Shown in pieces: positions 1-64,000 of a DNA stretch of 64,000 nt (positions are counted from its first letter, which is position 1; each line of letters opens with the position of its first letter). Both the position numbers and the translations under genes were made by a program. The DNA is from a virus (lineage: Duplodnaviria > Caudoviricetes). The notes under the pieces were generated by a model. That model was not told the DNA's origin, ran no database searches, and was given only the letters and a program-made list of their open reading frames with translations. The stretch lies in IMG/VR virus record IMGVR_UViG_3300029288_000008, positions 21,550-85,549 of that record; one strand, 5' to 3'.

Positions 1-634
1 GTAGAGCTTTTTTGACTTCTACCGGTTTCATAGGCTTTGTATCTTGTAAGGTTATGCCAAGGCTTTCTTCAAGCATTCTTTTTCTAGCCTGGTCATCTTG
101 CCATTCTTTTTTGCGCCCAATCCAATAGATCATTCGCATATCAAATTGACCGATGGAACTTCCTAACTCAATTACTCCTGTATATACATCTGAAACAGCA
201 ACTAATACTAATGGCAATACTAGCCATTCTGCCAATACTTGTTGCCAACTGGTAAAGTTGTTAGGACGGGTAGAAGCTGCAATGAACATTGCCAGTGTAG
301 TTGATAGCCAACTTACAATTAACCCTGTCCAATCCCAACCGGTAACATTATCCCAATCTGCACGAAATCTTGTATTGTGTTTTATGTATCTACTGAAAAT
401 AAAAGTTGTATTACTAACACTGCCAACCTCGCCACCGAACGCCATAAAAATTGCACTGATAATACTAACCCATATTCTATAATTGTCAGGTAAACTTTCA
501 AACTGTGCAAATACCAATGCTTCAATACTCATTAGAAAAAGGCCAATCGCACTGGCAATTACTGGAATTAAAATTGCAACTGTTTGAAAGTCCCACAACT
601 TAGGCTTAGGTAGCCAGAATTCTTCTTTGTCCAT
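1..634 (-). CDS. Multi-pass membrane protein, runs off the left window edge (not in ORF track)
   Basis: Manual translation from ATG at 634 (MDKEEFWLPKPKLWDF...) is open to base 1, with several hydrophobic segments; RBS-like GGAG upstream. Confidence 0.75.
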   Translation of the reverse strand, partial: MDKEEFWLPKPKLWDFQTVAILIPVIASAIGLFLMSIEALVFAQFESLPDNYRIWVSIISAIFMAFGGEVGSVSNTTFIFSRYIKHNTRFRADWDNVTGWDWTGLIVSWLSTTLAMFIAASTRPNNFTSWQQVLAEWLVLPLVLVAVSDVYTGVIELGSSIGQFDMRMIYWIGRKKEWQDDQARKRMLEESLGITLQDTKPMKPVEVKKAL

Positions 635-782
635 AATCTCTCCGTTTTACAGGTATCAATATACCACCCACGTCTTTTCACGCCTAGACACCTTCTAAAA
701 TGACTGCGTAATACTCATTGTCATTTGTACCACGGTTTTGCAATATTTTTATACCATACTGGTAGTGTGTCTACCGCTGTAA

Positions 783-898
783 ACCACTATATATAGTGGT
801 ATTCAAGCTATATTGCGCTATCATCGGTTTATGAAATGTTGTGTGTGATACCACTAGATATAGTGTTGATACCGTCTATATACACTATATCTAGTGGT
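783..898. promoter_or_regulatory. Cluster of three palindromic operator-like sites, consensus (A/C)CACTA(T/G)AT(A/C)TAGTG
   Basis: 783-800 is the perfect palindrome ACCACTATATATAGTGGT; 850-866 and 882-898 are exact reverse complements of each other; related copies at 46505-46526 and 46990-47007. Confidence 0.6.
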
Positions 899-903
899 GT
901 TGA

Positions 904-1920
904 CTACTGACCTTGTGAGAAGCACTTTACCACTTCTGTTAGTGGCATCGAAAGGATACTTGCAATTTCTGTTAGCGATTTTCCTTCTGACTGCAATTCA
1001 ATCGCCTTTGCTTTATTCTCTTCTGCTAACAAAAACTGCTCTTCTGCTTCGGCTTGCTTTTGTTCTTTGAGCGCATATAACCACGCAAGTCTTTGATCTT
1101 GTGTCAAAGTTCCTTGCACAATAGACATTTCAAAATCGTCTGGAGTTTCATCTTTTGTTGGTTTGCGATTTCCAATAGGATTTGCAATGTATCTTTCAAT
1201 GCTATCCCACAGCGATCTTTCAAAGTTTTCTTGTGTGCTAATCGGAGTGATTTTTGTCGGTAAAAGTTGAATTGTACGCAACCCTCTATCGGTCATCATA
1301 TTCTTTTCGATGTTCTTTAGAACAAGCGCAATCGGAGTTGAACTTGCAGGATTGCGTCGTAACCACAAACGCAAATTGCACACACTATCTACCGCTTTGG
1401 ATACAGCAGGGATTTCTTTACCGGTAGCAGCATTGTTCAAATATTGATTTTTAAGGTGTGAAATCAAAATAACCAGAGGCACTTTAGTTTGCAGTCTGTG
1501 GATAAGTTCTGCCTCATAATTTCGTGCTTCCTTGTATTCTTCACCGGCTTTAATTTTTCCCATAGCGGCCCAACTGTCTCTAAAAAGGCTGTTGTGAGTT
1601 TGAACATAGTTTGCACAAGTCTCTGCAAAACCTGTCCACGTATCCCAAACCAAAACGTCATATTTATTTGCTTCAATACTGTCTATAATCTCAAGTCCTT
1701 TTTCGTGTCTTTCAATCGGCTTTAATCGTTTGTCACCGATAAAGTCAATGTACTTTCCAAATTCAATACCATCTTCAATAATTCTTTGAACGGTAGAGCG
1801 GCCCTTTTGATCATCGTCAATAAACAGTGTTCTTTCTGGATTGCCCGCTTCCAAAGCAAAGCGGGTTTTTCCGACACCATGCTCTCCCGTTATCAATACA
1901 ACACCTGTAAGTAAAGTCAT
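904..1920 (-). CDS. AAA/RecA-like P-loop ATPase (AAA_24/Sak4-like recombination protein) with C-terminal HTH-like tail
   Basis: Walker A GEHGVGKT, Walker B-like LVWDT, VILISHLK strand; phage recombination context. Confidence 0.75.
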   Translation of the reverse strand: MTLLTGVVLITGEHGVGKTRFALEAGNPERTLFIDDDQKGRSTVQRIIEDGIEFGKYIDFIGDKRLKPIERHEKGLEIIDSIEANKYDVLVWDTWTGFAETCANYVQTHNSLFRDSWAAMGKIKAGEEYKEARNYEAELIHRLQTKVPLVILISHLKNQYLNNAATGKEIPAVSKAVDSVCNLRLWLRRNPASSTPIALVLKNIEKNMMTDRGLRTIQLLPTKITPISTQENFERSLWDSIERYIANPIGNRKPTKDETPDDFEMSIVQGTLTQDQRLAWLYALKEQKQAEAEEQFLLAEENKAKAIELQSEGKSLTEIASILSMPLTEVVKCFSQGQ

Positions 1921-2126
1921 TCTGTTTTGTCTCCTTTATATCTACTTATAACTATATCTGGATTACAATTACAAAAACCTCCGGTGTATACATCACACCA
2001 ATCATCGTGAAAAATGTCATACATACTTAATCCAACATCGCATTTTATCTTACCAGTTTTTATCATATTTAACATCTTATTTTTGTAATTATGCTCAGTT
2101 GTTGAAGGATTTTTATAAGCAGTCAT
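1917..2126 (-). CDS. Hypothetical protein (HDDWC..C.C motif)
   Basis: ORF track; overlaps neighbours in an operon. Confidence 0.65.
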   Translation of the reverse strand: MTAYKNPSTTEHNYKNKMLNMIKTGKIKCDVGLSMYDIFHDDWCDVYTGGFCNCNPDIVISRYKGDKTE

Positions 2127-3082
2127 TATTCTTCATTCTCCTTTTGAACTGTAAAATTTCCATTACTAATAAAAATGTATTCACCATCGGCTAAACCGAC
2201 ATACTCTCTAGCGTTGCCAATTAAACCTTTACCGATTCCTTTACAGTGGTTAGCTGTTTCCAACGATGTCGCATAAACCAACAACTCTAATAACGTTGGG
2301 TGTCTGGGAACTCCTAAGCACTGTTTGGCATAATTATACAACGAATTCACTTTGCCGACTCCCCACCCTGGAATTGATACCATAGACAGACGTGCGTCTT
2401 GTACCGGTATCATAAGTTGTAACGGGTCATCTAATTCAGGTAAATCAGGGGGATAATAAACCGTGGGTACTATCCATTGAACGTTTTTCCGCTTGTATTT
2501 CAACAGTTGTGACTCTTGCAATTTTACCCATTCTAAAATATCGTTGTCAGTTGGTACGAATTCGACAAGAGCGCCCTTGTATTTGATTGCTGAGATTGCG
2601 CCCTGAAAACTACTCCAAGTCCATTCGGTTTTGTTGCCATTTAAGGTAAGCAAGTCGTTTCGTTTGTCGAAAATACCGGTTACTAGAATGATGCGCTGGT
2701 ATTGTTTTTGTGATACCTGTGTCATTCTGGCAATGGCTTCATTCAATCTACTACCCATAGAGGCCACAAAGTCAAGGCCAGACTTCCTTTGTACCAATAT
2801 CGCGCCTGCAAATAGCCACTTGTGAATAACCGATTCTTGATTATTCATAAGTTCAATAACGTCCGGTAACGGCAATTCCAGTTCCTTAGAAATGTCCATT
2901 AGATTCTTACCGGCTTCTTGAAGTGCAATCGCCTTTTCATAATTTCCCAATTCAGGGACAATCATAAAATCGGCACCGGTAATTTTCTCCAAGTTATTGA
3001 ACGGTTTCCCATAATCCACTACCGATTGTGGTAGATTTGACGTTTCCCTAGATTCTGAAATGTCGTAATAGATCATAATCAC
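2126..3082 (-). CDS. ERCC4/XPF-like nuclease with HhH motif
   Basis: LVQRKSGLDFVASMGSRLNEAIARM resembles the ERCC4 (E/Q)RK..D...S...RL motif; SIPGWGVGK is HhH-like. Confidence 0.6.
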   Translation of the reverse strand: MIMIYYDISESRETSNLPQSVVDYGKPFNNLEKITGADFMIVPELGNYEKAIALQEAGKNLMDISKELELPLPDVIELMNNQESVIHKWLFAGAILVQRKSGLDFVASMGSRLNEAIARMTQVSQKQYQRIILVTGIFDKRNDLLTLNGNKTEWTWSSFQGAISAIKYKGALVEFVPTDNDILEWVKLQESQLLKYKRKNVQWIVPTVYYPPDLPELDDPLQLMIPVQDARLSMVSIPGWGVGKVNSLYNYAKQCLGVPRHPTLLELLVYATSLETANHCKGIGKGLIGNAREYVGLADGEYIFISNGNFTVQKENEE

Positions 3083-3423
3083 TCCAATAATTCTGGATTC
3101 TCATAGATGTTGCCAACAACAATAGAAAATTCGTTATAATAATGTAATTCACATTTATGGACGTTTAACCAAAAACAACCGTTTCTAAATTCAACAAACG
3201 ATGTCAACTCAAATCCATAGTCGTAAATATCATTATGGTAATTTGAAGTTATAATGTCGCCCTCGTATATTTCTTTCCCCGTTGAATCTTTCAAGCCGGT
3301 GTATTGCATAGGAATAATATCTGAACTGATAAACAGGCCATAGACGGTATATAAATTACAAATACTTTCAAAGTCTACCATTCTCTTGTTGTCTACCCAC
3401 GCTCTAAACTTAATTTCACGCAT
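3079..3423 (-). CDS. YopX family protein
   Basis: MREIKFRAW...MQYTGLKDSTGKEIYEGDI...VVGNIYENPELLE is the typical YopX signature. Confidence 0.9.
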   Translation of the reverse strand: MREIKFRAWVDNKRMVDFESICNLYTVYGLFISSDIIPMQYTGLKDSTGKEIYEGDIITSNYHNDIYDYGFELTSFVEFRNGCFWLNVHKCELHYYNEFSIVVGNIYENPELLE

Positions 3424-3704
3424 CGTTTTTATCTCCTTTGCTAGTGAATAACACGTATTATACCACTATGTCTAAATAATGCAAAAAACCTTCAGCGTAT
3501 GGAAGGTTTTTGTTTTTATGTGCTATATTTAATTTCTAAAGTTCTTCAAACGTAGGAACGTTTTCTAAATCTGCAATGAGCAGTTCCAGTACTGCATTGT
3601 ATTCAAGTTCGGTCAATTCGCTGTTTACAAATGCTTCAAAGATGTATTCTCTGATATTGTCCTGCAAGTCTAATACTTTTTCACTTACGCCATTAACCAT
3701 AGTA

Positions 3705-4415
3705 CTATGCTCCTAAAATTGTCTTAACATCGGCTTCGGTAAGGTTTCCAATTGACTTGGCAATAGTCGCAGCATCTTGTTTCAACCCGGCCAGCATCTT
3801 AACGGCGCTTACAACATCCTCAGAGAATGACGCTGCTGGTACAACCGGTGTAGATTCACCCTTACCAGACTTCGTTGCAAGATAATCAGCATATGCCTCT
3901 TCACGGCTGTTGTAAACGGCAACAACCTTTGCAGTATTATACTGCGGTTCAGGTTGTTTCTTTGTCGGCTGTTGTTTCACGTCCAAAACCTTAACGTACT
4001 TGCCCTGAAGCGCTTTCAAAGCTGCCGTCGCATCTGTCAACCCCGTAACACTTAAAACAGACGGTTCAAAAATCGCTTCCCAATCCGAAAGAATTCTAGT
4101 ATACTTACCGTCATCGCCTTTCTTATTCCAGGGAGCGGCTTTAACCTGAATCCGGCGCGAATACGGCTTTTGCAGTTCTGGATTGAATTCTTGCGTATCT
4201 ACCATCGCTGTCAACTCCAACATCTTAAACCCAGAGAATGCTTTCCACTCTTTCGGAGAAACTTCTCTAAAGCTACCGTTGTCGTAAACCTTAGCGACAG
4301 TCTTAGAGCTGAATCGGCCAATCTGGGAAAAAGAAGTAGCTTGCTCCAAAAGTTCTTCAGCATCTTCATACAACTCTGCAAAATCTTCAAAACCAAGTTC
4401 AAAATTATCAGTCAT
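3705..4415 (-). CDS. Hypothetical protein, possible ssDNA-binding/annealing partner of the AAA ATPase
   Basis: Beta-rich core, position at the head of the recombination module, own promoter near 4460. Confidence 0.5.
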   Translation of the reverse strand: MTDNFELGFEDFAELYEDAEELLEQATSFSQIGRFSSKTVAKVYDNGSFREVSPKEWKAFSGFKMLELTAMVDTQEFNPELQKPYSRRIQVKAAPWNKKGDDGKYTRILSDWEAIFEPSVLSVTGLTDATAALKALQGKYVKVLDVKQQPTKKQPEPQYNTAKVVAVYNSREEAYADYLATKSGKGESTPVVPAASFSEDVVSAVKMLAGLKQDAATIAKSIGNLTEADVKTILGA

Positions 4416-4605
4416 ACTTTATTTATCTCCTTTAGATTTGTTTTTACTGACAAAACATATTTTACCACACTACCTGTTTTTTGTCAACCGGCAACAAAAA
4501 GCGCCATACGTTATATACAACATTGCTAAATTGCCAAATTTGACAAACTTTATTGAATATGGTATAATATCTAAGTTTGTTATCTTTTATATAGGAGTTA
4601 TTAGA

Positions 4606-4878
4606 ATGGAGTCGCTAGTTGGATTAAAGGCCATAGATATTGTACAAAAGTTGGGGGAAAGTGGAAGTTTTCAAATCGGTAGTTACGGAAGACCGATCTG
4701 TACAGTTGTACCAGTTGTCACCGATTGTTACCAGTTGGTAAAACTGTTTTACAGTATAGGAAGTGGATTAGATTGTAATGATTATACAGTGGTCAGAAAA
4801 CCGCATAATCAAAGCGATCTGGCAAAGATTTATAGAGAGTTGGAAAAGGAGTTACAGAATGAGGGAGAAGCTGTTTAG
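4606..4878 (+). CDS. Hypothetical protein, weak Phd/YefM-like N-terminus (start re-called at 4606)
   Basis: Promoter TTGACA-17-TATAAT at 4541-4568, GGAG RBS; GRPICTVVPV resembles Phd GRPVA.LVP. Confidence 0.45.
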   Translation: MESLVGLKAIDIVQKLGESGSFQIGSYGRPICTVVPVVTDCYQLVKLFYSIGSGLDCNDYTVVRKPHNQSDLAKIYRELEKELQNEGEAV

Positions 4879-5200
4879 ATTTTTGGCATTTGTCTTTGTC
4901 CCTGTTGTAATTTGCTTGGGTGTTGTAATCTGGTACAAAGTAGCAGAGTTCAATAGCAATGTGTGGCAATCAAAAGCGATTATAGCGCAGATACAACCGG
5001 CGATCATTGAAGCAGAATCGCAAGCAGATATAAATAGAGCGGTTGCTTTCAGTGTCTATACCAATAGCGCTATAACTGCTTTTTCAGTTGGAATACCATA
5101 CTTAGTAATCCTATTATTTGCTTTATACAAACTGATTGAATTTGGAGCAAAGAACTATGAGAAATTACGGATTAGAAGTAGCAATCCCGCAAGCGGTTAA
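4859..5200 (+). CDS. Membrane protein with two TM segments
   Basis: ORF track, start re-called at MREKLF; hydrophobic stretches. Confidence 0.65.
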   Translation: MREKLFRFLAFVFVPVVICLGVVIWYKVAEFNSNVWQSKAIIAQIQPAIIEAESQADINRAVAFSVYTNSAITAFSVGIPYLVILLFALYKLIEFGAKNYEKLRIRSSNPASG

Positions 5201-5762
5201 AGATGAGTTTGTATACCGCAGTCGGCAACAAGCATTTAATCATTTGCTTGGATGGGGTATTGGATTGCTTTCTATTGCAATTACAGTTGATATAGCCATC
5301 TATTTGATAATGGATATGATTGCTTTTCCATTGCTTGAAATTCCTGCAATCGTTTTTGCACTCTATAAATTCTCAAAAGCATTGGTACAGTATACTAATG
5401 AAGATAGAGACATTCTAAACGGTCGCTACTTCTCTTATGATAGCATTATAGAAGAAGTGGATAGCAAAGAACCGGAAACAACGGATGAGATAACTACGAT
5501 CATTCCACAAGCAAATGGGAAAGCGCATTTCAATTTGCATATAGGTATGACTGCTACGCAATTGAAAAGCATTGCTAACACAATGCTAAGCACTGGCACA
5601 TTAACTGTAAACTACATCGAAAGTCTAGGAATATCCCGACAGAATGCAGAGAAGTTAAGAAGCGAACTGGCAACATACCGGTTATTATCCTTTGATGATA
5701 AAGGCCGCGTCAAGCTCACTCAAGACGGTATAAAAGTTTGTAAACAGATTATAAAAGGCTAG
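5157..5762 (+). CDS. Membrane-anchored protein with C-terminal winged-helix-like domain
   Basis: Two TM segments, then LGISRQNAEKLRSEL...LL...GRVKLT. Confidence 0.55.
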   Translation: MRNYGLEVAIPQAVKDEFVYRSRQQAFNHLLGWGIGLLSIAITVDIAIYLIMDMIAFPLLEIPAIVFALYKFSKALVQYTNEDRDILNGRYFSYDSIIEEVDSKEPETTDEITTIIPQANGKAHFNLHIGMTATQLKSIANTMLSTGTLTVNYIESLGISRQNAEKLRSELATYRLLSFDDKGRVKLTQDGIKVCKQIIKG

Positions 5763-5950
5763 ATTAGATTCTAGCCTTTTAATTTGTAACGATTACAAAC
5801 TAGAAAAAGCATTGACAAGAAGCGGTTTTTGTAGTAGAATACTAACATCTGAGGTTTACCGAATTAGCCAGTATTGCTTAACTTGTTCCGCATAAAAACA
5901 GACGGCAAATCTGGCAAGATCAAACTAAAATTAGATAAGGAGACGTTAAT

Positions 5951-6151
5951 ATGAATACAGATTTCAAAAATGACAATGGTTGCAAGCATCAAATATTTAG
6001 TAAAGGTAATAAGTTTGTTAAAGATGGTAGGCTTCTTCAGATTTATGAGGTTTACCACGATGGTAAAAATTATCTTTATGATATTGATGGAAAGCTTATG
6101 ACTGCAAGCCAGATTCTTGGAGAATACACACTACTCATTAAAATCGAATAA
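5951..6151 (+). CDS. Hypothetical protein
   Basis: ORF with GGGAG RBS and upstream promoter at about 5812-5840. Confidence 0.6.
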   Translation: MNTDFKNDNGCKHQIFSKGNKFVKDGRLLQIYEVYHDGKNYLYDIDGKLMTASQILGEYTLLIKIE

Positions 6152-6227
6152 AACCACTCCCCCGCTCTCAGAACTGTCTAAAAAACAGCACATACACACA
6201 AAACACAACACTAAAATTATAGAAATT

Positions 6228-6262
6228 AGCCAACTTCGTAAAGTTTGAAGTTGGCTTTTTTC
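6228..6262 (+). terminator. Intrinsic terminator
   Basis: AGCCAACTTC/GAAGTTGGCT stem followed by a T tract. Confidence 0.8.
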
Positions 6263-6331
6263 TTTGTTTGACTTTGCAATATTTTATGATATAATGAAGA
6301 TAATAATAGTGTAAAATGCGCGAGGTGAATT

Positions 6332-6622
6332 ATGGATTTTAACATTGGGCCTATCGGTGTAGCAGCTTTAACGATGGCAATTACTCAGGGCGTTAAAGAG
6401 ATTTTTGGAATTGACGGTAAAAAGAATCAACTGGTTGCCGTTATCGTTGGGATTGTTTTAACATCGCTGTCTTATGGTATCTCTAATCAGTTGATACCGG
6501 CGGTAGCAGTTCCATATATTGAATGGGCAGTGGTAGCGCTCGGAGGCGGATTATCTGCTATCGGTTTATTCGGACTGTTTACCAAAGAAACAGTAAAAGC
6601 ACTTAAAAAACTTAGCGAATAA
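6332..6622 (+). CDS. Holin-like protein (3 TM)
   Basis: Small, three hydrophobic helices, basic C-terminus; own promoter. Confidence 0.6.
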   Translation: MDFNIGPIGVAALTMAITQGVKEIFGIDGKKNQLVAVIVGIVLTSLSYGISNQLIPAVAVPYIEWAVVALGGGLSAIGLFGLFTKETVKALKKLSE

Positions 6623-7056
6623 TGGACTTTGAAAATATAGCCACCACCGTTAGTTTGATTATCAGCGCTTTATTAGGCGGTGGCGGCATCGTTGCTCTGA
6701 TTAGATCGGCGAGTATTGTACGCAATAATAATAAACGCACCGACATTAAGGCACTTGAAAGCGCTCTTAAAACGATTCAAGACCGGTATCAGGAGCTTGT
6801 AAGTGACAATAACACCAATTTTAAGCAAACTCAAGACCGCTTGAAGTTTCTTGAAATAGAGTATGTGAAGCAGTCGCAACAAAACAATGAAAGTCTAAAA
6901 AGAATTGCAGAGTTAGAAATAGATTTGAAGAAAGCTAACGATAAAATTTCAGTGTTAGAATTAGAATTAAACAAGAAAAATCTTGACATAATGAAATTAG
7001 AGCAAGAGAACATTGAATTGAGAAAACAAAATAACCGAATTGGGCTTATGGCATAA
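6622..7056 (+). CDS. N-terminal TM plus long coiled-coil protein (lysis-module associated)
   Basis: IISALLGGGGIVALI TM followed by heptad-rich sequence; coupled to the holin-like gene. Confidence 0.6.
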   Translation: MDFENIATTVSLIISALLGGGGIVALIRSASIVRNNNKRTDIKALESALKTIQDRYQELVSDNNTNFKQTQDRLKFLEIEYVKQSQQNNESLKRIAELEIDLKKANDKISVLELELNKKNLDIMKLEQENIELRKQNNRIGLMA

Positions 7057-7328
7057 TGATAAAAAAGATAATCGTTTTTGTGGTCAGCATATTTTCGTTT
7101 ATATGGATACATCGGTTTTTTAGATTTTTGGATAAGTACCCGGTTGGATGGAGTACCATTACATCACATACAGTTGGGATACTGCTATCGTTTCCATTTT
7201 TTGTTGCCTACATTTTGATCGGCGAAAAGCCTGAAAATGCTTATGCATTGACATTTTTAGGAGCAGGTGCGGGAACTTCTTTCGGATGGATGTTAGAAGA
7301 TGCTACGGGCGATTCTACTAGGATATAA
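7056..7328 (+). CDS. Small membrane protein
   Basis: ORF track; hydrophobic. Confidence 0.55.
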   Translation: MIKKIIVFVVSIFSFIWIHRFFRFLDKYPVGWSTITSHTVGILLSFPFFVAYILIGEKPENAYALTFLGAGAGTSFGWMLEDATGDSTRI

Positions 7329-7462
7329 TGGCGTGGTTATTCGGCTTGACGGTTCAAAAAGTGAAGAGTTACAGATAGTCATTCAAGACGACTTAACGGC
7401 GCTATCGTCATTCAGGGCAACGGTACAATTACACGAAGTTTTAGACTAAAGGAGAAAATACA

Positions 7463-7669
7463 ATGGAGCTAACACAAGAAACAAAAATTGCAATTATCAA
7501 AGCAAAAATCGAATCATACTCACAGCAGTTATACAGTCTTCAACTAGATTACAAAGTTGCTAAATATCTTGAAAATTCCAATCAAGAAAAACAGATTGAA
7601 GAATCAGTAAAGAAAGTATTAAAGGCTATTGATCTTCTGAAAGAAGAAATAGATGCAATCTCAGAATAA
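7463..7669 (+). CDS. Hypothetical coiled-coil protein
   Basis: AAGGAG RBS; ORF track. Confidence 0.7.
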   Translation: MELTQETKIAIIKAKIESYSQQLYSLQLDYKVAKYLENSNQEKQIEESVKKVLKAIDLLKEEIDAISE

Positions 7670-8080
7670 TGCAGACAAAGTTGAATCGGGTAAGAAGTGC
7701 CTAACCTGTCAATACTTCAACCTGAACTATTGCGAGTTATGTAATCACCTTACAGAACAAAACGAGAAGTGCTTTCTGTATATGCCGGAATTCGATTACA
7801 ATAAAAAAGAACTAGACAACTGTGTCTAGTTCTTTTTTATGCCTTATGGATGCCGCTTTACTTTAGAGATACTTCATAATCTATAAAATCTATTTGGTGT
7901 AATCACTTCTTAGATTAGTAAGATTATGGGTGCTGCTATTTCTAGGGATGCTTCATAAGGTTTCTTGTTTCTCTTAACTGTTTATAGTATATACCAGAAC
8001 TTATTTATTGTCAATAGATTTTAGTACAAATTTTGAAAAATATAAAAACTGTAACTCTATGTTCTATTTTGTTCTATAAC

Positions 8081-8180
8081 TTGACAAACAAAAATGATGT
8101 GGTACAATGACCACATCATAATTGTTGTAAACAGAATAATGCGTCTAATCCAGCAAGGATTGTGCATTATTTTTGTTTTA
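8081..8180 (+). ncRNA. Promoter + short RNA hairpin unit (family member A)
   Basis: TTGACA-16-TACAAT, then about 65 nt ending in AATAATGC/GCATTATT stem and T tract; no downstream + gene. Confidence 0.5.
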
Positions 8181-8309
8181 GCTTTCTGAATTCGTAGTAT
8201 TTGATAGCAGTTGTAATAGTCAAGTCAACAGCGATAGAGACAAATAATGCCCATATAGGAATTCCAAGTTGATTAGGCCACATACCGTATACCAGTAAAC
8301 AAAATACTG

Positions 8310-8543
8310 TTAGCATTCGTCTTTGTCCTCTCCCAATACCTCTTGAAGATGCCAGTACAAAACCAACATTTCAGTTTTGTCTAGTTCGATCTCATTGTAA
8401 CCAACGTCGTCAATACCGTCTTCTGTGTTCTCTTGAGTAATCAGTAACCATACACCGTCTTCTTTCTCTTTGGTTTCAAAGATGGTGTCCCAGGTTATAC
8501 CATCTTCATAACTGTGTGAACTGTCTTTTCTAATCGTTTCCAT
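8310..8543 (-). CDS. Hypothetical acidic protein
   Basis: ORF track, operon-coupled. Confidence 0.65.
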   Translation of the reverse strand: METIRKDSSHSYEDGITWDTIFETKEKEDGVWLLITQENTEDGIDDVGYNEIELDKTEMLVLYWHLQEVLGEDKDEC

Positions 8544-8842
8544 TATTGTGGACGCCTTCTCAAAGTGTCTTTCCAGTATTCAATATAACCATAGTTATGA
8601 TCGAATTGATAATCACCAAAGTCTACTACCCACTGATAATCTTCAACAAATGGTTCTTGCTCATAAAAATGCCCATGGCCGTTTTTATCAATTGCCCAAT
8701 AGTTTGCCCATTCTGGCGCATCGTTCCAATTCGGCTGTAATCCGGTTTCGGTTTCTTTCAATTCACATACAACGTTATTGACTACCGATACTCCAAACAA
8801 CTCCTTAAATTCTTCTGTCGTAAGTTCAAACGTAACCTTCAT
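8543..8842 (-). CDS. Hypothetical phage protein (W.DAPEWA.YWAID..G motif)
   Basis: ORF track; motif recurrent in phage small proteins. Confidence 0.7.
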   Translation of the reverse strand: MKVTFELTTEEFKELFGVSVVNNVVCELKETETGLQPNWNDAPEWANYWAIDKNGHGHFYEQEPFVEDYQWVVDFGDYQFDHNYGYIEYWKDTLRRRPQ

Positions 8843-8848
8843 TTTTTT

Positions 8849-9037
8849 CTATTCTCCTTTTAATACTTCCCCTAAGAACTGATAAAGCGCAATGGCTTCT
8901 TCTTGAGTAAAAGCGATTATAGATTCTTGTTCACCTTCCTCTTTTTGATACATACCAAGAGGGACTTCTATACCATCGTTATAATATACTTTAGTGTAGC
9001 TTTTGAACTTTTCATCATACATCTCTAGCTTTTCCAT
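8849..9037 (-). CDS. Hypothetical protein
   Basis: AAGGAG RBS; ORF track. Confidence 0.65.
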   Translation of the reverse strand: MEKLEMYDEKFKSYTKVYYNDGIEVPLGMYQKEEGEQESIIAFTQEEAIALYQFLGEVLKGE

Positions 9038-9049
9038 AACGTCTCCTTT

Positions 9050-9151
9050 ACTGATAACAAAATACCACCATTAGCGATTGCTTGAATGTTGGCTTTTGTT
9101 TGTGAATAATAGGTATACCAGATATTATACCACGTTCTAAAACCGTGTCAA
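9050..9151 (-). promoter_or_regulatory. Promoter + leader hairpin unit (family member B)
   Basis: TTGACA-16-TATAAT, then a hairpin containing CAAGCAATC..GCTAATGG and a T tract upstream of the 9037 RBS. Confidence 0.5.
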
Positions 9152-9450
9152 GGTTCAGGTTCAATGTTTATCGGTTGATAATACCACCCGTTCGATTCTG
9201 TAATGCTCCAAACGTTGTTGGGACATTCGACAATCGTATGGTATTTGTACCCCGTCATAACAAGAGCATCATAAACCGATCTAAGTTTATATTCACTATC
9301 GGCAACGATGGTATAGATACCGTTGATACGACTGATTGAAAAACCGTAATCAACTTTAAGTTGCCTACTTAACAAACCGCCGTATTGTTCTTCTCTGAAC
9401 TTTCCTATAAGCGTTAATGGTTTCATATCGGCATTGTACCAGTATTGCAA
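9148..9450 (-). CDS. Hypothetical protein
   Basis: ORF track. Confidence 0.55.
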   Translation of the reverse strand: MQYWYNADMKPLTLIGKFREEQYGGLLSRQLKVDYGFSISRINGIYTIVADSEYKLRSVYDALVMTGYKYHTIVECPNNVWSITESNGWYYQPINIEPEP

Positions 9451-9499
9451 AATATGTCAAGTGTGGTACAATTAAGTTTATACTAAAAGGAGTATGTAA

Positions 9500-10309
9500 A
9501 TGAAGACTATTACACATAAGATTGAAGTTAAAGACTGCGCTAAGTTTTTGATGATGGGGGATGTGCATATCGGCTCGCCGGGTTGTGACGAAAGTTTGTT
9601 GCAAAGTGTTGTAAAACGATTACAGGAAAAAGACACATACTATTTCGATTTGGGGGATAGGTGCGAATTTATCAATACTCATGACCCTCGGTTTGATCTT
9701 TCTTCGTTACCAAAGTGGCTTGAAATTGCCGATCTTGCAGATATTCCTATGGCTCAAATGAAGCGGTTTGTAGGGTTTGTTAAACCGTCTGCCTCAAAGT
9801 GTTTGGGAGCGGTTGAAGGAAACCACGAAACGGCAATTAAGAAGCATACCGATAGGGATGTATACAGTACAATCAATTCTATGCTTGGGCTTGATTCTAA
9901 GGTTTGTTTAGGAACATCGGCTATCGTTAAATTACAGTTTGTAATGTATGGAAAAGTAGAATGGGCGTTAGATGTGTTTATACATCACGGTTCAGGCGGC
10001 GGCGGTAGAAAGTCAGGGGGAGCATTAAACCGACTTGAAGAACTTCCAATGGCGATTCAAGCCGATGTTTATGCAATCGGACACACTCATAAGAAGATGG
10101 GAAAGCAACAAGAAAGACTTTACCTAAACAACAAAAACAAACTGACCCATAAACCGATTGTGCTTATCAATACTGGCGCATTCTCTAGGGGGTTTACTGA
10201 TACTGATTTTGGTGGTTATGCGGAGCAATCGCTTCTTTATCCGCAAGGTGTTGGCCCTGTCGAAGTGTGGGTGTATCCGTTACAGAAAGAAATTAAAGTT
10301 GTGATGTAA
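9500..10309 (+). CDS. Calcineurin-like metallophosphoesterase
   Basis: GDVHIG, DLGD, GNHE, HHG and GHTH motifs. Confidence 0.9.
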   Translation: MKTITHKIEVKDCAKFLMMGDVHIGSPGCDESLLQSVVKRLQEKDTYYFDLGDRCEFINTHDPRFDLSSLPKWLEIADLADIPMAQMKRFVGFVKPSASKCLGAVEGNHETAIKKHTDRDVYSTINSMLGLDSKVCLGTSAIVKLQFVMYGKVEWALDVFIHHGSGGGGRKSGGALNRLEELPMAIQADVYAIGHTHKKMGKQQERLYLNNKNKLTHKPIVLINTGAFSRGFTDTDFGGYAEQSLLYPQGVGPVEVWVYPLQKEIKVVM

Positions 10310-10346
10310 GTACAATAAAAGAGAGGGTAAATTTACCCTCTCTTTT

Positions 10347-10868
10347 TTATTTTACGTTCGGCATTAAGTCAAAAAACAAGTCTGCTCTATCTATTAAATT
10401 ATAAAGATTGTCGCATACGAACACCTCTTTGCTTACTTGATTGCACTCCATTCTTGTAATGCTATCAATTGCAGTTTGTTCCCATTGTGCCTTGCAAGAC
10501 CACGTTTTTATGATCTTCGCTGTGGGCAATACCGTTTTGAATGTCGCCATTCTTGATTCTATGCTTGAAGTAAACCCAAGTTTAATTCTGTTTTCCTCAA
10601 GTTCTGGAATTATAGAAATAATATAAAACACTCCAATACCACTTTCGACAATGACCATATTCTCGTTAGGAATAAATCCGTTTGCTCTGCGCAATTCTAT
10701 AAGATATTCTGTATCCTCTTTCGATAAAGCTAAAGTCAGTTGACCTTTAGTTTCAAGCGTCCTAACCCTAGAGAATACAAATCCATTATGTAATGCGTAT
10801 TTTCTAGCATTAGATTTATCCATTCCCATTAACTTGCTTATTTCTAATAATGTTACAAAGTCATCCAT
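10347..10868 (-). CDS. T5orf172/GIY-YIG-like domain protein with N-terminal HTH
   Basis: GVFYII...IKLGFTSSIESRMATFKT motif. Confidence 0.7.
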   Translation of the reverse strand: MDDFVTLLEISKLMGMDKSNARKYALHNGFVFSRVRTLETKGQLTLALSKEDTEYLIELRRANGFIPNENMVIVESGIGVFYIISIIPELEENRIKLGFTSSIESRMATFKTVLPTAKIIKTWSCKAQWEQTAIDSITRMECNQVSKEVFVCDNLYNLIDRADLFFDLMPNVK

Positions 10869-10994
10869 TTAACTCTCCTTTTTATGCACAGTATTCTGTG
10901 TATGAATAAATAGTATACCACGCCTTGCAATTCCTGTCAAGTTTGCTTTTTACCGTCTTGTGTGGTATAATAAAGAAGACAAGGATATTACAAA

Positions 10995-11501
10995 ATGATT
11001 ACACAATTACATAACGAGAATTCAAAGCAGTATCAAGCTATCTGCGACTATTGGAGATTAGGAGCGAGCAGAAGTCTTAATCAGTTGTTGAAACAGTATA
11101 AGGAAGCGGAAAGCGCACCGGCTAAAACCTATATGGTTTTGAAGCGCTGGTATACTGATTTTGAATGGGAACGGCGAATTTCTGAGAATATCGCATTAGA
11201 ACAAAAAGAACTGGAGGCACTTTACCAGGATGAACTGGTAAAGAATACCAAGCGCCGGTTTGATGTTTTAGACAGTATGTATGATCTGATTAAAGATATG
11301 ACAGTTGATACTGAAGACATAAGCATATCTCAGGCGACAGGGGTGCTAAGATCGTTCTTAGATAGCACCGGTAGGGTGTTTAATTTAGATGCGCCGCTAA
11401 AGGTTGCACAAACTGACCCAACAGGAAAGAAAGAATATAGACCAAATACAGACTTGGCAAGTGTGTTAGAATTGTTGGATTTAGCTAAAGAGAAAAGTTG
11501 A
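10995..11501 (+). CDS. terS: Terminase small subunit (putative)
   Basis: Immediately upstream of and overlapping terL; W...F.W..R motif; C-terminal PLKVAQTDPTG. Confidence 0.65.
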   Translation: MITQLHNENSKQYQAICDYWRLGASRSLNQLLKQYKEAESAPAKTYMVLKRWYTDFEWERRISENIALEQKELEALYQDELVKNTKRRFDVLDSMYDLIKDMTVDTEDISISQATGVLRSFLDSTGRVFNLDAPLKVAQTDPTGKKEYRPNTDLASVLELLDLAKEKS

Positions 11502-13033
11502 TAGATTTAGACAGCATTACAGAAGAAAAGATAACTGAGATTTGGCCTAAACTAACAGAACGCCAAAGAGAAGCCCTTGCAATGGAGTTATCAGAACCGG
11601 CAAGAAAAGAGAAGTGTGGATTATACGATAATTCGGCTTCATTTTCAAAATGGGCAATGAGTTGGTTTTATGTCCCTGAGACCAAAAGCCCTATATTTCT
11701 CTATCCACATCAAAGAAAAGCTATTGACATTGCCACAGAACGAGACGCTAATGGTTTGTTTAAGTATTCTCTTGTTCACTATGGCGATATAAAAAAATCT
11801 GGGAAAACAACGATAGCTGCTATGATCGCGCTTCGTTTTGCTTTCCTTAGAGAGTGGACTTCAATTAAGGTTGTTGGTCAGAAGTTAGATCAGGCTAAAT
11901 CTAGGAGCTATTTTTATATCTGCCGTGCTTTAGACTTAAACCCACAATTCGCAAAGATGCAAAGCGAAGGAAAAATTATAGTAAACAATTACACCATAAG
12001 GTTTACTGAGAACAATTCTATGATTCAGGCTATACCGGCTTCACCCTCTACTGAAGCGGGCGGAAATGACGACCTCATTATTTGGACTGAAATTGGAAGC
12101 GCAAAGACAGAAGCGGCGCAACAGTTATGGACCGAAATGGTTATACCACCAAGAAAGTATGGATACGGTATAAAGTGGACTGAGGGATACGCTGGACATA
12201 TCGGGGAAAGTCCAATCCTTGAAGAAATTTATAACAACAACGTTAAACTAGAATATCAAATATCAGATAATCCAAAAATATATTCTAATGCAAGAACGTT
12301 TGTAATGTGGAATGATATTCCACAGTTAAAACGATTCCAAACCGACGAATATTATAAGCAGCAATCAACCGAACTTTTACCGAGTGAATTTGATAGGGTT
12401 CACCGGAATCAGTGGGTATCAAGTCAAAGTTCTTTCATACCGTATCAGTGGTGGGAAAGCTGCGCAGAGAATTTACCAGAATTAACGCAAAACGAAATTA
12501 TGATTTTGGGTGTTGACGCGGCAATATCAGGGGATAGTTTTGCAGTTGTTGGCGTTACCAAACATCCAAAAGATAAGGATAGATTAGCTGTTAGAACTTT
12601 GAAAATATGGAAACCGAAACCCGGACAATCTATCATTTTTTCCCATCCTGACCCAAAGCAAAACGAGTTGTTACCAGATGGGTATATAACCGATCTGTGC
12701 AAGCGCTATAAGGTCAAGATGATAATGTATGACCCTTACCAACTGTATAACTTGGCAACACAACACAATCTATCCAGAAAAAGTGCATTCTGGGAAGCGT
12801 TTAATCAGGGCGCACCTCGACTTGAGGCAGACGCTAACCTATATCATCTTATCCGAGAAAACAAAATTGCCCATCCAAACTTTTTAGAGTTGAATGAGCA
12901 GGTTAAAAATGCAAATTCTCAAAGCGATGGGGAATCGAAAATGAGAATTGTCAAGCGGTCAGAAAGTCAAAAAATAGATAGTGTGGTAGCGCTTTCTATG
13001 GCATCTTTTATAGCTAAGAAGTTAAATTTGTGA
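11498..13033 (+). CDS. terL: Terminase large subunit
   Basis: Walker A KKSGKTT; nuclease motifs ILGVDAAISGDS, YDPYQ, KIDSVVALSMA. Confidence 0.9.
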   Translation: MIDLDSITEEKITEIWPKLTERQREALAMELSEPARKEKCGLYDNSASFSKWAMSWFYVPETKSPIFLYPHQRKAIDIATERDANGLFKYSLVHYGDIKKSGKTTIAAMIALRFAFLREWTSIKVVGQKLDQAKSRSYFYICRALDLNPQFAKMQSEGKIIVNNYTIRFTENNSMIQAIPASPSTEAGGNDDLIIWTEIGSAKTEAAQQLWTEMVIPPRKYGYGIKWTEGYAGHIGESPILEEIYNNNVKLEYQISDNPKIYSNARTFVMWNDIPQLKRFQTDEYYKQQSTELLPSEFDRVHRNQWVSSQSSFIPYQWWESCAENLPELTQNEIMILGVDAAISGDSFAVVGVTKHPKDKDRLAVRTLKIWKPKPGQSIIFSHPDPKQNELLPDGYITDLCKRYKVKMIMYDPYQLYNLATQHNLSRKSAFWEAFNQGAPRLEADANLYHLIRENKIAHPNFLELNEQVKNANSQSDGESKMRIVKRSESQKIDSVVALSMASFIAKKLNL

Positions 13034-13279
13034 TACGTTTTCATACCACCACTTTTCTTGATTCTTTAGCCACCATTCCCAGGGTAAGTTTTTGTTTAGA
13101 GCAAGTTCGCACACTCTCTTTGACAGTTCCAAATCTGGCAATACATTAAACAGAAACATATACCCATCCTTGGTTAAAATAGCCGGATGAAAGCCTGCTT
13201 CATTGTCATAGATTGAAGCGACAAAATTATTATCATCATACCCGTCTGTGGCTTCTTCTCGTGTTCTCCATTCAATCAT
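13022..13279 (-). CDS. Hypothetical protein
   Basis: ORF track; AAGGAG RBS. Confidence 0.6.
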   Translation of the reverse strand: MIEWRTREEATDGYDDNNFVASIYDNEAGFHPAILTKDGYMFLFNVLPDLELSKRVCELALNKNLPWEWWLKNQEKWWYENVSQI

Positions 13280-13552
13280 AGATCACTCCTTCTCAGAACA
13301 ATAACAATTGACTGTTTCCATACTTGCCGCTTGACCTAATGCCGCGCATTGGTTGACACACTTCTGAGAAATGTGCATTGTAGGGCGCATTAAGATATAC
13401 CAGATACAAGCCGCTGTAATCAGTAAAGCTAAAATACCTAACGCTTTCTTAATCATAATTCTCCTTAAAAAATAGGGGAATGAATTTTATTTCATTCCCC
13501 ATCTAACAGGGTACTCTATCACTATTAAACTGTTCTGGCAAAATTGCCATTG

Positions 13553-13626
13553 TGGATTCGACAGGGGACGATCCTGTAACTTCTATTTTATGAGAATAGC
13601 TCTCTAACCAATTGAGATACGAATCC
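13553..13626 (-). tRNA. tRNA-Met/Ile2 (CAT), atypical T-loop ATCGTCC
   Basis: Cloverleaf GGATTCG/CGAATCC; anticodon arm CTATT-CTCATAA-AATAG. Confidence 0.85.
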
Positions 13627-13630
13627 TTAG

Positions 13631-13703
13631 CGAACTCGGCAAGAATCGAACTTGCAATAAGTCGGTTAACAGCCGACTGCTATAACCATTTAGCCACGAG
13701 TCC
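13631..13703 (-). tRNA. trnN: tRNA-Asn (GTT)
   Basis: Anticodon arm GTCGG-CTGTTAA-CCGAC; TTCGATT T-loop. Confidence 0.92.
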
Positions 13704-13707
13704 ATAG

Positions 13708-13792
13708 CGGAGATAGCAAGATTTGAACTTGCATTGCTTTTCAGCAAAACACCTTTCGAGGGTGCTCCAATGCCATTTATGGTTATATCTCC
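13708..13792 (-). tRNA. trnS: tRNA-Ser (CGA)
   Basis: Anticodon arm GCACC-CTCGAAA-GGTGT, long variable arm, G73. Confidence 0.9.
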
Positions 13793-13797
13793 AAATC

Positions 13798-13875
13798 TGC
13801 TATCTATACGATTTGAACGTATGTTTCTTAGTTTAACCGGTCACTAAGTGTACTATGCCACTATACTAAGATAGC
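13798..13875 (-). tRNA. tRNA-like gene with a 12-nt anticodon loop (anticodon unassignable)
   Basis: Acceptor GCTATCT/AGATAGC, D stem GTAT/GTAC and T arm ATACG-TTCAAAT-CGTAT are intact; loop TGACCGGTTAAA between CTTAG/CTAAG. Confidence 0.75.
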
Positions 13876-13878
13876 CAG

Positions 13879-13950
13879 TTGCGGGAATTGGAATTGAACC
13901 AATCTATCAAGTTTATGAGACTTGTGTGTAAACCACTACACTATCCCGCA
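13879..13950 (-). tRNA. trnM: tRNA-Met (CAT), acceptor stem resembling initiator tRNA
   Basis: TGCGGGA/TCCCGCA-A; anticodon arm CAAGT-CTCATAA-ACTTG (lacks the three G-C pairs of true fMet). Confidence 0.88.
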
Positions 13951-13957
13951 ATAAAAG

Positions 13958-14028
13958 AGGCGCAAGTCAGAATCGAACCGACCTATTCACTTTTGCAGAG
14001 TGACACCTAACCACTTGGCTATTGCGCC
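13958..14028 (-). tRNA. trnC: tRNA-Cys (GCA)
   Basis: GGCGCAA/TTGCGCC-T; TCACT-CTGCAAA-AGTGA. Confidence 0.92.
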
Positions 14029-14033
14029 ATTAG

Positions 14034-14106
14034 CAGGGACGGCTTGCTTTGAACAAGTACCTGCGGTTTTGGAGACCGCCGTTCTAGCCTGTTAAACTAC
14101 ATCCCT
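14034..14106 (-). tRNA. trnW: tRNA-Trp (CCA)
   Basis: AGGGATG/CGTCCCT-G; GCGGT-CTCCAAA-ACCGC. Confidence 0.9.
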
Positions 14107-14119
14107 ATAAAACTCCTTA

Positions 14120-14345
14120 TTATTGTCGGAAGGTCCGATCGCCTATTCTTGTGATCTACCTAGCACATTTCGGCAACACATAGCGGCCCATATTCGGATG
14201 TAAATACCTAGTCCACAGTGCCGGGTTATTCTAGTATTTACAGCTTCCTTCCGTAACCCATTCTATCGTCAATGTGCCACGATTTTCGCGCGATCAAAGC
14301 CCTAGTCATCTAACACACACTAAACACCTGCTAGTGTCACGCATA
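14120..14345 (-). ncRNA. Candidate structured ncRNA with multiple pseudoknots
   Basis: Five complementary pairs: 14134-14142/14290-14298, 14162-14169/14271-14278, 14199-14207/14234-14242, 14223-14228/14254-14259, 14127-14133/14247-14253; G-U wobbles favour the minus strand. Confidence 0.6.
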
Positions 14346-14369
14346 GAACAGGTTATTTTAATGTACAAG

Positions 14370-14443
14370 TGCCCCCGGAAAGACTCAAACTTTCGACCTT
14401 GCGATTAGAAGTCGCTTGCTCTATTCAACTGAGCTACGAGGGC
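14370..14443 (-). tRNA. trnR: tRNA-Arg (TCT)
   Basis: GCCCTCG/CGGGGGC-A; anticodon loop CTTCTAA. Confidence 0.9.
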
Positions 14444-14579
14444 AAATCGTCACAAACCACAATCCCAACATATGATTATGGTATACGGTTACTTCATTGC
14501 TACCGTTGTAGTTAAGATTAGCATAGTTTACCGCTGCTTTTTCTGTTATAAATACTTTAGTGTATTTCATCCTCGTCTC

Positions 14580-14853
14580 CAAAAGTTGAAAGCACATTAA
14601 ACTAAATCTATAAACTGAGACGGCTAGTTGGTTTTATCCTCACGTCTCAAGATGTCTTTCCACTCGTCGCCATAAAGTTTAATGTGCTTTCGATTTTCAG
14701 ATCACGCCCTGTCACCGGCGAAACCGATTTATATTCCGCATTGTATTAGCTGCGCGATACCCTTAAGGTTGTATCCACGTTTGTTAAGAAACTGTACTCA
14801 CTTTCGTTTACACTGCCTTTATAAGTCGGTCTCATGTGCTTTGTTTCTTAACT
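14580..14853 (-). ncRNA. Candidate structured leader/ncRNA at the 5' end of the tRNA operon
   Basis: 10-bp stem GTTAAGAAAC/GTTTCTTAAC at the predicted TSS, 16-bp stem GAAAGCACATTAAACT/AGTTTAATGTGCTTTC enclosing TGAGACG/CGTCTCA, several smaller hairpins. Confidence 0.5.
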
Positions 14854-14859
14854 GTCTAT

Positions 14860-14888
14860 ATTCTACACCCATTCTAAAAAAATGTCAA
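14860..14888 (-). promoter_or_regulatory. Sigma70-type promoter of the tRNA operon
   Basis: TTGACA-17-TAGAAT with TG extension. Confidence 0.75.
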
Positions 14889-14985
14889 GAGTTTTTCCAA
14901 CGAGTTTTGGAAATTTGCTATTTTTGGTAAGTTTCGTCTTCTTAATTCGGCTTGATTATTCAAAACTTTATGCTATAATTAGCCT

Positions 14986-15240
14986 ATGTTGAAACGGATT
15001 ATAAGAATGGTAAAAAATAAAGTTTGGAAAATTAAGTATAAACACTACCTTCATTCTAAGGAGTGGGCAGAGAGGCGATTTCTAGTATTATATCGGGATG
15101 GGTTTAGGTGTTCTATCTGTGGCGGCACAGAGGAACTAAACGTACACCACAAAACCTATCAAAATGTATTTCACGAACCGTTATCCGATCTTATAACGCT
15201 GTGTAGAAAATGTCATAAAAAGGAGCATAAAAAGAAGTGA
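14986..15240 (+). CDS. HNH endonuclease
   Basis: RDGFRCSICG...LNVHH...LITLCRKCH. Confidence 0.9.
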   Translation: MLKRIIRMVKNKVWKIKYKHYLHSKEWAERRFLVLYRDGFRCSICGGTEELNVHHKTYQNVFHEPLSDLITLCRKCHKKEHKKK

Positions 15241-15431
15241 ACGTCTTAATACATCATAATGATGAGGCTGGCGTGGTTTGGTATTCAGTGTGTAAAGAAT
15301 CTGATCCTGGGTATTGGATAGATTCTTTTGATACCAAAAGAGAAGCAGAGAAGTTTTGTAGTGATAACGGTTATACAATCGTTGGGTTTTGGTGTTCTAT
15401 AATCGGATGCAAACAACACAAGGGAGGCTAA
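15237..15431 (+). CDS. Hypothetical protein
   Basis: ORF track, coupled between the HNH and helicase genes. Confidence 0.55.
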   Translation: MNVLIHHNDEAGVVWYSVCKESDPGYWIDSFDTKREAEKFCSDNGYTIVGFWCSIIGCKQHKGG

Positions 15432-15435
15432 ATTA

Positions 15436-16872
15436 TTGGAAATCTTAAAACAGATAGAATTGCAGGAACGTGGTGATGCTGAGGTATTATCAGAAATATT
15501 TGAGAATAAACTTGTTTTTGACCACGAAGAACGACAGTGGTATATCTTTGAAAACAACTTCTGGCGAACCGATCATACCAGTCACGTTTATAATTTAGTG
15601 GAAGCCGTTGCGAAGTGTTATGAGGCAGCAATCAAACAAGCTGAAATTGACCCGGCTAACTCTAAATATAGATTGTATAAGGCGCGTATCAATAGCCTTA
15701 GAAATAGAGCCGGTATTAAAAATGCTTTGGAACTGGCTACCGCTAAACTCGCTCTAAAACAGAAATGGGATTCTAATCCGTTTCTATTGGCTGTAAAGAA
15801 TGGTGTCATAGAATTAAAAACCGGTGAATTGAGAGAGGGTAAGCCATCGGATTATATCCGCAAAGTCGCCGATGTGGAATGGAAGGGACTAGAAGAACCT
15901 TGCCCACGCTTTGAACTGTTTATGCAAGAAATGTTTCCAAGAAACCAAGAAATTATTGACTTTCTCCAAAGGATGTTTGGGTACTCTATCAGTGGTTTAT
16001 CGGTTGAACACATTATGCCCGTCTTTTTTGGAGCACAGGGTAGAAACGGTAAAGATGTGTTATTGTCTACCATCTGCTCGGTATTAGGGGATGATTTAGC
16101 CAGTCCCATTTCAAAAGAGGTTTTATTAAGTGGACTTAAATCACCCGGTGCGAGTGCTCCATTCCTGTATGAGTTACAGGGTAAGCGGTTGGTTTACTCC
16201 GATGAAACCAGCGAAGGTGCCGGATTTGATGAAAGCCAAGTTAAAATGCTATCCGGTGGCGCTCCTTTCGTTGCCAAAAAGTTGTATATGCAACCAACGA
16301 TCATACATCCTGAGTATCTTTTAGTTCTGATAACTAACAATCGCCCGGTGGTAAGCGCAGAAGATGATGCTATCTGGGAACGGCTGGTATTAGTACAGTT
16401 CACTGAAAGATTTGTAGACAATCCTATTTATGACAACGAACATCCTCAAGACAAATACTTGAAGTATAAATTAGAAGAAGAAAAGAGCGGTATACTCGCT
16501 TGGTTAGTTAGAGGCTTTTTACAGTGGCAAGAAAAAGGTTTAGACATTCCCGACAGTGTAAAATACACCACAGACAATTACAGGACAGAACAAGATGCGG
16601 TAGGCCGTTTTATAGATACCGAATGTATCATAGACAATGATGAAAAGGTATCGGCTTCAAATATCTTTAGATGTTATGAACAGTGGACACAAACCGATAG
16701 TGTTAAGAAATTAAATAGTAGAGAATTCGCCCGCAAATTGGAAGCGAAGGGCTTCCAGAAACGGCGCTATGCTGAAGGCTACTTCTATTTAGGGCTGAAC
16801 ATAAAACCGACAGTCGAAATGGAACTTGAGAAATACTTAGAAGAGATACAACAACTAGAAGAACCCGCCTAA
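15436..16872 (+). CDS. Phage/plasmid P4-family (D5-like) SF3 helicase, without an N-terminal primase domain
   Basis: D5_N-like NPFLLAVKNGVIELKTGELR, Walker A variant GAQGRNGKD, ELQGKRLVYSDE, LITNNRP, AIWERL; C-terminal winged helix. Confidence 0.9.
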   Translation: MEILKQIELQERGDAEVLSEIFENKLVFDHEERQWYIFENNFWRTDHTSHVYNLVEAVAKCYEAAIKQAEIDPANSKYRLYKARINSLRNRAGIKNALELATAKLALKQKWDSNPFLLAVKNGVIELKTGELREGKPSDYIRKVADVEWKGLEEPCPRFELFMQEMFPRNQEIIDFLQRMFGYSISGLSVEHIMPVFFGAQGRNGKDVLLSTICSVLGDDLASPISKEVLLSGLKSPGASAPFLYELQGKRLVYSDETSEGAGFDESQVKMLSGGAPFVAKKLYMQPTIIHPEYLLVLITNNRPVVSAEDDAIWERLVLVQFTERFVDNPIYDNEHPQDKYLKYKLEEEKSGILAWLVRGFLQWQEKGLDIPDSVKYTTDNYRTEQDAVGRFIDTECIIDNDEKVSASNIFRCYEQWTQTDSVKKLNSREFARKLEAKGFQKRRYAEGYFYLGLNIKPTVEMELEKYLEEIQQLEEPA

Positions 16873-16894
16873 AGGGTTCTTTTTTTGTTGTCAG

Positions 16895-17135
16895 GATGTA
16901 TGAATGTACCATAATGTACCCATTTTCATAAACTCTCTATAATTTAATTTAGTATATTTTTTTATATATTTCATGGAAAAGGTACATTTCATACATTGGG
17001 TACATCTATATTAAGATTCTTATAATTTATATTTATTTTCTGTAAGAATATTAAGTTGTATATTAAGATTATTAAGGCAACTGATAAGAAAATTAAGTGT
17101 ACCTATTTTTGAAATGGTACACTATCATACATCTT
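16895..17135. other. Putative replication origin A (iteron-like TGTACC/GGTACA repeats, AT-rich core)
   Basis: Non-coding, directly after the helicase, with inverted GTAC repeats; homologous inverted copy at 46436-46638. Confidence 0.6.
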
Positions 17136-17154
17136 ATGTGACTAGTCAACAATA

Positions 17155-17190
17155 ATTAAGCGGATTACATGGTGTAATCCGCTTAATTTT
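17155..17190. terminator. Bidirectional terminator hairpin
   Basis: AATTAAGCGGATTAC/GTAATCCGCTTAATT perfect 15-bp stem. Confidence 0.75.
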
Positions 17191-17212
17191 CTTGAGTATG
17201 GTATTTCAAAGA

Positions 17213-17515
17213 TTAAAGTATATCATACCAATATTGTAGTTTTTCTTTCGACCGTTGGGATTTTTTAAGGTCAAGAGTTACATTGTTCTCCCAATCGTTT
17301 ATTAACAGTTGCCTTACTTGTTGTTTGTATACATCTTCTGTTTTTGGCTGTTTTTCAAATCGTTTTGTGAATCTGTCTTTTTTGTCGTATGGGGTTGTTT
17401 CTAAAATGTAGTTGCGATATTCTAGCCAAGAGTTAAACGATTCTGGAAGATCGTTGTTGTTGTAAATGTAACTATCTTTTGCGTACAGGGCAGCGGAATT
17501 AGCGTCTTTGAACAT
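17213..17515 (-). CDS. Hypothetical protein resembling the isolated C-terminus of IbrA/PAPS-reductase-like (DUF3440) proteins
   Basis: LPESFNSWLEYRNYILET...QQVRQLLINDWENN recalled from that family; no PP-loop upstream. Confidence 0.4.
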   Translation of the reverse strand: MFKDANSAALYAKDSYIYNNNDLPESFNSWLEYRNYILETTPYDKKDRFTKRFEKQPKTEDVYKQQVRQLLINDWENNVTLDLKKSQRSKEKLQYWYDIL

Positions 17516-17747
17516 ACTACAACTCTCAGTAATGGAGTTGTTGGAAAAGGTTGGACATACGAAGAATCGTTGATTGATGCAGTTGAAGGTTGCGAATATT
17601 GCGATTGGTTAATCGCCAGCGATTTAATTAAATAACATTCTTACATATAAAAGACCGGTGAAAATCCGGTCTTTTTTTTGTGTCTTTGACTGCAAGAAAT
17701 ATTGTGGTATAATAAGGTAAACGCATATTTGCTTTATTAGGGGATAT

Positions 17748-19889
17748 ATGGAAAATAAAGTTGTAGAGTCGAGTGTACAAGTCAAAGATAGGAATTATTG
17801 GAATTCTACCATTTTTAGAATGGCGGCACAATACGATATAACGCCAACTTGGTGGACTCCTAGCAGGGATGCATTCTTTAGGGGATACTGGTATCAAGAG
17901 GACTTTCTGGCAAGTGCCATCTATGCCATTGCGAACCGTAACGCTGCCTTTGGTTGGCAATTAACCGGATTAGATGATGATGTAAAAAGAGCACAGCAGC
18001 TTTTGCAGTTTGCAGAATTTGGAGAGGGTTGGCAACAACTCATAATTAAAACTTCTACCGACCTGCTAACACAGGATAACGGGGCATTTATAGAAGTTAT
18101 CCGACCGGCCAGGGTAAGAATTGACGGTAAATCTTTACCAGCAGTTAAAGAGTATTATGAAAGCGATAATGCAGAATGGTTTGCATTCGATGGCGGCAAA
18201 AGAATAGCGGCAAAGGGCTACGATGTATATGATTCTCCATTAGACTTACCCATTGGGATTGCTCATTTAGATTCTGGGCAATGTCAAAGAACTGGCGACC
18301 CTGAGACACCCGTTTTATATACCGATAGGAACGGAAAAAAACACGCCTTAAAATGGTGGCAAGTTTTAATGTTCAATGAGATGCCGTCACCGATTGAAAA
18401 AATGAATGGGGTTGGAATGTGTGCAGTATCGCGCCTGTTTAGGTCAAGCCATATCATGCAATCCATATCTCTATACAATGATGAAAAGATAAGTGGGCGT
18501 TTTAACCGGGCTGTATTTCTGACAAATGTAGACCCGGATACAATCAATGATGCCATTGCCCTTGCAGAGAATGACGCCGATAATAAAGGACTAATCCGAT
18601 ACAGCCAACCGATTGTAGCAGCAACGCTTGATCCGACTTCGCAAGTATCCCTAGAAACAATAAACCTTGCAGAAATACCCGACAACTTTAATTTCAATGA
18701 TGTACAGAACTGGTATATTGCAAATCTAGCCCTAGCTTTGGGTGTTGATTATGGTTTCCTTGCGCCGTTACCGGGTAAGGGTTTGGGAAGTGCTTCACAG
18801 TCTGAAACGATGGAAAGACAATCTAGGGGAAAGTCAAGCCGTCTGTTTATGGACATGATTTCTAATGCAGTAAACTTCAAGGGGATTTTACCAGAATCGG
18901 TACAGTTTGAATTTATCGAAAAGGATTCTGAAGAAGATGCTAGAATCGAAAAAGTAAGAATGGATAGGGCAAAGCGGTATCAGGTTTATGGGGAAATGGG
19001 ATGGATAACACCAACCGTAGCACAACAAATGCTTGCCGATGAAGGGGACATACCAGAGGTTTATGTGGAACAGATGGGGCAAGAGGACACAACCCCCGTA
19101 ACCACTACTGAAGGGGACGAAAACGTAGAGGCAACAGAAGAACAAGCTGAAGGAATAGAAGAAAGTGAGCAAGTCAAAGAAAGACAAAAACAACTATTCA
19201 AAAGACCGTCGTTGGTTAAACGTATTAAAAATGTTACGGCAAAAATTTTCAAGAAAAAACAAGTCGAAGCCCCGGAAGTAGATAACCAATCATTGCAAGA
19301 AGCTTTGGATAATTATTCTGAGGAACTAGAAACCCTTACCCTAAGAGCCAATAATGGCGAGTTGACACAAGCCGAATTTGAGAATCAGCTATCAAATATG
19401 GTTACACTTTCTCTAATGGCTATCTATTCTCAAATGGTGGGGAAAGACCCCGAGGACTTTACAGAAGAAGAACAAGACCGATTGGATGAATACGTTAATG
19501 TAAACCTTGAAAGTGTAGGGCAATTAGCAGATGATATTTACTCGGATAAGTACCAGGATACAGAAGATCGGGATGGAACGGCGATGTTGTTGGTAAGGAT
19601 GGGTTTATGGGTAATGAATGCTTATGCTCTAGCTACATTGGGGATGTTGAATAACCCATCAAATCAAGAAAATAAATTACGATGGAACTTAGGAACGGCG
19701 GAGCATTGTTCTACTTGTTTGGCTTTAGATGGTCAAATTCATACAGTTAGCGAGTGGAATGATAGCGGATTCTATCCAGGAAATACCAGTTTACTGCTAT
19801 GCAATGGCTTTAACTGCGCATGCAGATTTTCGGACGTAAGTCCGAGTACGCCAAGTCAAGGAAGTTTTAATTCAGTTCCAACTAAATAA
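17748..19889 (+). CDS. Portal protein fused to a MuF/gp7-like minor head domain
   Basis: First structural gene after terL; about 460-aa portal-like region, acidic linker, C-terminal W.LG.AEHC..C..LDG...C.G.NC.C.F motif. Confidence 0.75.
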   Translation: MENKVVESSVQVKDRNYWNSTIFRMAAQYDITPTWWTPSRDAFFRGYWYQEDFLASAIYAIANRNAAFGWQLTGLDDDVKRAQQLLQFAEFGEGWQQLIIKTSTDLLTQDNGAFIEVIRPARVRIDGKSLPAVKEYYESDNAEWFAFDGGKRIAAKGYDVYDSPLDLPIGIAHLDSGQCQRTGDPETPVLYTDRNGKKHALKWWQVLMFNEMPSPIEKMNGVGMCAVSRLFRSSHIMQSISLYNDEKISGRFNRAVFLTNVDPDTINDAIALAENDADNKGLIRYSQPIVAATLDPTSQVSLETINLAEIPDNFNFNDVQNWYIANLALALGVDYGFLAPLPGKGLGSASQSETMERQSRGKSSRLFMDMISNAVNFKGILPESVQFEFIEKDSEEDARIEKVRMDRAKRYQVYGEMGWITPTVAQQMLADEGDIPEVYVEQMGQEDTTPVTTTEGDENVEATEEQAEGIEESEQVKERQKQLFKRPSLVKRIKNVTAKIFKKKQVEAPEVDNQSLQEALDNYSEELETLTLRANNGELTQAEFENQLSNMVTLSLMAIYSQMVGKDPEDFTEEEQDRLDEYVNVNLESVGQLADDIYSDKYQDTEDRDGTAMLLVRMGLWVMNAYALATLGMLNNPSNQENKLRWNLGTAEHCSTCLALDGQIHTVSEWNDSGFYPGNTSLLLCNGFNCACRFSDVSPSTPSQGSFNSVPTK

Positions 19890-19904
19890 TTTTTACAATC
19901 AATT

Positions 19905-20150
19905 TTATCGTTTTGTGTTTTCCCATTCGCTGTAATCTTTACAGAATGCCTTAATGGTGTCTTGCACATAATCTATAAGTTCTACAAATGATTTGCCGTA
20001 AGGTGTATTAGCAAACAGAAAACTAAAACAATCGCTATACACCCCATAGTTTTCATTGTCGGTATATTCTATCTCTACCAATACCTTACGATCATACATC
20101 AAACTAGCATGACTTCCCCATCGTTGCTTTTTTGTTTTCCATTCAAACAT
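19905..20150 (-). CDS. Hypothetical protein
   Basis: ORF track; appears paralogous to the neighbour at 20155-20403 (similar VEDLI..FC.D C-terminus). Confidence 0.6.
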   Translation of the reverse strand: MFEWKTKKQRWGSHASLMYDRKVLVEIEYTDNENYGVYSDCFSFLFANTPYGKSFVELIDYVQDTIKAFCKDYSEWENTKR

Positions 20151-20154
20151 AAGA

Positions 20155-20403
20155 TTACCTCATATACCAGATGTTAAAATCAATACAAAAGTTCCTAATT
20201 AAGTCTTCTACCGATTTCTTAACCGTTTCAATATCGGTTGAGCAGAGAGTGGTATCATTGAATCCGAATACATTATCAGACAACATACAGTAGATAAAAA
20301 AGAAGTCTCTCAACTGAATAATCTTAAATGCTAGTAGGTATTTACTAAAGTATAAATAATGCTTGTTGTCCTCTTGCTCCCATCTAAAGTTCATCTTTGA
20401 CAA
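20155..20403 (-). CDS. Hypothetical protein
   Basis: ORF track; AAGGAG RBS. Confidence 0.6.
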   Translation of the reverse strand: MSKMNFRWEQEDNKHYLYFSKYLLAFKIIQLRDFFFIYCMLSDNVFGFNDTTLCSTDIETVKKSVEDLIRNFCIDFNIWYMR

Positions 20404-20497
20404 TCTCCTTTGTTTATGGTATAATGATGCTAATTATAATTATTGTTAAATAATGCATCCAAGCAATCAAAGGCTTATGGTGCATTATTTTTTGTTT
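20397..20497 (+). ncRNA. Promoter + short RNA hairpin unit (family member C)
   Basis: TTGACA-17-TATAAT, then AATAATGCA/TGCATTATT stem and T tract; no downstream + gene. Confidence 0.55.
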
Positions 20498-20498
20498 G

Positions 20499-20957
20499 CT
20501 AATCCCACCAGTTTTGCAGTTTCTCTTTCAGTGTATTGAATACGAATTCAAAGTCTTGTTGTTTAAGATCATCTGAGCGACGGTTTAACGATTGCCAGAT
20601 TTTTAACGCTCTATCATTATCGGTTGAGTCTGGGAAGTGTAATCGAAACGGGTTAGTTGTACCACAGATATAACCGTGTTTTTCATACAGTAGATCATAC
20701 CACTGTTTATTGTAATCATCATTCAGGTATCGCTTTAGCGCATCTAATGCGTCGCCGATTTCTATGGATAGGTCTTTTGCATCTATACATACGGTTAGTT
20801 TATCGTTTGCAAAAAACTCTTGCATATTGTGTAACTTAAACGATAAAATATCGAGTAGATACCCATAATCAAAATCGGCATCATTCCATAAGATCGGTAG
20901 CCAGCGTATAATGTTTTTAAGGCGTCGTATTAGTGTTTTCATCGGTCGGTTCCTCAA
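20499..20957 (-). CDS. Hypothetical phage protein (RWLPILWND.DFDY.YL motif)
   Basis: ORF track; ends in WWD, a recurrent phage protein pattern. Confidence 0.7.
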   Translation of the reverse strand: MRNRPMKTLIRRLKNIIRWLPILWNDADFDYGYLLDILSFKLHNMQEFFANDKLTVCIDAKDLSIEIGDALDALKRYLNDDYNKQWYDLLYEKHGYICGTTNPFRLHFPDSTDNDRALKIWQSLNRRSDDLKQQDFEFVFNTLKEKLQNWWD

Positions 20958-21162
20958 TGATCATAAAGTGAGTAACCACATAATAATTACAGTCAGAAGT
21001 TTTTTCAATATTCTGTGGCAAAAAATAAAATCCGTCATATTCACAAATATCGAAATCTGTAATAACATCTGCGTGCGGCCCAACATAAAATTCAATAAAG
21101 CATAAAACCAATTCGTTTTTGTTTAATACCTTCTCTGCATTCTCTTCCGATTCCCATTTCAT
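20917..21162 (-). CDS. Hypothetical protein, DUF551-like (THFM..EEP)
   Basis: C-terminal VVTHFMIIEEP; AAGGAG RBS. Confidence 0.55.
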   Translation of the reverse strand: MKWESEENAEKVLNKNELVLCFIEFYVGPHADVITDFDICEYDGFYFLPQNIEKTSDCNYYVVTHFMIIEEPTDENTNTTP

Positions 21163-21180
21163 TGTAATATCTCCTTTTCA

Positions 21181-21279
21181 GATATAAAAATGCCCCATAG
21201 ACCGTTTGAGGCTTGGAAGCATTTCTATATTTATAATAATGGTGGTTAGTATTATACCACTAGAATGGCAATTCGTCAA
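21181..21279 (-). promoter_or_regulatory. Promoter + leader hairpin unit (family member D)
   Basis: TTGACG-17-TATAAT; hairpin AAATGCTTCCAAGCC..CAAACGGTCTATGGGGCATTT and T tract. Confidence 0.55.
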
Positions 21280-21646
21280 ATTGTTGTTTAAGTTCAAGTT
21301 GACGTTCTTTTAACAGTTCCTTCCAGACTCTACCAAAAGCTATTTTACGCCCAAGTCGGTAGTTGAAATTGTCAATTGTATTACAATGGGCAACTCCTAC
21401 GAATTCTCTACCGTCTTCTAATACCAAACGGCAGATGGTCATACCACCCCTACCTGACGGTACGAATGTTTTGAAATTGCGCTTGTAGCGGTAAAGCCGA
21501 TCTGATGTATACAAATTGTCGGTATTGCGTTTGTTGTTTTGTTCAGGATAACGCCAATGCTCGTAAATTACTCTAATGACCTTCATTTCAAATTCTCCTT
21601 TTGTAATCAGATAAAAGCATTGTAGCACTATTGTAAAATCTGTCAA
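21260..21646 (-). CDS. Hypothetical phage protein (RGG.TIC...G.A.C...DNF..LGRKIA..R motif)
   Basis: ORF track; true start probably at MKVIRV. Confidence 0.65.
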   Translation of the reverse strand: MTDFTIVLQCFYLITKGEFEMKVIRVIYEHWRYPEQNNKRNTDNLYTSDRLYRYKRNFKTFVPSGRGGMTICRLVLEDGREFVGVAHCNTIDNFNYRLGRKIAFGRVWKELLKERQLELKQQFDELPF

Positions 21647-21713
21647 TACCCAATTTTGATTTAATGTTGTTTTGTGGTATAATGTTTTTTACTCATTAAA
21701 TTTTGGAGGTTAT

Positions 21714-24449
21714 ATGTCTAATCTTGTAGAAAGTTATTTGAATGAATTGGATTGGAGAGTTAGAGAAAACAGTAATGCAAGCTTTTCGTATCAGGGGTTA
21801 AATCAACACGTTGCAACCAGCGTTGTGTCTAAGTATTGGCTGGATAATGTGTATAGTAAAGATGTGGCTAATGCTCATATAAATGGAGATATGCACATAC
21901 ACGATTTGGGAATGTTGACGGCTTATTGTTGCGGATGGGATTTATACGATTTGTTGTCTAGGGGTTTTGGTGGGGTTTATGGTAAAGTGCAAGCAAGTCC
22001 ACCAAAGCACTTTAGCAGCGCATTAGGACAGTTGGTAAACTTTATGTATACGATGGCAGGGGAATTAGCCGGTGCCGTCGCCGTCTCTAACTTTGATACG
22101 TTGCTTGCTCCATTCGTTAGATACGATGGATTAGACTATAAACAAGTTAAACAGTTTATACAAGAGTTTGTGTATAATATGAACGCTCCTACCCGGCTCG
22201 GGTTCCAAAGCGTTTTTTCAAATCTCACTATGGACTTGACGCCTTCTCCTAATTATGTTAATGAGTGTATAGTTATTGGGGGAGAGTTACAAAATCAAAC
22301 CTATGGTGAATTTCAGTTTGAAATGGATTTAATCAATAAAGCGTTTTGTGAAGTGATGTTAGAGGGAGATGCTAAGGGCAGAGTTTTTACATTCCCAATT
22401 CCAACCTATAATTTACACAAGGAATTCGATTGGGAAAATCAAGAGCTATTGTGGAAAATGACCGGTAAGTATGGCGTGCCATATTTTGCAAATTTTATCA
22501 ATAGCGATTTGAAACCAGAAGATACTAGAAGTATGTGTTGTTTTACCGGAAACACAAAAATCATATATAGTTACAATGACACAAAATCAATTTCGACATT
22601 TCAAAAGTTAAGCACAAAAAACTATGATTTTGTGTATGTTCCGATTTATGGAAAATGGGAAAAGGCTAAAGTGATAAAGATTCCGTATAACGGAATGTTC
22701 TACAGAATTAGATTACGAAATGGAGTTGAGATAACAACTACAGACAATCATATAAACGTTACGAATAACGGAAACAAGGAATCAAAAGAGCTTTGCACAG
22801 ACGATTATATTGAATTTAGTAATGGCAATATAGATTTTATCGGATATGGTTCTTATGATTTGGGTTTGTTTGTTGGATTATATTTAGCAGAAGGCTCGCA
22901 CTTGGGAGATGATGCTATTCAACTTACAATCGGAGAAACAGAATTAGATATAGTAGAATTTGTTTCTAATTTCGTTGGAAACAATTTTGCTACACATTGC
23001 TCTGTGTGTCCGGGAACGGGAAAATCATTAACAATAGCTATCAGTGATGTAGTTGTTAGAAAATTTATTGACAGCCTAGTTAGCGGGACGGCATTAACTA
23101 AAAAATTAGTTTTTTGGGACAAACTATCAAGGGATATGTTGCGCGGAATATTTGACGGATGGTTTTGGGGAGATGGAAAGAAAAACGGAAGTGAAGCATA
23201 TACTTGTTCAAAAGAGCTTGCAGAACAAATGTTGTTTATTGGAAGAATAATTGGTAAACTGTTAAACATCAGAGAAACAAATAGGGTTACTTCATTTGGA
23301 GAAAAATCATACAACAGTACATTATATTCATTACACGTTTGTGTTAATAGCGATAATGGCGGAAGAATATACATATCGAAAAACAATAAGCTGTATGTAA
23401 AAATAGAATCAATAGACATTGTTCCTAACGCGAATAAAGTTGCTTTCTGTTTTGAAATGATGGGTGCAGAGCCGTATTTTGAACTTCCATCTGGACTTGT
23501 TACTCATAATTGCCGTCTTAGGCTTGACAGAAAACAGTTGACAAGAAGATCGGGCGGTTTGTTTGCCGCTTCTGCTTTGACCGGTTCTGTGGGCGTGGTT
23601 ACTATAAACATTCCTAGAATAGCTTGTAAAGCGCAGTCAATAGAGGAATTTTATACTATGCTTTCAGAAGTTATGGAACTGGCAAAAGAATCATTAGAAG
23701 TTAAACGGGTATTGATTGAAGACTTAACCGGGAAAGGATTGTACCCTTATTCTACCCATTATTTAGATGGGGTTTACGCCGCTCATAAAAAGTATTGGTA
23801 CAATCATTTTAGTACTATCGGTTTAGTGGGGATGAATGAGGCTTGCTTGAATTTGCTTGGAGTTAGCATAGAATCTAATGTGGGTAAGGAGTTCTCAGAA
23901 GAAGTATTACGGTTTATGTTGGATAGGATAACCGAATACCAAAACGAGACTGGGAATTTATATAACCTCGAAGCGTCTCCTTGTGAATCGGCTACATTCA
24001 GAATGGCTAAATGTGATAAAAAATTATATCCTGATATTATCACGGCGGGTACTAGTCAAACTCCATTCTATACTAACAGTACTCAATTGCCAGTTGATAC
24101 CGGCTTTGATATTATTGACGTTTTAGATCATCAGAATTCATTGCAAAGGATGTATACCGGGGGAACGGTTGTTCACCTGCTTTTAGGTGAATCGGTAAAC
24201 AGTTGGGAAACCGTAAGAAATTTTGTTAAAATGGTGGCAACACAGTATGAATTGCCATATTTTACCATAACACCTACTTTCAGCGTGTGCAAAAATCATG
24301 GGTATATAAATGGAGAGGTTTACGAGTGTCTACAGTGCAATGAAAAGACAGAAGTTTATAGTAGAGTAGTTGGCTATCTCAGACCGATAAGTAATTGGAA
24401 CGATGCTAAACAGTTAGAATTTAAGGAGCGCAGTACCTACAAACTTTAG
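21714..24449 (+). CDS. nrdD: Anaerobic (class III) ribonucleoside-triphosphate reductase with intein, no ATP-cone
   Basis: HIHDL, SMC|CRL finger loop, TGSVGVVTINIPR, YTNST, YTGGTV, CxxH..C..C Zn site, YSRVVGYLRP glycyl-radical motif. Confidence 0.93.
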   Translation: MSNLVESYLNELDWRVRENSNASFSYQGLNQHVATSVVSKYWLDNVYSKDVANAHINGDMHIHDLGMLTAYCCGWDLYDLLSRGFGGVYGKVQASPPKHFSSALGQLVNFMYTMAGELAGAVAVSNFDTLLAPFVRYDGLDYKQVKQFIQEFVYNMNAPTRLGFQSVFSNLTMDLTPSPNYVNECIVIGGELQNQTYGEFQFEMDLINKAFCEVMLEGDAKGRVFTFPIPTYNLHKEFDWENQELLWKMTGKYGVPYFANFINSDLKPEDTRSMCCFTGNTKIIYSYNDTKSISTFQKLSTKNYDFVYVPIYGKWEKAKVIKIPYNGMFYRIRLRNGVEITTTDNHINVTNNGNKESKELCTDDYIEFSNGNIDFIGYGSYDLGLFVGLYLAEGSHLGDDAIQLTIGETELDIVEFVSNFVGNNFATHCSVCPGTGKSLTIAISDVVVRKFIDSLVSGTALTKKLVFWDKLSRDMLRGIFDGWFWGDGKKNGSEAYTCSKELAEQMLFIGRIIGKLLNIRETNRVTSFGEKSYNSTLYSLHVCVNSDNGGRIYISKNNKLYVKIESIDIVPNANKVAFCFEMMGAEPYFELPSGLVTHNCRLRLDRKQLTRRSGGLFAASALTGSVGVVTINIPRIACKAQSIEEFYTMLSEVMELAKESLEVKRVLIEDLTGKGLYPYSTHYLDGVYAAHKKYWYNHFSTIGLVGMNEACLNLLGVSIESNVGKEFSEEVLRFMLDRITEYQNETGNLYNLEASPCESATFRMAKCDKKLYPDIITAGTSQTPFYTNSTQLPVDTGFDIIDVLDHQNSLQRMYTGGTVVHLLLGESVNSWETVRNFVKMVATQYELPYFTITPTFSVCKNHGYINGEVYECLQCNEKTEVYSRVVGYLRPISNWNDAKQLEFKERSTYKL
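22539..23510 (+). mobile_element. Intein (324 aa) with LAGLIDADG homing endonuclease
   Basis: N-terminal CFTGNTKI, block B TTDNH, LAGLIDADG motifs GLYLAEG and GWFWGDG, C-terminal THN followed by Cys+1. Confidence 0.93.
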
Positions 24450-24511
24450 GGTATTGACACAAATCGCAGTTGTGATAAAATACGTTTAGTTGATAGATAA
24501 AGGAGAATCCA

Positions 24512-24856
24512 GTGGGTATAAAAGAATTTTTTAGCGAGTTGTTTTCTACGACAAAAGAAGAAATCATTACAGACCTTCAGGTTGAGCTTTATAAAAGAGC
24601 AGGACAGGTAATCAAGCTGTCAGAACAGGTAGAAGCGCAAAAAAATATTATCAAATCTCTTGAAAACAAACACGGTTATTATGTTGGATTTAATGACAAC
24701 AATCTTGAGTCTAGTCATATTTATGCAAACAGAGTTGGATTTTATGATGATAAATATGTGTTTTATCTAGGCGAAAGAGTTGTAGCTATATTAAGTTCTG
24801 AGATTTATAAAGAGGTTATTTTTGTTGAAGATGAAAAGGAGAATGTAAATGAGTGA
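24512..24856 (+). CDS. Hypothetical protein
   Basis: GTG start with AAGGAG RBS and promoter at about 24454. Confidence 0.6.
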   Translation: MGIKEFFSELFSTTKEEIITDLQVELYKRAGQVIKLSEQVEAQKNIIKSLENKHGYYVGFNDNNLESSHIYANRVGFYDDKYVFYLGERVVAILSSEIYKEVIFVEDEKENVNE

Positions 24857-25070
24857 CGGTGAGGGCGTTTTATATGGATGTTTACTTATTGTTGTTTTAA
24901 TGCTTGTTATCGCTGTTTTATCGGCGATTCCTGTTTTGATTCTTTGGAACTGGTTAATGCCTGACTTGTTTGGACTTCAAACAATTAACCTTTGGCAAGC
25001 CATTGGGATTAGCGTTCTTTGTTCACTTCTGTTTAAGTCTAGCGTTCCAAGCAATTCAAGTAATAAGTAA
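24849..25070 (+). CDS. Small membrane protein (LWNWLMP.LFGL..I..WQA.GI motif)
   Basis: Recurrent phage membrane protein pattern. Confidence 0.7.
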   Translation: MSDGEGVLYGCLLIVVLMLVIAVLSAIPVLILWNWLMPDLFGLQTINLWQAIGISVLCSLLFKSSVPSNSSNK

Positions 25071-25274
25071 ACTGTAATCAGATCATATTCAAAAAGACCG
25101 GTGCTAAAATCCGGTCTACATTTTTATCTAAGGAGCGTTATAAATGAATTTGAAGTTTGTTATAGAAAATTGGTTTGAATGGGAGACGTGTAAAGTGAAA
25201 GAATTATGGGGATACTTTTTGAATATTCCGAGTGCGATTAGACACCATAGCCTTATGTGGCACATCAGTGAAAT

Positions 25275-25745
25275 GTGGAGGATACTAAAATGGCAATTGC
25301 GCTTTCACAAAAAAGAATGAATCCGATGGTTTATCTGGGAATGGCGATTATCATTGCTATGATCGCCGTTACCTTCGCTTATGTCTTAAATCAAGAACAC
25401 GCTAACACCAAACATAACGAAGCGGTAATGATTAGGACAAACATTAAGAATAAAGTCTGTCTTGTTGAGAGACTCTATTACAGCCCGGTTAGAGGGACGG
25501 TTTTAGTTCTGTGTCAAATTGATAGTGTCAATTGGGGAGGGTTGCCCATTCGCTTTACTGAGGATTACGGTAAAAAGTTCTTAGGTAAAGATACATACGA
25601 ATGTACTGCTTTTATCGGCAGTTGGAAATATTGGGATAATGTTATCAGGCGTGATACATACCTGAGTCCAGATGATTTTATCCGGTTCGCCGATGGTAAA
25701 GTGTTCTCTGAATTTATAAGGTGGTTTGAAGCTAACTACCGATAG
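25275..25745 (+). CDS. Membrane-anchored hypothetical protein
   Basis: N-terminal TM; GGAGG RBS. Confidence 0.65.
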   Translation: MEDTKMAIALSQKRMNPMVYLGMAIIIAMIAVTFAYVLNQEHANTKHNEAVMIRTNIKNKVCLVERLYYSPVRGTVLVLCQIDSVNWGGLPIRFTEDYGKKFLGKDTYECTAFIGSWKYWDNVIRRDTYLSPDDFIRFADGKVFSEFIRWFEANYR

Positions 25746-25872
25746 ATAGATACAAAAACGATACAACGGATGGTTAAATACCATCCGTTTTTTGTTGCCT
25801 TAATTTGCAAGATAAATTTTATATAAATTTGACTTTGCAATTTTTTGTGTTATAATAAAGAATATAAAGATT

Positions 25873-28419
25873 ATGCAAATTGCTCAAATTATGGAAAACC
25901 TAGAAGAAAATAGTAAGGTTGGTAAAAGAGTTAGAGGGGATAAGGTCGGTCTTATCCAAGAGGTTATTGACGCCCTACAGACGTTGTTAAATTGGGCAGT
26001 TTATGAGGATGAAAATAAAGCGGCGACTAGGGGAGACTTAGAAGCAGCGAGAGAGAGAATGAAACCAAAACCAACAGCTTCTAGTGGTAGCAGCGCTTCT
26101 TCTGGTGCTAATTGGAATGCTAGAGTTGGCGAAACGATTATCGGGAACTTGGGACGTGGTGAAGGTGGACGGTTTATCAGTGCTGCTAATATTACAGCTA
26201 TGATGAATCAGTTAGAGAAAGAGAATATTTCACCGGATATGTTTACCGGTATGCAAGATTTGTTAGCGGGCAAGGAAGTTAGCGCAGCTATTTTAGAACA
26301 GTTGAAAGCAGCGGGTTTAGCGACTGAGGACGGGAAAGCATCTTCTAAGACTGTACAGATTATCACGGCAATGAAAACCGGTGATCCTGATAAACTAAAG
26401 GGTACACTGAAGGAAACCGGTAAAGCGCCTGGTAAAGGTAAGGTAAGCGGAAAAAAGCCAAAAGAAGCGCCGAAACCGACTAAAGATGAAGTTGCCGCAA
26501 AGAACATAGATGAAACCGGTGCTAAGTTGATTGAACAAAATAGAATGACACAGAATCAATTAAATGCATTAAAGATGTTTGCTAATGGAGAAACAGTTGA
26601 CAATACTTTGATGAAAGAATTGATTGAAGCCGGTATTGTTTTGGTTAATGATGATGGGTACTTTGCTTTTACCGGAAGCGGTGAAAGGTTCTTTGGGGCA
26701 TTAGAGAAAGCCGACTTGAGAAAGGCACTTGACGAATTAACCAAAGCTAGACAAGAATATTTGGACAGTCAAGAAGAAGAGTCAAAAAATTTTGAGGATG
26801 ATAGCAATAATTTTTGCTTCGGCTTTAAGGTTCTTCAAAATGGTTATATTCTCAGTTTGACAACTAATGCTTATGAGGACAGGGAACGGGAAACCTTTAC
26901 TCTAAAATCCATTGAGGATTATGTCAGTAGAAATTTAGAGAATGATGAAAAAGGAACTTATCAGTTTTGGCATATACCCGGTAGCGATTTTGCAGACATT
27001 CTGTGGCAAGGTGTAGCTGGTAAGTTTTTGGTAGAGATCGGGAAGTTTAGAGAAGACGAAATTGGACAGGGATTTAGAAGGTTCTTTACCGATAATCCAG
27101 AGGGACACAAGGAATTAGCGCCGGTTGGATGGGGTACTAGTCACGGTTTTGTCTATAAGAAATACGATAGAGAAGATGGGGTTTATGAGTGGTTTGATAA
27201 ACAGGAAACTACCGTTCTGCCATTACAGGAAGCGGCAAATATTTATACGTTAGCTGAATTTATGTTGGGTGAGAAGGCTATGGAATTAAGTGAAAAGCAA
27301 ATTGAGGCAGTTAATAAAATTGGCGCGGAGGTTGGTATGCCATCATTGTTAGAAAAGATTTTGGGGATGGGCAAGAAGAGAACTGAAGCCCTAGATGGGG
27401 CTGGCATTTCTTCTAAACAAGCGGTTATGAAAACAGAAGACGGGAAAGATTATCCGGCTAGTTGTTACGCTTATGTACCTGACCCTGAAGCAGTTGATAC
27501 TTGGAAACTGAGAATGTGCGCAGTGGGTACTACTGAGATTACCAGAGAACAATTAGGTGCTGCTGCCGCCGCTTTTAGTCCGGGTGGTTTTAGGGGAAAT
27601 AAGGTAGAGTTACCAAGTGAAGATGTGGATAAGGTTAAGGCAAAGTTGAGAAGCGAATATTCAAAGTTGGATGTAGCTAGAGAGGATATGCCAGAAAGTA
27701 TTAAATCGTTGGAGGTTGAAGTGAAGGATGTAAAAGTAAAGTTTGCAGAAGCGTCAAAGGCTTGTGCTACTGATTTGCGAAAGAAAATGGACGATGTTTT
27801 GTCAGAAATGGAAAAAGAAGATTCTGATAAGGTCGCTATGGTCAGACAATTAGCAGAATTAGTTGCGCAGGTTACAGAAGAGGAACTGAGAGTACAGCTG
27901 GAAGAGTTGGTTAATTCGATGTTGGAAATGCTGAAACCGACAGAAGAAGCGTCAACAGAAGAAGAAGTTGCCACAGAAGAAGCGCCGGTTGCAGAAGAAG
28001 AAAAAGCTGAAGTAGATGTTGAAGCAATTGCTAAGGCGTTAAAGTTAGACGAACTTTCAATTCTGTTAGAAACTCAAACTAAGGCGATTGCGGAAAGCGC
28101 AGAGAAGATCAAGGCTTTTGAAACTGTGGTTAATGCTATCCAAGAATTAGTTGAGAAGGATAAGGCGCTGTATGAAAAGTTGGAAGCATTAGAAAGTGAA
28201 GTTAAGGGACTGAGAGAGAAATCAGTCGAATTAGCAAAAGAAGATGAGGTTAAGGTTGCCGAAAAACAGGCTAGATATACTCCGTTTTGGGCAAGTAATT
28301 TTCAAGCATCGAAGGCGGCTGAGACTGTGTTAAGCAGCGCAGAAAAGAAAAAGTTAAGCGCCCCTGAAGTTCCTAGTGTTATTCAATCTATGAGTAAGAA
28401 AGTTTTTGGAGGTAAGTAA
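25873..28419 (+). CDS. Capsid maturation protease/scaffold polyprotein
   Basis: Directly upstream of the MCP; central TTNAYEDRERETF..KSIEDYV protease-like block, acidic coiled-coil C-terminus. Confidence 0.7.
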   Translation: MQIAQIMENLEENSKVGKRVRGDKVGLIQEVIDALQTLLNWAVYEDENKAATRGDLEAARERMKPKPTASSGSSASSGANWNARVGETIIGNLGRGEGGRFISAANITAMMNQLEKENISPDMFTGMQDLLAGKEVSAAILEQLKAAGLATEDGKASSKTVQIITAMKTGDPDKLKGTLKETGKAPGKGKVSGKKPKEAPKPTKDEVAAKNIDETGAKLIEQNRMTQNQLNALKMFANGETVDNTLMKELIEAGIVLVNDDGYFAFTGSGERFFGALEKADLRKALDELTKARQEYLDSQEEESKNFEDDSNNFCFGFKVLQNGYILSLTTNAYEDRERETFTLKSIEDYVSRNLENDEKGTYQFWHIPGSDFADILWQGVAGKFLVEIGKFREDEIGQGFRRFFTDNPEGHKELAPVGWGTSHGFVYKKYDREDGVYEWFDKQETTVLPLQEAANIYTLAEFMLGEKAMELSEKQIEAVNKIGAEVGMPSLLEKILGMGKKRTEALDGAGISSKQAVMKTEDGKDYPASCYAYVPDPEAVDTWKLRMCAVGTTEITREQLGAAAAAFSPGGFRGNKVELPSEDVDKVKAKLRSEYSKLDVAREDMPESIKSLEVEVKDVKVKFAEASKACATDLRKKMDDVLSEMEKEDSDKVAMVRQLAELVAQVTEEELRVQLEELVNSMLEMLKPTEEASTEEEVATEEAPVAEEEKAEVDVEAIAKALKLDELSILLETQTKAIAESAEKIKAFETVVNAIQELVEKDKALYEKLEALESEVKGLREKSVELAKEDEVKVAEKQARYTPFWASNFQASKAAETVLSSAEKKKLSAPEVPSVIQSMSKKVFGGK

Positions 28420-28421
28420 AA

Positions 28422-29855
28422 ATGAGTGAGTTAGAACAAGTACTTGCAAAGTACTTTGCAGAATCTTATGGTAAAAAGGCCCCAACGGGTACTCCTACCA
28501 CAAATAATGTTCATGGGCCTGGTGGTATCTTTGGTGTTGCCGGTTTAGACCAACAGATTATTAGCGCTAGAGTTGCCCCGCGTGGTGTTGCGCAAATGTT
28601 GACTGTAAACCCAACGGTTTACACTGACCCAATGTACCCATACATTACCGGTATGGAATTTATTAACAGTACTCAACCGGTTGGTGTTTGTGATACTTGT
28701 GTAAGTGTAGAAACCGAAAGTTGTATTCAGACTGCGCCTTTAGGTAGAGTTTGTGTTGAATCTAAGGAACTGGAAGTTAATAGAACGTTCCAAAGAATTA
28801 ACGCCGGCGAAATGGATTTGCAACTGGTTAATAGTATTCTTGGACAAGATGATAGCTTTGTACCGACTCCTTCACAAGGAGAACAGGCTATCAATATGGC
28901 CATCGCTTGGGCAATGGTTGAAATTGGCGTTGGGATGCAGAACCTTTTAACTCCGATGGTTTGGAATGGCAACCCTGGCAACAATACCGCCGGTGGCGGC
29001 TATAAAGAATTCATTGGACTTGATACTCTAATCGGCGTCAATAAAGTGGATGCAATTACCGGTACCCGTTGTAATGCACTCGATTCTGACGTTAAGGAAT
29101 TTAACTATCAAACTATCGGTTCTACTGACGCGGCTGGTAATTTCAATATCGTTAGATATATGAATATGGTTTCTGTGTATGTGAAGCATAATGCAGAAAG
29201 ACAAGGTTTAATGCCGGTTCAGTGGGCGTGGGTGCTAAGACCTGAGGCGTGGCAAGAACTCTTGGAAGTTTGGCCGGTTGCTTACTATACTAATAGACAG
29301 TTGACTTTACCGGCCGGTAATACTACATTCTTAGATGGTGTAAGAACCGCACAGCTTAGAGAAGAAATGAGAAACGGTATGTTTATTGATACCGCTGCCG
29401 GTAGATTCCCAGTTGTAACCGACGACGGTATCTTTGAACACGATTCTACTAATGATGCCAACGTTCCTGCCGGTTCTTTCGCTTCTACATTCTACTTTGT
29501 ACCGCTATCATATCTCGGAAGCCGTCCAGCTACCTATCTCGAATATCTCGATTATCGTGGTGCTTTGCCAGAAATTCGATCATTGAATGAAACCGATTCA
29601 TATTGGGTATCGGATAATGGTCGGTTTATGTGGACACAAGAACAATTTAAATGGTGTTTCACAGTATCAGGAAAAATTGAACCAAGAATTATACTTCGTA
29701 CTCCACAACTTGCGGGCAAAATCGAACACGTACTTTACACGCCTCTTCAACACCTTAGAAGTTTTGACGAAGATTCAGACTACTTTTATAAGCAAGGTAC
29801 TCCTTCTCGTGATTATCCAAGCTTATGGAATGACTATAACTACCCTCGCCAGTAG
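28422..29855 (+). CDS. Major capsid protein
   Basis: Position after the protease/scaffold gene, 477 aa, followed by a terminator. Confidence 0.75.
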   Translation: MSELEQVLAKYFAESYGKKAPTGTPTTNNVHGPGGIFGVAGLDQQIISARVAPRGVAQMLTVNPTVYTDPMYPYITGMEFINSTQPVGVCDTCVSVETESCIQTAPLGRVCVESKELEVNRTFQRINAGEMDLQLVNSILGQDDSFVPTPSQGEQAINMAIAWAMVEIGVGMQNLLTPMVWNGNPGNNTAGGGYKEFIGLDTLIGVNKVDAITGTRCNALDSDVKEFNYQTIGSTDAAGNFNIVRYMNMVSVYVKHNAERQGLMPVQWAWVLRPEAWQELLEVWPVAYYTNRQLTLPAGNTTFLDGVRTAQLREEMRNGMFIDTAAGRFPVVTDDGIFEHDSTNDANVPAGSFASTFYFVPLSYLGSRPATYLEYLDYRGALPEIRSLNETDSYWVSDNGRFMWTQEQFKWCFTVSGKIEPRIILRTPQLAGKIEHVLYTPLQHLRSFDEDSDYFYKQGTPSRDYPSLWNDYNYPRQ

Positions 29856-29900
29856 TCTATACATTCAATCAATAAAAATAGAGTGGAATTTGTTTCCACT

Positions 29901-30815
29901 CTATTTTTTGTTTCTGCAAATTGTATTTATGTAATACTTGGTTACTCCAAACATCTTACCCAAAACTTCTCTATGATAACCAAGTGTTTTTAATCTTCTT
30001 ATTTCGTCTTTGTCTGATTCTGTCAGTTTTCTAATGTGGCATTTCTTGACATTTTCGCTTTGTGTAACATACTCAAGATTTGATAAGGTATTGTTTTGTC
30101 TGTTGCCATCTATGTGATTAACCACCAGATCGGATTTTCCAAAGAATGTTAATGCAATCAATCTATGGATATATTGCCTATCTCTATGTGCATTCTCGAT
30201 TAGGTTTACTTTTACATATCCATTAGGCTGTATCTGTGGTTTAAGTGCGTTACCTGATTTTGTGCTCAGTATCCTTCCATAATCGCTGGCATAATAACAA
30301 GTATATCCTGGTATCAACTTCACGGTTTCACCTTCTAAAACTTCAAAATCAAATCTCTTTTCTGAATCTTTCTTGTCTGTTTTTAATATGTTGCGTATAG
30401 TTGTTTTTGATACACCCATCATTTTAGCTATTTTTCCATAGCCGTACCCATTATTATGTAATTCGATTACAGTGTTTTTATCAGGTGGCTGTTTAGCTTT
30501 AGTTAATCCACTGATATGATAGGCGCAATGGATAGCGTTTTCAGATTGTGTCACCGCTTCTAAATTAGAAAGACGGTTATTTTGCTTATCACCATCTATG
30601 TGATTTATATTATAACCGTCTTTCAAATCAAGAAAAGCCATAGCAACAACTCTATGAATGAGCATTACATTATGATTTATGCAAACTCTACCGTATCCAT
30701 CTTGTTTGTTATAGTTAATGTTTAATGTATCGCGTTTGTAGGCGCTGTAAACTTCACCGTCGCTACTCACTACATACGCATTATCAAATCCCGGTATTGT
30801 TCTCCATTCAGTCAT
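29901..30815 (-). CDS. Tandem NUMOD4-HNH-HTH homing endonuclease (two complete units)
   Basis: EWRTIPGF..Y.VSSDG and VKLIPGY..Y.ASDYG; two HR..A..F..NHIDG.(K/R)QNN.LSNLE.VTQSEN motifs; HTH after each. Confidence 0.9.
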   Translation of the reverse strand: MTEWRTIPGFDNAYVVSSDGEVYSAYKRDTLNINYNKQDGYGRVCINHNVMLIHRVVAMAFLDLKDGYNINHIDGDKQNNRLSNLEAVTQSENAIHCAYHISGLTKAKQPPDKNTVIELHNNGYGYGKIAKMMGVSKTTIRNILKTDKKDSEKRFDFEVLEGETVKLIPGYTCYYASDYGRILSTKSGNALKPQIQPNGYVKVNLIENAHRDRQYIHRLIALTFFGKSDLVVNHIDGNRQNNTLSNLEYVTQSENVKKCHIRKLTESDKDEIRRLKTLGYHREVLGKMFGVTKYYINTICRNKK

Positions 30816-30851
30816 ACCCAACATTATACCAGCAATTGGTAAATGTGCAAG

Positions 30852-31103
30852 TTATTGTTTATAACTAAACTCTTCAATCACTCTATCCTTGAATGGATAG
30901 AGAACTATATAAATCAATTTCGGTTTTGATTCAGGATAGCGATTATGAATTATCCTAAGTGCTTTCAGTGCTTTCTTTTTGGTTTCATAGTATTTCGTAC
31001 TGTGACAAAATCCATCTATCGGTTTATGTATGATTTTGTCTTTATGCCAAGTATACCCATTATTCAATGTAATTTTAATTAGCTTATTACGCTTCCCCAT
31101 CAA
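30852..31103 (-). CDS. Hypothetical protein
   Basis: ORF track. Confidence 0.55.
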   Translation of the reverse strand: MMGKRNKLIKITLNNGYTWHKDKIIHKPIDGFCHSTKYYETKKKALKALRIIHNRYPESKPKLIYIVLYPFKDRVIEEFSYKQ

Positions 31104-31455
31104 ACCACCTCTTAATCGTTGCGATGGTCAAATCAACCTCATTGAAAAGCCGTTCTTGCTTTTCGTTGTCAAGGCAACTGAACTGAGTTCTAAAAACCTC
31201 TAAGCCGTCTTTCAGTCCCATTTCATCTATCATATCGGGAAACAGATCATTAGAGGTTCTCTTTGAGAGAATAGCATAACACCATTCTTTAACTCCCTCT
31301 AGTTCCTTGTTTTGCCATTCATTATACAGCCCGATCATACAGCGCTTCAGTTGATGATAATAGGCTGTAATCTTAGTACCATCTTCTAACCAACAGATAC
31401 AATTCTGTTTACCCGTTGGGCGATACTCTTTATAATTCCAGGTTTTGTAATTCAT
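31087..31455 (-). CDS. Hypothetical protein
   Basis: ORF track. Confidence 0.6.
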   Translation of the reverse strand: MNYKTWNYKEYRPTGKQNCICWLEDGTKITAYYHQLKRCMIGLYNEWQNKELEGVKEWCYAILSKRTSNDLFPDMIDEMGLKDGLEVFRTQFSCLDNEKQERLFNEVDLTIATIKRWFDGEA

Positions 31456-31456
31456 T

Positions 31457-32269
31457 TTAGTTTACCTTTATTCCTGTAATTTCTTCAAACACCGTTGCAT
31501 CAAACCATTCCCATTCTACAAATTCTTTCTTTAGTTCTTCTGGGATTGACCTCCACCAAATCTCACAAGCCGTTTTATAATCGCGCTTTAACAATACCCC
31601 TTCTTGACATTCGTACTTTTTGTACTCTTCTTTCTCTTCTTCTGTCATATCGTCAAATGACAGCCAGTATGTTAATGGAAATTCGTAATTGTACAACAAA
31701 CAGCGAATGTTTTCATACTTGTCGTCATTAAAGAAGTCTTCAAACTCAATATCGGTTTGCTTGTTAAAAATGCGCATTTTTGGAGTATCGCTGCAAAACA
31801 ATCCTGAATTCCAATTGCCTGAATTCCAATTGCCTGAATTCCTATCGCCTGAATTCCAATCGCCTGAATTCCAATCGCCTGAATTCCTATCGCCTGAATT
31901 CCAATCGCCTGAATTCCTATCGCCTGAATTAGCTAATCCGCTATTAGCTTTACCCAAATTTACCACTTCAAGAACTTCATTCCAAGTTAATTCTCGAACA
32001 ATTTCAATATCATCTGTAACGCTCTTATCATCACTGTCAAAAACTTCACCACGTGCAACAACTTCACACACACGGTTTCTAATATCGAATGAATAATAAT
32101 TAAAAACGTCTTTAGCCTTACGACAAAAATGAAAGCCAGATTCGCACAATTCAATCCTGCCATTATGCTTATAACGTTTTCCAACCTCATATTGAAAGTT
32201 GTTACGACACTGCAAATTTTCATCAAAACATTTGTATCCTGTAACCATTTCTATTCTCCTTTTCTCCAA
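31457..32269 (-). CDS. Pentapeptide-repeat (NSGD(W/R)) protein with conserved GYK.FD..L.CR..FQYEVG N-domain
   Basis: About nine NSG(D/N)(W/R) repeats; GFHFC motif. Confidence 0.85.
   Translation of the reverse strand: MEKRRIEMVTGYKCFDENLQCRNNFQYEVGKRYKHNGRIELCESGFHFCRKAKDVFNYYSFDIRNRVCEVVARGEVFDSDDKSVTDDIEIVRELTWNEVLEVVNLGKANSGLANSGDRNSGDWNSGDRNSGDWNSGDWNSGDRNSGNWNSGNWNSGLFCSDTPKMRIFNKQTDIEFEDFFNDDKYENIRCLLYNYEFPLTYWLSFDDMTEEEKEEYKKYECQEGVLLKRDYKTACEIWWRSIPEELKKEFVEWEWFDATVFEEITGIKVN
31803..31932 (-). repeat. 15-bp tandem repeat encoding the NSGDW/NSGDR units
   Basis: cctgaattcc(a/t)atcg repeated in register. Confidence 0.9.
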
Positions 32270-32502
32270 TACTCTATCGAATTTTTCTTTTCAAAACCTA
32301 ATCCTAAAAGCGTGCTTTCAGCATCTTCTAAGGTAAACCACATCGTTTGATGTTCTAACATTTCACACGGCGCTTGCCCGTGTTTAATCACCGGTTGACG
32401 TTTGTTGTCAACATTATACGTTGTCTTTCCAACAAGATCGAAACCATTATACCGATTATGCTCCCAATGGAGCAGATCATACAACTTGACCTGTTCTTCC
32501 AT
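32251..32502 (-). CDS. Hypothetical protein (start re-called at MEEQVK)
   Basis: GGAG RBS before 32502; the longer ORF-track call overlaps another gene. Confidence 0.55.
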   Translation of the reverse strand: MEEQVKLYDLLHWEHNRYNGFDLVGKTTYNVDNKRQPVIKHGQAPCEMLEHQTMWFTLEDAESTLLGLGFEKKNSIEYWRKGE

Positions 32503-32839
32503 ATTTCTCCCCTGATTTACTAAACGTTTCATTAGTTGCCAACATTTCTTCCATATCTTCAAGATCAATATGGGATACACCGTGGTAATAATCTTCTTCT
32601 TTGGTAAACCCGTCCTCAATGATTGGGCAGTTTGGATTACGGCAAACTCCCCAAATTGAAGTATAGCGTTTGTCTTTTGTATCTTCAAACACCATAACAA
32701 TTTCCCAATCATAACCGGCGCAACACAAGCCAGTATAAATATCGTCAACCTTAACCTCGCCAGTTGTTGTAATTTCACCATCTTCTTCTAAATGTACTTC
32801 AAGCATAACGCAAAATCTCCTTATCAGATTTAACAACAT
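32477..32839 (-). CDS. Hypothetical protein with Cys pairs
   Basis: ORF track. Confidence 0.55.
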   Translation of the reverse strand: MLLNLIRRFCVMLEVHLEEDGEITTTGEVKVDDIYTGLCCAGYDWEIVMVFEDTKDKRYTSIWGVCRNPNCPIIEDGFTKEEDYYHGVSHIDLEDMEEMLATNETFSKSGEKYGRTGQVV

Positions 32840-32918
32840 TTTACACCCATTGGGCTATCCTGTCAATACCCAATTTCATAAAATTGACAAATTAGTTATT
32901 TGTGCTATAATTCTTGAA

Positions 32919-33287
32919 ATGGAAGTTACAAGAGAATACCTAATACAAAACAAGAATCACATCTTTGTTTTTGGAGACAACCAAAAACGTATTGGAACCG
33001 GTGGGGCAGCGAAACTTAGAGATTTACCCAACACCTACGGTTTCATAACTAAGAAATATCCCTGTAATCATAATTGGTGTTTTTATGCTTCCAGTGAATA
33101 CATACCGGTTTATGCTTTTGAAATTGTCCGCTTGATTGCAGAGATTGAAAGCAATCCCGACAAAATCTATCTAATCTCAAAGATCGGTAGTGGACTAGCT
33201 AACAAATTCAGAATCTTTGAAAACGTTATTGAACCTAGCATCAAAGCAGATTTGTCCCAATATACTAACGTGGTGTTTTTATGGTAG
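32919..33287 (+). CDS. Macro-domain-like phage protein (IFVFGDN family), probably leaderless
   Basis: IFVFGDN..R.G.GGAA...PN.YG..TK and IGSGLA motifs; -10 TATAAT ends 7 nt before the ATG. Confidence 0.55.
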   Translation: MEVTREYLIQNKNHIFVFGDNQKRIGTGGAAKLRDLPNTYGFITKKYPCNHNWCFYASSEYIPVYAFEIVRLIAEIESNPDKIYLISKIGSGLANKFRIFENVIEPSIKADLSQYTNVVFLW

Positions 33288-33988
33288 ATATATCAGTTCT
33301 CTTAGTAACGTTCGGTAGACCCAAAGAAATCAGAAAGACGGTTTACGAACTTCTAAAGCATCAAAATTACCCACTGGAAAATTTACACTTTCATCTTGCG
33401 GATAATGATACCGAAAGGCGTTTAGGTATCAAAGATTACACTTCAATGATACTTTCTGACTTTTCTTTTCTCAACTGGACATACTCAATTGAAACACGGC
33501 CAGGATGGGGATACAACGTTAATACGGTATTAAAACAGATAAACACGAATTATATCTTTTTAATTGAGGATGACTATGTTGCACATCGTCCAGTAGATTT
33601 GGTGTCTGGGGTAGAGTTAATGGAAGCACAAGCCAACATCGGTTTAATTCGTTATGATGGGATAGCAGCGCATAACGGCTTAATCCTTCACCTTAGAGAG
33701 GCAACAACACCCAATGGAAAGAAGATAGATTATTGTCTCATAGACAAGAGCAGTCAACATCTTAATGTATACTCTAATCGCCCTCACCTTAGACACAGAC
33801 GGTTTACCGATTGCTATGGATATTATATAGAAGGGAAAGCATTAGGAGTAACAGAAGAAACGATGGCACATAATGTACTAGACAAGAAACAATGTCCAGA
33901 TGTTGCCATCTTAGGAGACGGTATAGCGAATGCTTTTGAGCATATCGGCGCATCATTTCAGGGTAGCGAATTCGACAAAAGGAGCTAA
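33281..33988 (+). CDS. Glycosyltransferase family 2
   Basis: ISVLLVTFGR, ADND, IFLIEDDY. Confidence 0.85.
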   Translation: MVDISVLLVTFGRPKEIRKTVYELLKHQNYPLENLHFHLADNDTERRLGIKDYTSMILSDFSFLNWTYSIETRPGWGYNVNTVLKQINTNYIFLIEDDYVAHRPVDLVSGVELMEAQANIGLIRYDGIAAHNGLILHLREATTPNGKKIDYCLIDKSSQHLNVYSNRPHLRHRRFTDCYGYYIEGKALGVTEETMAHNVLDKKQCPDVAILGDGIANAFEHIGASFQGSEFDKRS

Positions 33989-33991
33989 AAA

Positions 33992-34222
33992 ATGGATAAG
34001 AAAAATGATTTAATTTTAGAACTGAATAAATGTCTTGAAACAGCCGTTGGAATTAAGTTTAAGTTGAGAGAGTTAGTAGAAGATAATAGAGAATCTGCGT
34101 CTGGGATTGACCCGATTGCAAAACTAGATGTGGCAATGATTAGAACAGAAGATTTATATAAAACGTTAAAAGAAATTAACGAACTGTCAACAAGAATTAT
34201 TTCATACTTTGGGGTAGAATAA
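33992..34222 (+). CDS. Hypothetical protein
   Basis: ORF track; RBS. Confidence 0.6.
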   Translation: MDKKNDLILELNKCLETAVGIKFKLRELVEDNRESASGIDPIAKLDVAMIRTEDLYKTLKEINELSTRIISYFGVE

Positions 34223-34226
34223 TCCT

Positions 34227-34469
34227 GTGGTTAGTACTCCTAACTATACCAAAGCGCAATTACTCAAACGAAGGTTGACAGTTGCCTTTCTGTTGTTGTT
34301 AAACTTACACCCGTTCAAAGCGGTATCTATGTTGTATACCGCTTTATGGTTTTATTTCAACGACGATAGAATCAAGAAAAGTCACGAAGTAGTTGTGTAC
34401 GGAAACCATAAAAAATATACAACTGATGGAATTCTTATATTTGATGAAAAAGGAAAATCGGTAGAATAA
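34227..34469 (+). CDS. Hypothetical protein
   Basis: ORF track. Confidence 0.5.
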   Translation: MVSTPNYTKAQLLKRRLTVAFLLLLNLHPFKAVSMLYTALWFYFNDDRIKKSHEVVVYGNHKKYTTDGILIFDEKGKSVE

Positions 34470-34471
34470 AA

Positions 34472-34750
34472 ATGAATAAAGAACAACTTGAAGGATATTT
34501 ATTGGCCTGTTGTGATTCGATTGATAGACTCATAGAAACAGGAAAACTAAAAGAGGATGATCTGGCCGGTAAACTTGCAGAGAATTTGAGAGAGTATATC
34601 AGACTTAACCAGCCGGCAGGTTGGCAGTGGTGGCATTATCAAACCTATCCTATATATACAACAACATCAAGCTCAAAAATTTGTCAATACTGTGGAAAAA
34701 CTATCGGTGAAAACGAATTACACTTTTGTAGCGGTTGCAACACATTATGA
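34472..34750 (+). CDS. Hypothetical protein with C-terminal zinc ribbon
   Basis: CQYCG...FCSGC. Confidence 0.6.
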   Translation: MNKEQLEGYLLACCDSIDRLIETGKLKEDDLAGKLAENLREYIRLNQPAGWQWWHYQTYPIYTTTSSSKICQYCGKTIGENELHFCSGCNTL

Positions 34751-35640
34751 AAGCAGTTGTAACCGGAGGCGCGGGGTTTATCGGTTCACACTTGTGTGAA
34801 CAACTTATAAATGAGGGACATTCGGTTAAATGTGTTGATAATCTCCTTAGTGGAAAAGTTGACAATATCATGCATCTAATTGACAACCCGCTGTTTGAAT
34901 TTAGCTATGCTGATATTAGAGACAACCTTAATTTAGCTGGTGTTGACGTTATCTTTAACTTAGCAGCAAGTAAAAAGAACATCTGTTTAGACAACCCCAA
35001 AACAGACTTGGCTATAAACGGATGGGGAACTCTCAACTTATTACAACTTGCACAGAAGTATGGCGTTAGAAAGTTTATTCACGCCTCTACCGGTAGTGTA
35101 TACGGAAACGTTACACCACAAACTGAAACTTCACAAACTATACCAGTTAGTTACTATGGAGTTAGTAAACTAGCCGGTGAAAGTTATGTCAAGATGTTTG
35201 GTGTTGATTACTCAATCCTAAGGTATTTTCACGTTTATGGAAGCCGACAAGATAGCACCGATAAACTAGGGGGAGTTATCGCTATTTTCATTAGAAGGAT
35301 TTATCAAAACCTTCCCCTAATTGTGTATGGCGACGGCAATCAAACCCGTTGCTTTACCTACGTTAAAGATGTAGTTAAAGCAAATCTGGCAATGCTTAAT
35401 AAAACAGAAAACAATCTATTTAATTGTGTGAGCAATCTACACATAACCTTAAATCAACTTATACAAATTCTTTTTGAAATTACCGGCAGAAAAGTACAAG
35501 TATTATATCGAGACTGGCAAATTGGCGATATAAAAGACTTTGCTCCAAGCAATGATAGAATCAAAGAGTTAATTGACTTCACTCCATTTGAAACAGGATT
35601 ACAGGAAACCATAGATGAAAGTCGCCGTTTATACTGCTAA
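34747..35640 (+). CDS. NAD-dependent nucleotide-sugar epimerase/dehydratase (extended SDR)
   Basis: VTGGAGFIGSHL, ASTGSVYG, YGVSK, LRYFHVYG, TRCFTYVKDVVKAN. Confidence 0.93.
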   Translation: MKAVVTGGAGFIGSHLCEQLINEGHSVKCVDNLLSGKVDNIMHLIDNPLFEFSYADIRDNLNLAGVDVIFNLAASKKNICLDNPKTDLAINGWGTLNLLQLAQKYGVRKFIHASTGSVYGNVTPQTETSQTIPVSYYGVSKLAGESYVKMFGVDYSILRYFHVYGSRQDSTDKLGGVIAIFIRRIYQNLPLIVYGDGNQTRCFTYVKDVVKANLAMLNKTENNLFNCVSNLHITLNQLIQILFEITGRKVQVLYRDWQIGDIKDFAPSNDRIKELIDFTPFETGLQETIDESRRLYC

Positions 35641-36256
35641 TTTTGGAGAAAGTGAAGTATATACACCCGTAGCTATAGAGATGGGTGTAGATTACTTCTA
35701 TTTTACAGATAGGCCAGTATCGTTAGAGCACTGGATTGTCAAAACGGTTGAAAGACGTTTTGACAATCCCAGATTGGAATCACGGTATTATTTTGATAAC
35801 TCAACAACTGTACTCCCAGATTATGATATAACCATAATGCACGGCGCTAATGCGCAGTTGTTAATCAGTCCGCTGAGCCTTATAGATATGTTTATCAAAT
35901 CAGACATAGCTGCATTTAACCATCCCCACAGAAATTGTATCTATAAGGAAGCCGAGGTTTGCAAAGGAGTTGGGAAAGATTCTGCCGATAAAATAGACAA
36001 ACAAATCAAACGGTATAAAGCAGCGGCCTTTCCATCTAACTATGGACTACACGCCTGTGGTTTAATTATTAGAAAAAACACAGAATCAGTACAAAACTTT
36101 GAATCATTATGGTGGCAAGAAGTATTGAACGGTTCATACCGTGACCAGCTATCATTCGATTACATACGATGGAAAACTGGTATTTCAATTTCAGAAATAC
36201 CGGGAAACATTTTTTCCAGTCCATACATTAGAATAAATTTACACAACAGGAAATGA
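35615..36256 (+). CDS. DUF616 (TOD1/MUCI70-like) glycosyltransferase
   Basis: AVYTANFG, DYFYFTD, F.HP.RNCIYKEA..C, RDQLSF.Y..WK. Confidence 0.85.
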   Translation: MKVAVYTANFGESEVYTPVAIEMGVDYFYFTDRPVSLEHWIVKTVERRFDNPRLESRYYFDNSTTVLPDYDITIMHGANAQLLISPLSLIDMFIKSDIAAFNHPHRNCIYKEAEVCKGVGKDSADKIDKQIKRYKAAAFPSNYGLHACGLIIRKNTESVQNFESLWWQEVLNGSYRDQLSFDYIRWKTGISISEIPGNIFSSPYIRINLHNRK

Positions 36257-36795
36257 TTATGACAAGACCTTATTATTTAGATGTACCCGGTGCAGCATTA
36301 ACCAAGAATGAACGGGAATTGATTGTAAAGCTATCTTCTGAATTTGAAGGAACTCCATTATTTTTTGGAATTGGGGTAATGTGGGGAGGTTCTTTTCACT
36401 GTATGAGAGCCGGTAATCCTAATGCTGAAATCTATGGATTAGATATAGATTACTACACTTACCGTATTCATAGAGAAGACTTGATTAAAGCCATATTCTT
36501 AAAGGGGAATAGCACAACTTACCAATTCGACAAACCGATAGATTTTTTATTTGTGGACGGCGCGCATGATTATAATACAGTAAAAGCTGATATAGCCAAC
36601 TGGAAAGATCGGGTTAAAGTTGATGGCATTATTGCTTTTCACGATTTCAAACCAAAACAAGTTGACGTTGACCTTTTCCCATCTATTGTTGGTGTAAATA
36701 AAGCGGTTATGGAATCAGAACTAACACAAGTTGGAAAAAGATTTATACAAATAGAACAAGTAGATTCAATTATAGCATTTAGGAGAATAGAATAA
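36253..36795 (+). CDS. Class I SAM-dependent methyltransferase (Methyltransf_24-like)
   Basis: IDFLFVDGAHDY..VKAD...W..RVK.DGIIAFHD. Confidence 0.88.
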   Translation: MIMTRPYYLDVPGAALTKNERELIVKLSSEFEGTPLFFGIGVMWGGSFHCMRAGNPNAEIYGLDIDYYTYRIHREDLIKAIFLKGNSTTYQFDKPIDFLFVDGAHDYNTVKADIANWKDRVKVDGIIAFHDFKPKQVDVDLFPSIVGVNKAVMESELTQVGKRFIQIEQVDSIIAFRRIE

Positions 36796-37364
36796 TGCCA
36801 ACTGATGATGAAATTTATGGACGTTCTGCACTAAAAAACGGTGAACCCTGGATAACACCAGAGAGTCTTAAACATTTAAGAACAATTATAAAACCACATT
36901 GGAACGTGTTTGAATGGGGCAGCGGCGGAAGTACTGCGTTTTGGTCAAGAAACTGTAAATCAGTTATCAGTATTGAACACAATTCAGAGTGGATACAACG
37001 GACAACCGACATTGTGAATCGGTTAAACTGTCCGCATAACTATACAATCATTTATGTAAAAGGTGACGGAACAACCGATCATACTAAAGCCTTTAGGGAA
37101 TACGCTAATGCGATTCTTGAATATCCCGATAATAGTTTTGACTTGGTATTTATAGACGGCGAGGCATCAAGCAGAGGGTGGTGTATAACCAATGCTTTGC
37201 CAAAACTAAAGAGCGGCGGTTGTCTGTTAGTTGACAACTCCAACTGGTTAAAAGAATCTCCATCGAATACAACCAATAGATTAGACTTCATTGAAAAAGG
37301 ATTAAAATGGGTTGGTCAACCAGGAACTTTTGACTGGCATACATCCATCTTTACGAAAGAATAA
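36795..37364 (+). CDS. Class I SAM-dependent methyltransferase
   Basis: VFEWGSGGST.FW, VISIEHN, FDLVFIDG, LKSGG.LLVDN. Confidence 0.88.
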   Translation: MPTDDEIYGRSALKNGEPWITPESLKHLRTIIKPHWNVFEWGSGGSTAFWSRNCKSVISIEHNSEWIQRTTDIVNRLNCPHNYTIIYVKGDGTTDHTKAFREYANAILEYPDNSFDLVFIDGEASSRGWCITNALPKLKSGGCLLVDNSNWLKESPSNTTNRLDFIEKGLKWVGQPGTFDWHTSIFTKE

Positions 37365-37371
37365 TTGTATA

Positions 37372-38034
37372 ATGATAACTTGCGTTATAGTCAACTTCAA
37401 AACAAAAAATTTAACTGAAAAATGTATAGAAACCTTCAGAAAATTTTATAGTCATCCGATCATCCTTATTGACAATAATTCTGCTGACGATTCTACCGAA
37501 TTTTGCAAAAACGCCTTTACAAAATATAATGACATTACACTGTTGTTAAACAACAAAAATATAGGACATGGGCCAGCTATGCATCAAGCAATTTTGCTTG
37601 CAACCACTCCGTATATTTTCACATTAGATAGCGACACAGAAACATTACAAGGAACGTTCTTAGAATCAATGTTGCTTGAATTCGACAAACAAGAAAATTT
37701 GTATGCAATCGGTTGGCGGCGTTATGTAAATTGTGATGGTGTATCTGGCGACGAAAAGCAAAACAAAAATCTAACCCCTTACATCCATCCGTATGCAATG
37801 CTAATTGACCGCGCAAAATACCTAACTTTACCAAAATTTGAAGATCACGGCGCACCTTGTCGAAGCAATATGTATGCAGCTTTTAAAGCAAATTATACAT
37901 TAAGTGATTTTAATTTGAAGCCGTACATAAAACATTGCATAGCAGGAACGCGCAGAATGTACAATGGTTATTGGCATCCTAAAGAAACCGATAAACCGTC
38001 AGAATGGAAAGAAAAGGCGACTTATCCAATTTAG
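37372..38034 (+). CDS. Glycosyltransferase family 2
   Basis: CVIVNFKT, ILIDNNSADDS, NIGHGPA, TLDSD. Confidence 0.88.
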   Translation: MITCVIVNFKTKNLTEKCIETFRKFYSHPIILIDNNSADDSTEFCKNAFTKYNDITLLLNNKNIGHGPAMHQAILLATTPYIFTLDSDTETLQGTFLESMLLEFDKQENLYAIGWRRYVNCDGVSGDEKQNKNLTPYIHPYAMLIDRAKYLTLPKFEDHGAPCRSNMYAAFKANYTLSDFNLKPYIKHCIAGTRRMYNGYWHPKETDKPSEWKEKATYPI

Positions 38035-38089
38035 AGAGCTTCCTACTGCATTTTTCGATTGTTTTTGAAAAGTGGGTAATAACACTTAA

Positions 38090-38305
38090 AAACAACACGA
38101 AAACACTATACATTTTCCTAAAATTCCCCACAAAAACTCTATAAAGTGGGGAATTTTTCTTTGTGCAAAATAACTTTCATCAAACTGCGCCATCTGTTTA
38201 TCTTAGTGCAAATGGGGAATATACCCTAGAGTTGCCCATAATTTATAGGTCAAAGTGGTGATTGCAAGGCGCATAATCGGTATAAAGTGGGGAATTTGTC
38301 CACAA
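38090..38305. repeat. Non-coding iteron-like repeat cluster (GTGGGGAATTT)
   Basis: 38121-38131 inverted copy, TATAAAGTGGGGAATTT at 38140-38156 and 38281-38297, partial copy at 38210-38220, TTGTCCACA at 38296-38304. Confidence 0.6.
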
Positions 38306-38499
38306 TTTAATATTGCAACGATAGCAATTTACACAATGAGTATTACGCAGTCAAAAACAGCCAATGTTAAAGAGCATTTAGGCGTGAAATATACATAACA
38401 CAAATACACCCGTGTATTTATACCTTGAAATCGCCCTGAATTGACACAAATAGAATGTGTGGTATAATTGCAGCATTTAGAAAAGGAGTTATATAAATT

Positions 38500-38787
38500 A
38501 TGTTGAGAGTATGCACACGATGTAATCAAGAAAATGACCATGATGGAAGTTATTGCCAATTTTGTGGCAACAGTATACTACTATCTGCAATTGATAATGA
38601 CGATAGCATTATTTATTGGGTACAAACTCCATACGAACTTGGAGAATTTTTGGATGTTTATAAAGACAAAACAAAGTTGAGTTATCAACAATTATATGTG
38701 TTGTACAACAACCTTCGCGGAATTAAAATTAGAGCAACAATTATCGGTAATAACTCATTAAAATTTGAGATTGTAGATAATGAATAA
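38500..38787 (+). CDS. Zinc-ribbon hypothetical protein
   Basis: CTRC...YCQFCG; promoter TTGACA-17-TATAAT at 38441-38468. Confidence 0.65.
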   Translation: MLRVCTRCNQENDHDGSYCQFCGNSILLSAIDNDDSIIYWVQTPYELGEFLDVYKDKTKLSYQQLYVLYNNLRGIKIRATIIGNNSLKFEIVDNE

Positions 38788-38971
38788 CGCCATTTCGTTA
38801 GATGACATTAAAAGTAATAACGTGAATTATTGTCTGTACTGTGGACGGTTCATCTATCCGAGTATTGATTCAGGATGGGAAGGATTTACCGCCGATGGTG
38901 TAACTACACAGAAGATTTGTGTGTTTTGTAATCTTGAAAGAAATCACGAAATAATTGAGAAGGCACAATGA
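38780..38971 (+). CDS. Small Cys-rich hypothetical protein
   Basis: CLYCG...CVFC. Confidence 0.55.
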   Translation: MNNAISLDDIKSNNVNYCLYCGRFIYPSIDSGWEGFTADGVTTQKICVFCNLERNHEIIEKAQ

Positions 38972-39186
38972 ACGAAAAACAAGAAACAGTAAACCACCCA
39001 TCCCATTACAATCAAGTTCCGGGGATAGAGTGTATTGACGTTGTAAAGCACTTTGACTTCATTATAGGAAGCTGCATAAAATATTTATGGCGTGCTGGAC
39101 ACAAATTCAACACAACAAAACTTGAAGATTTGAAAAAAGCCAAGTGGTATATTGAATATGCTATCGCGCAAGAAGAAAAGCAATGA
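38968..39186 (+). CDS. DUF3310 family protein
   Basis: VNHPSHY..IECID...IKYLWRAG.K...EDLKKA.WY. Confidence 0.9.
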   Translation: MNEKQETVNHPSHYNQVPGIECIDVVKHFDFIIGSCIKYLWRAGHKFNTTKLEDLKKAKWYIEYAIAQEEKQ

Positions 39187-39301
39187 ATGATGTATGGCTT
39201 GTCGCTTTTGAACTTGGTGTAATTGTGTACAGTTTAGCGCTAATGCGCTCTGTATTGAAAGACATAAACCAAACATTAAAACAGATACGGAACAAAATGC
39301 A

Positions 39302-39553
39302 ATGAAAAGAAGAATCGGTAAGTACATAATCAATACTGACCTGATAACGCATATTTATAAAGAAGATGAAAGTATACATTATAGTACAAACTCATCGCAA
39401 ACCACTTGGGTTACTACAAGAGACTTAAACGAACCAGAAACAATATTCATTTGCTTTGGAGAGTGCTTTTTGAGATTTTACAAAGGATATGATGACGGAT
39501 ACAACGAAGCCTTAGCCTTATACAACGAGTTTGACAATGAAACAAAATTATAG
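39302..39553 (+). CDS. Hypothetical protein
   Basis: ORF track. Confidence 0.55.
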   Translation: MKRRIGKYIINTDLITHIYKEDESIHYSTNSSQTTWVTTRDLNEPETIFICFGECFLRFYKGYDDGYNEALALYNEFDNETKL

Positions 39554-39752
39554 ACTTTTCAACAGTTGTTTAACCTGCAAGTACTGTTTTCAAGAATTGG
39601 AATTTGTCTGTACATTTTATGAAAAGATGCCTTGCGAAAAAGTACCCAACATTCTTACAGACATAGCAATCATTGAAAAATATTTGATGTGGGAAAACTC
39701 AAACAAAGTACAGTGCAATGGAATTTGTGATAACTATGAACATAGAAATTAA
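39531..39752 (+). CDS. Cys-rich hypothetical protein
   Basis: SCLTCKYC...VC...C....CDNY. Confidence 0.55.
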   Translation: MTMKQNYRLFNSCLTCKYCFQELEFVCTFYEKMPCEKVPNILTDIAIIEKYLMWENSNKVQCNGICDNYEHRN

Positions 39753-39972
39753 AGCTAATAAGATAATTTTTGATAACGATATTGAAATGAGTTATGATAC
39801 ACTATTAAACTCTATCCGGTATACATCCAATTGGCTTGCAACCCTCATAGAAGCTAAACAAGCATTTGATAAGACGGGAGTAACAGAACAACAGGTAGAG
39901 TTTATAGAATGCGCTTGTTCTAAAGATCGTGGGTGTATCAACAACGTTCTAAGGATGTTGGGACAATTATGA
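39718..39972 (+). CDS. Hypothetical protein
   Basis: ORF track. Confidence 0.5.
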   Translation: MEFVITMNIEIKANKIIFDNDIEMSYDTLLNSIRYTSNWLATLIEAKQAFDKTGVTEQQVEFIECACSKDRGCINNVLRMLGQL

Positions 39973-40202
39973 AAGATATGTATTCAAACAAATTAACTAG
40001 GTTTATTGGACACACATTCTATATGCTTGGAGCTTATTCAGGCGATTATAACGAAACACCTTCTCAGGTTTTTGATAATATAAAGAAATACGGCATATTT
40101 TCACCGATTAGAAGTTATTATTATAATAGTGGCATACACTATTGGCTTAATGGTGAAGATTCTTTTATGAATGTCATCAAAAGGATTTTCTCAACAAAAT
40201 GA
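39933..40202 (+). CDS. Hypothetical protein
   Basis: ORF track. Confidence 0.5.
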   Translation: MYQQRSKDVGTIMKDMYSNKLTRFIGHTFYMLGAYSGDYNETPSQVFDNIKKYGIFSPIRSYYYNSGIHYWLNGEDSFMNVIKRIFSTK

Positions 40203-41068
40203 AACTTTTAATGCTTCCAAAATTATCAGACGTTGGAACTAATAACGGTATAGGCCAGGTCATTCTCAATTATTGGAACTGGCTTCCAAAAGTCGGCATT
40301 GAACTAACCGATAATCCAGACGACAGTTATGATATATCCTCTAGCCATTTAGGCAAAATCGCTAATGCTGATTTGTGCTTTCTTCACGGTTTTTGGTTTG
40401 GTAAAGTTAGTAACCTAATGTCAGAACAAAATGCGCTCATTATAGAATCAATTCGCAATGCTAAGGCGGTTATAGTACCTAGTGAGTATGTTGCCGAAAC
40501 AGTGCGGAGAGATTTTAGAATCAATCCTTATATCATCGGTCACGGGGTCAATATGTCAGAGTGGAAAGGCGCAAAACCGAAAGGCTATGTGCTATGGAAT
40601 AAAAACCGCCCGTCCGATGTATGCAACCCTGAACCGGTTTATGAGTTGGCAAAACGCCATCCTAAAGTTAAATTCGTTACCACCTTCTATCCGATGGACA
40701 GAACACCTATTCCTGATAATGTACAGATAGTTGGAAAGGTATCCTTCGATCAAATGAAACAGCTTATCAAAGGCGCTTCTATCTATCTCTCAACCGCTAA
40801 GGAAACCTTCAATATCAGCGCCTTAGAGAACTTAGCCTGTGGCACTCCGATTCTAGGATGGAATTGGGGAGGGACAGCCGATATAGTATGGAATAAAAAA
40901 GACGGTTATCTAGTTAATGTTGGCGACTATGACGCACTTTCAGACGGTTTAGAATGGTTACTAGAGAATAGACAACAACTAACAGCGGCTTGCAAAAACA
41001 AAGCAATGATGTATAATTGGCTTGACGTTGCAAAGAAAATTAGAGAGGTGTGTTATAATGTCTATTAA
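40199..41068 (+). CDS. Glycosyltransferase family 4 (GT-B)
   Basis: VIVPSEYVA, IGHGVN, ETFNISALENLACGTPIL, GYLV..GDYDAL. Confidence 0.9.
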   Translation: MKLLMLPKLSDVGTNNGIGQVILNYWNWLPKVGIELTDNPDDSYDISSSHLGKIANADLCFLHGFWFGKVSNLMSEQNALIIESIRNAKAVIVPSEYVAETVRRDFRINPYIIGHGVNMSEWKGAKPKGYVLWNKNRPSDVCNPEPVYELAKRHPKVKFVTTFYPMDRTPIPDNVQIVGKVSFDQMKQLIKGASIYLSTAKETFNISALENLACGTPILGWNWGGTADIVWNKKDGYLVNVGDYDALSDGLEWLLENRQQLTAACKNKAMMYNWLDVAKKIREVCYNVY

Positions 41069-41381
41069 CGTAAAAGAAGCCCGCGAACTAGTCGCAAGAT
41101 GTATTGAAACTTTAGATGATAACAAAACGGTAGAGGATGGGGATGTTGATACCCTCTGCGCCATTATCAATCAAATGTGTGAACACATTGAAAATACTAA
41201 AGAGCATAAATTGCTTACAACAGAAGAACAAACCATTATCGAAATGTTAACCGATGTGTGGAACTTATTTTTAGAACTTCCAGAGTTACACAGAAGTGAT
41301 ACAGTAGAATTTATGCAAGGTATTCACCTTTTACAGAACATCATTCTGGCTAGGATTCATTTAAGATATGGCAAAAGTTGA
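41022..41381 (+). CDS. Hypothetical protein (ELH..D..EF..GIH.LQNII.AR)
   Basis: ORF track; true start probably at MSINVK. Confidence 0.55.
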   Translation: MTLQRKLERCVIMSINVKEARELVARCIETLDDNKTVEDGDVDTLCAIINQMCEHIENTKEHKLLTTEEQTIIEMLTDVWNLFLELPELHRSDTVEFMQGIHLLQNIILARIHLRYGKS

Positions 41382-43518
41382 CATAATTATAACCTGCTAT
41401 AATAAGGAAGCGACTATCGCTAGAGCGATAGAATCAGTCAAACGGCAAACGTTGACAGACTTCTTTTGTATCGTTGTGGATGATGGTAGCACTGATAATT
41501 CTTGGTCAGTTATCAACAAAGAGATAAATAAAGACAAGAGGTTTATTGCCATCCAACTAAAAAACTGTGGTGTTGCTAATGCTAGAAACGTTGGAATTGG
41601 TTACGGCAATTCACCGTATATTACCTGTTTAGATGGGGATGATGGCCTTATTGACAGATTTTTACAAACCTGTTACGACGCAATTAAAACCGATAGAAGT
41701 TTAGGAGTTGTCTATACAGAAGTATTACTAAACCATCCCGATGATAACTTTACCATAGCCGATTGGACAAAACCAGATCATAATGCACAGTTTGAAGGAA
41801 AAAATCAAGTTCCCTGTTGCAATATGTTCAGACGTGACTTGTTTGATAGAGTGGGCGGGTATCGGCAACGTTACAGTCCAAAAGGAGCAGGTGCAGAAGA
41901 TGCAGAATTATGGTTACGATTTTTCAAACTAGGATACAAAGCGAAAAAGGTAACAGAAGAACCGTTATTTATCTACAACGCTTTCGGCGGTTTAACTCAG
42001 GATGGAAACTATACCGAGGTCAACTGGATTAACTGGCATACTACAAAACCATCCCCATCATTACAAAATCCTGAAAACGGTATTGTTCACATCGTCAATG
42101 AATACGACAGACCTGAAATCAGCGTTATCATACCGGTTATAGAAAAACACTTACACTATCTACAAGATGCCTTAGATTCATTAGAAGCGCAAACCTTTAC
42201 CAACTGGGAATGTATTGTAGTTTTCGACATTGAAGATTCTATCATCAAAACCATCAAAGAACTTGAATACTATGAGAAAGCCTATCCCTATGTAAAATTT
42301 TTGTACACATCTGGGGGATTAGGTGCAGGTTGTGCAAGAAATGCTGGTGTTGAATATTCAATAGGTGAGTACCTAGTATTTTTAGATGCAGATGATTATT
42401 TACAACCTAGATTTTTAGGATTATGTCTGTCTGCTCTCAAACACTTCAATGCAGATTGGGTATATACCGATTTGTATTCTCAGACAATACACAGCAGAGA
42501 ACAATTCGAGAAAGAGAAAAACAACGAATCTAAAATCATTAGAGAACGTAAAGAATGGGTAGAGTTTATCCAACCGTATCACAATGAGGAATGGAGTGTA
42601 GAAAAGTTACACCATAGTGGAATTGCGGCGGTTACAGCGCTTTATAAAAAATCAGACTTTGAACTGGTAGAAGGATTCGATCAAGAGAACAACCGAGAAG
42701 ATTGGGACTTCCATATGAGATTGGCTAAAGCTGGCAAATGTGGCTTGAGGTTGCCCTTACCACTTTTAACATATCGCCTTAATACTGGAATTCGCAGGGA
42801 GTATGTTGGAACCGCTAGAGATTCAGAAGAAAGCAAACAATTAAAGCAAAAGGATGTTGATAGAATTCACACACAATATGATTTAGGAGAATTGAAAATG
42901 GCTTGCAGTACTTGTAAACAAAAGAAAATTGACATTCAGAAACAAACCAATAACGCCCCAGAACTATATACCCTAGAGTATACCGGCAAAATTACCGGGG
43001 GGGTAGTTACCGGTCCGGTAACTCGCAAACAATATCCACTAAACAACTATAAAGGAAAAGTGATAGTATATAAGGTAGCTCCGCAAGACGCCCAAGCATT
43101 AGTCGGTAGGGGTTTGTTCGTACCATTGAACACAGAAAACAAACAAGCTCCGGAGTCGGTTATTGTTGCTCCTACACCTGCTAAAGTGGAAGTGGTTAAA
43201 CTATCGCATACCGATAGATTAAAAGCTTCTATGGAATTTGCAGAGAAGGCGAAAAAAGAAGCACAACTACAAATGGAAGCCGAGTTAGCCGCTTGGGAAA
43301 TTGCAAGTGACGAAGCCTTAGAAAAAACCGAAAAAGAACTAGACACAACCGTAACTTGGATAGACAATCCTGGAAGTTTTTCACTCGCCACATTAAAATC
43401 TTATGTCAATACTGAGAAGCCAAGTCAAGAGCGATTACAACTAGCCTACGACAATGAGGCGATGGGCAAAGCGCGTAAAAGTGTTTTAAATTTTTTGAAG
43501 GGGAAAGACACATACTAA
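41368..43518 (+). CDS. Double GT2 glycosyltransferase fused to a structural-protein-like C-terminal domain
   Basis: Two GT-A domains (IIITCYNK..VVDDGSTD..CLDGDD; SVIIPV..VFLDADD), then the MACSTC... domain and a terminal E..GKARKSVL motif. Confidence 0.88.
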   Translation: MAKVDIIITCYNKEATIARAIESVKRQTLTDFFCIVVDDGSTDNSWSVINKEINKDKRFIAIQLKNCGVANARNVGIGYGNSPYITCLDGDDGLIDRFLQTCYDAIKTDRSLGVVYTEVLLNHPDDNFTIADWTKPDHNAQFEGKNQVPCCNMFRRDLFDRVGGYRQRYSPKGAGAEDAELWLRFFKLGYKAKKVTEEPLFIYNAFGGLTQDGNYTEVNWINWHTTKPSPSLQNPENGIVHIVNEYDRPEISVIIPVIEKHLHYLQDALDSLEAQTFTNWECIVVFDIEDSIIKTIKELEYYEKAYPYVKFLYTSGGLGAGCARNAGVEYSIGEYLVFLDADDYLQPRFLGLCLSALKHFNADWVYTDLYSQTIHSREQFEKEKNNESKIIRERKEWVEFIQPYHNEEWSVEKLHHSGIAAVTALYKKSDFELVEGFDQENNREDWDFHMRLAKAGKCGLRLPLPLLTYRLNTGIRREYVGTARDSEESKQLKQKDVDRIHTQYDLGELKMACSTCKQKKIDIQKQTNNAPELYTLEYTGKITGGVVTGPVTRKQYPLNNYKGKVIVYKVAPQDAQALVGRGLFVPLNTENKQAPESVIVAPTPAKVEVVKLSHTDRLKASMEFAEKAKKEAQLQMEAELAAWEIASDEALEKTEKELDTTVTWIDNPGSFSLATLKSYVNTEKPSQERLQLAYDNEAMGKARKSVLNFLKGKDTY

Positions 43519-43571
43519 AAAATTATACTGGCAGATTATCTTATCTGCCAGTATTTGTTTGTTCTATATCA

Positions 43572-43594
43572 ATAGAACATAACGTTACGGTTTT
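43572..43594 (+). promoter_or_regulatory. Conserved 23-bp promoter-upstream motif ATAGAACAYANNGTTACRGTTTT
   Basis: Near-identical copies at 8045-8067 (-) and 45989-46011 (+), each upstream of a TTGACA promoter. Confidence 0.6.
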
Positions 43595-43667
43595 CTAAAA
43601 ACTATTGACAACCGTATAAACATCGAGTATACTGGTATCATCTTACACAGACAAAGGAGAAGCAAAA

Positions 43668-43883
43668 ATGAAGCGCACATACTCGGTAGAAGAACTAAAA
43701 TCAGTCAACAATTCAATGATGAATTATACAGTTAGCTTCAAGTATTTTGGTACAACCGGGCAAATAAAAGTACACGTTGGATTAGTTGGAAACCACTTTG
43801 AAATTATCAATAACCTAGTTAAAAAACAATACGGCGACAAAGCCGAGGTAATCGGCGCAAAAGTTACCGGAAAGGCTTGGTAA
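43668..43883 (+). CDS. Hypothetical protein
   Basis: Own promoter, AAGGAG RBS, terminator. Confidence 0.65.
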   Translation: MKRTYSVEELKSVNNSMMNYTVSFKYFGTTGQIKVHVGLVGNHFEIINNLVKKQYGDKAEVIGAKVTGKAW

Positions 43884-43979
43884 ACATTAAAAACACCATC
43901 TAGGTTAGGTGGTGTTTTTTGTTGTGTTGCAATTCAATAAAATATGTGGTATAATGAAGAAAAACCATAGGATATTATA

Positions 43980-45257
43980 ATGACATTTTCAAGTGAGTTT
44001 TGTCCAACGTTTTTATCGTTAGGTAGATATGCAAATCTGATCGGTCTTGACCCGTTACGGTTTTTTGGTGGTGTAACATCATTACGCGGAGTAAATCAAT
44101 GCTCTGATCTTTGGAGTCAGTTCTCTTGGCAGGATAGCGGAAAAGTATCGCGTGAAGAACTGCGACAAGCTATCAAACAAGCCGAGGATGATATAACGGC
44201 AACTGTCGGATACTTCCCTGCTCCTTACTGGCATACCGAAGTTGTATCCTATCCACAATTCTATCAAAAAGAATATAGGGGAGTTAGCGGCTTTCAATCA
44301 AATACATTCAATCATAAAACAGGTGTTACCAGTAAAAAGTATGTTATCAGTGGTGGTGTTAGGGCAACAACTGCAATTGACCCTAGAGAGATTACAAGGG
44401 GAACTGATATAGACACAACCGGAGACGGATTTACCGATACAGCTGTATTTACTGTAACCAACCTGACCTTTACCGACATTTGTGAGTTAAAAGCCTATTT
44501 CAAGGTTTATGATGATATTGACGCCGATAATTGCAGAACTGACCCGGCCAGTGAAGGGGTAGATGATTATTGGGAGATAACACCCATTCGGGCAAAGTTA
44601 AGTGGTACTACGGCCACAGTTTACATACCGGTTTACCTGCTATTCAAACCACAATTACAGCGCCGTATCAACGCCGGTGAAATAGATGCAGACGATTTTG
44701 CAAATAGCTATGTTGACACAGTAGAATTTTATAGGGTGTATAATGACCCAACTTCACAAGTATCATTCCTGTGGACAACTGAAAGCAGTTGTGAGGATTA
44801 CAGTTGCGCGTGGGCAGTTCAATCAGGATGTATGAGAGTTTGGGACAGTCGCCGGGGTATCGTTTCAGTATCGCCGGGAACTTATGACAGTACCACAGGA
44901 TTCTTTACCGGTAGCTGTTTTACACAGAATAGAGAACCTGACAAAATGATGCTGTATTATTATTCAGGCATGCGCAGTGAAAACAACCGTAACTGTGACG
45001 AGCTAAACAACAACTTAGCCAGAATCATAGCGATGTTGGCTAGTGCCAGACTGAATAAACCGGTTTGCACTTGCGAAAGTCCAGCACGTCTTATAGAGCG
45101 CTGGCAAGAAGAAGTAACGATGTCAAACGCTTCCAGATCATACAACCTAAGTGTAGCTGATTTAGAATGTCCATTCGGCACTAAATATGGGGAGCTATTG
45201 GCATACAAAGCTCTAAAGAACTTTGGAACTAAAGTCGGAAAGAACATTAGAGCATAA
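43980..45257 (+). CDS. Putative head-tail connector/head completion protein
   Basis: REELRQAIKQAEDDI...GYFPAP N-terminus and CPFGTKYGE C-terminus; promoter style shared with other structural genes. Confidence 0.5.
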   Translation: MTFSSEFCPTFLSLGRYANLIGLDPLRFFGGVTSLRGVNQCSDLWSQFSWQDSGKVSREELRQAIKQAEDDITATVGYFPAPYWHTEVVSYPQFYQKEYRGVSGFQSNTFNHKTGVTSKKYVISGGVRATTAIDPREITRGTDIDTTGDGFTDTAVFTVTNLTFTDICELKAYFKVYDDIDADNCRTDPASEGVDDYWEITPIRAKLSGTTATVYIPVYLLFKPQLQRRINAGEIDADDFANSYVDTVEFYRVYNDPTSQVSFLWTTESSCEDYSCAWAVQSGCMRVWDSRRGIVSVSPGTYDSTTGFFTGSCFTQNREPDKMMLYYYSGMRSENNRNCDELNNNLARIIAMLASARLNKPVCTCESPARLIERWQEEVTMSNASRSYNLSVADLECPFGTKYGELLAYKALKNFGTKVGKNIRA

Positions 45258-45307
45258 CAAAAAACAGGATAACTAAAAGTTATCCTGTTTTTATTTTAGA
45301 TTTATAG

Positions 45308-45526
45308 TTACAGTGGATAGATTTCACCGGGGCAGCTTACCAACTCATATTCACCGCTTTCCAATTCTTCTTCAGTCAACAAACCGTCTTCAAACGCTCT
45401 GTCAACACAACATTCACAAACAGACGGCATTAGAACGTTAGTCGCTCCGTATGGTACACTATCATAAACTGTCCCCTCTCCGTTACACGCCTTGCAACCC
45501 TCATAAGCATAAATTTTCTTTGTCAT
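45308..45526 (-). CDS. Zinc-ribbon hypothetical protein
   Basis: CKACNGEG...CECC. Confidence 0.6.
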   Translation of the reverse strand: MTKKIYAYEGCKACNGEGTVYDSVPYGATNVLMPSVCECCVDRAFEDGLLTEEELESGEYELVSCPGEIYPL

Positions 45527-45546
45527 TGCCGTTTATCCTTTACCGA

Positions 45547-45897
45547 TTAGAATACTGCTTTAACTTCACTCATTACATAATCAGTTCCAACAACATCTAA
45601 AATCGCTCTGTAAATGTCGCTTTTGAACTCGCCATTAAAGAAAAACGATTCTCCGGTTAGCAATACCTTAAGAGTCTCTAACGTTCTTTCCTGCTCCATA
45701 ATCTGATTTTTATGAAATTTAACGTCGCCAGCATAGCAGTACAGAACGTTTTTCTTATTAAAGTCAATGTTTGTTTGAAGAACTTCTACATAATTGCACT
45801 TTAACGTTTCTCCAAGAAACCGACTTTGCCTAACAGCTCTGACGTATGCTTCGATTATGTTGCCGATATATTTTTTGTAGATTCTTTTCTGTTTCAT
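45547..45897 (-). CDS. Hypothetical protein
   Basis: AAGGAG RBS; divergent promoter near 45950. Confidence 0.6.
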   Translation of the reverse strand: MKQKRIYKKYIGNIIEAYVRAVRQSRFLGETLKCNYVEVLQTNIDFNKKNVLYCYAGDVKFHKNQIMEQERTLETLKVLLTGESFFFNGEFKSDIYRAILDVVGTDYVMSEVKAVF

Positions 45898-46090
45898 TGC
45901 CGTCTCCTTTATCTCTAAACTGACCTTATTCTATCACAGCTTTTCACGTTGTCAATAGTTTTTCAAAAACTGTAACGCAACTAATACCATAGAACACAGT
46001 GTTACAGTTTTATATCTTTACGATATTGAGTATTGACACGGCGCTAAGTGGATATATAATGAAATCAGTTCACACAAAGGAGATGGGGAA

Positions 46091-46399
46091 ATGACAGTAC
46101 AACAAGAAGAAATCTTAGAAAGCATCAAAAAACAACTTAGAGCAGGAGAGATTACCACAGAAGAGGCCAACGTTCAAATAGTGAGATTAGAACGTATCAG
46201 AATTGTAACAAAACTTTCCAAAGAAATTAGAACATACCTAAACAATGCAGTTAAAGCCGGTAGATTAGGACACCTTAAAAAAGACAGCGCGCTTTCAGAA
46301 ATTTACTATCATCCTAATTTCAAATACCTGGCGCTTGAAGCACGAGAAAAAGAATTATATAGACTGCGAGACGCTCTTAAGAAAACTTGTGCAGCATAA
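46091..46399 (+). CDS. Hypothetical protein
   Basis: Promoter 46032-46060, RBS, terminator. Confidence 0.65.
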   Translation: MTVQQEEILESIKKQLRAGEITTEEANVQIVRLERIRIVTKLSKEIRTYLNNAVKAGRLGHLKKDSALSEIYYHPNFKYLALEAREKELYRLRDALKKTCAA

Positions 46400-46435
46400 C
46401 ACAAAAGAGGACACTAAATCTAGTGTCCTCTTTTC

Positions 46436-46638
46436 ATTGGGTGTACCTTTAGTGTATGATCGCTTTCAAAAGGTACATCTACCTATAGTGTTTTATACCA
46501 TATCAAAACACTATATATAGTGTTTTGGTGTATGAAATGTATGAAATGTACCTTTTTTAACCATGAGTTTTTCACTTTTTTTATAAAAAACAGTAGAAAG
46601 TTTATAGAAATGGGTACATTATGGTACATTCCTACATC
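46436..46638. other. Putative replication origin B, inverted homolog of origin A
   Basis: RC of 46592-46638 matches 16895-16941 at 41/47; RC of 46536-46556 matches 16977-16997 at 21/21. Confidence 0.65.
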
Positions 46639-46718
46639 TTTTCTATATTTTGCCTATTGACAGAAAACGTATTTTCGACTATAATACTAATATCTGAGAG
46701 CGACAAAGGAGCCGATAA

Positions 46719-46988
46719 ATGAACATCTATGAAATGACCATCCAAAAATTCAGCGAATTCACCGGTAGTAAACTGACCATATGGGAGAGTGAGAAGTCGA
46801 AAGTTTGGATGGAATCAGACAAGAACTTTGATGTTTATGTATACGTTCTAAAAAACGGTAAAGTATCTGCACGCCGTTGGATGATCGGCTCGTTGGTATA
46901 TAGTAATGGAGTTATGCGCTACCAGTTGAATTCTGAGTACAAACTCAAAACCGATTATGCGGCTTGGGTAAAGCAAGTATCGGCTTGA
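46719..46988 (+). CDS. Hypothetical protein
   Basis: Promoter near 46656, AAGGAG RBS. Confidence 0.65.
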   Translation: MNIYEMTIQKFSEFTGSKLTIWESEKSKVWMESDKNFDVYVYVLKNGKVSARRWMIGSLVYSNGVMRYQLNSEYKLKTDYAAWVKQVSA

Positions 46989-47085
46989 CACCACTGGATA
47001 TAGTGGTATAATTCACCTTATAATCATTATAAAAACAATCAATTCAGCATTCAGCCAAAAGCCGATGGTGAATTATTGTTTAGTA
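46985..47085 (+). promoter_or_regulatory. Promoter with embedded operator + leader hairpin (family member E) driving the tnpB operon
   Basis: TTGACA-16-TATAAT with the near-palindrome ACCACTGGATATAGTGGT in the spacer; hairpin 47034-47080. Confidence 0.6.
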
Positions 47086-47104
47086 CGGCAAAGGATGACA
47101 TATA

Positions 47105-47341
47105 GTGAAAACTGGTTATTTATGTCTAAACGGTTATGCTGGCCGTTCTGAAACGAAAGTTGAAATAATCGGTGAAACTAAAGATCGGTATAGAATAAGG
47201 GCAATAACAAAAACCAGACTAGCCGGTGAAAACCGATGGTTAAATCCCGGTGAAATTGAACTAGTTCCAAAATACGCAATGATAAGGATTGAAAGCAATG
47301 AAACAACAGTACAAATGGGAACGGCGCGAAAAGAAGTATAA
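47105..47341 (+). CDS. Hypothetical protein
   Basis: GTG start; ORF track. Confidence 0.6.
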   Translation: MKTGYLCLNGYAGRSETKVEIIGETKDRYRIRAITKTRLAGENRWLNPGEIELVPKYAMIRIESNETTVQMGTARKEV

Positions 47342-47430
47342 GCGCAAGAAAAAGATGATCGTTGACGGTAAATCGGTTTTTGTCATAGAGAAAGCAGTTA
47401 ATGAGCGCGGCAAGTGTAAAGAAAAAGTAC

Positions 47431-48552
47431 ATGAAGGCATATAAAGTTAGACTTGAATTAAACAACAAGCAAAAGACGTGGTGCAATCGCTGCGCAGGCG
47501 CTTCTAGGTTTGTTTATAATTGGGGATTGTCTGAATGGAAAAGACAATATGATGCATACAAAGAAGATAATACACTGAAAAGACCGTCTCGGTATGGTTT
47601 ATGTGTACAGTTTAATTCAGAAAAAGATGTTGTGTGTAAATGGATTAGAGAATATCCGTATGCTATAACTGAGGCGGCTTTTGAATGTTTAGGGAAAGCC
47701 TTTGATAACTTCTTTACACGTATCAAAAAAGGAGATTCTAAACTTGGCTATCCTAAATTTAAGAATCGCTATTCAAGAAAAACATTTAGACTGAGGGGAG
47801 TTAAAGTGGAATCGGATCGTGTATTCCTTCCTAAGTTGGGATGGATAAGACTGTCACAGACTGATTATATACCGGTTGGCGCAAGCTATGGAATTTATGC
47901 AACGATTAGCGAACGTGCCGGACACTGGTATATTTCGGTTTTGGTGAAAGATGAAACTGAAGTAAAGGCCGATTTGAATAATACCGTAATTGGAATTGAC
48001 TTTGGTATAGAATCTCTTGCGGTTTTGTCTAACGGGAAGGTATTTGACAATCCCAAACCACTAAGAGAAGCACAGTCAAAATTAAAACGATTACAAAGAG
48101 AACTATCAAGAAGAAATAAAGGTGGTAGTAATTATGCAAAAACAAAAGCACGTTTAGCTAAAGCAAATTTTACGGTTGCAAAAATTAGAGAGCACACTTT
48201 ACACCAAATCAGTAGTTATATAACCAATATTTGTAAACCATCGGTTATAGTTTTAGAGGACTTGAATGTGTCCGGTATGCTTAAGAATCATTGTCTTGCT
48301 CAATCTGTATCGGATGTTGGATTTTACGAATTGCGACGACAGATTGAGTATAAAGCAATTGCACTTGGTATAAAAGTTGTTTTTGTTGATAGATGGTTCC
48401 CATCCTCAAAGACTTGTTCTAATTGTGGATGCATAAAAGACGATCTTACATTAGGTGATAGAACATTTGTTTGTAACGATTGTGGACTTGAAATTGATAG
48501 AGACTTAAATGCAGCTATTAACTTGCGTAATATGGTAAGTGTGGTAGAATAA
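47431..48552 (+). CDS. tnpB: RNA-guided endonuclease TnpB (IS200/IS605/IS607 OrfB), catalytically intact
   Basis: HTH_OrfB N-terminus AYKVRLE.N..Q...AGASRFVYNWGL, RuvC-I GIDFG, RuvC-II VLEDL, Zn finger CSNCG/CNDCG, RuvC-III DRDLNAA. Confidence 0.95.
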   Translation: MKAYKVRLELNNKQKTWCNRCAGASRFVYNWGLSEWKRQYDAYKEDNTLKRPSRYGLCVQFNSEKDVVCKWIREYPYAITEAAFECLGKAFDNFFTRIKKGDSKLGYPKFKNRYSRKTFRLRGVKVESDRVFLPKLGWIRLSQTDYIPVGASYGIYATISERAGHWYISVLVKDETEVKADLNNTVIGIDFGIESLAVLSNGKVFDNPKPLREAQSKLKRLQRELSRRNKGGSNYAKTKARLAKANFTVAKIREHTLHQISSYITNICKPSVIVLEDLNVSGMLKNHCLAQSVSDVGFYELRRQIEYKAIALGIKVVFVDRWFPSSKTCSNCGCIKDDLTLGDRTFVCNDCGLEIDRDLNAAINLRNMVSVVE

Positions 48553-48680
48553 TAAAAGTGAAGGGCGAATCGCGCCCGGATTGCTTAGGGAGTTAGGTGG
48601 TAGTAATAGCCTACTGTGAACTAAGAAGTTGGTATCGAATTTTGAATAAATCCAACGCGCACATTAAATTGTGGTATCTC
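48530..48680 (+). ncRNA. Putative omega-RNA (scaffold + guide) of TnpB
   Basis: Located at the tnpB 3' end; hairpins GGGCG/CGCCC and GTTGG/CCAAC, GGGAGTTAG..CTGTGAACTAAG pattern typical of tnpB ends; boundaries approximate. Confidence 0.6.
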
Positions 48681-48710
48681 CAAGTGGAGTATAGTTATGC
48701 GTACTTAAGG

Positions 48711-48800
48711 GTTTACTCCACACACGTGGGGGTATATGGGATAAATATACTTGAACCATTTGTCTATTGTCGTTTACTCCACACACGTGGGGGTATATGG
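48711..48800 (+). CRISPR. CRISPR mini-array: two identical 29-bp type I-E-like repeats and one 32-bp spacer
   Basis: GTTTACTCCACACACGTGGGGGTATATGG at 48711-48739 and 48772-48800; spacer GATAAATATACTTGAACCATTTGTCTATTGTC; CTCCAC/GTGGGG stem and 8-nt 3' handle as in I-E repeats. Confidence 0.85.
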
Positions 48801-48888
48801 AATACCGCGATTATTGCTATTCTGAAAGCGAAACAACAGATAATGTTTATGCTTGGGCATACTTACCCGAACCGGCTGAGGTTAAATA

Positions 48889-49434
48889 ATGGAATCAACA
48901 GACACCAACATTAAAACGGTAGATAATCATATTTATATGTACTGTGACATTACACCCAAATCAGCCCTAGAGTTGATTGAAGAATTGCAAAAGCTGAACC
49001 GAAAGCTGTTAGTTGACAATGTGGTGAATTTTGGGACTATGCCAATTGTATTGCATATCAATTCAGATGGTGGGGATATGGCATCATCTTTTGCAATTGC
49101 CGATATGATCAAAAACCTAGAAACAGCGGTATACTCTATTATTGAAGGGGTTGCTGCTAGTGGGGCAACAATCATTAGTAGCGGTTGTGATAAACGCTAT
49201 ATTACCGAAAATTCCCTGATGCTGTTACACCCCATGTTTTCAGTATACTGTGGAAATTACGAGGAACTAAAAGATCAATCGTTTGGTAATGATCTGGCTA
49301 TGAAACAATACGTTCGATTCTATGTTAAACACAGTAAGCTAACTAAGAAGGAAGTTAAACGGCTGTTAAAGCGTCAATCCTGGTTAAGTCCAGAAATGGC
49401 ATTAGAATATGGATTAGTTGACGAGGTGATCTAA
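48889..49434 (+). CDS. clpP: ClpP-like serine protease
   Basis: LHINSDGGD, EGVAASGAT (Ser), LMLLHP (His), WLSPEMALEYGLVDEVI. Confidence 0.9.
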   Translation: MESTDTNIKTVDNHIYMYCDITPKSALELIEELQKLNRKLLVDNVVNFGTMPIVLHINSDGGDMASSFAIADMIKNLETAVYSIIEGVAASGATIISSGCDKRYITENSLMLLHPMFSVYCGNYEELKDQSFGNDLAMKQYVRFYVKHSKLTKKEVKRLLKRQSWLSPEMALEYGLVDEVI

Positions 49435-49652
49435 TGTATTGGGTAAAGTACATACGGTATAGCACTGTATTTTCAGCTTATTTTACAACTACTGGCGATA
49501 TGTATGAATTCTTATGTATACTCGATGATAATCACAGTGTAAAAAAGTTTAAGTTTGGAGAAGATGGAGAAACGCTAAACGAAAGCTGTTTTGGATGGGA
49601 AAAGTTTTCTAAATCTTCAATGAGACTATATGAGAATATGTATGAACAATAA
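49434..49652 (+). CDS. Hypothetical protein
   Basis: ORF track, coupled to clpP. Confidence 0.55.
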   Translation: MYWVKYIRYSTVFSAYFTTTGDMYEFLCILDDNHSVKKFKFGEDGETLNESCFGWEKFSKSSMRLYENMYEQ

Positions 49653-49944
49653 CTTCAAACAAGAAATTTTAGTATGCAGTTGTAATGGATTAGAACACAT
49701 CATTCGATTCAGTAATTATTTTGAATGTGGCGATCCTGAAGAGGTTGTAGTTGATTTTCATTTAGCCAAGAAGCCGTTCTTGCAGAGAGTTGTCTATGCT
49801 GTAAAATACGTCTTTGGTTATCAATCAAAATATGGCGCTTTTGATGAAATTCTATTGGATGTTGAAAGCGTAAGTAGATTACAAGAGTTTTTGACTGAAT
49901 TTCAAAAGGAGAAAAAAGATGAGTGCCAAAAAGGTTATCAGTAA
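49630..49944 (+). CDS. Hypothetical phage protein (C.C...EH...F..RV.YA.KY.FGY.S.YG.FDE)
   Basis: Recurrent phage protein pattern. Confidence 0.65.
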   Translation: MRICMNNNFKQEILVCSCNGLEHIIRFSNYFECGDPEEVVVDFHLAKKPFLQRVVYAVKYVFGYQSKYGAFDEILLDVESVSRLQEFLTEFQKEKKDECQKGYQ

Positions 49945-49961
49945 AGTATTGACTTCTGTTT

Positions 49962-50324
49962 TTGGAAAATGTAAGACGTATACGGTTAGATGGTCAAACG
50001 GTCAAAAGACGTATGATACCTATACCGAAAGAGACGGTAGAGAAATTCCGTTGTTTATGGGGATGTCTAATCCTCCTAAAGAACCGAGGGTATAAGATGG
50101 ACAAAGAAGCGGCATTTGAGACAATGAAACTGGTGTTAGACAAAGTTGGTATAACACAGGAAAGCAATGAGGAACTATACAACTTTGTTAAAGAAATGTT
50201 TTGCGCTGGTTTCTATTATGGATATAATGATGCGGTTAAACTTCTCAATCAATTTACTATCAATCAACAAGACGCATTAGACTTGGAGTTTGGATTGAAT
50301 CAATCGAATTACACACAAAAATAA
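49962..50324 (+). CDS. Hypothetical protein
   Basis: ORF track; start uncertain. Confidence 0.5.
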   Translation: MENVRRIRLDGQTVKRRMIPIPKETVEKFRCLWGCLILLKNRGYKMDKEAAFETMKLVLDKVGITQESNEELYNFVKEMFCAGFYYGYNDAVKLLNQFTINQQDALDLEFGLNQSNYTQK

Positions 50325-50417
50325 TGCATCACAGATGTTTCCATCGTTGGATGCATTGATTTTTGAATCTATAATAATTATGAGCAGTATTATAACACAT
50401 CATAGGAGAAAAGTCAA
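50315..50417 (-). ncRNA. Promoter + short RNA hairpin unit (family member F), antisense to its neighbours
   Basis: TTGACT-17-TATAAT on the minus strand, then AATCAATGCATC/GATGCATTATT stem and T tract. Confidence 0.55.
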
Positions 50418-50512
50418 ATGACACATTATGTATTGCTTAAACACGGTTGGGAAGTTGTATTTGAAACCGAGAAAATGACGGTTTATGAACTTGGCAATGT
50501 TCAATACATTAA

Positions 50513-50701
50513 GTGGACAAATGGAAGGGATTTGGTGGTGAAAAAATGACTAAGCCTAATAATTATATGGATAGAGTTCCTTATCGGTTTCACAATAAGT
50601 CGGATAATCCATTCATTTTTGTGATTACAAACAAGTGGTTTATCATCTTTATGATGTTGTTTGTAATGGCATTGTTTATGTTCGGAGATAAGATTTTTTG
50701 A
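50513..50701 (+). CDS. Small membrane protein
   Basis: C-terminal TM. Confidence 0.45.
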   Translation: MDKWKGFGGEKMTKPNNYMDRVPYRFHNKSDNPFIFVITNKWFIIFMMLFVMALFMFGDKIF

Positions 50702-51069
50702 TCTTAGACAAGGGCTTTTTTAGACTGGCAAGGAACGCCAGTTTCAATAGTAACCATCGGTATAAAGTTGGATGTGTAATCGTTGTTCATGGCCGTCCGG
50801 TTAGCGTTGGATGGAATGTGATTAAAACACATCCGACTTATACCAATGAAGAACATCCGAGTATTCATGCTGAGGTTAAAGCGGTGATTAACTCAAGATG
50901 TGATATAACCGGAGGTATTGCTTATGTGTATAGAGAGACTAGGAACGGTGTACCTGCTATCGCTAGACCTTGCGACTTTTGTAGAGAGGTTCTAATCGAA
51001 GCTGGTATAAAAACCGTGTATTACTCTACCGGGTATTATCCATATTGGATGAAGGAGAAGTTAAGGTGA
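50698..51069 (+). CDS. Cytidine/dCMP deaminase-like zinc protein
   Basis: SIHAEVKA and ARPCDFC motifs. Confidence 0.9.
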   Translation: MILDKGFFRLARNASFNSNHRYKVGCVIVVHGRPVSVGWNVIKTHPTYTNEEHPSIHAEVKAVINSRCDITGGIAYVYRETRNGVPAIARPCDFCREVLIEAGIKTVYYSTGYYPYWMKEKLR

Positions 51070-51266
51070 ACTTTGAAGTTATCGTAAAAGAGAAGAAGTC
51101 AGAACCAAAACCAAATGACATTGGGCCATTCGAGGTATTTGTATTTGTTGTGTTTATCGTTGTGGTGGCTATGATTTGTAGATAGAACTTAATATACAAC
51201 GAATCGAAGCGCACTCTAAAAAAGTGCGCTTTTTTGGTTGTGTGTCAAATTTGACTTTACATCTTT

Positions 51267-51629
51267 TTGTGTTATAATAAAGAATATAAAGGTTATATAA
51301 ATATGAGTATTGTCGAATTGGTTTTGTTGGGCTTTGCAACGTGGCGGCTTACTTCTTTACTGTATAGAGAAGAAGGGCCGTTTGGGATATTTGTGAAATT
51401 AAGGGAAAAGTTGGGTATACAGCATATTGATGGGAAGCCGTGTATATATCCAGATCGGTTTTGGTGTAAGTTGTTTAGTTGCGTGTGGTGTCTATCGGTT
51501 TGGGTAAGTGCTACATTTGTCGTATGGTATATTTTTTTGCCATCGGTTGCAATTATTTTTGCACTATGGTTAAGTTTAAGCACAATTACAATAGGATTAG
51601 ATAAATGGCTTGTTGTGGACAGAGAATAA
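51267..51629 (+). CDS. DUF1360 family membrane protein
   Basis: ATWRLT.LL..EEGPF..F..LR...LFSC.WC.SVWVS. Confidence 0.8.
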   Translation: MCYNKEYKGYINMSIVELVLLGFATWRLTSLLYREEGPFGIFVKLREKLGIQHIDGKPCIYPDRFWCKLFSCVWCLSVWVSATFVVWYIFLPSVAIIFALWLSLSTITIGLDKWLVVDRE

Positions 51630-51961
51630 CTAAGAAAAAGAAAGTGATTGTACCAAAACCAGAAGCGGTAGAAGATGGGTACAATGAGGGCGATTATGGT
51701 TTTGTGAAGGTTTCATACAATGGCGACTTAACCATTAAGGTAAATGGATGTAAGACGGGGAATCGGTATCTATTCGGTAAGGGGTCGGTAAGATCAGTTG
51801 ATTATGGGGATGCTCAGTGTTTGTTCGATCTAATGCCGGGCGCTTTCCAAGAAGTTGTAGAAGTTGTAAAAAAAGCGGCAAAGAAAGCTATACCAGTTGT
51901 TGAGAGTTTAGAAGATGGCATTAAAACCGATAATTCCGAGAGTGAATATATCCCAAGCTGA
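51605..51961 (+). CDS. Small Cys-start protein of the tail module; paralog of the C-terminal domain of the 41368-43518 glycosyltransferase
   Basis: MACCG...Y.G....V.G..T...Y......V...DAQ.L. Confidence 0.65.
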   Translation: MACCGQRITKKKKVIVPKPEAVEDGYNEGDYGFVKVSYNGDLTIKVNGCKTGNRYLFGKGSVRSVDYGDAQCLFDLMPGAFQEVVEVVKKAAKKAIPVVESLEDGIKTDNSESEYIPS

Positions 51962-52394
51962 CTTTAATAAGCGCATTGAAGCGCAAATGAAGAAGTTTGT
52001 TGATTTGGTGCATAGCGACTTTCAGTTGACGGTTAGGACTTGGAAGAATTCTGGCAGGTTGTTTTCAAAGACGGTAAAAGCTGGTGTGAAAATTACTAGG
52101 GGAGAAGTTTTAACTGGAAGCAAAAAGTACTCTTATGTAAACGATGGAACTAAAGCTCATTATATTGCGCCGGTTAGATCAAGGTTTTTGAGGTTCAAAA
52201 GTGGGTACACGCCCAAAACACAACCTGGAAATATTATGTCTAGGAACGGCGGTTCGTCTGGGAATTATGTGTACTCAAAAGGGCACTGGGTTAAGGGTAT
52301 TCAGGCAAGGCGTTTCGATAAAGAGATTAAGAATCTAAGAGAAAAAGACTTTTTAACGATTATGGAAAAAGCGCTTTTTGTTGAAGAGAAATAA
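51915..52394 (+). CDS. Neck/tail completion protein (HK97 gp10-like)
   Basis: YSYVNDGTKAH.I......L.F motif; position in the tail module. Confidence 0.65.
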   Translation: MALKPIIPRVNISQADFNKRIEAQMKKFVDLVHSDFQLTVRTWKNSGRLFSKTVKAGVKITRGEVLTGSKKYSYVNDGTKAHYIAPVRSRFLRFKSGYTPKTQPGNIMSRNGGSSGNYVYSKGHWVKGIQARRFDKEIKNLREKDFLTIMEKALFVEEK

Positions 52395-52409
52395 GCGGAG
52401 GTTTAAGGT

Positions 52410-52928
52410 ATGAGTGCAAATGAAGTTCATTTTACCGGGGGACAAGGGGCGGTTTGGTTACAGCCCGATGGGCCGGGGACTGATATGGTGTTTTTAGGGT
52501 GTCACGAGGTGGCTTCGGTTGAAGAGCCGTTAGGGGATTATAATCCGTTCTTCTGTCCTGACCCGTCACAACCTAAAAATTGGATAGCAACCGGAGAAGT
52601 TTATAATCCGCCTGAAGCGGTTACAACTTCGATTGTAGAAGATATTTTAGGTACACTGGCATATTTGGAAAAACAATTATGTCCATTCGCGCTTTATATT
52701 AATATGGTGTGTGGCGGACGTAAAGATGTTTTTACAAACTATGAGAGAACATTTGTTTTGGATGTAAGAAGGATTACGTCAAGAACTTATGACAATGTGG
52801 CGATGCGTGACACCGATGATCGTGGTACGATTACACACGAAATTAGCGCTGCTCCTCCACTAATTAAAGTGGTTAAAGTTGCCGGTTTTGATCAAACTTT
52901 GCCGGATTCGGCTTTTACGCCAGCATAA
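52410..52928 (+). CDS. Putative major tail (tube) protein
   Basis: Position before the chaperone/TMP genes; strong GGAGG RBS; beta-rich. Confidence 0.55.
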   Translation: MSANEVHFTGGQGAVWLQPDGPGTDMVFLGCHEVASVEEPLGDYNPFFCPDPSQPKNWIATGEVYNPPEAVTTSIVEDILGTLAYLEKQLCPFALYINMVCGGRKDVFTNYERTFVLDVRRITSRTYDNVAMRDTDDRGTITHEISAAPPLIKVVKVAGFDQTLPDSAFTPA

Positions 52929-52942
52929 GGGGATTATAAATT

Positions 52943-53914
52943 ATGGCTACTACACAAGTTGCAGTGAATGATATTTGGGTTTGTAAAGATCAAAGATGCG
53001 CCGGGCAATGTGACGATAAGGTTGGACTTTGTCAGTATTTAATTTATGGATGCGACGCCCCAGATCCTACTTTTACCGCAGATTTAGCACATACAGCCGA
53101 TGGCGGCGCTACTTGGACAAATTCTGTTGACTATCCGTTTGCAAACGGTGAAAACATAATGAGCGTTGGTTGTTTCGCGCTTGACAACACCGTTACCAGA
53201 TGGCTTGCCGTAAGAGGCGCAGAGGTGGCACCGGCTAATCCTTTGGAGATTGCTTATAGTGACGATGGCGGCGCAAGTTGGACAAATGTAGATGTAGAAG
53301 CAGCTGGCACAAGATATGCAACCGATTCTGGAGCGTTGTTTGTACTAAATTCTAAAAATATTTGGTTAGCGTCTAGCGGCGGTTATATTTTCTTTAGTTC
53401 AGATGGCGGTATTACCTGGACACAGCAAGAAGACGGAACGGTTACAGCGGGCAACTATAACGCAATTATGTTTGCAAATGAAAATGATGGTTTTGCGGTT
53501 GCGGATACCGGTATTGTAGTAAGAACGGTTGACGGGGGCTTGTCTTGGACTGCCGTGACTGCAATAACCGCAGTTCCAAATGTTTTATGTGTTTACGTTT
53601 TCAATAAGGATGAAGCATTAGTTGGAACGGCAACCGGCGAAATTTGGCGAACTTGGGACGGGGGTACAACTTGGACTCAAGTTTATACCAGTGCAGATTC
53701 TATCAATGATATAGATTTTGCAAATAAGTATGTCGGTTTCGCGATTGCAGACGATACTGTTCTTAGAACTAGAAACGGCGGAGAGGACTGGGAAACCGTA
53801 TCTGGCACAACGGTTACTACCGAACTAAATGCCGTTGTAGCTTGTGACGAAAACACGGCTTACGCCGTTGGTGAAGATGCCGTTGGGGTTGGCATTGTTA
53901 TAAAAATTTCATAG
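52943..53914 (+). CDS. Asp-box/BNR beta-propeller protein (YCF48-like), tail associated
   Basis: Six T/S-x-D-G-G-x-(S/T)-W repeats. Confidence 0.8.
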   Translation: MATTQVAVNDIWVCKDQRCAGQCDDKVGLCQYLIYGCDAPDPTFTADLAHTADGGATWTNSVDYPFANGENIMSVGCFALDNTVTRWLAVRGAEVAPANPLEIAYSDDGGASWTNVDVEAAGTRYATDSGALFVLNSKNIWLASSGGYIFFSSDGGITWTQQEDGTVTAGNYNAIMFANENDGFAVADTGIVVRTVDGGLSWTAVTAITAVPNVLCVYVFNKDEALVGTATGEIWRTWDGGTTWTQVYTSADSINDIDFANKYVGFAIADDTVLRTRNGGEDWETVSGTTVTTELNAVVACDENTAYAVGEDAVGVGIVIKIS

Positions 53915-53996
53915 ATAGCGTGTCTGTACAAGGTCAGTTGATTTTAGTTTACTCCTTTACAGAATCAACTGACCTTGTTTACAAAAGGAGAACAAA

Positions 53997-54488
53997 GTGT
54001 ATAAAGCGGTAAGTGTAATTCAATTACAGAAGATAGCAGAAAGTATTAAAGAAAAGTACAAGCCGGTTAAACCGACTTATACGGTGACTTTAGCCGGGGG
54101 CGCAAAGCAAATCTACGAGTATGATGAAAAGTCAATAGAGGACGTTGCCACTCCGCAAGAAGATAAAGAAAAGTGGGCAGAATATAAGAAGCAGCTAGAA
54201 TTGATGCAAACAGAAGTTAATGAAAAAACTACTGCCTATTTATTCTATGACGGTATAGAATGCGAAATATCGGACGAATGGCTAGAAATGCAATCTTGGT
54301 TAGGGATTGAAGTTCCAGATAATAAATTTGATGTAAAAGTTAGATACATTACAACGTATCTATTGAAAACGCCCGAACAGATAAAGGGCGCAATTGCCGA
54401 GATTATGCGCTTGAGTATTAAGGGGGTAGATCAATCCGCTGTAAAAGCAGCGGAGGGCACGTTTTCAAGTCTCGTACAGAACCAGTGA
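53997..54488 (+). CDS. Tail assembly chaperone (gpG-like)
   Basis: Two genes upstream of the TMP; AAGGAG RBS with GTG start. Confidence 0.7.
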   Translation: MYKAVSVIQLQKIAESIKEKYKPVKPTYTVTLAGGAKQIYEYDEKSIEDVATPQEDKEKWAEYKKQLELMQTEVNEKTTAYLFYDGIECEISDEWLEMQSWLGIEVPDNKFDVKVRYITTYLLKTPEQIKGAIAEIMRLSIKGVDQSAVKAAEGTFSSLVQNQ

Positions 54489-54759
54489 AAAACTAATACC
54501 CATAGGGGAACTTACCGATTGGGATAAACGCAAGTCAAATTGGGTATACAGTAAAAGATTCTATGAATTACAGGTTGCCAACTTTTGGAATATAACACCG
54601 GGCGAATGGGACAGACTAGAATCAGAAGACGAAAAAGCTGAAATGATTGCCGTGTTCAATATGAAAAATATGATGGCCGATTACGAGTCTTATTTAAGGG
54701 AAAGAGAATTTGCCAGAAAAGATAGGTCTAATAGCAATATTCGACACAAGCCAGTTTAA
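54445..54759 (+). CDS. Tail assembly chaperone gpT-like extension, reachable only by frameshift (not in ORF track)
   Basis: Stop-free +1 frame 54445-54759 encoding ...ANFWNITPGEWDRL..EKAEMIA..; no early start codon or RBS. Confidence 0.7.
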   Translation, partial: KQRRARFQVSYRTSEKLIPIGELTDWDKRKSNWVYSKRFYELQVANFWNITPGEWDRLESEDEKAEMIAVFNMKNMMADYESYLREREFARKDRSNSNIRHKPV

Positions 54760-57067
54760 TAAGGGTCTAAATGATTATTTAGGCGGTGTTGGAAAAGCAA
54801 CCGATGCAACTAATAAAGCATCGGACGGCGCTTTCAGTTGGACTAGAGCGCTAGAAGTTGCCGTGGGGAATGCGTTAGTAGAAGTTGGAAAACTGGCATT
54901 AGAAGCTGGTAAAGCTATTTATAATTTTGGCGCAGAATCGGTAACAATGGCAACCGACTTTCAAACAAGTATGGTAGAGTTGCGAAACGCTGCTGGCGAT
55001 TCTGGATTGAGCATAGATGATCTTGGAAACTTAGCTCTTAGAGTTGGTGGCGATACAAAGGTATTGGGAGCAAGCGCAACCGGTGCAGCCGATGCTATGA
55101 TTAACCTGTATAAAGCGGGTTTACAGGATAATGCTATTTTTGGCGATATGCAAGGATACCTAGCAGGTACAGCTGATTTGGGCGGGTTGTTAAAGGCGTC
55201 ATTCGATTTGGCAGCGGCTTCTGAATTGGATGTTGCGCAGGCTTCGGAGTTGGGTGTTGTTGCTCTATCTATTTTTGGAAATGAGTTAGAAACAGACGCA
55301 GAAAAAGGTCAGTTCGCCGCCGATTCTTTAGATAACATTGTTAAGGCGGCCAATGCTTCTAATGCTAGTGTAAGTGACATTTCGGCGGCTTTAGCTTATG
55401 CTGGTCCTAACGCAGCAGCTTTTGGTGTAAGTCTTGAAGATACTAATGTTGCTTTAGCTTTACTGTCTAATGCCGGTATTAAAGGCTCTATGGCTGGCAC
55501 TACTTTAAGTGCAATTATGAGGGACTTAAAGAAGGAAACCAAAGAAAGCGCGGCTGCTTGGGACGAAATGGGTATTTCAATCTATGATGCTGAAGGCGCT
55601 ACCCGTCCGTTTATAGATATTATAGGCGACTTAGAAGTAGCAATGGAAGGAAAGACACAACAACAGAAAGATGCTATTTTGCAAGATATATTTACAGCGG
55701 AGGGCATGCGTGGTATAAATACTATTTTGCAAGAAGGAACTGAAGGTTGGAATGAAATGGCCGGGGCGATAGATGGCGCTACCGGACTACAAGAACAAGC
55801 GGCGGCAAAAAGTGCAACTTTCGCCGGGCAAATGGAAGCACTTAAAGGGCAACTTGAGACATTTCAAATAATGTTAGGTAGCGCATTTTTACCGGCATTA
55901 ACCAGCCTTGCACAAGCATTTATGCCATTAGCCGAAGCGGCCATGCCAGCAATAACCATTGCTTTTCAAAATCTATCCGCTGTGCTAACTAAATTAGTTG
56001 GCGGTTTTATAACTTTGACACAGGGCGGTTTTGCTGAGGGGATAGGAACTATCGGTAGTGTAATCGGTAGTGTTTTCGGAGAACAAGCGCAGACGGTATT
56101 TACAAACGTCGCTATATTCCTTAGAGAGAATATACCCGATGCTATTGAAATATTTAAGTCGGCTTGGAGCGAAGGAACTGCTTTTATTGGAACTATTATA
56201 GAAACACTTAAAGCATTCTTTGCCACAATTGCCCCATCATTGCAAGCCGGTGTTGATCAGTGGGTAAACCTTTTTAATTCATTTATGACAAATGTAGATA
56301 CAATTTGGGCTGGTATAAAGTCAATTATACAGGGCGCAATTGATATTATTCTTGGTATCGTTACCGTGTTTATATCTGCTTTTAGCGGAGATTGGTCTGC
56401 TTTATGGGTAGGAGTTCAACAAATACTAAGTGGCGCTTGGCAACTGATTACAGGAATAGTAACCGCTGCTCTTGGCTTGATTATGACAGTTGTTGGTACA
56501 AACTTTGAGAAGTTGTCAACTACAGTTTCTCAACTGTGGACAATCATAAAGGTTAAAACATCTGCTGCCTGGGAAGCGATTAAAACGGCTGTATCCGAAG
56601 CGGCTGAGGCGGTAAAGACAAAAGCGCAAGCAATGTATGACGATGTTGTGAGCTTCTTTAGTAGTCTACCTGCTAAAATGTCTGAAATTGGCGGTAACAT
56701 TATAACGGGTTTGGTTAATGGTATTACATCTGCAAGCGGGGCAGTAGCAGACGCCCTTAACAGCGTTATAGAAGGCGCTATTGCCGGAGCGAAGGCGGCT
56801 CTTGGTATACATTCTCCTTCGCGTGTATTTATGGAAATAGGAGCTAATACAATGATGGGTATGGCTCAGGGTGTTAGCGCCGCATCAGGTGTTCCTCAAA
56901 GCGCAATGCTTTCAGCAGTTGGCGGGATGGTATCAACTGTGGGCAATACCACCAATAATTACAACAACAGTAGAAATATAGAATTGAACATTACAAATCA
57001 AGGGCAAAATTCGGGGAATAGAACATACTTTGATGTTGTTGCAGGATTACAGGCGGTAGGTGTCTAA
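54710..57067 (+). CDS. Tail tape measure protein (TP901-type core)
   Basis: Long Ala/Gly-rich helical protein; GIKGSMAGTTL and LGIHSPSRVFMEIG motifs. Confidence 0.93.
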   Translation: MPEKIGLIAIFDTSQFNKGLNDYLGGVGKATDATNKASDGAFSWTRALEVAVGNALVEVGKLALEAGKAIYNFGAESVTMATDFQTSMVELRNAAGDSGLSIDDLGNLALRVGGDTKVLGASATGAADAMINLYKAGLQDNAIFGDMQGYLAGTADLGGLLKASFDLAAASELDVAQASELGVVALSIFGNELETDAEKGQFAADSLDNIVKAANASNASVSDISAALAYAGPNAAAFGVSLEDTNVALALLSNAGIKGSMAGTTLSAIMRDLKKETKESAAAWDEMGISIYDAEGATRPFIDIIGDLEVAMEGKTQQQKDAILQDIFTAEGMRGINTILQEGTEGWNEMAGAIDGATGLQEQAAAKSATFAGQMEALKGQLETFQIMLGSAFLPALTSLAQAFMPLAEAAMPAITIAFQNLSAVLTKLVGGFITLTQGGFAEGIGTIGSVIGSVFGEQAQTVFTNVAIFLRENIPDAIEIFKSAWSEGTAFIGTIIETLKAFFATIAPSLQAGVDQWVNLFNSFMTNVDTIWAGIKSIIQGAIDIILGIVTVFISAFSGDWSALWVGVQQILSGAWQLITGIVTAALGLIMTVVGTNFEKLSTTVSQLWTIIKVKTSAAWEAIKTAVSEAAEAVKTKAQAMYDDVVSFFSSLPAKMSEIGGNIITGLVNGITSASGAVADALNSVIEGAIAGAKAALGIHSPSRVFMEIGANTMMGMAQGVSAASGVPQSAMLSAVGGMVSTVGNTTNNYNNSRNIELNITNQGQNSGNRTYFDVVAGLQAVGV

Positions 57068-58071
57068 TGTCTCAAGTTGAGTTTGACTATTACATCCCCC
57101 CTAGCGTTACTGTAAGCGCAGACGGTTCAATACCAGATATGACCTATGTCTACTCATTTGATGATCGGGATACATTCTTTCTATACGATTTTACCGGTTG
57201 GGGTATGCCGTCAATTGATTACATTACACAACAAGGCCCATACGAGCATGGCCAGACAGTTTTAGATTACAGATTACAGCCGCGTACCATTCAACTGACT
57301 CATAGAAAACTTGGCAACTGTCGCCAGAATTATTGGGATAATCGCTATACTTTGGTTGACCGATTAAGACCTAATTTTCAGTTGGCCAATACATTTGAAC
57401 CGGGCAGACTTAGAAAGATTTTACCAGACGGTAGTATTAGAGACATTCGGGTATTGATAGAACAAGGCCCGGTCTTTGCCCCTAGAAGTATTGATAGTTG
57501 GGATGAATATGCGTTCACTGAAACCTTACGTTTTATCGCACATAATCCCATCATTTTTAACCCGGCAGTGAATACGGCAAGTTGGACATTATCAGATTTA
57601 GAAAACTTGATATTCTATGAGGCGGTAACGTGGCCTAATCGAGCGGTATTTGATGGGGCAATAGCCGGTTCCCGTGGTGTATGGTTTTATGATGAATCGT
57701 TGGGAGAAACCATCACGGTAAATTATACCGGGAATTGGCTAAGTTATCCAACGATCATAGCGGTAGGCCCAATTTCAAGTTTGCAAGTTTTTAATAACAC
57801 AACCGGTGAAAAAGTTGAATTAGATTACAACATTAGCGCCGGTGAAACGGTAACGATAAACTTGGAGTATGGGCAAAAGACGGTTACAAACCAACTTGGT
57901 GCAAACCTTATTGGAACGGTTACAACGGATTCTGATTTAGCAACGTTTCACGTCGCGCCAAATCCAGAGGCTCCATTGGGTGTAAATTCTTTTACGGTAT
58001 ATGGTAACGATGCTGTAATCGGTCAAACCGAAGTTAGACTTGAGTGGTATACAAATTATATAGGAATTTAA
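57067..58071 (+). CDS. Distal tail protein (Dit-like)
   Basis: Directly after the TMP; QGPYEHGQT....LQPR.I, GP......N.TTG..V.L. Confidence 0.8.
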   Translation: MSQVEFDYYIPPSVTVSADGSIPDMTYVYSFDDRDTFFLYDFTGWGMPSIDYITQQGPYEHGQTVLDYRLQPRTIQLTHRKLGNCRQNYWDNRYTLVDRLRPNFQLANTFEPGRLRKILPDGSIRDIRVLIEQGPVFAPRSIDSWDEYAFTETLRFIAHNPIIFNPAVNTASWTLSDLENLIFYEAVTWPNRAVFDGAIAGSRGVWFYDESLGETITVNYTGNWLSYPTIIAVGPISSLQVFNNTTGEKVELDYNISAGETVTINLEYGQKTVTNQLGANLIGTVTTDSDLATFHVAPNPEAPLGVNSFTVYGNDAVIGQTEVRLEWYTNYIGI

Positions 58072-58886
58072 TGATGCCAGTAACACTCTTGACACGTTTT
58101 TGCTTCCTTAGTGTGCTTTCTCTTTTGTCCGCATACAGGACAGACATAATAATCCATTCCATCTATTCTATTCTGTTTTCTTGGAATAGCACACTTCCCG
58201 CCAATGCTTATAAATTCTTTAGGTCTTATATAAACAGTATAATAATTCTTTTTGTTTATAGTAAATTCTTTTTGTACAGATATTGTGCCATGCATATTCA
58301 TTATATTAAGAAGTTCTGGCAATTCAAGAATATATCCAAATGTACCACAAACTCTAATGACGCCCTTTTGTCTAACCGTTCCATCTCCGTCTATGAGAGC
58401 AGATATAAAACTTGCTTTACATTCTGTACTAGAATTAAATATTTCTTTTGGTATGCTGTTTTTGCCGTCGCAAGAATTTTTAACCCAACTGCAAAACATT
58501 ATGGAGTTATAAAACGCTCCAAAGAAATCGTCTGGAAGGTTTTTAGTAGTGGCATTTATATTACATTCGTCAAAACACCGTTTAACCCTGTCTCTAAACT
58601 CAATATCTTTTACCGAAATGGAAAAACTATTGTTACTAATGCTTCCATCTGTAAGATATGCTCCGATTATGTAAGCGAGAGGTTCACTCATTCCGGTATA
58701 TTCCCAATATTTAACTGGGCCTCTACCGAGACAAAGTCCATTTTCTCTTGCAACTGTTTTAACCAGGTTGCGAGTAGTATTTAACATTATGGATATTTCA
58801 GTTTGATTGTACTTTCTTGTTTCTAGTAATTCTTTGATCTTGTAATATAGTTCATAATTTCTTTTCATTGTTTTATTATATATCAA
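58068..58886 (-). mobile_element. Free-standing LAGLIDADG homing endonuclease inserted antisense in the tail module
   Basis: LAYIIGAYLTDG and FISALIDGDG motifs, N-terminal HTH, C-terminal CPVC..CQEC. Confidence 0.85.
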
Positions 58887-58902
58887 AATATAGAGGTGTC
58901 AA

Positions 58903-60435
58903 ATGGAAATCTCAGGTTATTGGCCCGGCACAACGGTGGGGGACGCTGGCCCATACAGCGCAAATAGTTTTGCAGATAGAATGGGAGCTATGTCAAGATC
59001 GGGTGTTGATTTTGGTTTAGCTGCAAATTATAATATTGGAGTTTTTTATCAAATAGGCAATGCATTAGAGCCGGCTATAAACGGCGCTAATGTTGATGTG
59101 GATACCGGCGCTTCTTTGGTTGACGGTTTATACCACGAAAATACAGCGGTGGTATCAGTTCCCATTGTTTCACCGGTAGCTAATCCTAGAATTGATTACA
59201 TCGTAGTTAGGAAAAATTATCAACAGGCTGTAACCTATACCCCGGATGCTTTTGCGCCAACTGTACCACCCAGAACGGCAAGAATAACGGTTATACACGG
59301 AGCAGAGGGCGCTATACCAGTTCCACCAACTTTAACACAAGATACAACCCGTACAACCTATTGGGACATACCAATTTGTTCTATTGATGTTTCGGCAATG
59401 GGTGTAGGATCGAACCTTGTTGATTTAAGAGAGTTTGTCGGAAACAACTTTGGTGTCTCGATTCTTGCAGCCGATAATGGTATAGCTGATGTTATAGAAC
59501 TAGAGACAACTGTAAGTGATGGAAACGGCGCTAATGGACTTGGAGCAGCTATAAAATTCAAGTTAGAAGATACGGCTGGTGTTACAGAAGACGCCGGACA
59601 ACTGGCAATAACTTGGAAAGACGCTACATCGGGTAGTGAAGATTCTCAACTTGAATTAAGATTAGAATCTCGTGGTTCTCCTAATCTGTCGGCTGTAATC
59701 GTTGCTCCTACTACGGCCAGTGCAGACGGTAATGCAAGGGGGGCCGGTTCTAACGATTTACAAAACTCAAGAACGGCTGTAACCGATGTTGCCAGTGGTC
59801 AAAACTGTGTCATAGCCGGAGGTCATAGTAATGAGGCAAGCGGTAATGTAGTAGCAATCGGCGGCGGTTATTTGAATGTAGCCTCTAACGATTACTCAAC
59901 AATTGGCGGTGGTTATAGAAACAAGACAAATGCGGTTTATTCAACTATACCAGGTGGTTACGGAGCTTATACCGATAAACGCGGGCAAGTTACCACTGCC
60001 GGTTTTTACTTTACTACACGTGGCGACGCACAAGGAACAATTCAGGTTTTTGTTGGTAGAAACGTTGCTTCTCATACAAATACAACTTGGTATGATTTAT
60101 ACATAAACAGCATTGATGCCGTTGATGGTTTATTGTCAATACCATCCGACACACTTTGGAACTTTGAGATTCTTTTATCCGGTTTAACTAGTGGCGCTGC
60201 TCAAAGATGGTGTTACAGCATTACAGGTTCAATTGTTAATGATGGCGGTACAACAACTTTAATTGCGTCAACCGTAACAACAATAAACGAAAGCGATGCA
60301 GCTTATGAAGCACAAGTTGTTGCGGACGATGCGAATGATGCATTATTAGTTCAGGTACGACGTAACGGCGGTTCTGATTATGATGTTCGTTGGCTTGCTA
60401 CTCTCAAAATATTAGAGTTAACCTACCCTGCATAA
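58903..60435 (+). CDS. Baseplate/tail protein with left-handed beta-repeat (adhesin-like) region
   Basis: NPRIDYIVVR N-domain; repeated IAGG/IGGG..N.AS units. Confidence 0.7.
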   Translation: MEISGYWPGTTVGDAGPYSANSFADRMGAMSRSGVDFGLAANYNIGVFYQIGNALEPAINGANVDVDTGASLVDGLYHENTAVVSVPIVSPVANPRIDYIVVRKNYQQAVTYTPDAFAPTVPPRTARITVIHGAEGAIPVPPTLTQDTTRTTYWDIPICSIDVSAMGVGSNLVDLREFVGNNFGVSILAADNGIADVIELETTVSDGNGANGLGAAIKFKLEDTAGVTEDAGQLAITWKDATSGSEDSQLELRLESRGSPNLSAVIVAPTTASADGNARGAGSNDLQNSRTAVTDVASGQNCVIAGGHSNEASGNVVAIGGGYLNVASNDYSTIGGGYRNKTNAVYSTIPGGYGAYTDKRGQVTTAGFYFTTRGDAQGTIQVFVGRNVASHTNTTWYDLYINSIDAVDGLLSIPSDTLWNFEILLSGLTSGAAQRWCYSITGSIVNDGGTTTLIASTVTTINESDAAYEAQVVADDANDALLVQVRRNGGSDYDVRWLATLKILELTYPA

Positions 60436-60439
60436 TACT

Positions 60440-60658
60440 ATGAATCGTAGAGAATTCTTGACGCTAGGTTTATTTTTACCAGTTTTTCCAAAGCTGGCAA
60501 CAACAAACAACGTTAAAACAGAAACAACCGAATCTATGTCTTTTCCAATTGTTTTTGCTGAAAATACAAACCAAACTAATAAAGTTTCAATATCATACTT
60601 AAAATCTAATAACATCTTTGAACAGTTATGGCAAGATATACTGCAAATTATCAAATAG
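60440..60658 (+). CDS. Small protein with a twin-arginine-like signal
   Basis: MNRREFLTLGLFLPV N-terminus. Confidence 0.5.
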   Translation: MNRREFLTLGLFLPVFPKLATTNNVKTETTESMSFPIVFAENTNQTNKVSISYLKSNNIFEQLWQDILQIIK

Positions 60659-61782
60659 TTCTGTATGATAGCGCAGGAACTAAACTCGCAATTCTTGACG
60701 ATTATCGGTCATTGCAGTTTCAAAAAGTGGTTAATGATAAGGGCTTCTTTACCCTTATCATTAACAATAACGATGCAAAGAAAGCGCTATTTGAGAAAAA
60801 CGGTATTCTTATCGTTATGCGAAAAATACCAGGGTATACTAACTGGTATACAGAATTTGAAGGACACTGTGAAGATTTCTATACTAACATTTATCAGAAT
60901 GGCAATGAGCAATTTACAGTGGTTGGCAGCGGTTTTAATGGACTTCTAGCACGGCGCATTATCGCTTATGAGGAAGGAACTTTTCAGGCTTCTAAAAGCG
61001 ACTTCTCTGAAACCGTTATGAAAGAATTTGTGCAAGAGAACATTGGCCCATCGGCGACGGTTGCCAATACGCGCTTTGCCGATGGGGTACAAACAAACTT
61101 TACGGTAGCAGCCGACACTGCCGCTGGTTTAGTTTGGAATGGTGACAGAACCGGTAAAAACCTTCTTCAAGTTTTACAGGAAATATCAAACTTTTCAGAA
61201 ATTGACTTTGATGTTAGCACTAATACAACCGTTGGAACGTATGTGTTTCAAACCTATGAAGATCAGTTGGGTAGTGATAGAACTGTGGTCGGATTAAATC
61301 CGGCAACCGGGTTAAACGGCGCTGGCAACGCCCCTCACGTCTTTTCACCGATTATGGGAAATGTACAAGAAGCTTCATTTTCTACTAAGGCAAAAGAATC
61401 TTCTAATCGAGTATTTGTCTATGGTCAGGGTACAGGCGCAACAAGACAAATTGAATATAGAGAAGATGCTACTCTGATCGGTGTCAACAATATCAACCTT
61501 AGAGAATCCATGCGTGGTGGTAGTAGTCAAAATAGCGCTGTTAAACTGCAAAGTTTAGGGGATGAGCAGTTAGAAAAACTTAAAGAACAAGAGAAGTTTG
61601 AATTTACTCCGATGGATATTCCATCATCTTTATACGGTGTTAATTACTTCTTTGGTGATAAAGTTACCGTTAGAATTGGTAACGAACAACGAAACAAACG
61701 GATTGTCAGTGTTAAAATATCGTTAGCAAGTGGTAAAGGCGAATCTGAAAAATCATTTGAATTTGAGGACATACCGACATAA
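60628..61782 (+). CDS. Minor tail protein (ReqiPepy6 gp37-like/Tal-like hub)
   Basis: NRVFVYGQGTG, YGVNYFFGDKVTV motifs; position in the tail module. Confidence 0.75.
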   Translation: MARYTANYQIVLYDSAGTKLAILDDYRSLQFQKVVNDKGFFTLIINNNDAKKALFEKNGILIVMRKIPGYTNWYTEFEGHCEDFYTNIYQNGNEQFTVVGSGFNGLLARRIIAYEEGTFQASKSDFSETVMKEFVQENIGPSATVANTRFADGVQTNFTVAADTAAGLVWNGDRTGKNLLQVLQEISNFSEIDFDVSTNTTVGTYVFQTYEDQLGSDRTVVGLNPATGLNGAGNAPHVFSPIMGNVQEASFSTKAKESSNRVFVYGQGTGATRQIEYREDATLIGVNNINLRESMRGGSSQNSAVKLQSLGDEQLEKLKEQEKFEFTPMDIPSSLYGVNYFFGDKVTVRIGNEQRNKRIVSVKISLASGKGESEKSFEFEDIPT

Positions 61783-64000
61783 TGGATGAATTAAGGCAAT
61801 CGTTTGAAAGTATACGCGAAAAGTTAAAAGATTTATTCAATAGAGTAAATCAACTGGAAGCCGCGCCAACTATAAATCCAGGTGGTGGCGGCGGTGCGCC
61901 TGTAGACGCTCAATACCTAGTGCTTGCCTTCAATGCAACATTAACCAACGAAAGAAGACTTGACTTTTCGGCAAGATTTGCAACCGTAGACGGCGGTGCT
62001 GGCAACGATTATGATGTGGATTTAGCTGTAAGCGGTGTAGGGGCAGGTGTTTACGGAAGTGCTACCCAAGTCCCACAAATCACAGTTGACGCTTACGGAA
62101 GATTGACAAATGCTGTGAATGTTGCAATTTCTGGTGTACCACCCGTTTCCCATCCTCTATTAGGAAGCACATATCACAGCGATGTGGTAAACAACGGCCC
62201 TACACGTGGCAGCTTGATTTACGGCAATGCCACACCGCGATGGGATGAGCTTGCTTTGGGCGGCGTGTCTGGAAGTATCGTTACTAGAGACGCGACAGAC
62301 GTTTTGTGGAGTGATTATTCATTAGTTGGCACCGCCGGAAAAGTTTACACGTTCCCGGTTTCCGCAGCAACATTGGTTGCCGGGGGCGGCTCAGGGGTAC
62401 TAAATAGAATCGCTTATTGGTCAGACAACGAAACAATAACCAGCGCCGCCGGTTTGACGGTGGACGCGGCCAACAATTTCTATCTCGTGTCTAACGCGGG
62501 CGGGTTCGGAAACAGCGCGGCAACTGCGCGGCTTGTCTTTGACTCAAGCGGCGCGCAGGACTATGCATATTTTTCAGGGTGTTATGTGGGCATCAATGAC
62601 ACCGCGCCAAACTACCATCTCGACGTGAACGGCAAAATCGGCATCAATGGCGTGCAGACGGTGTATAATGCCGGGGCGCTGGATGCTAATTTTCTAGGTT
62701 CGATTTTTATTGGAAACGGTGGGGCTTCCATATCGCATACCGGCGGGATCGAGGGCTACTATAACTACGGGAATGGGCATCAGTCGCTAAACGATTTAAC
62801 TACCGGACACTCGAATTTTGCCGGTGGTTGGCGGTCGTTGTACCATATCACAACGGGCTACTGCAATGTCGCGGTCGGCGGGTTTGCTGGAGCAGATGAC
62901 GACGCTCTCAACGATCTGCTAACCAATACCTACTCTATATTCATTGGCTATGATGCCCGCGCATCGGCTAACGGCAACACGAATGAGGTGGTGATCGGCG
63001 GGAATATCGCGGTTGGGCACGGTAGCAATACAACCACCATTGGGAATGCAGCCACAACCGACTTTTATGCATTAGGAAACCATCATATAGAAGATGGTCA
63101 TTGGGTGGGGTCTGCCGCCGAACGTACCGTTTACGATACAACCAACAATCGGATAGACAACATGCTATCCGACGCATTAGGCGCAAGTACCTTGCGCGTT
63201 CTAAATAGCGGCGCTACTGTGGTTATGTATGTTACCAGTCTGGGGAATGCGTATTTTTCCGGTGACATTGCAGTCAATAACGGAAAATTTGTGGGTATCT
63301 CCGGCGACGTGCGCACGGTTTACGATTCGACGCTAGGAGCAATCATCGAACAACTTAATGACCTCGGTGGCACTGATGAGTGGAGAGTTTACGATTCGGC
63401 GTCCGTAAAAGTGGCCTATATCAATTCAGATGGAGAAGGCTATTTCGCTAGTAAAGTTGGTATTGGCGCAGTTCCGGCAACCGCGCTACATGTCGTCGGC
63501 GCGGTAAAAGTCGTCAGCAACGGCGACAAATTCTCGTTGTTTGAGGACGATGTGGCTGAGGCGAACGGCTATCTAAAACTAACCAACGCTACTGGCGCAG
63601 CAAATGTTCTCGTGCCATATCTGGCAATGAGGGGGAACACAACCGGCGCGGGATACAATGCGCTAATCGAGGCCATTTGCACCAATGATGCCGTGACGGA
63701 TACCGGCCCAGTAATTACCTATAGAGCCAGTCATGGTGCCACCGCTGTAACCAACCGTGTTCTGTTTCAGTTTCAGAACTATACGACCAACGTAATAACG
63801 GTGCTGGCATCTGGAGACACCGGCATTGGTACAGTGACGCCCGGCGCAAAACTGCACTTAGACCAGAGCAGCAGTTCGGGGGCAAAACCAGTTTTGACGC
63901 TAGACCAGGCCGATGAGGACTTTGTGCTCTGCAAGTTTATCGGCTATGCCAGCGCCGCAAGCGCCAATCGCACGTTTGTGAGCGCATCGGATTTCACCAC
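61782..64000 (+). CDS. Tail fibre/receptor-binding protein, runs off the right edge (not in ORF track)
   Basis: Spot-translated segments from ATG 61782 are open; APVDAQYLV...LTNERRL and repeated (V)GI....P...L(D/H)V motifs. Confidence 0.8.
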   Translation, partial: MDELRQSFESIREKLKDLFNRVNQLEAAPTINPGGGGGAPVDAQYLVLAFNATLTNERRLDFSARFATVDGGAGNDYDVDLAVSGVGAGVYGSATQVPQITVDAYGRLTNAVNVAISGVPPVSHPLLGSTYHSDVVNNGPTRGSLIYGNATPRWDELALGGVSGSIVTRDATDVLWSDYSLVGTAGKVYTFPVSAATLVAGGGSGVLNRIAYWSDNETITSAAGLTVDAANNFYLVSNAGGFGNSAATARLVFDSSGAQDYAYFSGCYVGINDTAPNYHLDVNGKIGINGVQTVYNAGALDANFLGSIFIGNGGASISHTGGIEGYYNYGNGHQSLNDLTTGHSNFAGGWRSLYHITTGYCNVAVGGFAGADDDALNDLLTNTYSIFIGYDARASANGNTNEVVIGGNIAVGHGSNTTTIGNAATTDFYALGNHHIEDGHWVGSAAERTVYDTTNNRIDNMLSDALGASTLRVLNSGATVVMYVTSLGNAYFSGDIAVNNGKFVGISGDVRTVYDSTLGAIIEQLNDLGGTDEWRVYDSASVKVAYINSDGEGYFASKVGIGAVPATALHVVGAVKVVSNGDKFSLFEDDVAEANGYLKLTNATGAANVLVPYLAMRGNTTGAGYNALIEAICTNDAVTDTGPVITYRASHGATAVTNRVLFQFQNYTTNVITVLASGDTGIGTVTPGAKLHLDQSSSSGAKPVLTLDQADEDFVLCKFIGYASAASANRTFVSASDFT

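Follow-up and report, generated by a model that had tools for sequence, protein, structure and literature searches.

Since T4, phage tRNA clusters have been recognized as sites of small stable RNAs, and we know of no explanation for the function of such RNAs to date. In T4, rnaD (species 2, 119 nt) starts within 1 nt of tRNA-Arg and is succeeded by rnaC (species 1, 139 nt), which ends in a T arm and an acceptor-like stem, and the pair is processed by RNase P. Double-stranded processing sites of another kind, the RNase III type stems, are found in rRNA operons and in T7 early transcripts. RNase P cuts non-tRNA substrates, phage RNAs included, and T4 tRNAs without an encoded CCA depend on a nucleotidyl transferase (PMC11143913).

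Here, we describe a gap in the tRNA array of an uncultured phage, which spans 262 nt after tRNA-Arg(UCU), compared with 264 nt in T4. On balance, and with some caution, we favor reading it as two adjacent RNA modules that are cotranscribed with the tRNAs, the second of them with tRNA-like ends, and not as one pseudoknotted RNA. As with T4 rnaD and rnaC, two non-tRNA RNAs of ~115 to 140 nt would lie head to tail after tRNA-Arg(UCU) in a phage tRNA cluster, and the T arm and acceptor-like stem of rnaC resemble the predicted acceptor-like stem of the second module, which is stacked on a 5-bp stem. The two systems also differ, since T4 and this phage are unrelated, rnaC has a T arm whereas the second module lacks a T loop, and the first module is, unlike the T4 RNAs, a simple long hairpin with a variable apex. 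Blastn revealed no match between them at an E value of ≤10, and a model of the second module (R1), run unfiltered on the T4 tRNA locus, scored 3.2 bits (at rnaC). As no similarity by sequence or model was detected, the likeness is an analogy of layout and not family membership.

The window, i.e., the whole 64-kb stretch of DNA that was analyzed, is part of an 85.5-kb contig (C2) with a GC content of 0.39, and the same bin holds a 0.96-Mb chromosome with a GC content of 0.43. The contig belongs to a phage, and among its products are a large terminase, a D5-type primase-helicase, and an anaerobic ribonucleotide reductase with an intein; the intein-like insertion in the reductase gene lies at 21672-24449 of the window, with a weak Intein_splicing match between the NRDD halves. 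Upstream of the window, the contig codes for a TROVE/Ro60-like protein, an RNA ligase, the nucleotidyltransferase RlaP, and a CCA-adding enzyme with an HD domain, all of them confirmed by Pfam (C2:3900-10800, here L175, ~11 to 18 kb before the window). ARAGORN identified a tRNA array of eight genes on the minus strand, running from 14443 to 13552. Seven of its spacers are 2 to 6 nt long, and the eighth, between tRNA-Arg(UCU) and tRNA-Trp, is the gap of 262 nt (14107-14368, minus strand). The tRNA-Arg(UCU) gene ends with a discriminator A and one C. Coordinates of all features are compiled in Table 1.

Table 1. Features of the tRNA array gap and its surroundings. RNA position equals 14369 minus the window coordinate; P1 to P3, PK1, and PK2 are helices named in the preliminary description.
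Feature	RNA positions	Window coordinates	Strand	Basis
Promoter-like site, 11/12 matches; would start the tRNA operon transcript		14860..14888	-	
tRNA-Arg(UCU), upstream neighbor of the gap		14369..14443	-	ARAGORN; Rfam tRNA 61.6 bits
Linker, 13 nt, A/U-rich	1-13	14356..14368	-	alignments, folds
Domain 1, stem-loop	14-115	14254..14355	-	fold and four-sequence comparison
Domain 1 basal stem, 13 bp		14343-14355 with 14254-14266	-	
Domain 1 stem extension, 3 pairs beyond a 1-nt bulge		14339-14341 with 14267-14269	-	
Domain 2, Y-shaped RNA, 129 nt	116-244	14125..14253	-	predicted fold, pair probabilities
Domain 2 closing stem, 7 bp (= PK2)		14247-14253 with 14127-14133	-	
Domain 2 stem, 5 bp		14194-14198 with 14134-14138	-	predicted fold
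P3 hairpin, 10 bp, 24-nt loop, in domain 2		14199..14242	-	pair probability ~1
Trailer, 18 nt, before tRNA-Trp		14107..14124	-	
tRNA-Trp(CCA), downstream neighbor of the gap		14033..14106	-	ARAGORN, Rfam
Terminator-like hairpin and T run, after the last tRNA		13475..13500	-	
P1	71-79/227-235		-	
P2	91-98/200-207		-	
P3	127-135/162-170		-	
PK1	110-115/141-146		-	
PK2	116-122/236-242		-	

The gap lies between a promoter-like and a terminator-like site, and neither type of signal was found within its 262 nt, so that a promoter or terminator inside the gap was rejected; we count this arrangement for modules carried on the tRNA transcript. A coding sequence was rejected as well, with all six frames of 14107-14253 closed, and so was a MITE-like repeat, because the element was present as a single copy when the bin was searched with nhmmer. 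The preliminary description had placed a noncoding RNA on the tRNA-sense strand within the tRNA transcript, and in this respect it holds.

No known family was recognized in the gap. Scanning 14107-14368 with Rfam 15 yielded no match at gathering scores, and at an E value of ≤10 the minus strand was still empty and the plus strand gave a single chance-level match, to Cardiovirus_CRE (15.6 bits, E = 9.4). The families left unmatched in Rfam 15 include RNase P, tmRNA, group I and II introns, HDV-like, hammerhead, and twister ribozymes, raiA, GOLLD, ROOL, and the bacterial Y RNA YrlA (RF02553), in line with the preliminary description, which had been unable to assign the element to a known class. 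ARAGORN, run with its intron, pseudogene, mitochondrial, and tmRNA options, detected no hidden, split, or intron-bearing tRNA and no tmRNA in the gap, and a tRNA cloverleaf (RF00005) was found there neither by relaxed ARAGORN nor by Rfam at E ≤ 10. No described family for the element was found in the literature.

Searches at the DNA level gave the same picture. With blastn, the gap had no match among 50,697 phage records at a cutoff as loose as E ≤ 10, BLAST searches of 60 relatives and of 400 genomes from the putative host phylum produced chance matches only, and nhmmer over the whole bin returned the gap itself. Pattern scans of IMG/VR with words from the gap or the flanking tRNAs gave either nothing or 44 matches in an unrelated enterobacterial prophage gene, and a pattern scan of genome contigs gave one chance match in a coding gene of a Fluviicola MAG. 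Loci collected by means of TerL from IMG/VR (41) and JGI metagenomes (62) were mostly without tRNA arrays and contained no relative of the gap. Two other candidates were rejected: the array spacers of L106 consist of ORFs or tRNA-like elements unrelated to the gap, and the L170 fragment, taken from the D5 protein cluster, is not related to it. The models of domain 2 (R1) and domain 1 (R2), applied to ~0.6 Mb of related loci and the phage's own genome, recovered only their inputs, which for R2 were four sequences; R1 found nothing in 150 relatives and had no match in the Ro60/RNA ligase region of the contig.

Relatives were reached only via proteins and not by DNA searches. One (L159) was found through a D5 homolog with 82% identity, and L166, L167, and L168 were found through the 90% D5 cluster; the spacers of L166 and L167 are identical, and the stem comparison comprised four distinct sequences, i.e., those of this phage, L159, L166, and L168. 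The relatives share a layout of terminase, tRNA array, and primase, and their DNA identity to this phage is 74 to 82% in genes, 86 to 96% in tRNAs, and ~90% at the start of the spacer. Behind tRNA-Arg, each of the four phages has the 13-nt linker and, next to it, a hairpin whose base is conserved; this part, comprising the first ~115 nt, is all that the spacers have in common. In L159 and L168 the next tRNA begins at most 9 nt after the hairpin, and domain 2 is absent. In L166 its slot is taken by a 95-nt tRNA-like cassette, which combines a canonical T arm with an acceptor-like stem and a single long hairpin. Among the four phages compared, domain 2 occurs only in the one described here. The same hairpin is thus followed by nothing, by another cassette, or by domain 2, which indicates that these arrays exchange whole cassettes.

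The linker is unpaired in all folds and nearly invariant among the relatives. Domain 1 alone has a z score of -3.26, and none of 200 shuffles was as stable. When the 13-bp stem and its extension were compared across the four sequences (16 pairs, 64 cells), 92% of the cells were paired, versus 33 to 47% for controls with slid partners. One pair shows a two-sided change, from C-G to U-A, and five pairs show one-sided changes of the G-U/A-U type. There is not a single A-C cell, which points to an RNA on the tRNA-sense strand. The preliminary description had noted G-U pairs only on this strand; the statement holds, and the conserved stem of the relatives, with G-U present and no A-C mismatch, is better support for it. 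Covariation in the basal stem, with a single double change among four sequences, is not significant in the shuffle control (124 of 500). Overall, the comparison is supportive, if not conclusive, of selection acting on the 16-bp basal stem in a small clade of uncultured phages. The apex (14270-14338) has another length and another sequence in each relative and could not be aligned; its length varies from 38 to 78 nt across the four phages.

We propose that module 1 consists of the short single-stranded linker and the long hairpin, placed directly after tRNA-Arg(UCU), with a basal stem that would be under selection and an apex that would be free to change. It may act as a double-stranded processing or protective element, or its stem may be the constant, protein-binding part of a small stable RNA. 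As in RNase III type stems, a conserved long basal stem surrounds a variable segment within a polycistronic stable-RNA transcript; the stem here, 16 bp with a bulge, is shorter than the classic two-turn sites.

The first base of domain 2 directly adjoins the end of the conserved stem, a boundary that is set independently by the relatives. Domain 2 is predicted to form a tight three-way junction (linkers of 4, 0, and 0 nt) of the closing stem, the P3 hairpin, and a 65-nt arm with a 5-bp base. In shuffles, the first 7 nt of domain 2 had a fully complementary 7-mer in 0.22% of cases. The closing stem is followed by A and C at 14126 and 14125, and the 5-bp stem abuts it on the 3' strand, giving a 12-bp stack in the predicted fold. 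Features of the acceptor type, i.e., a 7-bp stem, a discriminator-like base, and a 3' C, are therewith present. Seven of the eight tRNA genes in the array likewise end in a discriminator and C, although the C alone is expected by chance in one of four cases and the L166 cassette lacks it. The likeness to tRNA and minihelix substrates of RNase P and the CCA-adding enzyme extends to the 7-bp terminal stem with its unpaired base and C and to the contiguity of this stem with the 5-bp stem on the 3' strand; unlike these substrates, domain 2 has no cloverleaf, T loop, D arm, or anticodon loop, and the tRNA model did not match it. Its stability does not exceed that of shuffles (z = -1.25), and no loop-loop pseudoknot above chance was found within it. 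No homolog was found among the sequences searched, and its helices are those predicted from this single copy.

Module 2 would accordingly be a cassette of this phage only, a three-way junction with a perfect closing stem of 7 bp that may stack on the 5-bp stem as an acceptor stem does on a T stem. It could be excised as tRNAs are, by RNase P at its 5' end and by trimming at its 3' end, and CCA could then be added by the phage's own CCA-adding enzyme. The CCA-adding enzyme, the RNA ligase, RlaP, and the TROVE/Ro60-like protein of the contig count in favor of the two-module reading. The sequences themselves show the boundaries of the modules, the conservation of the module 1 stem, the lack of module 2 in the relatives, and the missing Rfam match; the processing route and any function of either module are inferences.

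The most serious competitor, which we nevertheless consider doubtful, is that the conserved hairpin alone is functional and that domain 2 is a selectively neutral leftover of cassette turnover, such as a tRNA-like gene in decay or the scar of a recombination event. This would suit the presence of domain 2 in only one of the four phages, the failure to find a homolog anywhere searched, the unexceptional stability of its fold, and the whole-cassette gains and losses by which the arrays of close relatives differ. A decayed element, however, would be expected to lose both the tight three-way junction and the tRNA-like ending, and the perfect 7-bp closure falls exactly at the module boundary, at the low shuffle frequency given above.

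The trailer between domain 2 and tRNA-Trp contains a Shine-Dalgarno-like purine run at 14113-14118. Its last few bases are similar among the relatives, and the purine run is not. As a separate observation, this strong Shine-Dalgarno-like run (within 14107-14124) is located ~10 nt 5' of an AUG-UAG start-stop pair among the first bases of tRNA-Trp; the relatives lack the run, which arrived with domain 2.

The preliminary description had interpreted the gap differently, as a single RNA of a new ~200-nt class in which P1 and P2 close a domain containing P3 and in which PK1 and PK2 form two crossing helices. Each of the ten sequence words on which it was built has a single occurrence on the minus strand, no more than one base away from the implied position. 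The entire gap has a minimum free energy of -70.2 and a z score of -1.12, i.e., it is no more stable than shuffles. Helices of 6 to 8 bp occur in it at the chance level seen in shuffles, and helices of at least 9 bp are enriched (4 observed versus 0.99 expected, a number reached by 1.7% of shuffles). The longest helix of the gap, with 13 bp (RNA 14-26/103-115), is missing from the preliminary description and occupies the PK1 strand. In the nested thermodynamic ensemble, pair probabilities are ~0.9 to 1.0 for this helix, P3, and PK2 and ~0 for P1, P2, and PK1, and forcing P1, P2, and P3 together incurs a penalty of 8.6 kcal/mol.

Comparison with the relatives separates the proposed helices further. 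P3 belongs to the best-supported fold, nested within domain 2, and is wholly absent from the three distinct relatives. PK2 also belongs to this fold, as the nested closing stem of a separate module and not as a crossing helix. Of the two crossing helices, both of whose words are present, PK1 is contradicted by the relatives: its 5' strand is the 3' strand of the conserved 13-bp stem, and its partner is absent from them. The 5' strands of P1 and P2 are located in the apex of domain 1, and the 3' strands of P1, P2, and PK1 all fall within domain 2. Since P1 and P2 both join the variable apex to domain 2, they are not conservable and, judged from the sequences compared, could exist in this phage only. 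The relatives lack their partner strands, and against shuffles the two are jointly marginal (1 to 3%): the frequency in shuffles was 1.1% for two colinear interdomain 9-bp helices like P1 and P2 and 2.8% for any two such helices, in a test that was set up post hoc. The three distinct relatives thus keep the first ~115 nt only, without partner strands for P1, P2, PK1, or PK2, and the homologs do not conserve the five helices, a point on which the preliminary description had itself made its model depend. As the 129-nt module has no relative in anything searched, there is no evidence for a ~200-nt class, and nothing in our sequence analysis points to the catalytic activity that had been considered possible. 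The gap does contain real, noncoding RNA elements that are uncatalogued, and it is not a multi-pseudoknotted 200-nt class; it is probably not one knotted RNA but a shared hairpin and, after it, a folded RNA that is strain specific and has tRNA-like ends.

A hybrid of both models, in which the modules dock via P1 and P2 and, together with the basal stem, P3, and PK2, form a compact, lineage-specific pseudoknotted RNA of ~230 nt, appears improbable to us. We keep it as a minority possibility because two nested 9-bp interdomain helices are so infrequent in shuffles; the two-module reading has to treat these colinear complementarities as coincidence, and we count them against it. The overall enrichment of helices of at least 9 bp also suits docking. 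No spacers separate the strands of the basal stem, PK2, and P1, an arrangement that would permit coaxial stacking, and the apex of domain 1, being unlike that of all relatives, could have coevolved with domain 2. On the other hand, the pairing probabilities and the energetic penalty described above count against docking, PK1 competes with a conserved and stronger helix, the shuffle test was chosen after the helices had been seen, and no homolog carries these strands. Moreover, in L166, which also has a cassette, complementarity between the apex and the cassette was not above chance. If docking did occur, a doubly knotted RNA of ~230 nt built from two array cassettes would be a snapshot of how ornate phage RNAs might arise by module fusion.

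That the conserved inverted repeat works instead as DNA, namely, as a protein-binding or recombination site marking a hotspot of cassette insertion, is highly improbable, for although neighboring cassettes differ between phages and the L166 linker has acquired a 47-codon ORF together with a 9-nt duplication, the cells of the stem that depart from Watson-Crick pairing are G-U on the tRNA-sense strand where the other strand or a cruciform would give A-C mismatches, the plus strand folds no better than shuffles, and the element lies inside a transcribed tRNA operon.

With the two-module reading, the locus provides neither a new ribozyme nor a new large RNA class. It adds an uncatalogued conserved hairpin, present on four contigs of uncultured phages, and an orphan cassette whose ends are tRNA-like, in a phage that has its own CCA-adding enzyme, RNA ligase, and Ro60-like protein, and it shows whole RNA cassettes being swapped between the tRNA arrays of close relatives. 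It thereby offers a concrete candidate for asking whether non-tRNA cassettes are matured by the tRNA-processing machinery.

Several further elements were observed in the arrays of this phage and its relatives. In the region of L166 that holds both the linker ORF and the cassette (L166:3379-3803, minus strand), the cassette has one mismatch in its acceptor-like stem and was not called by any tRNA finder. A further hairpin, 72 nt in length with a long stem, separates tRNA-Tyr from tRNA-Met in the same locus (3154-3225). In the window, 13798-13875 is a 78-nt tRNA-like gene with an oversized anticodon loop, assigned to Gly-ACC by ARAGORN. It is kept at L159:8693-8770, where it scores 55 bits with the Rfam tRNA model, and it stays below the gathering score in the window. 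The slot of tRNA-Trp(CCA) is occupied in L159 (8926-8999) by a tRNA of ~75% identity with an anticodon loop that reads as ACA, and the predicted decoding identity at this slot differs between these close phages.

Outside the arrays compared here, the Ro60/RNA ligase region contains repeated units that precede a tRNA-Pro (L175:5480-5960) and have common 5' and 3' words and tRNA-like T arms; YrlA from Rfam did not match the L175 region at E ≤ 0.01. In a phage with 52% TerL identity, ~460 nt free of ORFs and rich in GNRA-type loops are situated in the tRNA array, between a tRNA-like element and tRNA-Met (L010:11080-11540, minus strand). This stretch had no Rfam match at E ≤ 0.1 and a z score of -2.78 (1 of 100 shuffles), and we regard it as a candidate large structured RNA. 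Upstream of it are two promoter-like repeats and another ORF-free stretch of ~300 nt (11650-11950).

Follow-up and report, generated by a model that had tools for sequence, protein, structure and literature searches.

A conserved in-frame start inside a phage glycosyltransferase gene points to a separable C-terminal module with a possible distant paralogue beside a DUF1360 gene

The DNA analysed here (hereafter, the window) is 64,000 nt long and forms the final 64 kb of an 85.5-kb contig from an uncultured phage, which had been placed in a 1.25-Mb genome bin. Its gene set is siphophage-like, comprising large terminase, primase, NrdD, a ClpP-type head protease, tape measure, Dit and other tail proteins. 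The lineage is rare, being represented by only about ten metagenomic contigs, and is without close relatives in INPHARED or IMG/VR. INPHARED phages matched as generic GT2 glycosyltransferases only, with zero matches for a 118-aa ORF (P0002) and zero for the DUF1360 membrane protein encoded next to it; GTDB genomes likewise gave generic GT2 matches only, and metagenome scans gave no match. An IMG/VR search recovered a single distant locus (L004), and IMG/VR scans with P0002, the sequence pattern NEAMGKARK and a BNR protein gave no match.

Several features of this phage genome lie outside our main subject. Genomes in the order of the bin measure only 0.3–1.0 Mb, against 1.25 Mb for the bin itself, and the 85.5-kb phage contig may come from a phage whose host has a small genome, or its binning may be wrong. 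G+C content is 0.52 at positions 62001–64000, compared with about 0.38 before, within a 739-aa open-ended ORF that begins at 61782. A 323-aa BNR/Ycf48-like beta-propeller protein (52943–53914) is encoded immediately ahead of the genes for tail chaperone and tape measure, occupying the slot where the major tail protein would be expected. The window also carries an HNH endonuclease (29901–30824) and a TnpB (47401–48552), and relatives carry LAGLIDADG-type ORFs (L022:2893-3657 and L013:13055-13987) whose insertions differ in place (between GT4 and GT2 genes; after Dit): mobile nucleases shift position within this phage lineage.

The gene of interest is the last of a glycan cluster and encodes a 716-aa glycosyltransferase (Table 1), the orthologues of which are 711–719 aa long. 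Two stretches of the protein match Pfam PF00535 (E = 3.5e-49, 167 bits, cut-off 23.3), identifying it as a member of the GT2 family, and each half bears a DxD metal and nucleotide-sugar motif (DGDD at residues 89–92, DADD at 340–343) that is invariant in five orthologues. The two catalytic domains are followed by a non-catalytic C-terminal module. Downstream, between the glycosyltransferase gene and that of P0020, a 71-aa ORF is bracketed, within window 43525–43955, by two terminator-like hairpins, the one listed in Table 1 and another at 43889–43919, and by two strong promoter-like sites (43605–43633 and 43927–43955). P0020 (43980–45257) is a Cys-rich protein of 425 aa that matched nothing in Pfam, PHROG, NCBIfam or the PDB; it has a counterpart of 50% identity in locus L003, and the gene order after the glycosyltransferase is conserved in at least four relatives.

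Table 1. Features of the glycosyltransferase gene and of the P0002 region, in window coordinates
Feature	Coordinates	Strand	Evidence
Glycosyltransferase gene P0001, 716 aa: two GT2 domains and non-catalytic C-terminal module	41368..43518	+	ORF, Pfam, orthologues
GT2 domain 1, residues 6-162, DGDD motif	41383..41853	+	Pfam best stretch 6-162; LDGDDG invariant in alignment
GT2 domain 2, residues 252-481, DADD motif	42121..42810	+	Pfam PF10111 covers 252-481; LDADDY invariant
Shine-Dalgarno-like AGGAG, 8 nt before internal ATG	42885..42889	+	GGAG kept in 8/8 loci
Predicted nested in-frame ORF P0003, 206 aa, from invariant Met511	42898..43518	+	Translation, alignment, synonymous conservation
Cys/Lys-rich start, MACxxC then K-rich, predicted disordered	42898..42957	+	Alignments; pLDDT < 50 for residues 1-20
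Small beta domain, module residues 24-76, strand-strand-strand-strand-helix-strand	42967..43125	+	AlphaFold2 pLDDT 76-87; weak Foldseek matches
Long single helix, module residues 104-148, possible coiled coil	43207..43341	+	AlphaFold2; generic coiled-coil matches only
Three-helix C-terminal end, residues 163-204, conserved NEAMGKARK motif	43384..43509	+	pLDDT about 90; alignments
Intrinsic terminator-like hairpin closing the glycan operon	43525..43554	+	12-bp stem and T-rich tail
DUF1360 membrane protein gene; end overlaps P0002 start by 25 nt	51267..51629	+	Pfam PF07098, 30.6 bits (cut-off 21)
P0002, 118-aa ORF, probable distant paralogue; beta domain residues 33-83 (51701-51853)	51605..51961	+	Orthologues, AlphaFold2, hhalign, fold neighbours

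The initial annotation had pointed to a Shine-Dalgarno-like AGGAG set eight nucleotides before an ATG in frame within the glycosyltransferase gene (DNA around the internal start: ...gatttAGGAGaattgaaaATGgcttgc...). Its coordinates proved exact and the sequences it quoted were right, translation from this ATG (Met511) giving 206 aa and the ORF that it compared with this product, P0002, giving 118 aa. The gene thus holds what an in-frame nested gene needs in the first place, an internal start in the same frame preceded, at a workable interval, by a ribosome-binding site. Genuine starts of this phage have AGGAG or AGGA about as far ahead of them, that at 36795 being nearly identical, and one gene caller picked this ATG as the start on a truncated contig. 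Within the window alone, the combination is at chance level, as GGAG lies 4–10 nt upstream of 4 of the 208 in-frame internal ATGs of likely genes. No sigma-70-like promoter was found directly upstream of 42898. The RNA near the internal start does not stand out as open (15th to 41st percentile within the gene), and since local folding is no weaker than average, accessibility does not discriminate.

Because the signal is at chance level in a single genome, relatives were gathered for comparison, namely four orthologues with 62–87% identity in the tail region and more distant ones from an exhaustive search, with the DNA of both. Across these relatives the signal is far beyond chance: each of the eight loci with sequence across the site, at identities as low as about 33%, retains Met511 and a GGAG 6–8 nt upstream. 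The tetranucleotide is spelled by three different codon pairs, A-GGA-GAA (Gly-Glu) in the window, L021 and L022, GAG-GAG (Glu-Glu) in L005 to L008, and AAG-GAG (Lys-Glu) in L002, and so survives two amino-acid changes (E to G and E to K), even though these genes use GAG for only a minority (21–40%) of their Glu codons. From codon counts, and with the loci treated as independent, we estimate the joint chance of GGAG retention at ~1e-6; the loci are related and not fully independent, and the true chance is therefore weaker than this but still small. In a comparison of four full-length loci, GGAG proved to be conserved in all of them at only two sites of the 2.1-kb gene, of which this one alone is followed by an ATG.

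Synonymous codons tell a similar story. We measured the excess of identical synonymous codons among six orthologues, with codon usage corrected for by pair and by residue, and its gene-wide maximum fell at residues 497–526 with a 30-codon window, 510–524 with 15 codons and 499–507 with nine, never more than about 15 codons away from Met511. With a ratio of 1.3–1.55 the excess is modest, and at nine codons other short windows come close. The start signal is thus conserved among orthologues at the nucleotide level, as expected of an in-frame nested gene, and an element around Met511 is, judging from these alignments, under selection as nucleotide sequence. Synonymous conservation could also reflect another RNA element. 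A translation start is the simplest reading, and retention of GGAG and Met in 8/8 loci, together with the peak of synonymous conservation, makes internal initiation giving a free 206-aa product likely. The earlier proposal that one gene yields two products therefore gains in strength, the conserved in-frame Shine-Dalgarno and ATG being its probable basis and the C-terminal 206 aa constituting a separable module.

An AlphaFold2 model of the module, built from seven sequences (mean pLDDT 74.6), divides it into a Cys/Lys-rich start, a small beta domain, a predicted disordered linker, a long helix and a three-helix end. A short helical motif that had been noted at the terminus (E..GKARK.VL) is present and is invariant in close orthologues. 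The beta domain has weak Foldseek matches to GINS B-domain entries (3anw, 5ghs and 5ghr). Neither the module nor P0002 belongs to a family in Pfam, PHROGs or NCBIfam, and a sequence search of the PDB gave no match; the module family is undescribed. Its three-helix end also occurs alone on other N-termini (P0014 and P0017). The hydrophobic start of P0014 looks like a miscalled frame. In P0017, a metagenomic protein of 86 aa, the end stands behind a fragment resembling the HU/IHF N-terminus (Pfam Bac_DNA_binding, 22.2 bits), which suggests that it is a mobile unit of its own.

A survey of whether relatives carry the module fused or free, as the initial annotation had advised, found both states: the module is fused in eight loci and follows the glycosyltransferase as a separate ORF in the distant locus L004. 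Two homologues that looked free-standing did not hold up. The frame of P0015, on the 606-bp contig L002, is open upstream, with ...DLKELK before the Met, and L003, which encodes P0016, begins at the contig edge. Both are thus truncated fused genes, and with these artefacts set aside the module is fused in every close relative. In L004 (IMG/VR), a GT4-GT2-GT2 gene ends in a stop and is followed by a small ORF in another frame that contains the beta domain, matched by the fused-domain profile with an hhalign probability of 89% (P = 2e-6) and by the P0002 profile with only P = 0.16. A relic start at L004:11374-11382 reads ATG GGC TGA TGC (M-G-stop-C-K-K), the Cys-rich start being interrupted by TGA where relatives have Cys. 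Mutation or sequencing error could account for this TGA, as could, improbably, selenocysteine; general recoding is unlikely, given that the 831-aa glycosyltransferase ORF of L004 is without internal TGA. In L007 (7077-9218) the GT2 halves are separate genes of 198 and 487 aa, and only the second carries the module. The split halves of L007 and the separate beta domain of L004 show that the parts of the glycosyltransferase gene are modular.

Such rearrangements raise another explanation for the internal start, in which a glycosyltransferase gene and a small downstream gene fused by stop loss, leaving the old start unused and the 716-aa protein as sole product. L004 displays the unfused state that this history would need, and L007 demonstrates that domains of the gene readily separate and join. 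A site no longer in use would be expected to decay, yet this one persists in 8 loci that diverge to 33% identity, spelled with minority GAG codons and with GGAG intact across amino-acid changes, and it sits at the synonymous-conservation maximum of the gene. We accordingly regard a silent fusion relic as unlikely and favour a start in active use.

The initial annotation had also aligned the module with P0002, which has four orthologues of 58–82% identity. Conventional searches gave this alignment no support: BLASTP of the module protein against P0002 was not significant (E = 0.86), and a HMMER profile of the beta domain, searched against the whole genome, did not find P0002 at E <= 10. Profile–profile comparison, in contrast, recovered the quoted alignment in the same register, hhalign giving P = 3e-4 to 8e-3 and probabilities of 5–39% for the beta domain. 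The profile P improved from 0.006–0.025 to 8e-4 as diversity was added, and stood at 0.0017 (probability 39%) with AlphaFold2 secondary structure and at 3e-4 with secondary-structure scoring off. None of 200 column shuffles reached the hhalign score. Among the 165 ORFs of the window, P0002 is the best non-self match of the domain profile, with an E-value of about 0.1 after correction for that number; a single-sequence hhalign P of 0.0066 is the chance expectation for the best of 165. No relative of P0002 was found in 300 genomes of the bin's order, and a match in locus L009 (E = 3e-4 per genome) was discarded as being at chance level.

Structure and context add further signals of the same kind. 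AlphaFold2 places the elements of the beta domain and of P0002 in identical order, in a register that matches the alignment, and the two models have weak PDB matches in common (the same three GINS B-domain entries, and ribosome entries) as well as 7 of their top 50 BFVD neighbours. An ESM Atlas search returned a similar 88-aa viral cluster for both queries, with scores (0.87 and 0.78) below the useful range. Across the six frames of the 64 kb, only 42898 and 51605 have M-[AG]-C ahead of 50 or more open codons. Two small beta folds may resemble one another by chance or convergence, and we give this explanation a smaller though considerable share of the probability. Against it stands the agreement of several independent weak signals: a profile P near 1e-3 that improves with diversity, secondary structure, shared PDB and BFVD neighbours, the unique MAC starts and adjacency to DUF1360. 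Homology of P0002 to the beta domain of the glycosyltransferase is, on these comparisons, plausible, and we consider it probable.

Earlier, P0002 had been taken for a tail-module protein, a view that found no backing, as it matches no virion family and its only detectable tie is the translational overlap with the DUF1360 gene. The same 25-nt overlap occurs in L013, and L004 has the order glycosyltransferase, free beta domain, DUF1360 (ORF P0022, Pfam PF07098 at 21.8 bits, cut-off 21). DUF1360 is the only partner that the data suggest, which implies docking at a membrane: the beta-domain family would bind DUF1360, the fused copy holding the glycosyltransferase at the inner membrane, with P0002 and the free module as other ligands of the DUF1360 anchor and lipid-linked glycans built there. 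Along with the gene overlaps and the order in L004, a Cys/Lys-rich start would suit a membrane surface, and the GT2 halves, although generic, have as nearest named relatives enzymes that act on polyprenol- or lipid-linked glycans (TuaG, EpsD/E, WcaA and PglI), at scores far below the family cut-offs. The adjacency to DUF1360 was observed in only two lineages, however, and in the window the glycosyltransferase and DUF1360 genes lie 8 kb apart; we offer membrane docking as a tentative idea, more apt to be wrong than right.

The original suggestion of a virion-type domain that brings the glycosyltransferase to particles during their assembly, or of self-glycosylation, for which the cysteines of the module would be the putative sites, appears more doubtful still and is less supported than membrane docking. 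Neither P0002 nor P0020 matches a virion family, and a terminator and promoter-like sites separate the glycosyltransferase gene from that of P0020. Self-glycosylation would call to mind peptide S-glycosyltransferases of the SunS type, for which the match (NCBIfam TIGR04195) reached 24.6 bits against a cut-off of 350.

Taken as a whole, the observations are best explained, with modest confidence, by a nested gene that yields both a double GT2 enzyme and a free module, P0002 being a diverged second copy of the beta domain. The gene joins two GT2 domains to the 206-aa non-catalytic module, and ribosomes would also start inside the mRNA at Met511 by means of the conserved Shine-Dalgarno sequence, giving a 716-aa enzyme and, from the same frame, the free 206-aa module. 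We infer that free and enzyme-bound copies may associate through their shared helical part, or compete for one partner, and that this association or competition would set how much enzyme is docked, with the beta domain as a putative docking surface. P0002, probably a diverged second copy of that domain, would be paired with the DUF1360 membrane protein. A wider generalisation, which we consider speculative and improbable in its full form, is a small family of phage adaptors, with a Cys/Lys-rich start and a GINS-B-like beta domain, that work with DUF1360 and are made free, fused or, through an internal start, both, the ratio of free to fused copies placing and dosing the glycosyltransferase at the membrane or on particles.

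If confirmed, the arrangement would reveal how the place or the dose of a phage's glycan machinery is set, and would provide a first functional handle on DUF1360 and on two unannotated families, the module and P0002. The case also illustrates how silent-site conservation across metagenomic relatives can turn a Shine-Dalgarno sequence and ATG at chance level into a testable prediction.

Mycobacteriophage clusters for virion glycosylation have glycosyltransferase genes beside structural genes (PMC11256854). The likeness is that GT2 and GT4 genes lie among the virion genes of a siphophage, and the difference is that the enzymes of those clusters are not reported with this module or an internal start; for the present phage, glycosylated virions are a conjecture. 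At the level of folds, the beta domain may come closest to other small beta folds, the GINS B-domain, the N-terminal domain of YqbF (PDB 2hjq) and the N-domain of ribosomal protein L9. We know of no in-frame nested gene in a glycosyltransferase. In type III secretion systems, internal initiation in SpaO/SpaO-C, YscQ/YscQ-C and SsaQ produces the C-terminal domain on its own as well, and this free form binds the full-length protein. The predicted free C-terminal module from an internal start resembles these, whereas fold and system are unrelated and binding between free and fused copies is here our conjecture. Phages provide well-known examples of in-frame nested genes, such as the C protease and Nu3 scaffold of lambda and genes 4A and 4B of T7. 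The present gene differs from these in having a glycosyltransferase as its long product, a shared part from an undescribed family and a short product that is predicted. The design is otherwise alike, with one frame, an internal Shine-Dalgarno sequence and start, and a short product corresponding to the C-terminal portion of the long product; in lambda and T7 both products share an assembly or docking region, and nesting in frame is a classic phage route to an enzyme and its assembly partner in fixed relation.

Follow-up and report, generated by a model that had tools for sequence, protein, structure and literature searches.

A TnpB gene carried by a phage is joined, through an omega-RNA scaffold at its 3' end, to a short CRISPR array of the type I-E kind. 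The locus lies in the window, by which the whole 64,000-nt stretch of DNA analyzed here is meant (Caudoviricetes; IMG/VR record IMGVR_UViG_3300029288_000008, positions 21,550 to 85,549; Table 1). The module would consist of an IS607-type TnpB minus its transposase, the scaffold and, directly downstream, a same-strand I-E-style mini-array with a leader-end-like motif. Sequence comparison indicates that these parts form a conserved phage module and not a stray insertion. In the reading favored here, with a probability of about 0.5, the TnpA-less TnpB draws its guides from an array that is filled by the type I-E Cas1-Cas2 of the host. Pairings of a TnpB with an array have precedents published in 2025-26 (TranC and Cas12r).

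Table 1. Features of the TnpB-array locus and its surroundings, in window coordinates
Feature	Position	Strand	Description
Promoter, sigma-70-type consensus	46985..47012	+	TTGACA-16-TATAAT, TG-extended; 12/12 hexamer match
Two small overlapping ORFs	47105..47444	+	47105-47341 (78 aa); 47289/47299-47444 (~48-51 aa, basic)
TnpB	47431..48552	+	373 aa; intact RuvC D190/E276/D358 triad; CxxC..CxxC zinc ribbon
Omega-RNA scaffold	48559..48669	+	Covariance-model match at 48559-48664, 104.6 bits
28-nt insert	48670..48697	+	Not in relatives; between scaffold and linker
Linker TGCGTACTTAAGG	48698..48710	+	Precedes repeat 1; counterpart in relatives TTATGTTTTAG(A)
CRISPR repeat 1, GTTTACTCCACACACGTGGGGGTATATGG	48711..48739	+	Type I-E-like, 29 bp
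Spacer	48740..48771	+	32 nt
CRISPR repeat 2	48772..48800	+	Identical to repeat 1
Head maturation protease (ClpP-like)	48889..49434	+	First gene of structural module; context, outside TnpB-array module

The protein has the three domains, the D-E-D triad and the CxxC..CxxC motif of a TnpB (OMEGA) nuclease, and a structured omega-RNA scaffold stands at the 3' end of its gene. The Pfam profiles HTH_OrfB_IS605, OrfB_IS605 and Cas12f1-like TNB zinc ribbon matched with E-values from 1e-14 to 1e-24, each passing its curated threshold. ISDra2 TnpB aligns colinearly with it over the full length (E 1e-50, residues 2-368). The first-pass annotation had described all three RuvC acidic residues and a zinc finger. 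These were located as D190 in GIDFG, E276 in LEDLN and D358 in DRDLNAA, and as C329/C332 plus C348/C351 in the zinc ribbon; the triad and the four cysteines are invariant among the 26 relatives compared. The same annotation had placed the ATG (47431) in an overlap with a small upstream ORF, behind an operator-containing promoter at 46985, and the sequence confirms both. The overlap with the second small ORF measures 14 nt (the stop of that ORF is 47442-47444), and a CCACT..AGTGG palindrome is embedded in the promoter as an inverted repeat. This promoter likely starts the operon containing TnpB. Neither small ORF had a family match in a profile search.

The hallmarks of a transposon were not found around this gene. 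TnpB is present once in the bin holding the phage, IS ends were not found around it, and the lack of a nearby TnpA noted at first extends to the bin, where no tnpA or Y1 transposase was detected. The sole serine recombinase of the bin sits on contig C1, not beside TnpB. The phage contig carries neither tnpA nor cas genes, as had been annotated for the latter. Unlike IS200/IS605-IS607 elements, which are defined by tnpA, by their ends and by several copies, the window TnpB is single-copy, lacks transposase and ends, and is fixed in a phage operon with its ATG overlapping a phage ORF. A CRISPR array, moreover, occupies the position of the flanking guide.

The RNA structure of the scaffold is under selection. 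It is composed of stem 1 (GGGCG/CGCCC), a long-range helix (CTTAG/CTAAG), an inner stem, stem 3 (GTTGG/CCAAC) and the tail GCGCACATTAAAT. In the alignment of relatives (RNAalifold), compensation was observed in 23 of 26 pairs. Paired cells made up 92.6%, a value reached by 0 of 500 shuffles and falling to 31-45% when the partners were slid. No Rfam family covers the scaffold. Its stems, long-range helix and candidate pseudoknot stand in the same order as in ISDra2, with which the protein also shares the D-E-D triad and the zinc ribbon. By eye, a candidate pseudoknot of the tail with the stem-1 loop looked promising in L046, the window and L017, not in all lineages. The omega-guide had been annotated at 48657-48680, coordinates that need correction: most of this stretch (48657-48669) belongs to the conserved scaffold tail, and comparison with relatives places the start of the flank at 48670. 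The 28-nt insert that follows, of ambiguous origin, holds a hairpin that looks like a decayed repeat (CTCCA-AG-TGGAG) and a stretch, TGTGG..TATC.CC, that resembles the 5' UTR ahead of TnpB in L105 and L017.

The array itself was annotated as two identical 29-bp repeats with a 32-bp spacer on the same strand, about 160 nt past the TnpB stop codon, and it stands as described; repeat 1 begins 158 nt past the stop. An exact 29-bp repeat pair is beyond chance (0 of 100 shuffles gave a match). The repeat has a 6-bp stem, a 4-nt loop and an 8-nt 3' handle, and its 5+6+4+6+8 layout equals that of the E. coli I-E repeat, as read beside an E. coli array in L106. Across the locus and its relatives, the spacers are 32-33 nt long, the 29th repeat base is G/T-variable and the leader end is E. 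coli-like. In the window, the linker is similar to the leader end of the E. coli I-E array, TATACTTTTAGA; the full leader is absent. This repeat-spacer-repeat (R-S-R) layout is fully compatible with use by host Cascade. In the main rival explanation, to which we grant a minority chance, the array would work via the host I-E system only (Cas6e processing, then Cascade-Cas3 against competitors), a mode proposed for other mini-arrays of viruses, TnpB and its omega-RNA being a separate passenger. Under the ordinary omega-RNA rule, by which the guide is the sequence next to the scaffold, the omega guide of the relatives would then span the leader end and the beginning of repeat 1, and the element would home to, or maintain itself at, the I-E array heads of sibling phages or hosts. 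Four features that are canonical for I-E speak for this rival: the R-S-R unit, the spacer length of 32 nt, the architecture of the repeat and the motif at the leader end. So does the tree, in which the sister branch of the window TnpB clade is formed by real IS607 elements carrying a serine recombinase.

The linkage of TnpB to the array is conserved. I-E-like repeats adjoin TnpB in 8/8 independent lineages at an identity of at least 61%. Relatives at 40-74% TnpB identity have such repeats in the same position and orientation with different spacers, which is the recurrence that the first-pass annotation had proposed to look for. On the tree, arrays are present in 10/10 members of the window's TnpB clade (SH-aLRT 94, inner nodes 97-99). 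A second array-bearing clade (L046/48/51) gained its arrays separately. The scaffold-to-array junction is conserved throughout one clade and recurs in the other, and the repeat sequences co-diverge with the nuclease, their hairpin being kept. The linkage is not due to chance, because repeats are carried by all 8 lineages and all 10 clade members. It was at first called nascent; that term had to be given up, because the association is ancestral to the whole TnpB clade and its kind has been published in 2025-26. Could an IS element have landed by chance beside a pre-existing phage mini-array, functionally unlinked to it? TnpB is indeed common in phages (217 deposited phage records have a match with E below 1e-40), and most TnpB genes are without arrays; the best TnpB of a deposited phage, 44% identical, has none. 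The locus had no match in deposited phages by megablast. A chance landing is nevertheless very improbable, since it is contradicted by the clade-wide conservation, the same junction recurring in the second clade and the repeats co-diverging, and by a single-copy TnpB without tnpA or IS ends. IS ends plus tnpA, which would have spoken against the annotated module, were not found.

The content of the array turns over between near-identical strains. A wastewater contig (strain X3) has 1 mismatch to the window over 48152-48738 and 34 other letters between two repeat copies on the scaffold side, so that a different spacer stands beside repeat 1. Likewise, L015 and L016 encode the same TnpB and have arrays that differ by one spacer-repeat unit. 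The features of the arrays suggest that a host type I-E Cas1-Cas2 integrase would insert new spacers at the scaffold-proximal repeat; a host enzyme is invoked because the phage encodes none. Spacer turnover also fits use of the array by the host system only, since it requires a host I-E integrase and such a host usually also has Cascade.

A host array with the window repeat was not found in the genomes searched. The cas genes of the bin in which the phage lies are of type V-B and not of type I-E: its only Cas1 lies on contig C9 within a type V-B locus, and neither Cas7e nor Cas6e was found in it. As a host, the bin was rejected. GC content is 38.9% in the phage contig vs 43.1% in the main bin contig, no spacer links the two, and bin membership is no evidence of host. 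The lack of I-E cas genes in the bin counts for use of the array by TnpB and against use by the host system alone, though the bin may differ from the host. With an exact or 3-mismatch search, the window repeat gave only 2 chance matches among 185,579 species genomes, and none in metagenome contigs, IMG/VR or 400 genomes of the bin's phylum. The two matches were rejected as host arrays, one being a terminator and the other a tRNA start. The host Cas6e and Cascade proposed in the first-pass annotation were thus left without I-E cas genes in the bin and without a matching array in the bin or elsewhere, and the dual module suggested there, in which Cas6e would also trim the omega-RNA, is a conjecture. 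Its suggestion to look for an AAG-type PAM or a TAM beside targets of the spacer in viromes and hosts led no further: protospacers of the window spacer were found neither in its own bin or deposited phages nor in IMG/VR (exact 20-mer) or metagenome contigs (exact 22-mer), and no PAM or TAM is derivable because of this. No protospacer was found for the strain X3 spacer, and none in deposited phages for the L046 and L017 arrays.

Units of scaffold, linker and array also occur without a TnpB ORF (L017 497-605, L101 2285-2393, L105 520-625 and L010 5708-5815), and those of L101 and L010 carry their own promoter. If the array served the host system only, such standalone scaffolds ahead of arrays would be left unexplained. 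The same holds for the intact nuclease and scaffold, which are kept across the clade down to 47% identity without tnpA, and for units with a 43-45-nt period, unusable by Cascade. The L101 period of 43 nt is made up of ~25 nt of conserved repeat core and ~18 variable nt, and L103 contains a 16-nt spacer; judged by these lengths, the L101 and L103 units cannot yield I-E crRNAs. Together with the 26+18 nt crRNA of Cas12r, they count for the reading in which TnpB uses the array. The short-spacer and single-repeat units could be decay products. In L101, L103 and L105, the TnpB gene is flanked by arrays on both sides, an arrangement that resembles insertion into an array and would suit a passenger at array heads.

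Each scaffold of the L010-L014 lineage is followed by one single repeat. Such repeats have also been considered as RNA decoys (RNA anti-CRISPRs of the solitary-repeat type) that, at high expression, would soak up host I-E Cas6e or Cas7 and so weaken the CRISPR immunity of the host, the spacer being irrelevant and the TnpB/omega-RNA unit giving no more than strong transcription. Phages are said to carry repeat-only decoys, a finding attributed to Camara-Wilpert et al. in 2023. Decoys would agree with the very short arrays, the single repeats and the strong promoters ahead of the units. In one wastewater run, the L010-type scaffold reaches a very high depth, which would agree with them as well. 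This explanation is nonetheless improbable. Spacer lengths of 32-33 nt are kept and turnover occurs at the scaffold-proximal end, suggesting selection on spacer content; a probable leader-end motif for integration is retained; and an intact nuclease and a covarying scaffold would be needless for a decoy.

How would TnpB use the spacers? By analogy with Cas12r, TnpB, and not host Cascade alone, would use guides that combine the 3' part of the repeat with the 16-20 nt at the start of the spacer. A cis arrangement, in which the primary transcript scaffold-linker-repeat-spacer would be the guide RNA for the newest spacer, is favored because no anti-repeat was found and each array is directly preceded by a scaffold of its own. 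Duplex energies of repeat vs scaffold were no better than those of shuffles (z near 0), and a helix of at least 5 bp between them was common to at most 4/12 lineages, a test that a 3-4-bp pseudoknot-type contact would escape. Same-sense likeness of the repeat to the scaffold 3' end was not significant (local-alignment z near 0, no conserved position). In most lineages, pairing is possible between the handle of the repeat (GGAU/GAUU) and the loop-3 motif A(A/G)UCC; it is without covariation support because the motif hardly varies. That anti-repeat, repeat-scaffold likeness and protospacer were all not found counts against use of the array by TnpB. The missing anti-repeat, which leaves repeat and scaffold unconnected, also favors host I-E use, as does the fact that repeat 1 or the linker falls exactly at the IS607-rule guide position. 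The window is an exception to the latter: its flank after the scaffold is not a leader-repeat junction, so a homing guide is not conserved there. The extra 28 nt between scaffold and linker count against TnpB use in turn. So would the ~40-nt linker-plus-repeat between scaffold and spacer, which has no structural precedent, because in ISDra2 TnpB structures the guide directly follows the pseudoknot (PMC10097598; PDB 8H1J, 8EXA).

Several known systems share part of this architecture. Virus-borne mini-CRISPR arrays and solitary repeat units reportedly exploit host Cas proteins (Medvedeva 2019; Faure 2019). The window likewise has a cas-less short array with host-type repeats; those arrays, unlike the window locus, lack a fused RNA-guided nuclease with its scaffold. 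Among published systems, Cas12r-CRISPR of Thermus Lalka phages comes closest, with a TnpB-derived nuclease of 564 aa and an array 15 bp after its ORF (Trofimova et al., bioRxiv 10.64898/2026.04.20.719267). Its arrays are short and cas-less, with 29-bp I-E-like repeats and 31-33-nt spacers on the strand of the nuclease. Spacers are gained at the nuclease-proximal end, host I-E adaptation being presumed; the crRNA is 26+18 nt, the PAM is ARG, one repeat is enough for a guide, and there is no scaffold or tracrRNA in this thermophile-only TnpB branch (bioRxiv 10.64898/2026.04.20.719267). The window shares with Cas12r the phage TnpB-derived nuclease and the same-strand, short, cas-less array of 29-bp I-E-like repeats. 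It differs in its 373-aa, ISDra2-colinear TnpB and in the 110-nt covarying omega-RNA scaffold between gene and array. Size and retained scaffold argue against membership in Cas12r as that system is described.

TranC systems are transposon-CRISPR intermediates with TnpB-like nucleases of IS605/IS607 origin (Jin et al., Cell 2025, as cited in PMC13565253). According to the summary given there, their omega-RNA is split into tracrRNA and crRNA, and a 32-38-bp repeat pairs with an anti-repeat (PMC13565253). CauTranC9 is a phage TranC of TnpB size (bioRxiv 10.64898/2026.03.27.714800). Like TranC, of which some occur in phages, the window has a TnpB-like nuclease of IS605/IS607 origin with a CRISPR array and without adaptation genes; its effector is TnpB-sized, and, as in TranC and type V, the effector-array linkage is conserved across relatives. 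Unlike in TranC, its repeats are 29-mers borrowed from the I-E type and its scaffold is whole and in cis, with no anti-repeat or scaffold derivation detected; LaTranC aligns only with the RuvC half of the window TnpB (E 4e-23). MvCas12m, a phage type V-M system, has a 610-aa Cas12m and a repeat resembling the host I-E repeat (bioRxiv 10.64898/2026.09.14.751636). Both are phage type V effectors with I-E-like repeats, MvCas12m coming from a different branch.

The path from transposon nuclease to CRISPR effector is under active study. The annotated phage-domesticated TnpB in line with an I-E-like mini-array, and the TnpB-to-type-V association proposed for it, are supported as architecture. In the intermediates published so far, the omega-RNA was either split, as in TranC, or lost along with an enlargement of the protein, as in Cas12r; the window clade has retained a complete covarying scaffold and a protein of TnpB size, and its scaffold is welded to an array with the hallmarks of host I-E adaptation. 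More tentatively, the host I-E integrase might directly reprogram a transposon-type guide RNA: each new spacer would be placed just after the repeat next to the omega-RNA scaffold, and a continuous scaffold-linker-repeat-spacer transcript would guide the 373-aa TnpB without tracrRNA pairing or splitting. If true, this would add a third path leading from omega-RNA to CRISPR, and it would explain why each array has its own cis scaffold and why the arrays are short. If TnpB reads the array, no natural spacer-programmable nuclease would be smaller, its spacers would be supplied by the integrase of another system, and the step from TnpB to CRISPR would be testable with a 1.9-kb cassette. If it does not, the clade would still be an RNA-guided element living at the head of CRISPR arrays. 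The module would likely be used against competing mobile elements or phages. The samples with this phage lineage come from landfill, leachate, wastewater and sediment, and spacers vary among the strains.

The first-pass annotation had proposed that a phage-domesticated TnpB lies in line with a type I-E-like CRISPR mini-array, and its expectation that such repeats recur beside TnpB homologs with varying spacers was borne out in 8/8 independent lineages. In these nearest relatives (61-74% identity; drawn from JGI, ENA and Logan assemblies), I-E-like repeats lie downstream of TnpB, upstream of it or on both sides. The repeat sequences diverge together with the TnpB protein, and the spacers are unrelated. 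That the two stand together by chance is extremely improbable. Among 80 more distant relatives on phage contigs (35-49% identity), few arrays were found (loci L019, L023 and L046/48/51, and weakly L025). In a maximum-likelihood tree from a quick rather than a careful IQ-TREE search, 10/10 rows of the window's clade are array-bearing (SH-aLRT 94, inner nodes 97-99), and arrays also mark a second, separate clade, L046/48/51. The sister group of the window's clade (L020/L021) consists of ordinary IS607 elements, in which a serine recombinase gene abuts tnpB and the right end reads ...GAACGG. Judging from these clades and the IS607 sister, TnpB became associated with arrays long ago and on at least two occasions, starting from IS607-type elements. 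L025, where two convergent scaffold copies flank degenerate I-E-like repeats (L025:4078-4917), may be a third array-bearing lineage. No member of the window's TnpB clade (at least 60% identity) was found among 50,697 deposited phage genomes.

The 373-aa TnpB contains 3/3 Pfam domains and has kept the RuvC residues D190, E276 and D358 as well as two CxxC pairs, all of them also invariant across 26 relatives. Among relatives with solved structures, ISDra2 TnpB comes closest (full-length match, E 1e-50); Cas12n and LaTranC gave partial matches only. TnpB is single-copy, and no transposase was found on the phage contig. The promoter upstream fits the consensus perfectly and has a palindrome within it, and the TnpB ATG overlaps a small ORF. 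In two distant relatives, the small ORF directly upstream of TnpB (L099:2359-2535 and L109:1121-1195) appears ribbon-helix-helix-like by eye; a small basic ORF occupies the matching position directly 5' of TnpB in the window. The small ORF preceding TnpB may have a regulatory role in the module. A further 12/12 consensus promoter (TTGACA-17-TATAAT) is present 330 nt upstream of the first. In the near-identical strain of a leachate run (X5), 411 different letters replace 18 nt just downstream of the palindromic promoter (47082-47101). The 72-aa ORF after the head protease is absent from the strains of runs X2, X3 and X4 (three other studies), which show a 222-229-nt skip with 8-15 letters instead.

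The 110 nt past the TnpB stop align across 13 scaffold copies. Their fold comprises stem 1, a long-range helix around an inner stem, and stem 3. Compensatory changes were found at 23/26 predicted pairs. When a candidate pseudoknot is included, between GGAUU after stem 1 and the AAAUC of the stem-3 loop, the share of paired cells is 92.6% and 0/500 shuffles reach the observed covariation; when partners are slid, pairing falls to 31-45%. The order of elements is the same as in the ISDra2 omega-RNA (PMC10097598). A covariance model built from the scaffold copies detected one scaffold only in the window and the rest of its contig (C2). In relatives, it detected additional, standalone scaffolds; these lead not into a TnpB ORF but, through an 11-13-nt linker, into a repeat or array. 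The 3.6-kb contig L017 carries three copies (480-2380), one before a 5-repeat array, one fused to the TnpB 5' UTR and one within the 3' end of TnpB, followed by a 2-repeat array. In wastewater run X4, a depth of 582 at window 48546-48679 stems from an L010-type scaffold with which the window has a 31-mer in common; the L010-type phage lineage is highly abundant in this one sample.

Coordinates of the TnpB-array module, standalone scaffolds of relatives and the Cas locus of the bin
Feature	Location	Strand	Remarks
Further promoter	window 46657-46685
Promoter with palindrome	window 46985-47012
TnpB	window 47431-48552
Omega-RNA scaffold	window 48559-48669
Insert	window 48670-48697		28 nt
Linker	window 48698-48710
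Repeat 1	window 48711-48739
Spacer	window 48740-48771
Repeat 2	window 48772-48800
72-aa ORF	window 49434-49652
Standalone scaffold	L017 497-605		covariance model
Standalone scaffold	L101 2285-2393		covariance model; own promoter
Standalone scaffold	L105 520-625		covariance model
Standalone scaffold	L010 5708-5815	minus	covariance model; own promoter
Type V-B locus	G000 (bin) contig C9, L004:1319-8222		1089-aa Cas12b/C2c1, Cas4-Cas1 fusion, Cas2

The three L017 copies have a common sequence up to CTTTAAC and are divergent after it, which defines the scaffold end; by this comparison, it falls at 48669/48670 in the window. The linkers before repeat 1 in relatives (TTATGTTTTAGA, TATTGTTTTAGT, TTTATTGTTTAAG, CTATTGTGAAG) and in the window (TGCGTACTTAAGG) are similar to the leader end of E. 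coli CRISPR1 (ATGTATACTTTTAGA|GAGTTCCCC, read from an E. coli genome). In the window, 28 nt that relatives lack separate the scaffold end from the linker. A decayed hairpin of repeat-like type lies in this insert, which is also similar to a stretch that L105 and L017 have 5' of the start codon of TnpB; it may derive from either.

Repeat 1 begins 158 nt past the TnpB stop. The two identical 29-bp repeats, 32 nt apart, are unique in the window and the bin, and their layout (5 nt, 6-bp stem, 4-nt loop, 6-bp stem, 8-nt tail) is exactly that of the E. coli I-E repeat. Exact-match searches of large collections gave no host array with the window's repeat, which was also not found in 400 genomes of the bin's phylum. 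No protospacer for the window's spacer turned up in the bin, in deposited phages, in IMG/VR (exact 20-mer) or in metagenome contigs (exact 22-mer), so that the array yields no PAM. Near-identical DNA was found in public runs from landfill, which is probably where the window comes from, and from sediment, wastewater and leachate. A wastewater contig (X3) has 1 mismatch across 48152-48738 and, past repeat 1, 34 different letters followed by a further repeat copy; aligning its next spacer with that of the window needs six indels. By this comparison, spacer content differs scaffold-proximally, with no change at the nuclease end. L015 and L016, whose TnpBs are identical, differ by a single spacer-repeat unit. 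The 29th repeat base, which in E. coli I-E derives from the PAM, is G or T (L015 repeat 1, X3 repeat 1), and spacers are 32-33 nt long in most lineages. The spacer turnover, variable 29th base and spacer length point to a live, I-E-like array that would be filled by a type I-E Cas1-Cas2 integrase not encoded by the phage. Non-canonical periods were seen at L101:3710-3825, L101:2404-2490 (also L102) and L103:1-93. Downstream of TnpB, L101 has two consecutive 43-nt periods, each a ~25-nt conserved repeat core plus ~18 variable nt, or alternatively a 29-nt repeat (~25 nt conserved) with 14-nt spacers; upstream it has one 57-nt unit. In L103, the spacer length is 16 nt. That two unrelated spacers are equally short suggests that something other than the I-E integrase may set spacer length.

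The closest published system is Cas12r of Thermus phages, a phage TnpB-derived nuclease with 29-bp I-E-like repeats for which host I-E adaptation is presumed (bioRxiv 10.64898/2026.04.20.719267, April 2026). Cas12r has 564 aa and does not need a scaffold, whereas the window's TnpB has 373 aa and a scaffold. In two reports (PMC13565253; bioRxiv 10.64898/2026.03.27.714800), TranC systems have 32-38-bp repeats with anti-repeats; in contrast, the window has 29-bp repeats, and no anti-repeat-like pairing was found in it. One TnpB-sized TranC comes from a Caudoviricetes genome (bioRxiv 10.64898/2026.03.27.714800), and a myxophage V-M system has a repeat similar to the host I-E repeat (bioRxiv 10.64898/2026.09.14.751636).

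We put the probability that TnpB takes guides from the array at roughly 0.5. In support, the intact nuclease and scaffold are kept clade-wide without tnpA, and every array is preceded by a scaffold in cis. Given such use, a cis transcript of scaffold, linker, repeat and spacer is favoured as the guide over a trans one. Repeat-scaffold duplex energies and same-sense alignments were no better than shuffles, and no intermolecular helix of at least 5 bp is common to more than 4/12 lineages; both count against a tracrRNA-type (TranC-like) mechanism. Pairing of the repeat end with the scaffold found no covariation support in the window's TnpB clade. The 43-nt periods of L101 and the 16-nt spacer of L103 would be unusable by host Cascade, which argues for use by TnpB, and the ~25 + ~18 nt of L101 closely match the 26+18-nt Cas12r crRNA. 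The same units speak against an array used by host Cascade alone, with TnpB a homing or passenger element; this explanation is the less likely one, though the window's repeat-spacer-repeat unit is canonical and a host providing I-E adaptation probably has Cas6e and Cascade too. A role as RNA decoy is very unlikely.

The window is the final 64 kb of the 85.5-kb contig C2, in a bin of 1.25 Mb and 17 contigs. It encodes a tailed phage, with a tRNA cluster, NrdD, tape measure protein, minor tail protein and head maturation protease. Bin contig C9 carries a type V-B CRISPR-Cas locus, and neither Cas7e nor Cas6e was found in the bin. The bin membership of the phage contig is weak evidence for host identity. 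On C9, a DDE transposase gene lies between cas12b and cas4/1 on the opposite strand, and the sequence stops short of any array at this locus. At the end of bin contig C10 (L007:6626-6785), a 40-nt unit with a CCCCGCGAAAGCGGGG hairpin is repeated head to tail in 4 copies; these were rejected as a CRISPR array, as spacers are absent. The array scan also turned up a tandem 12-nt repeat, GCCTGAATTCCAAT-like, at window 31832-31901.
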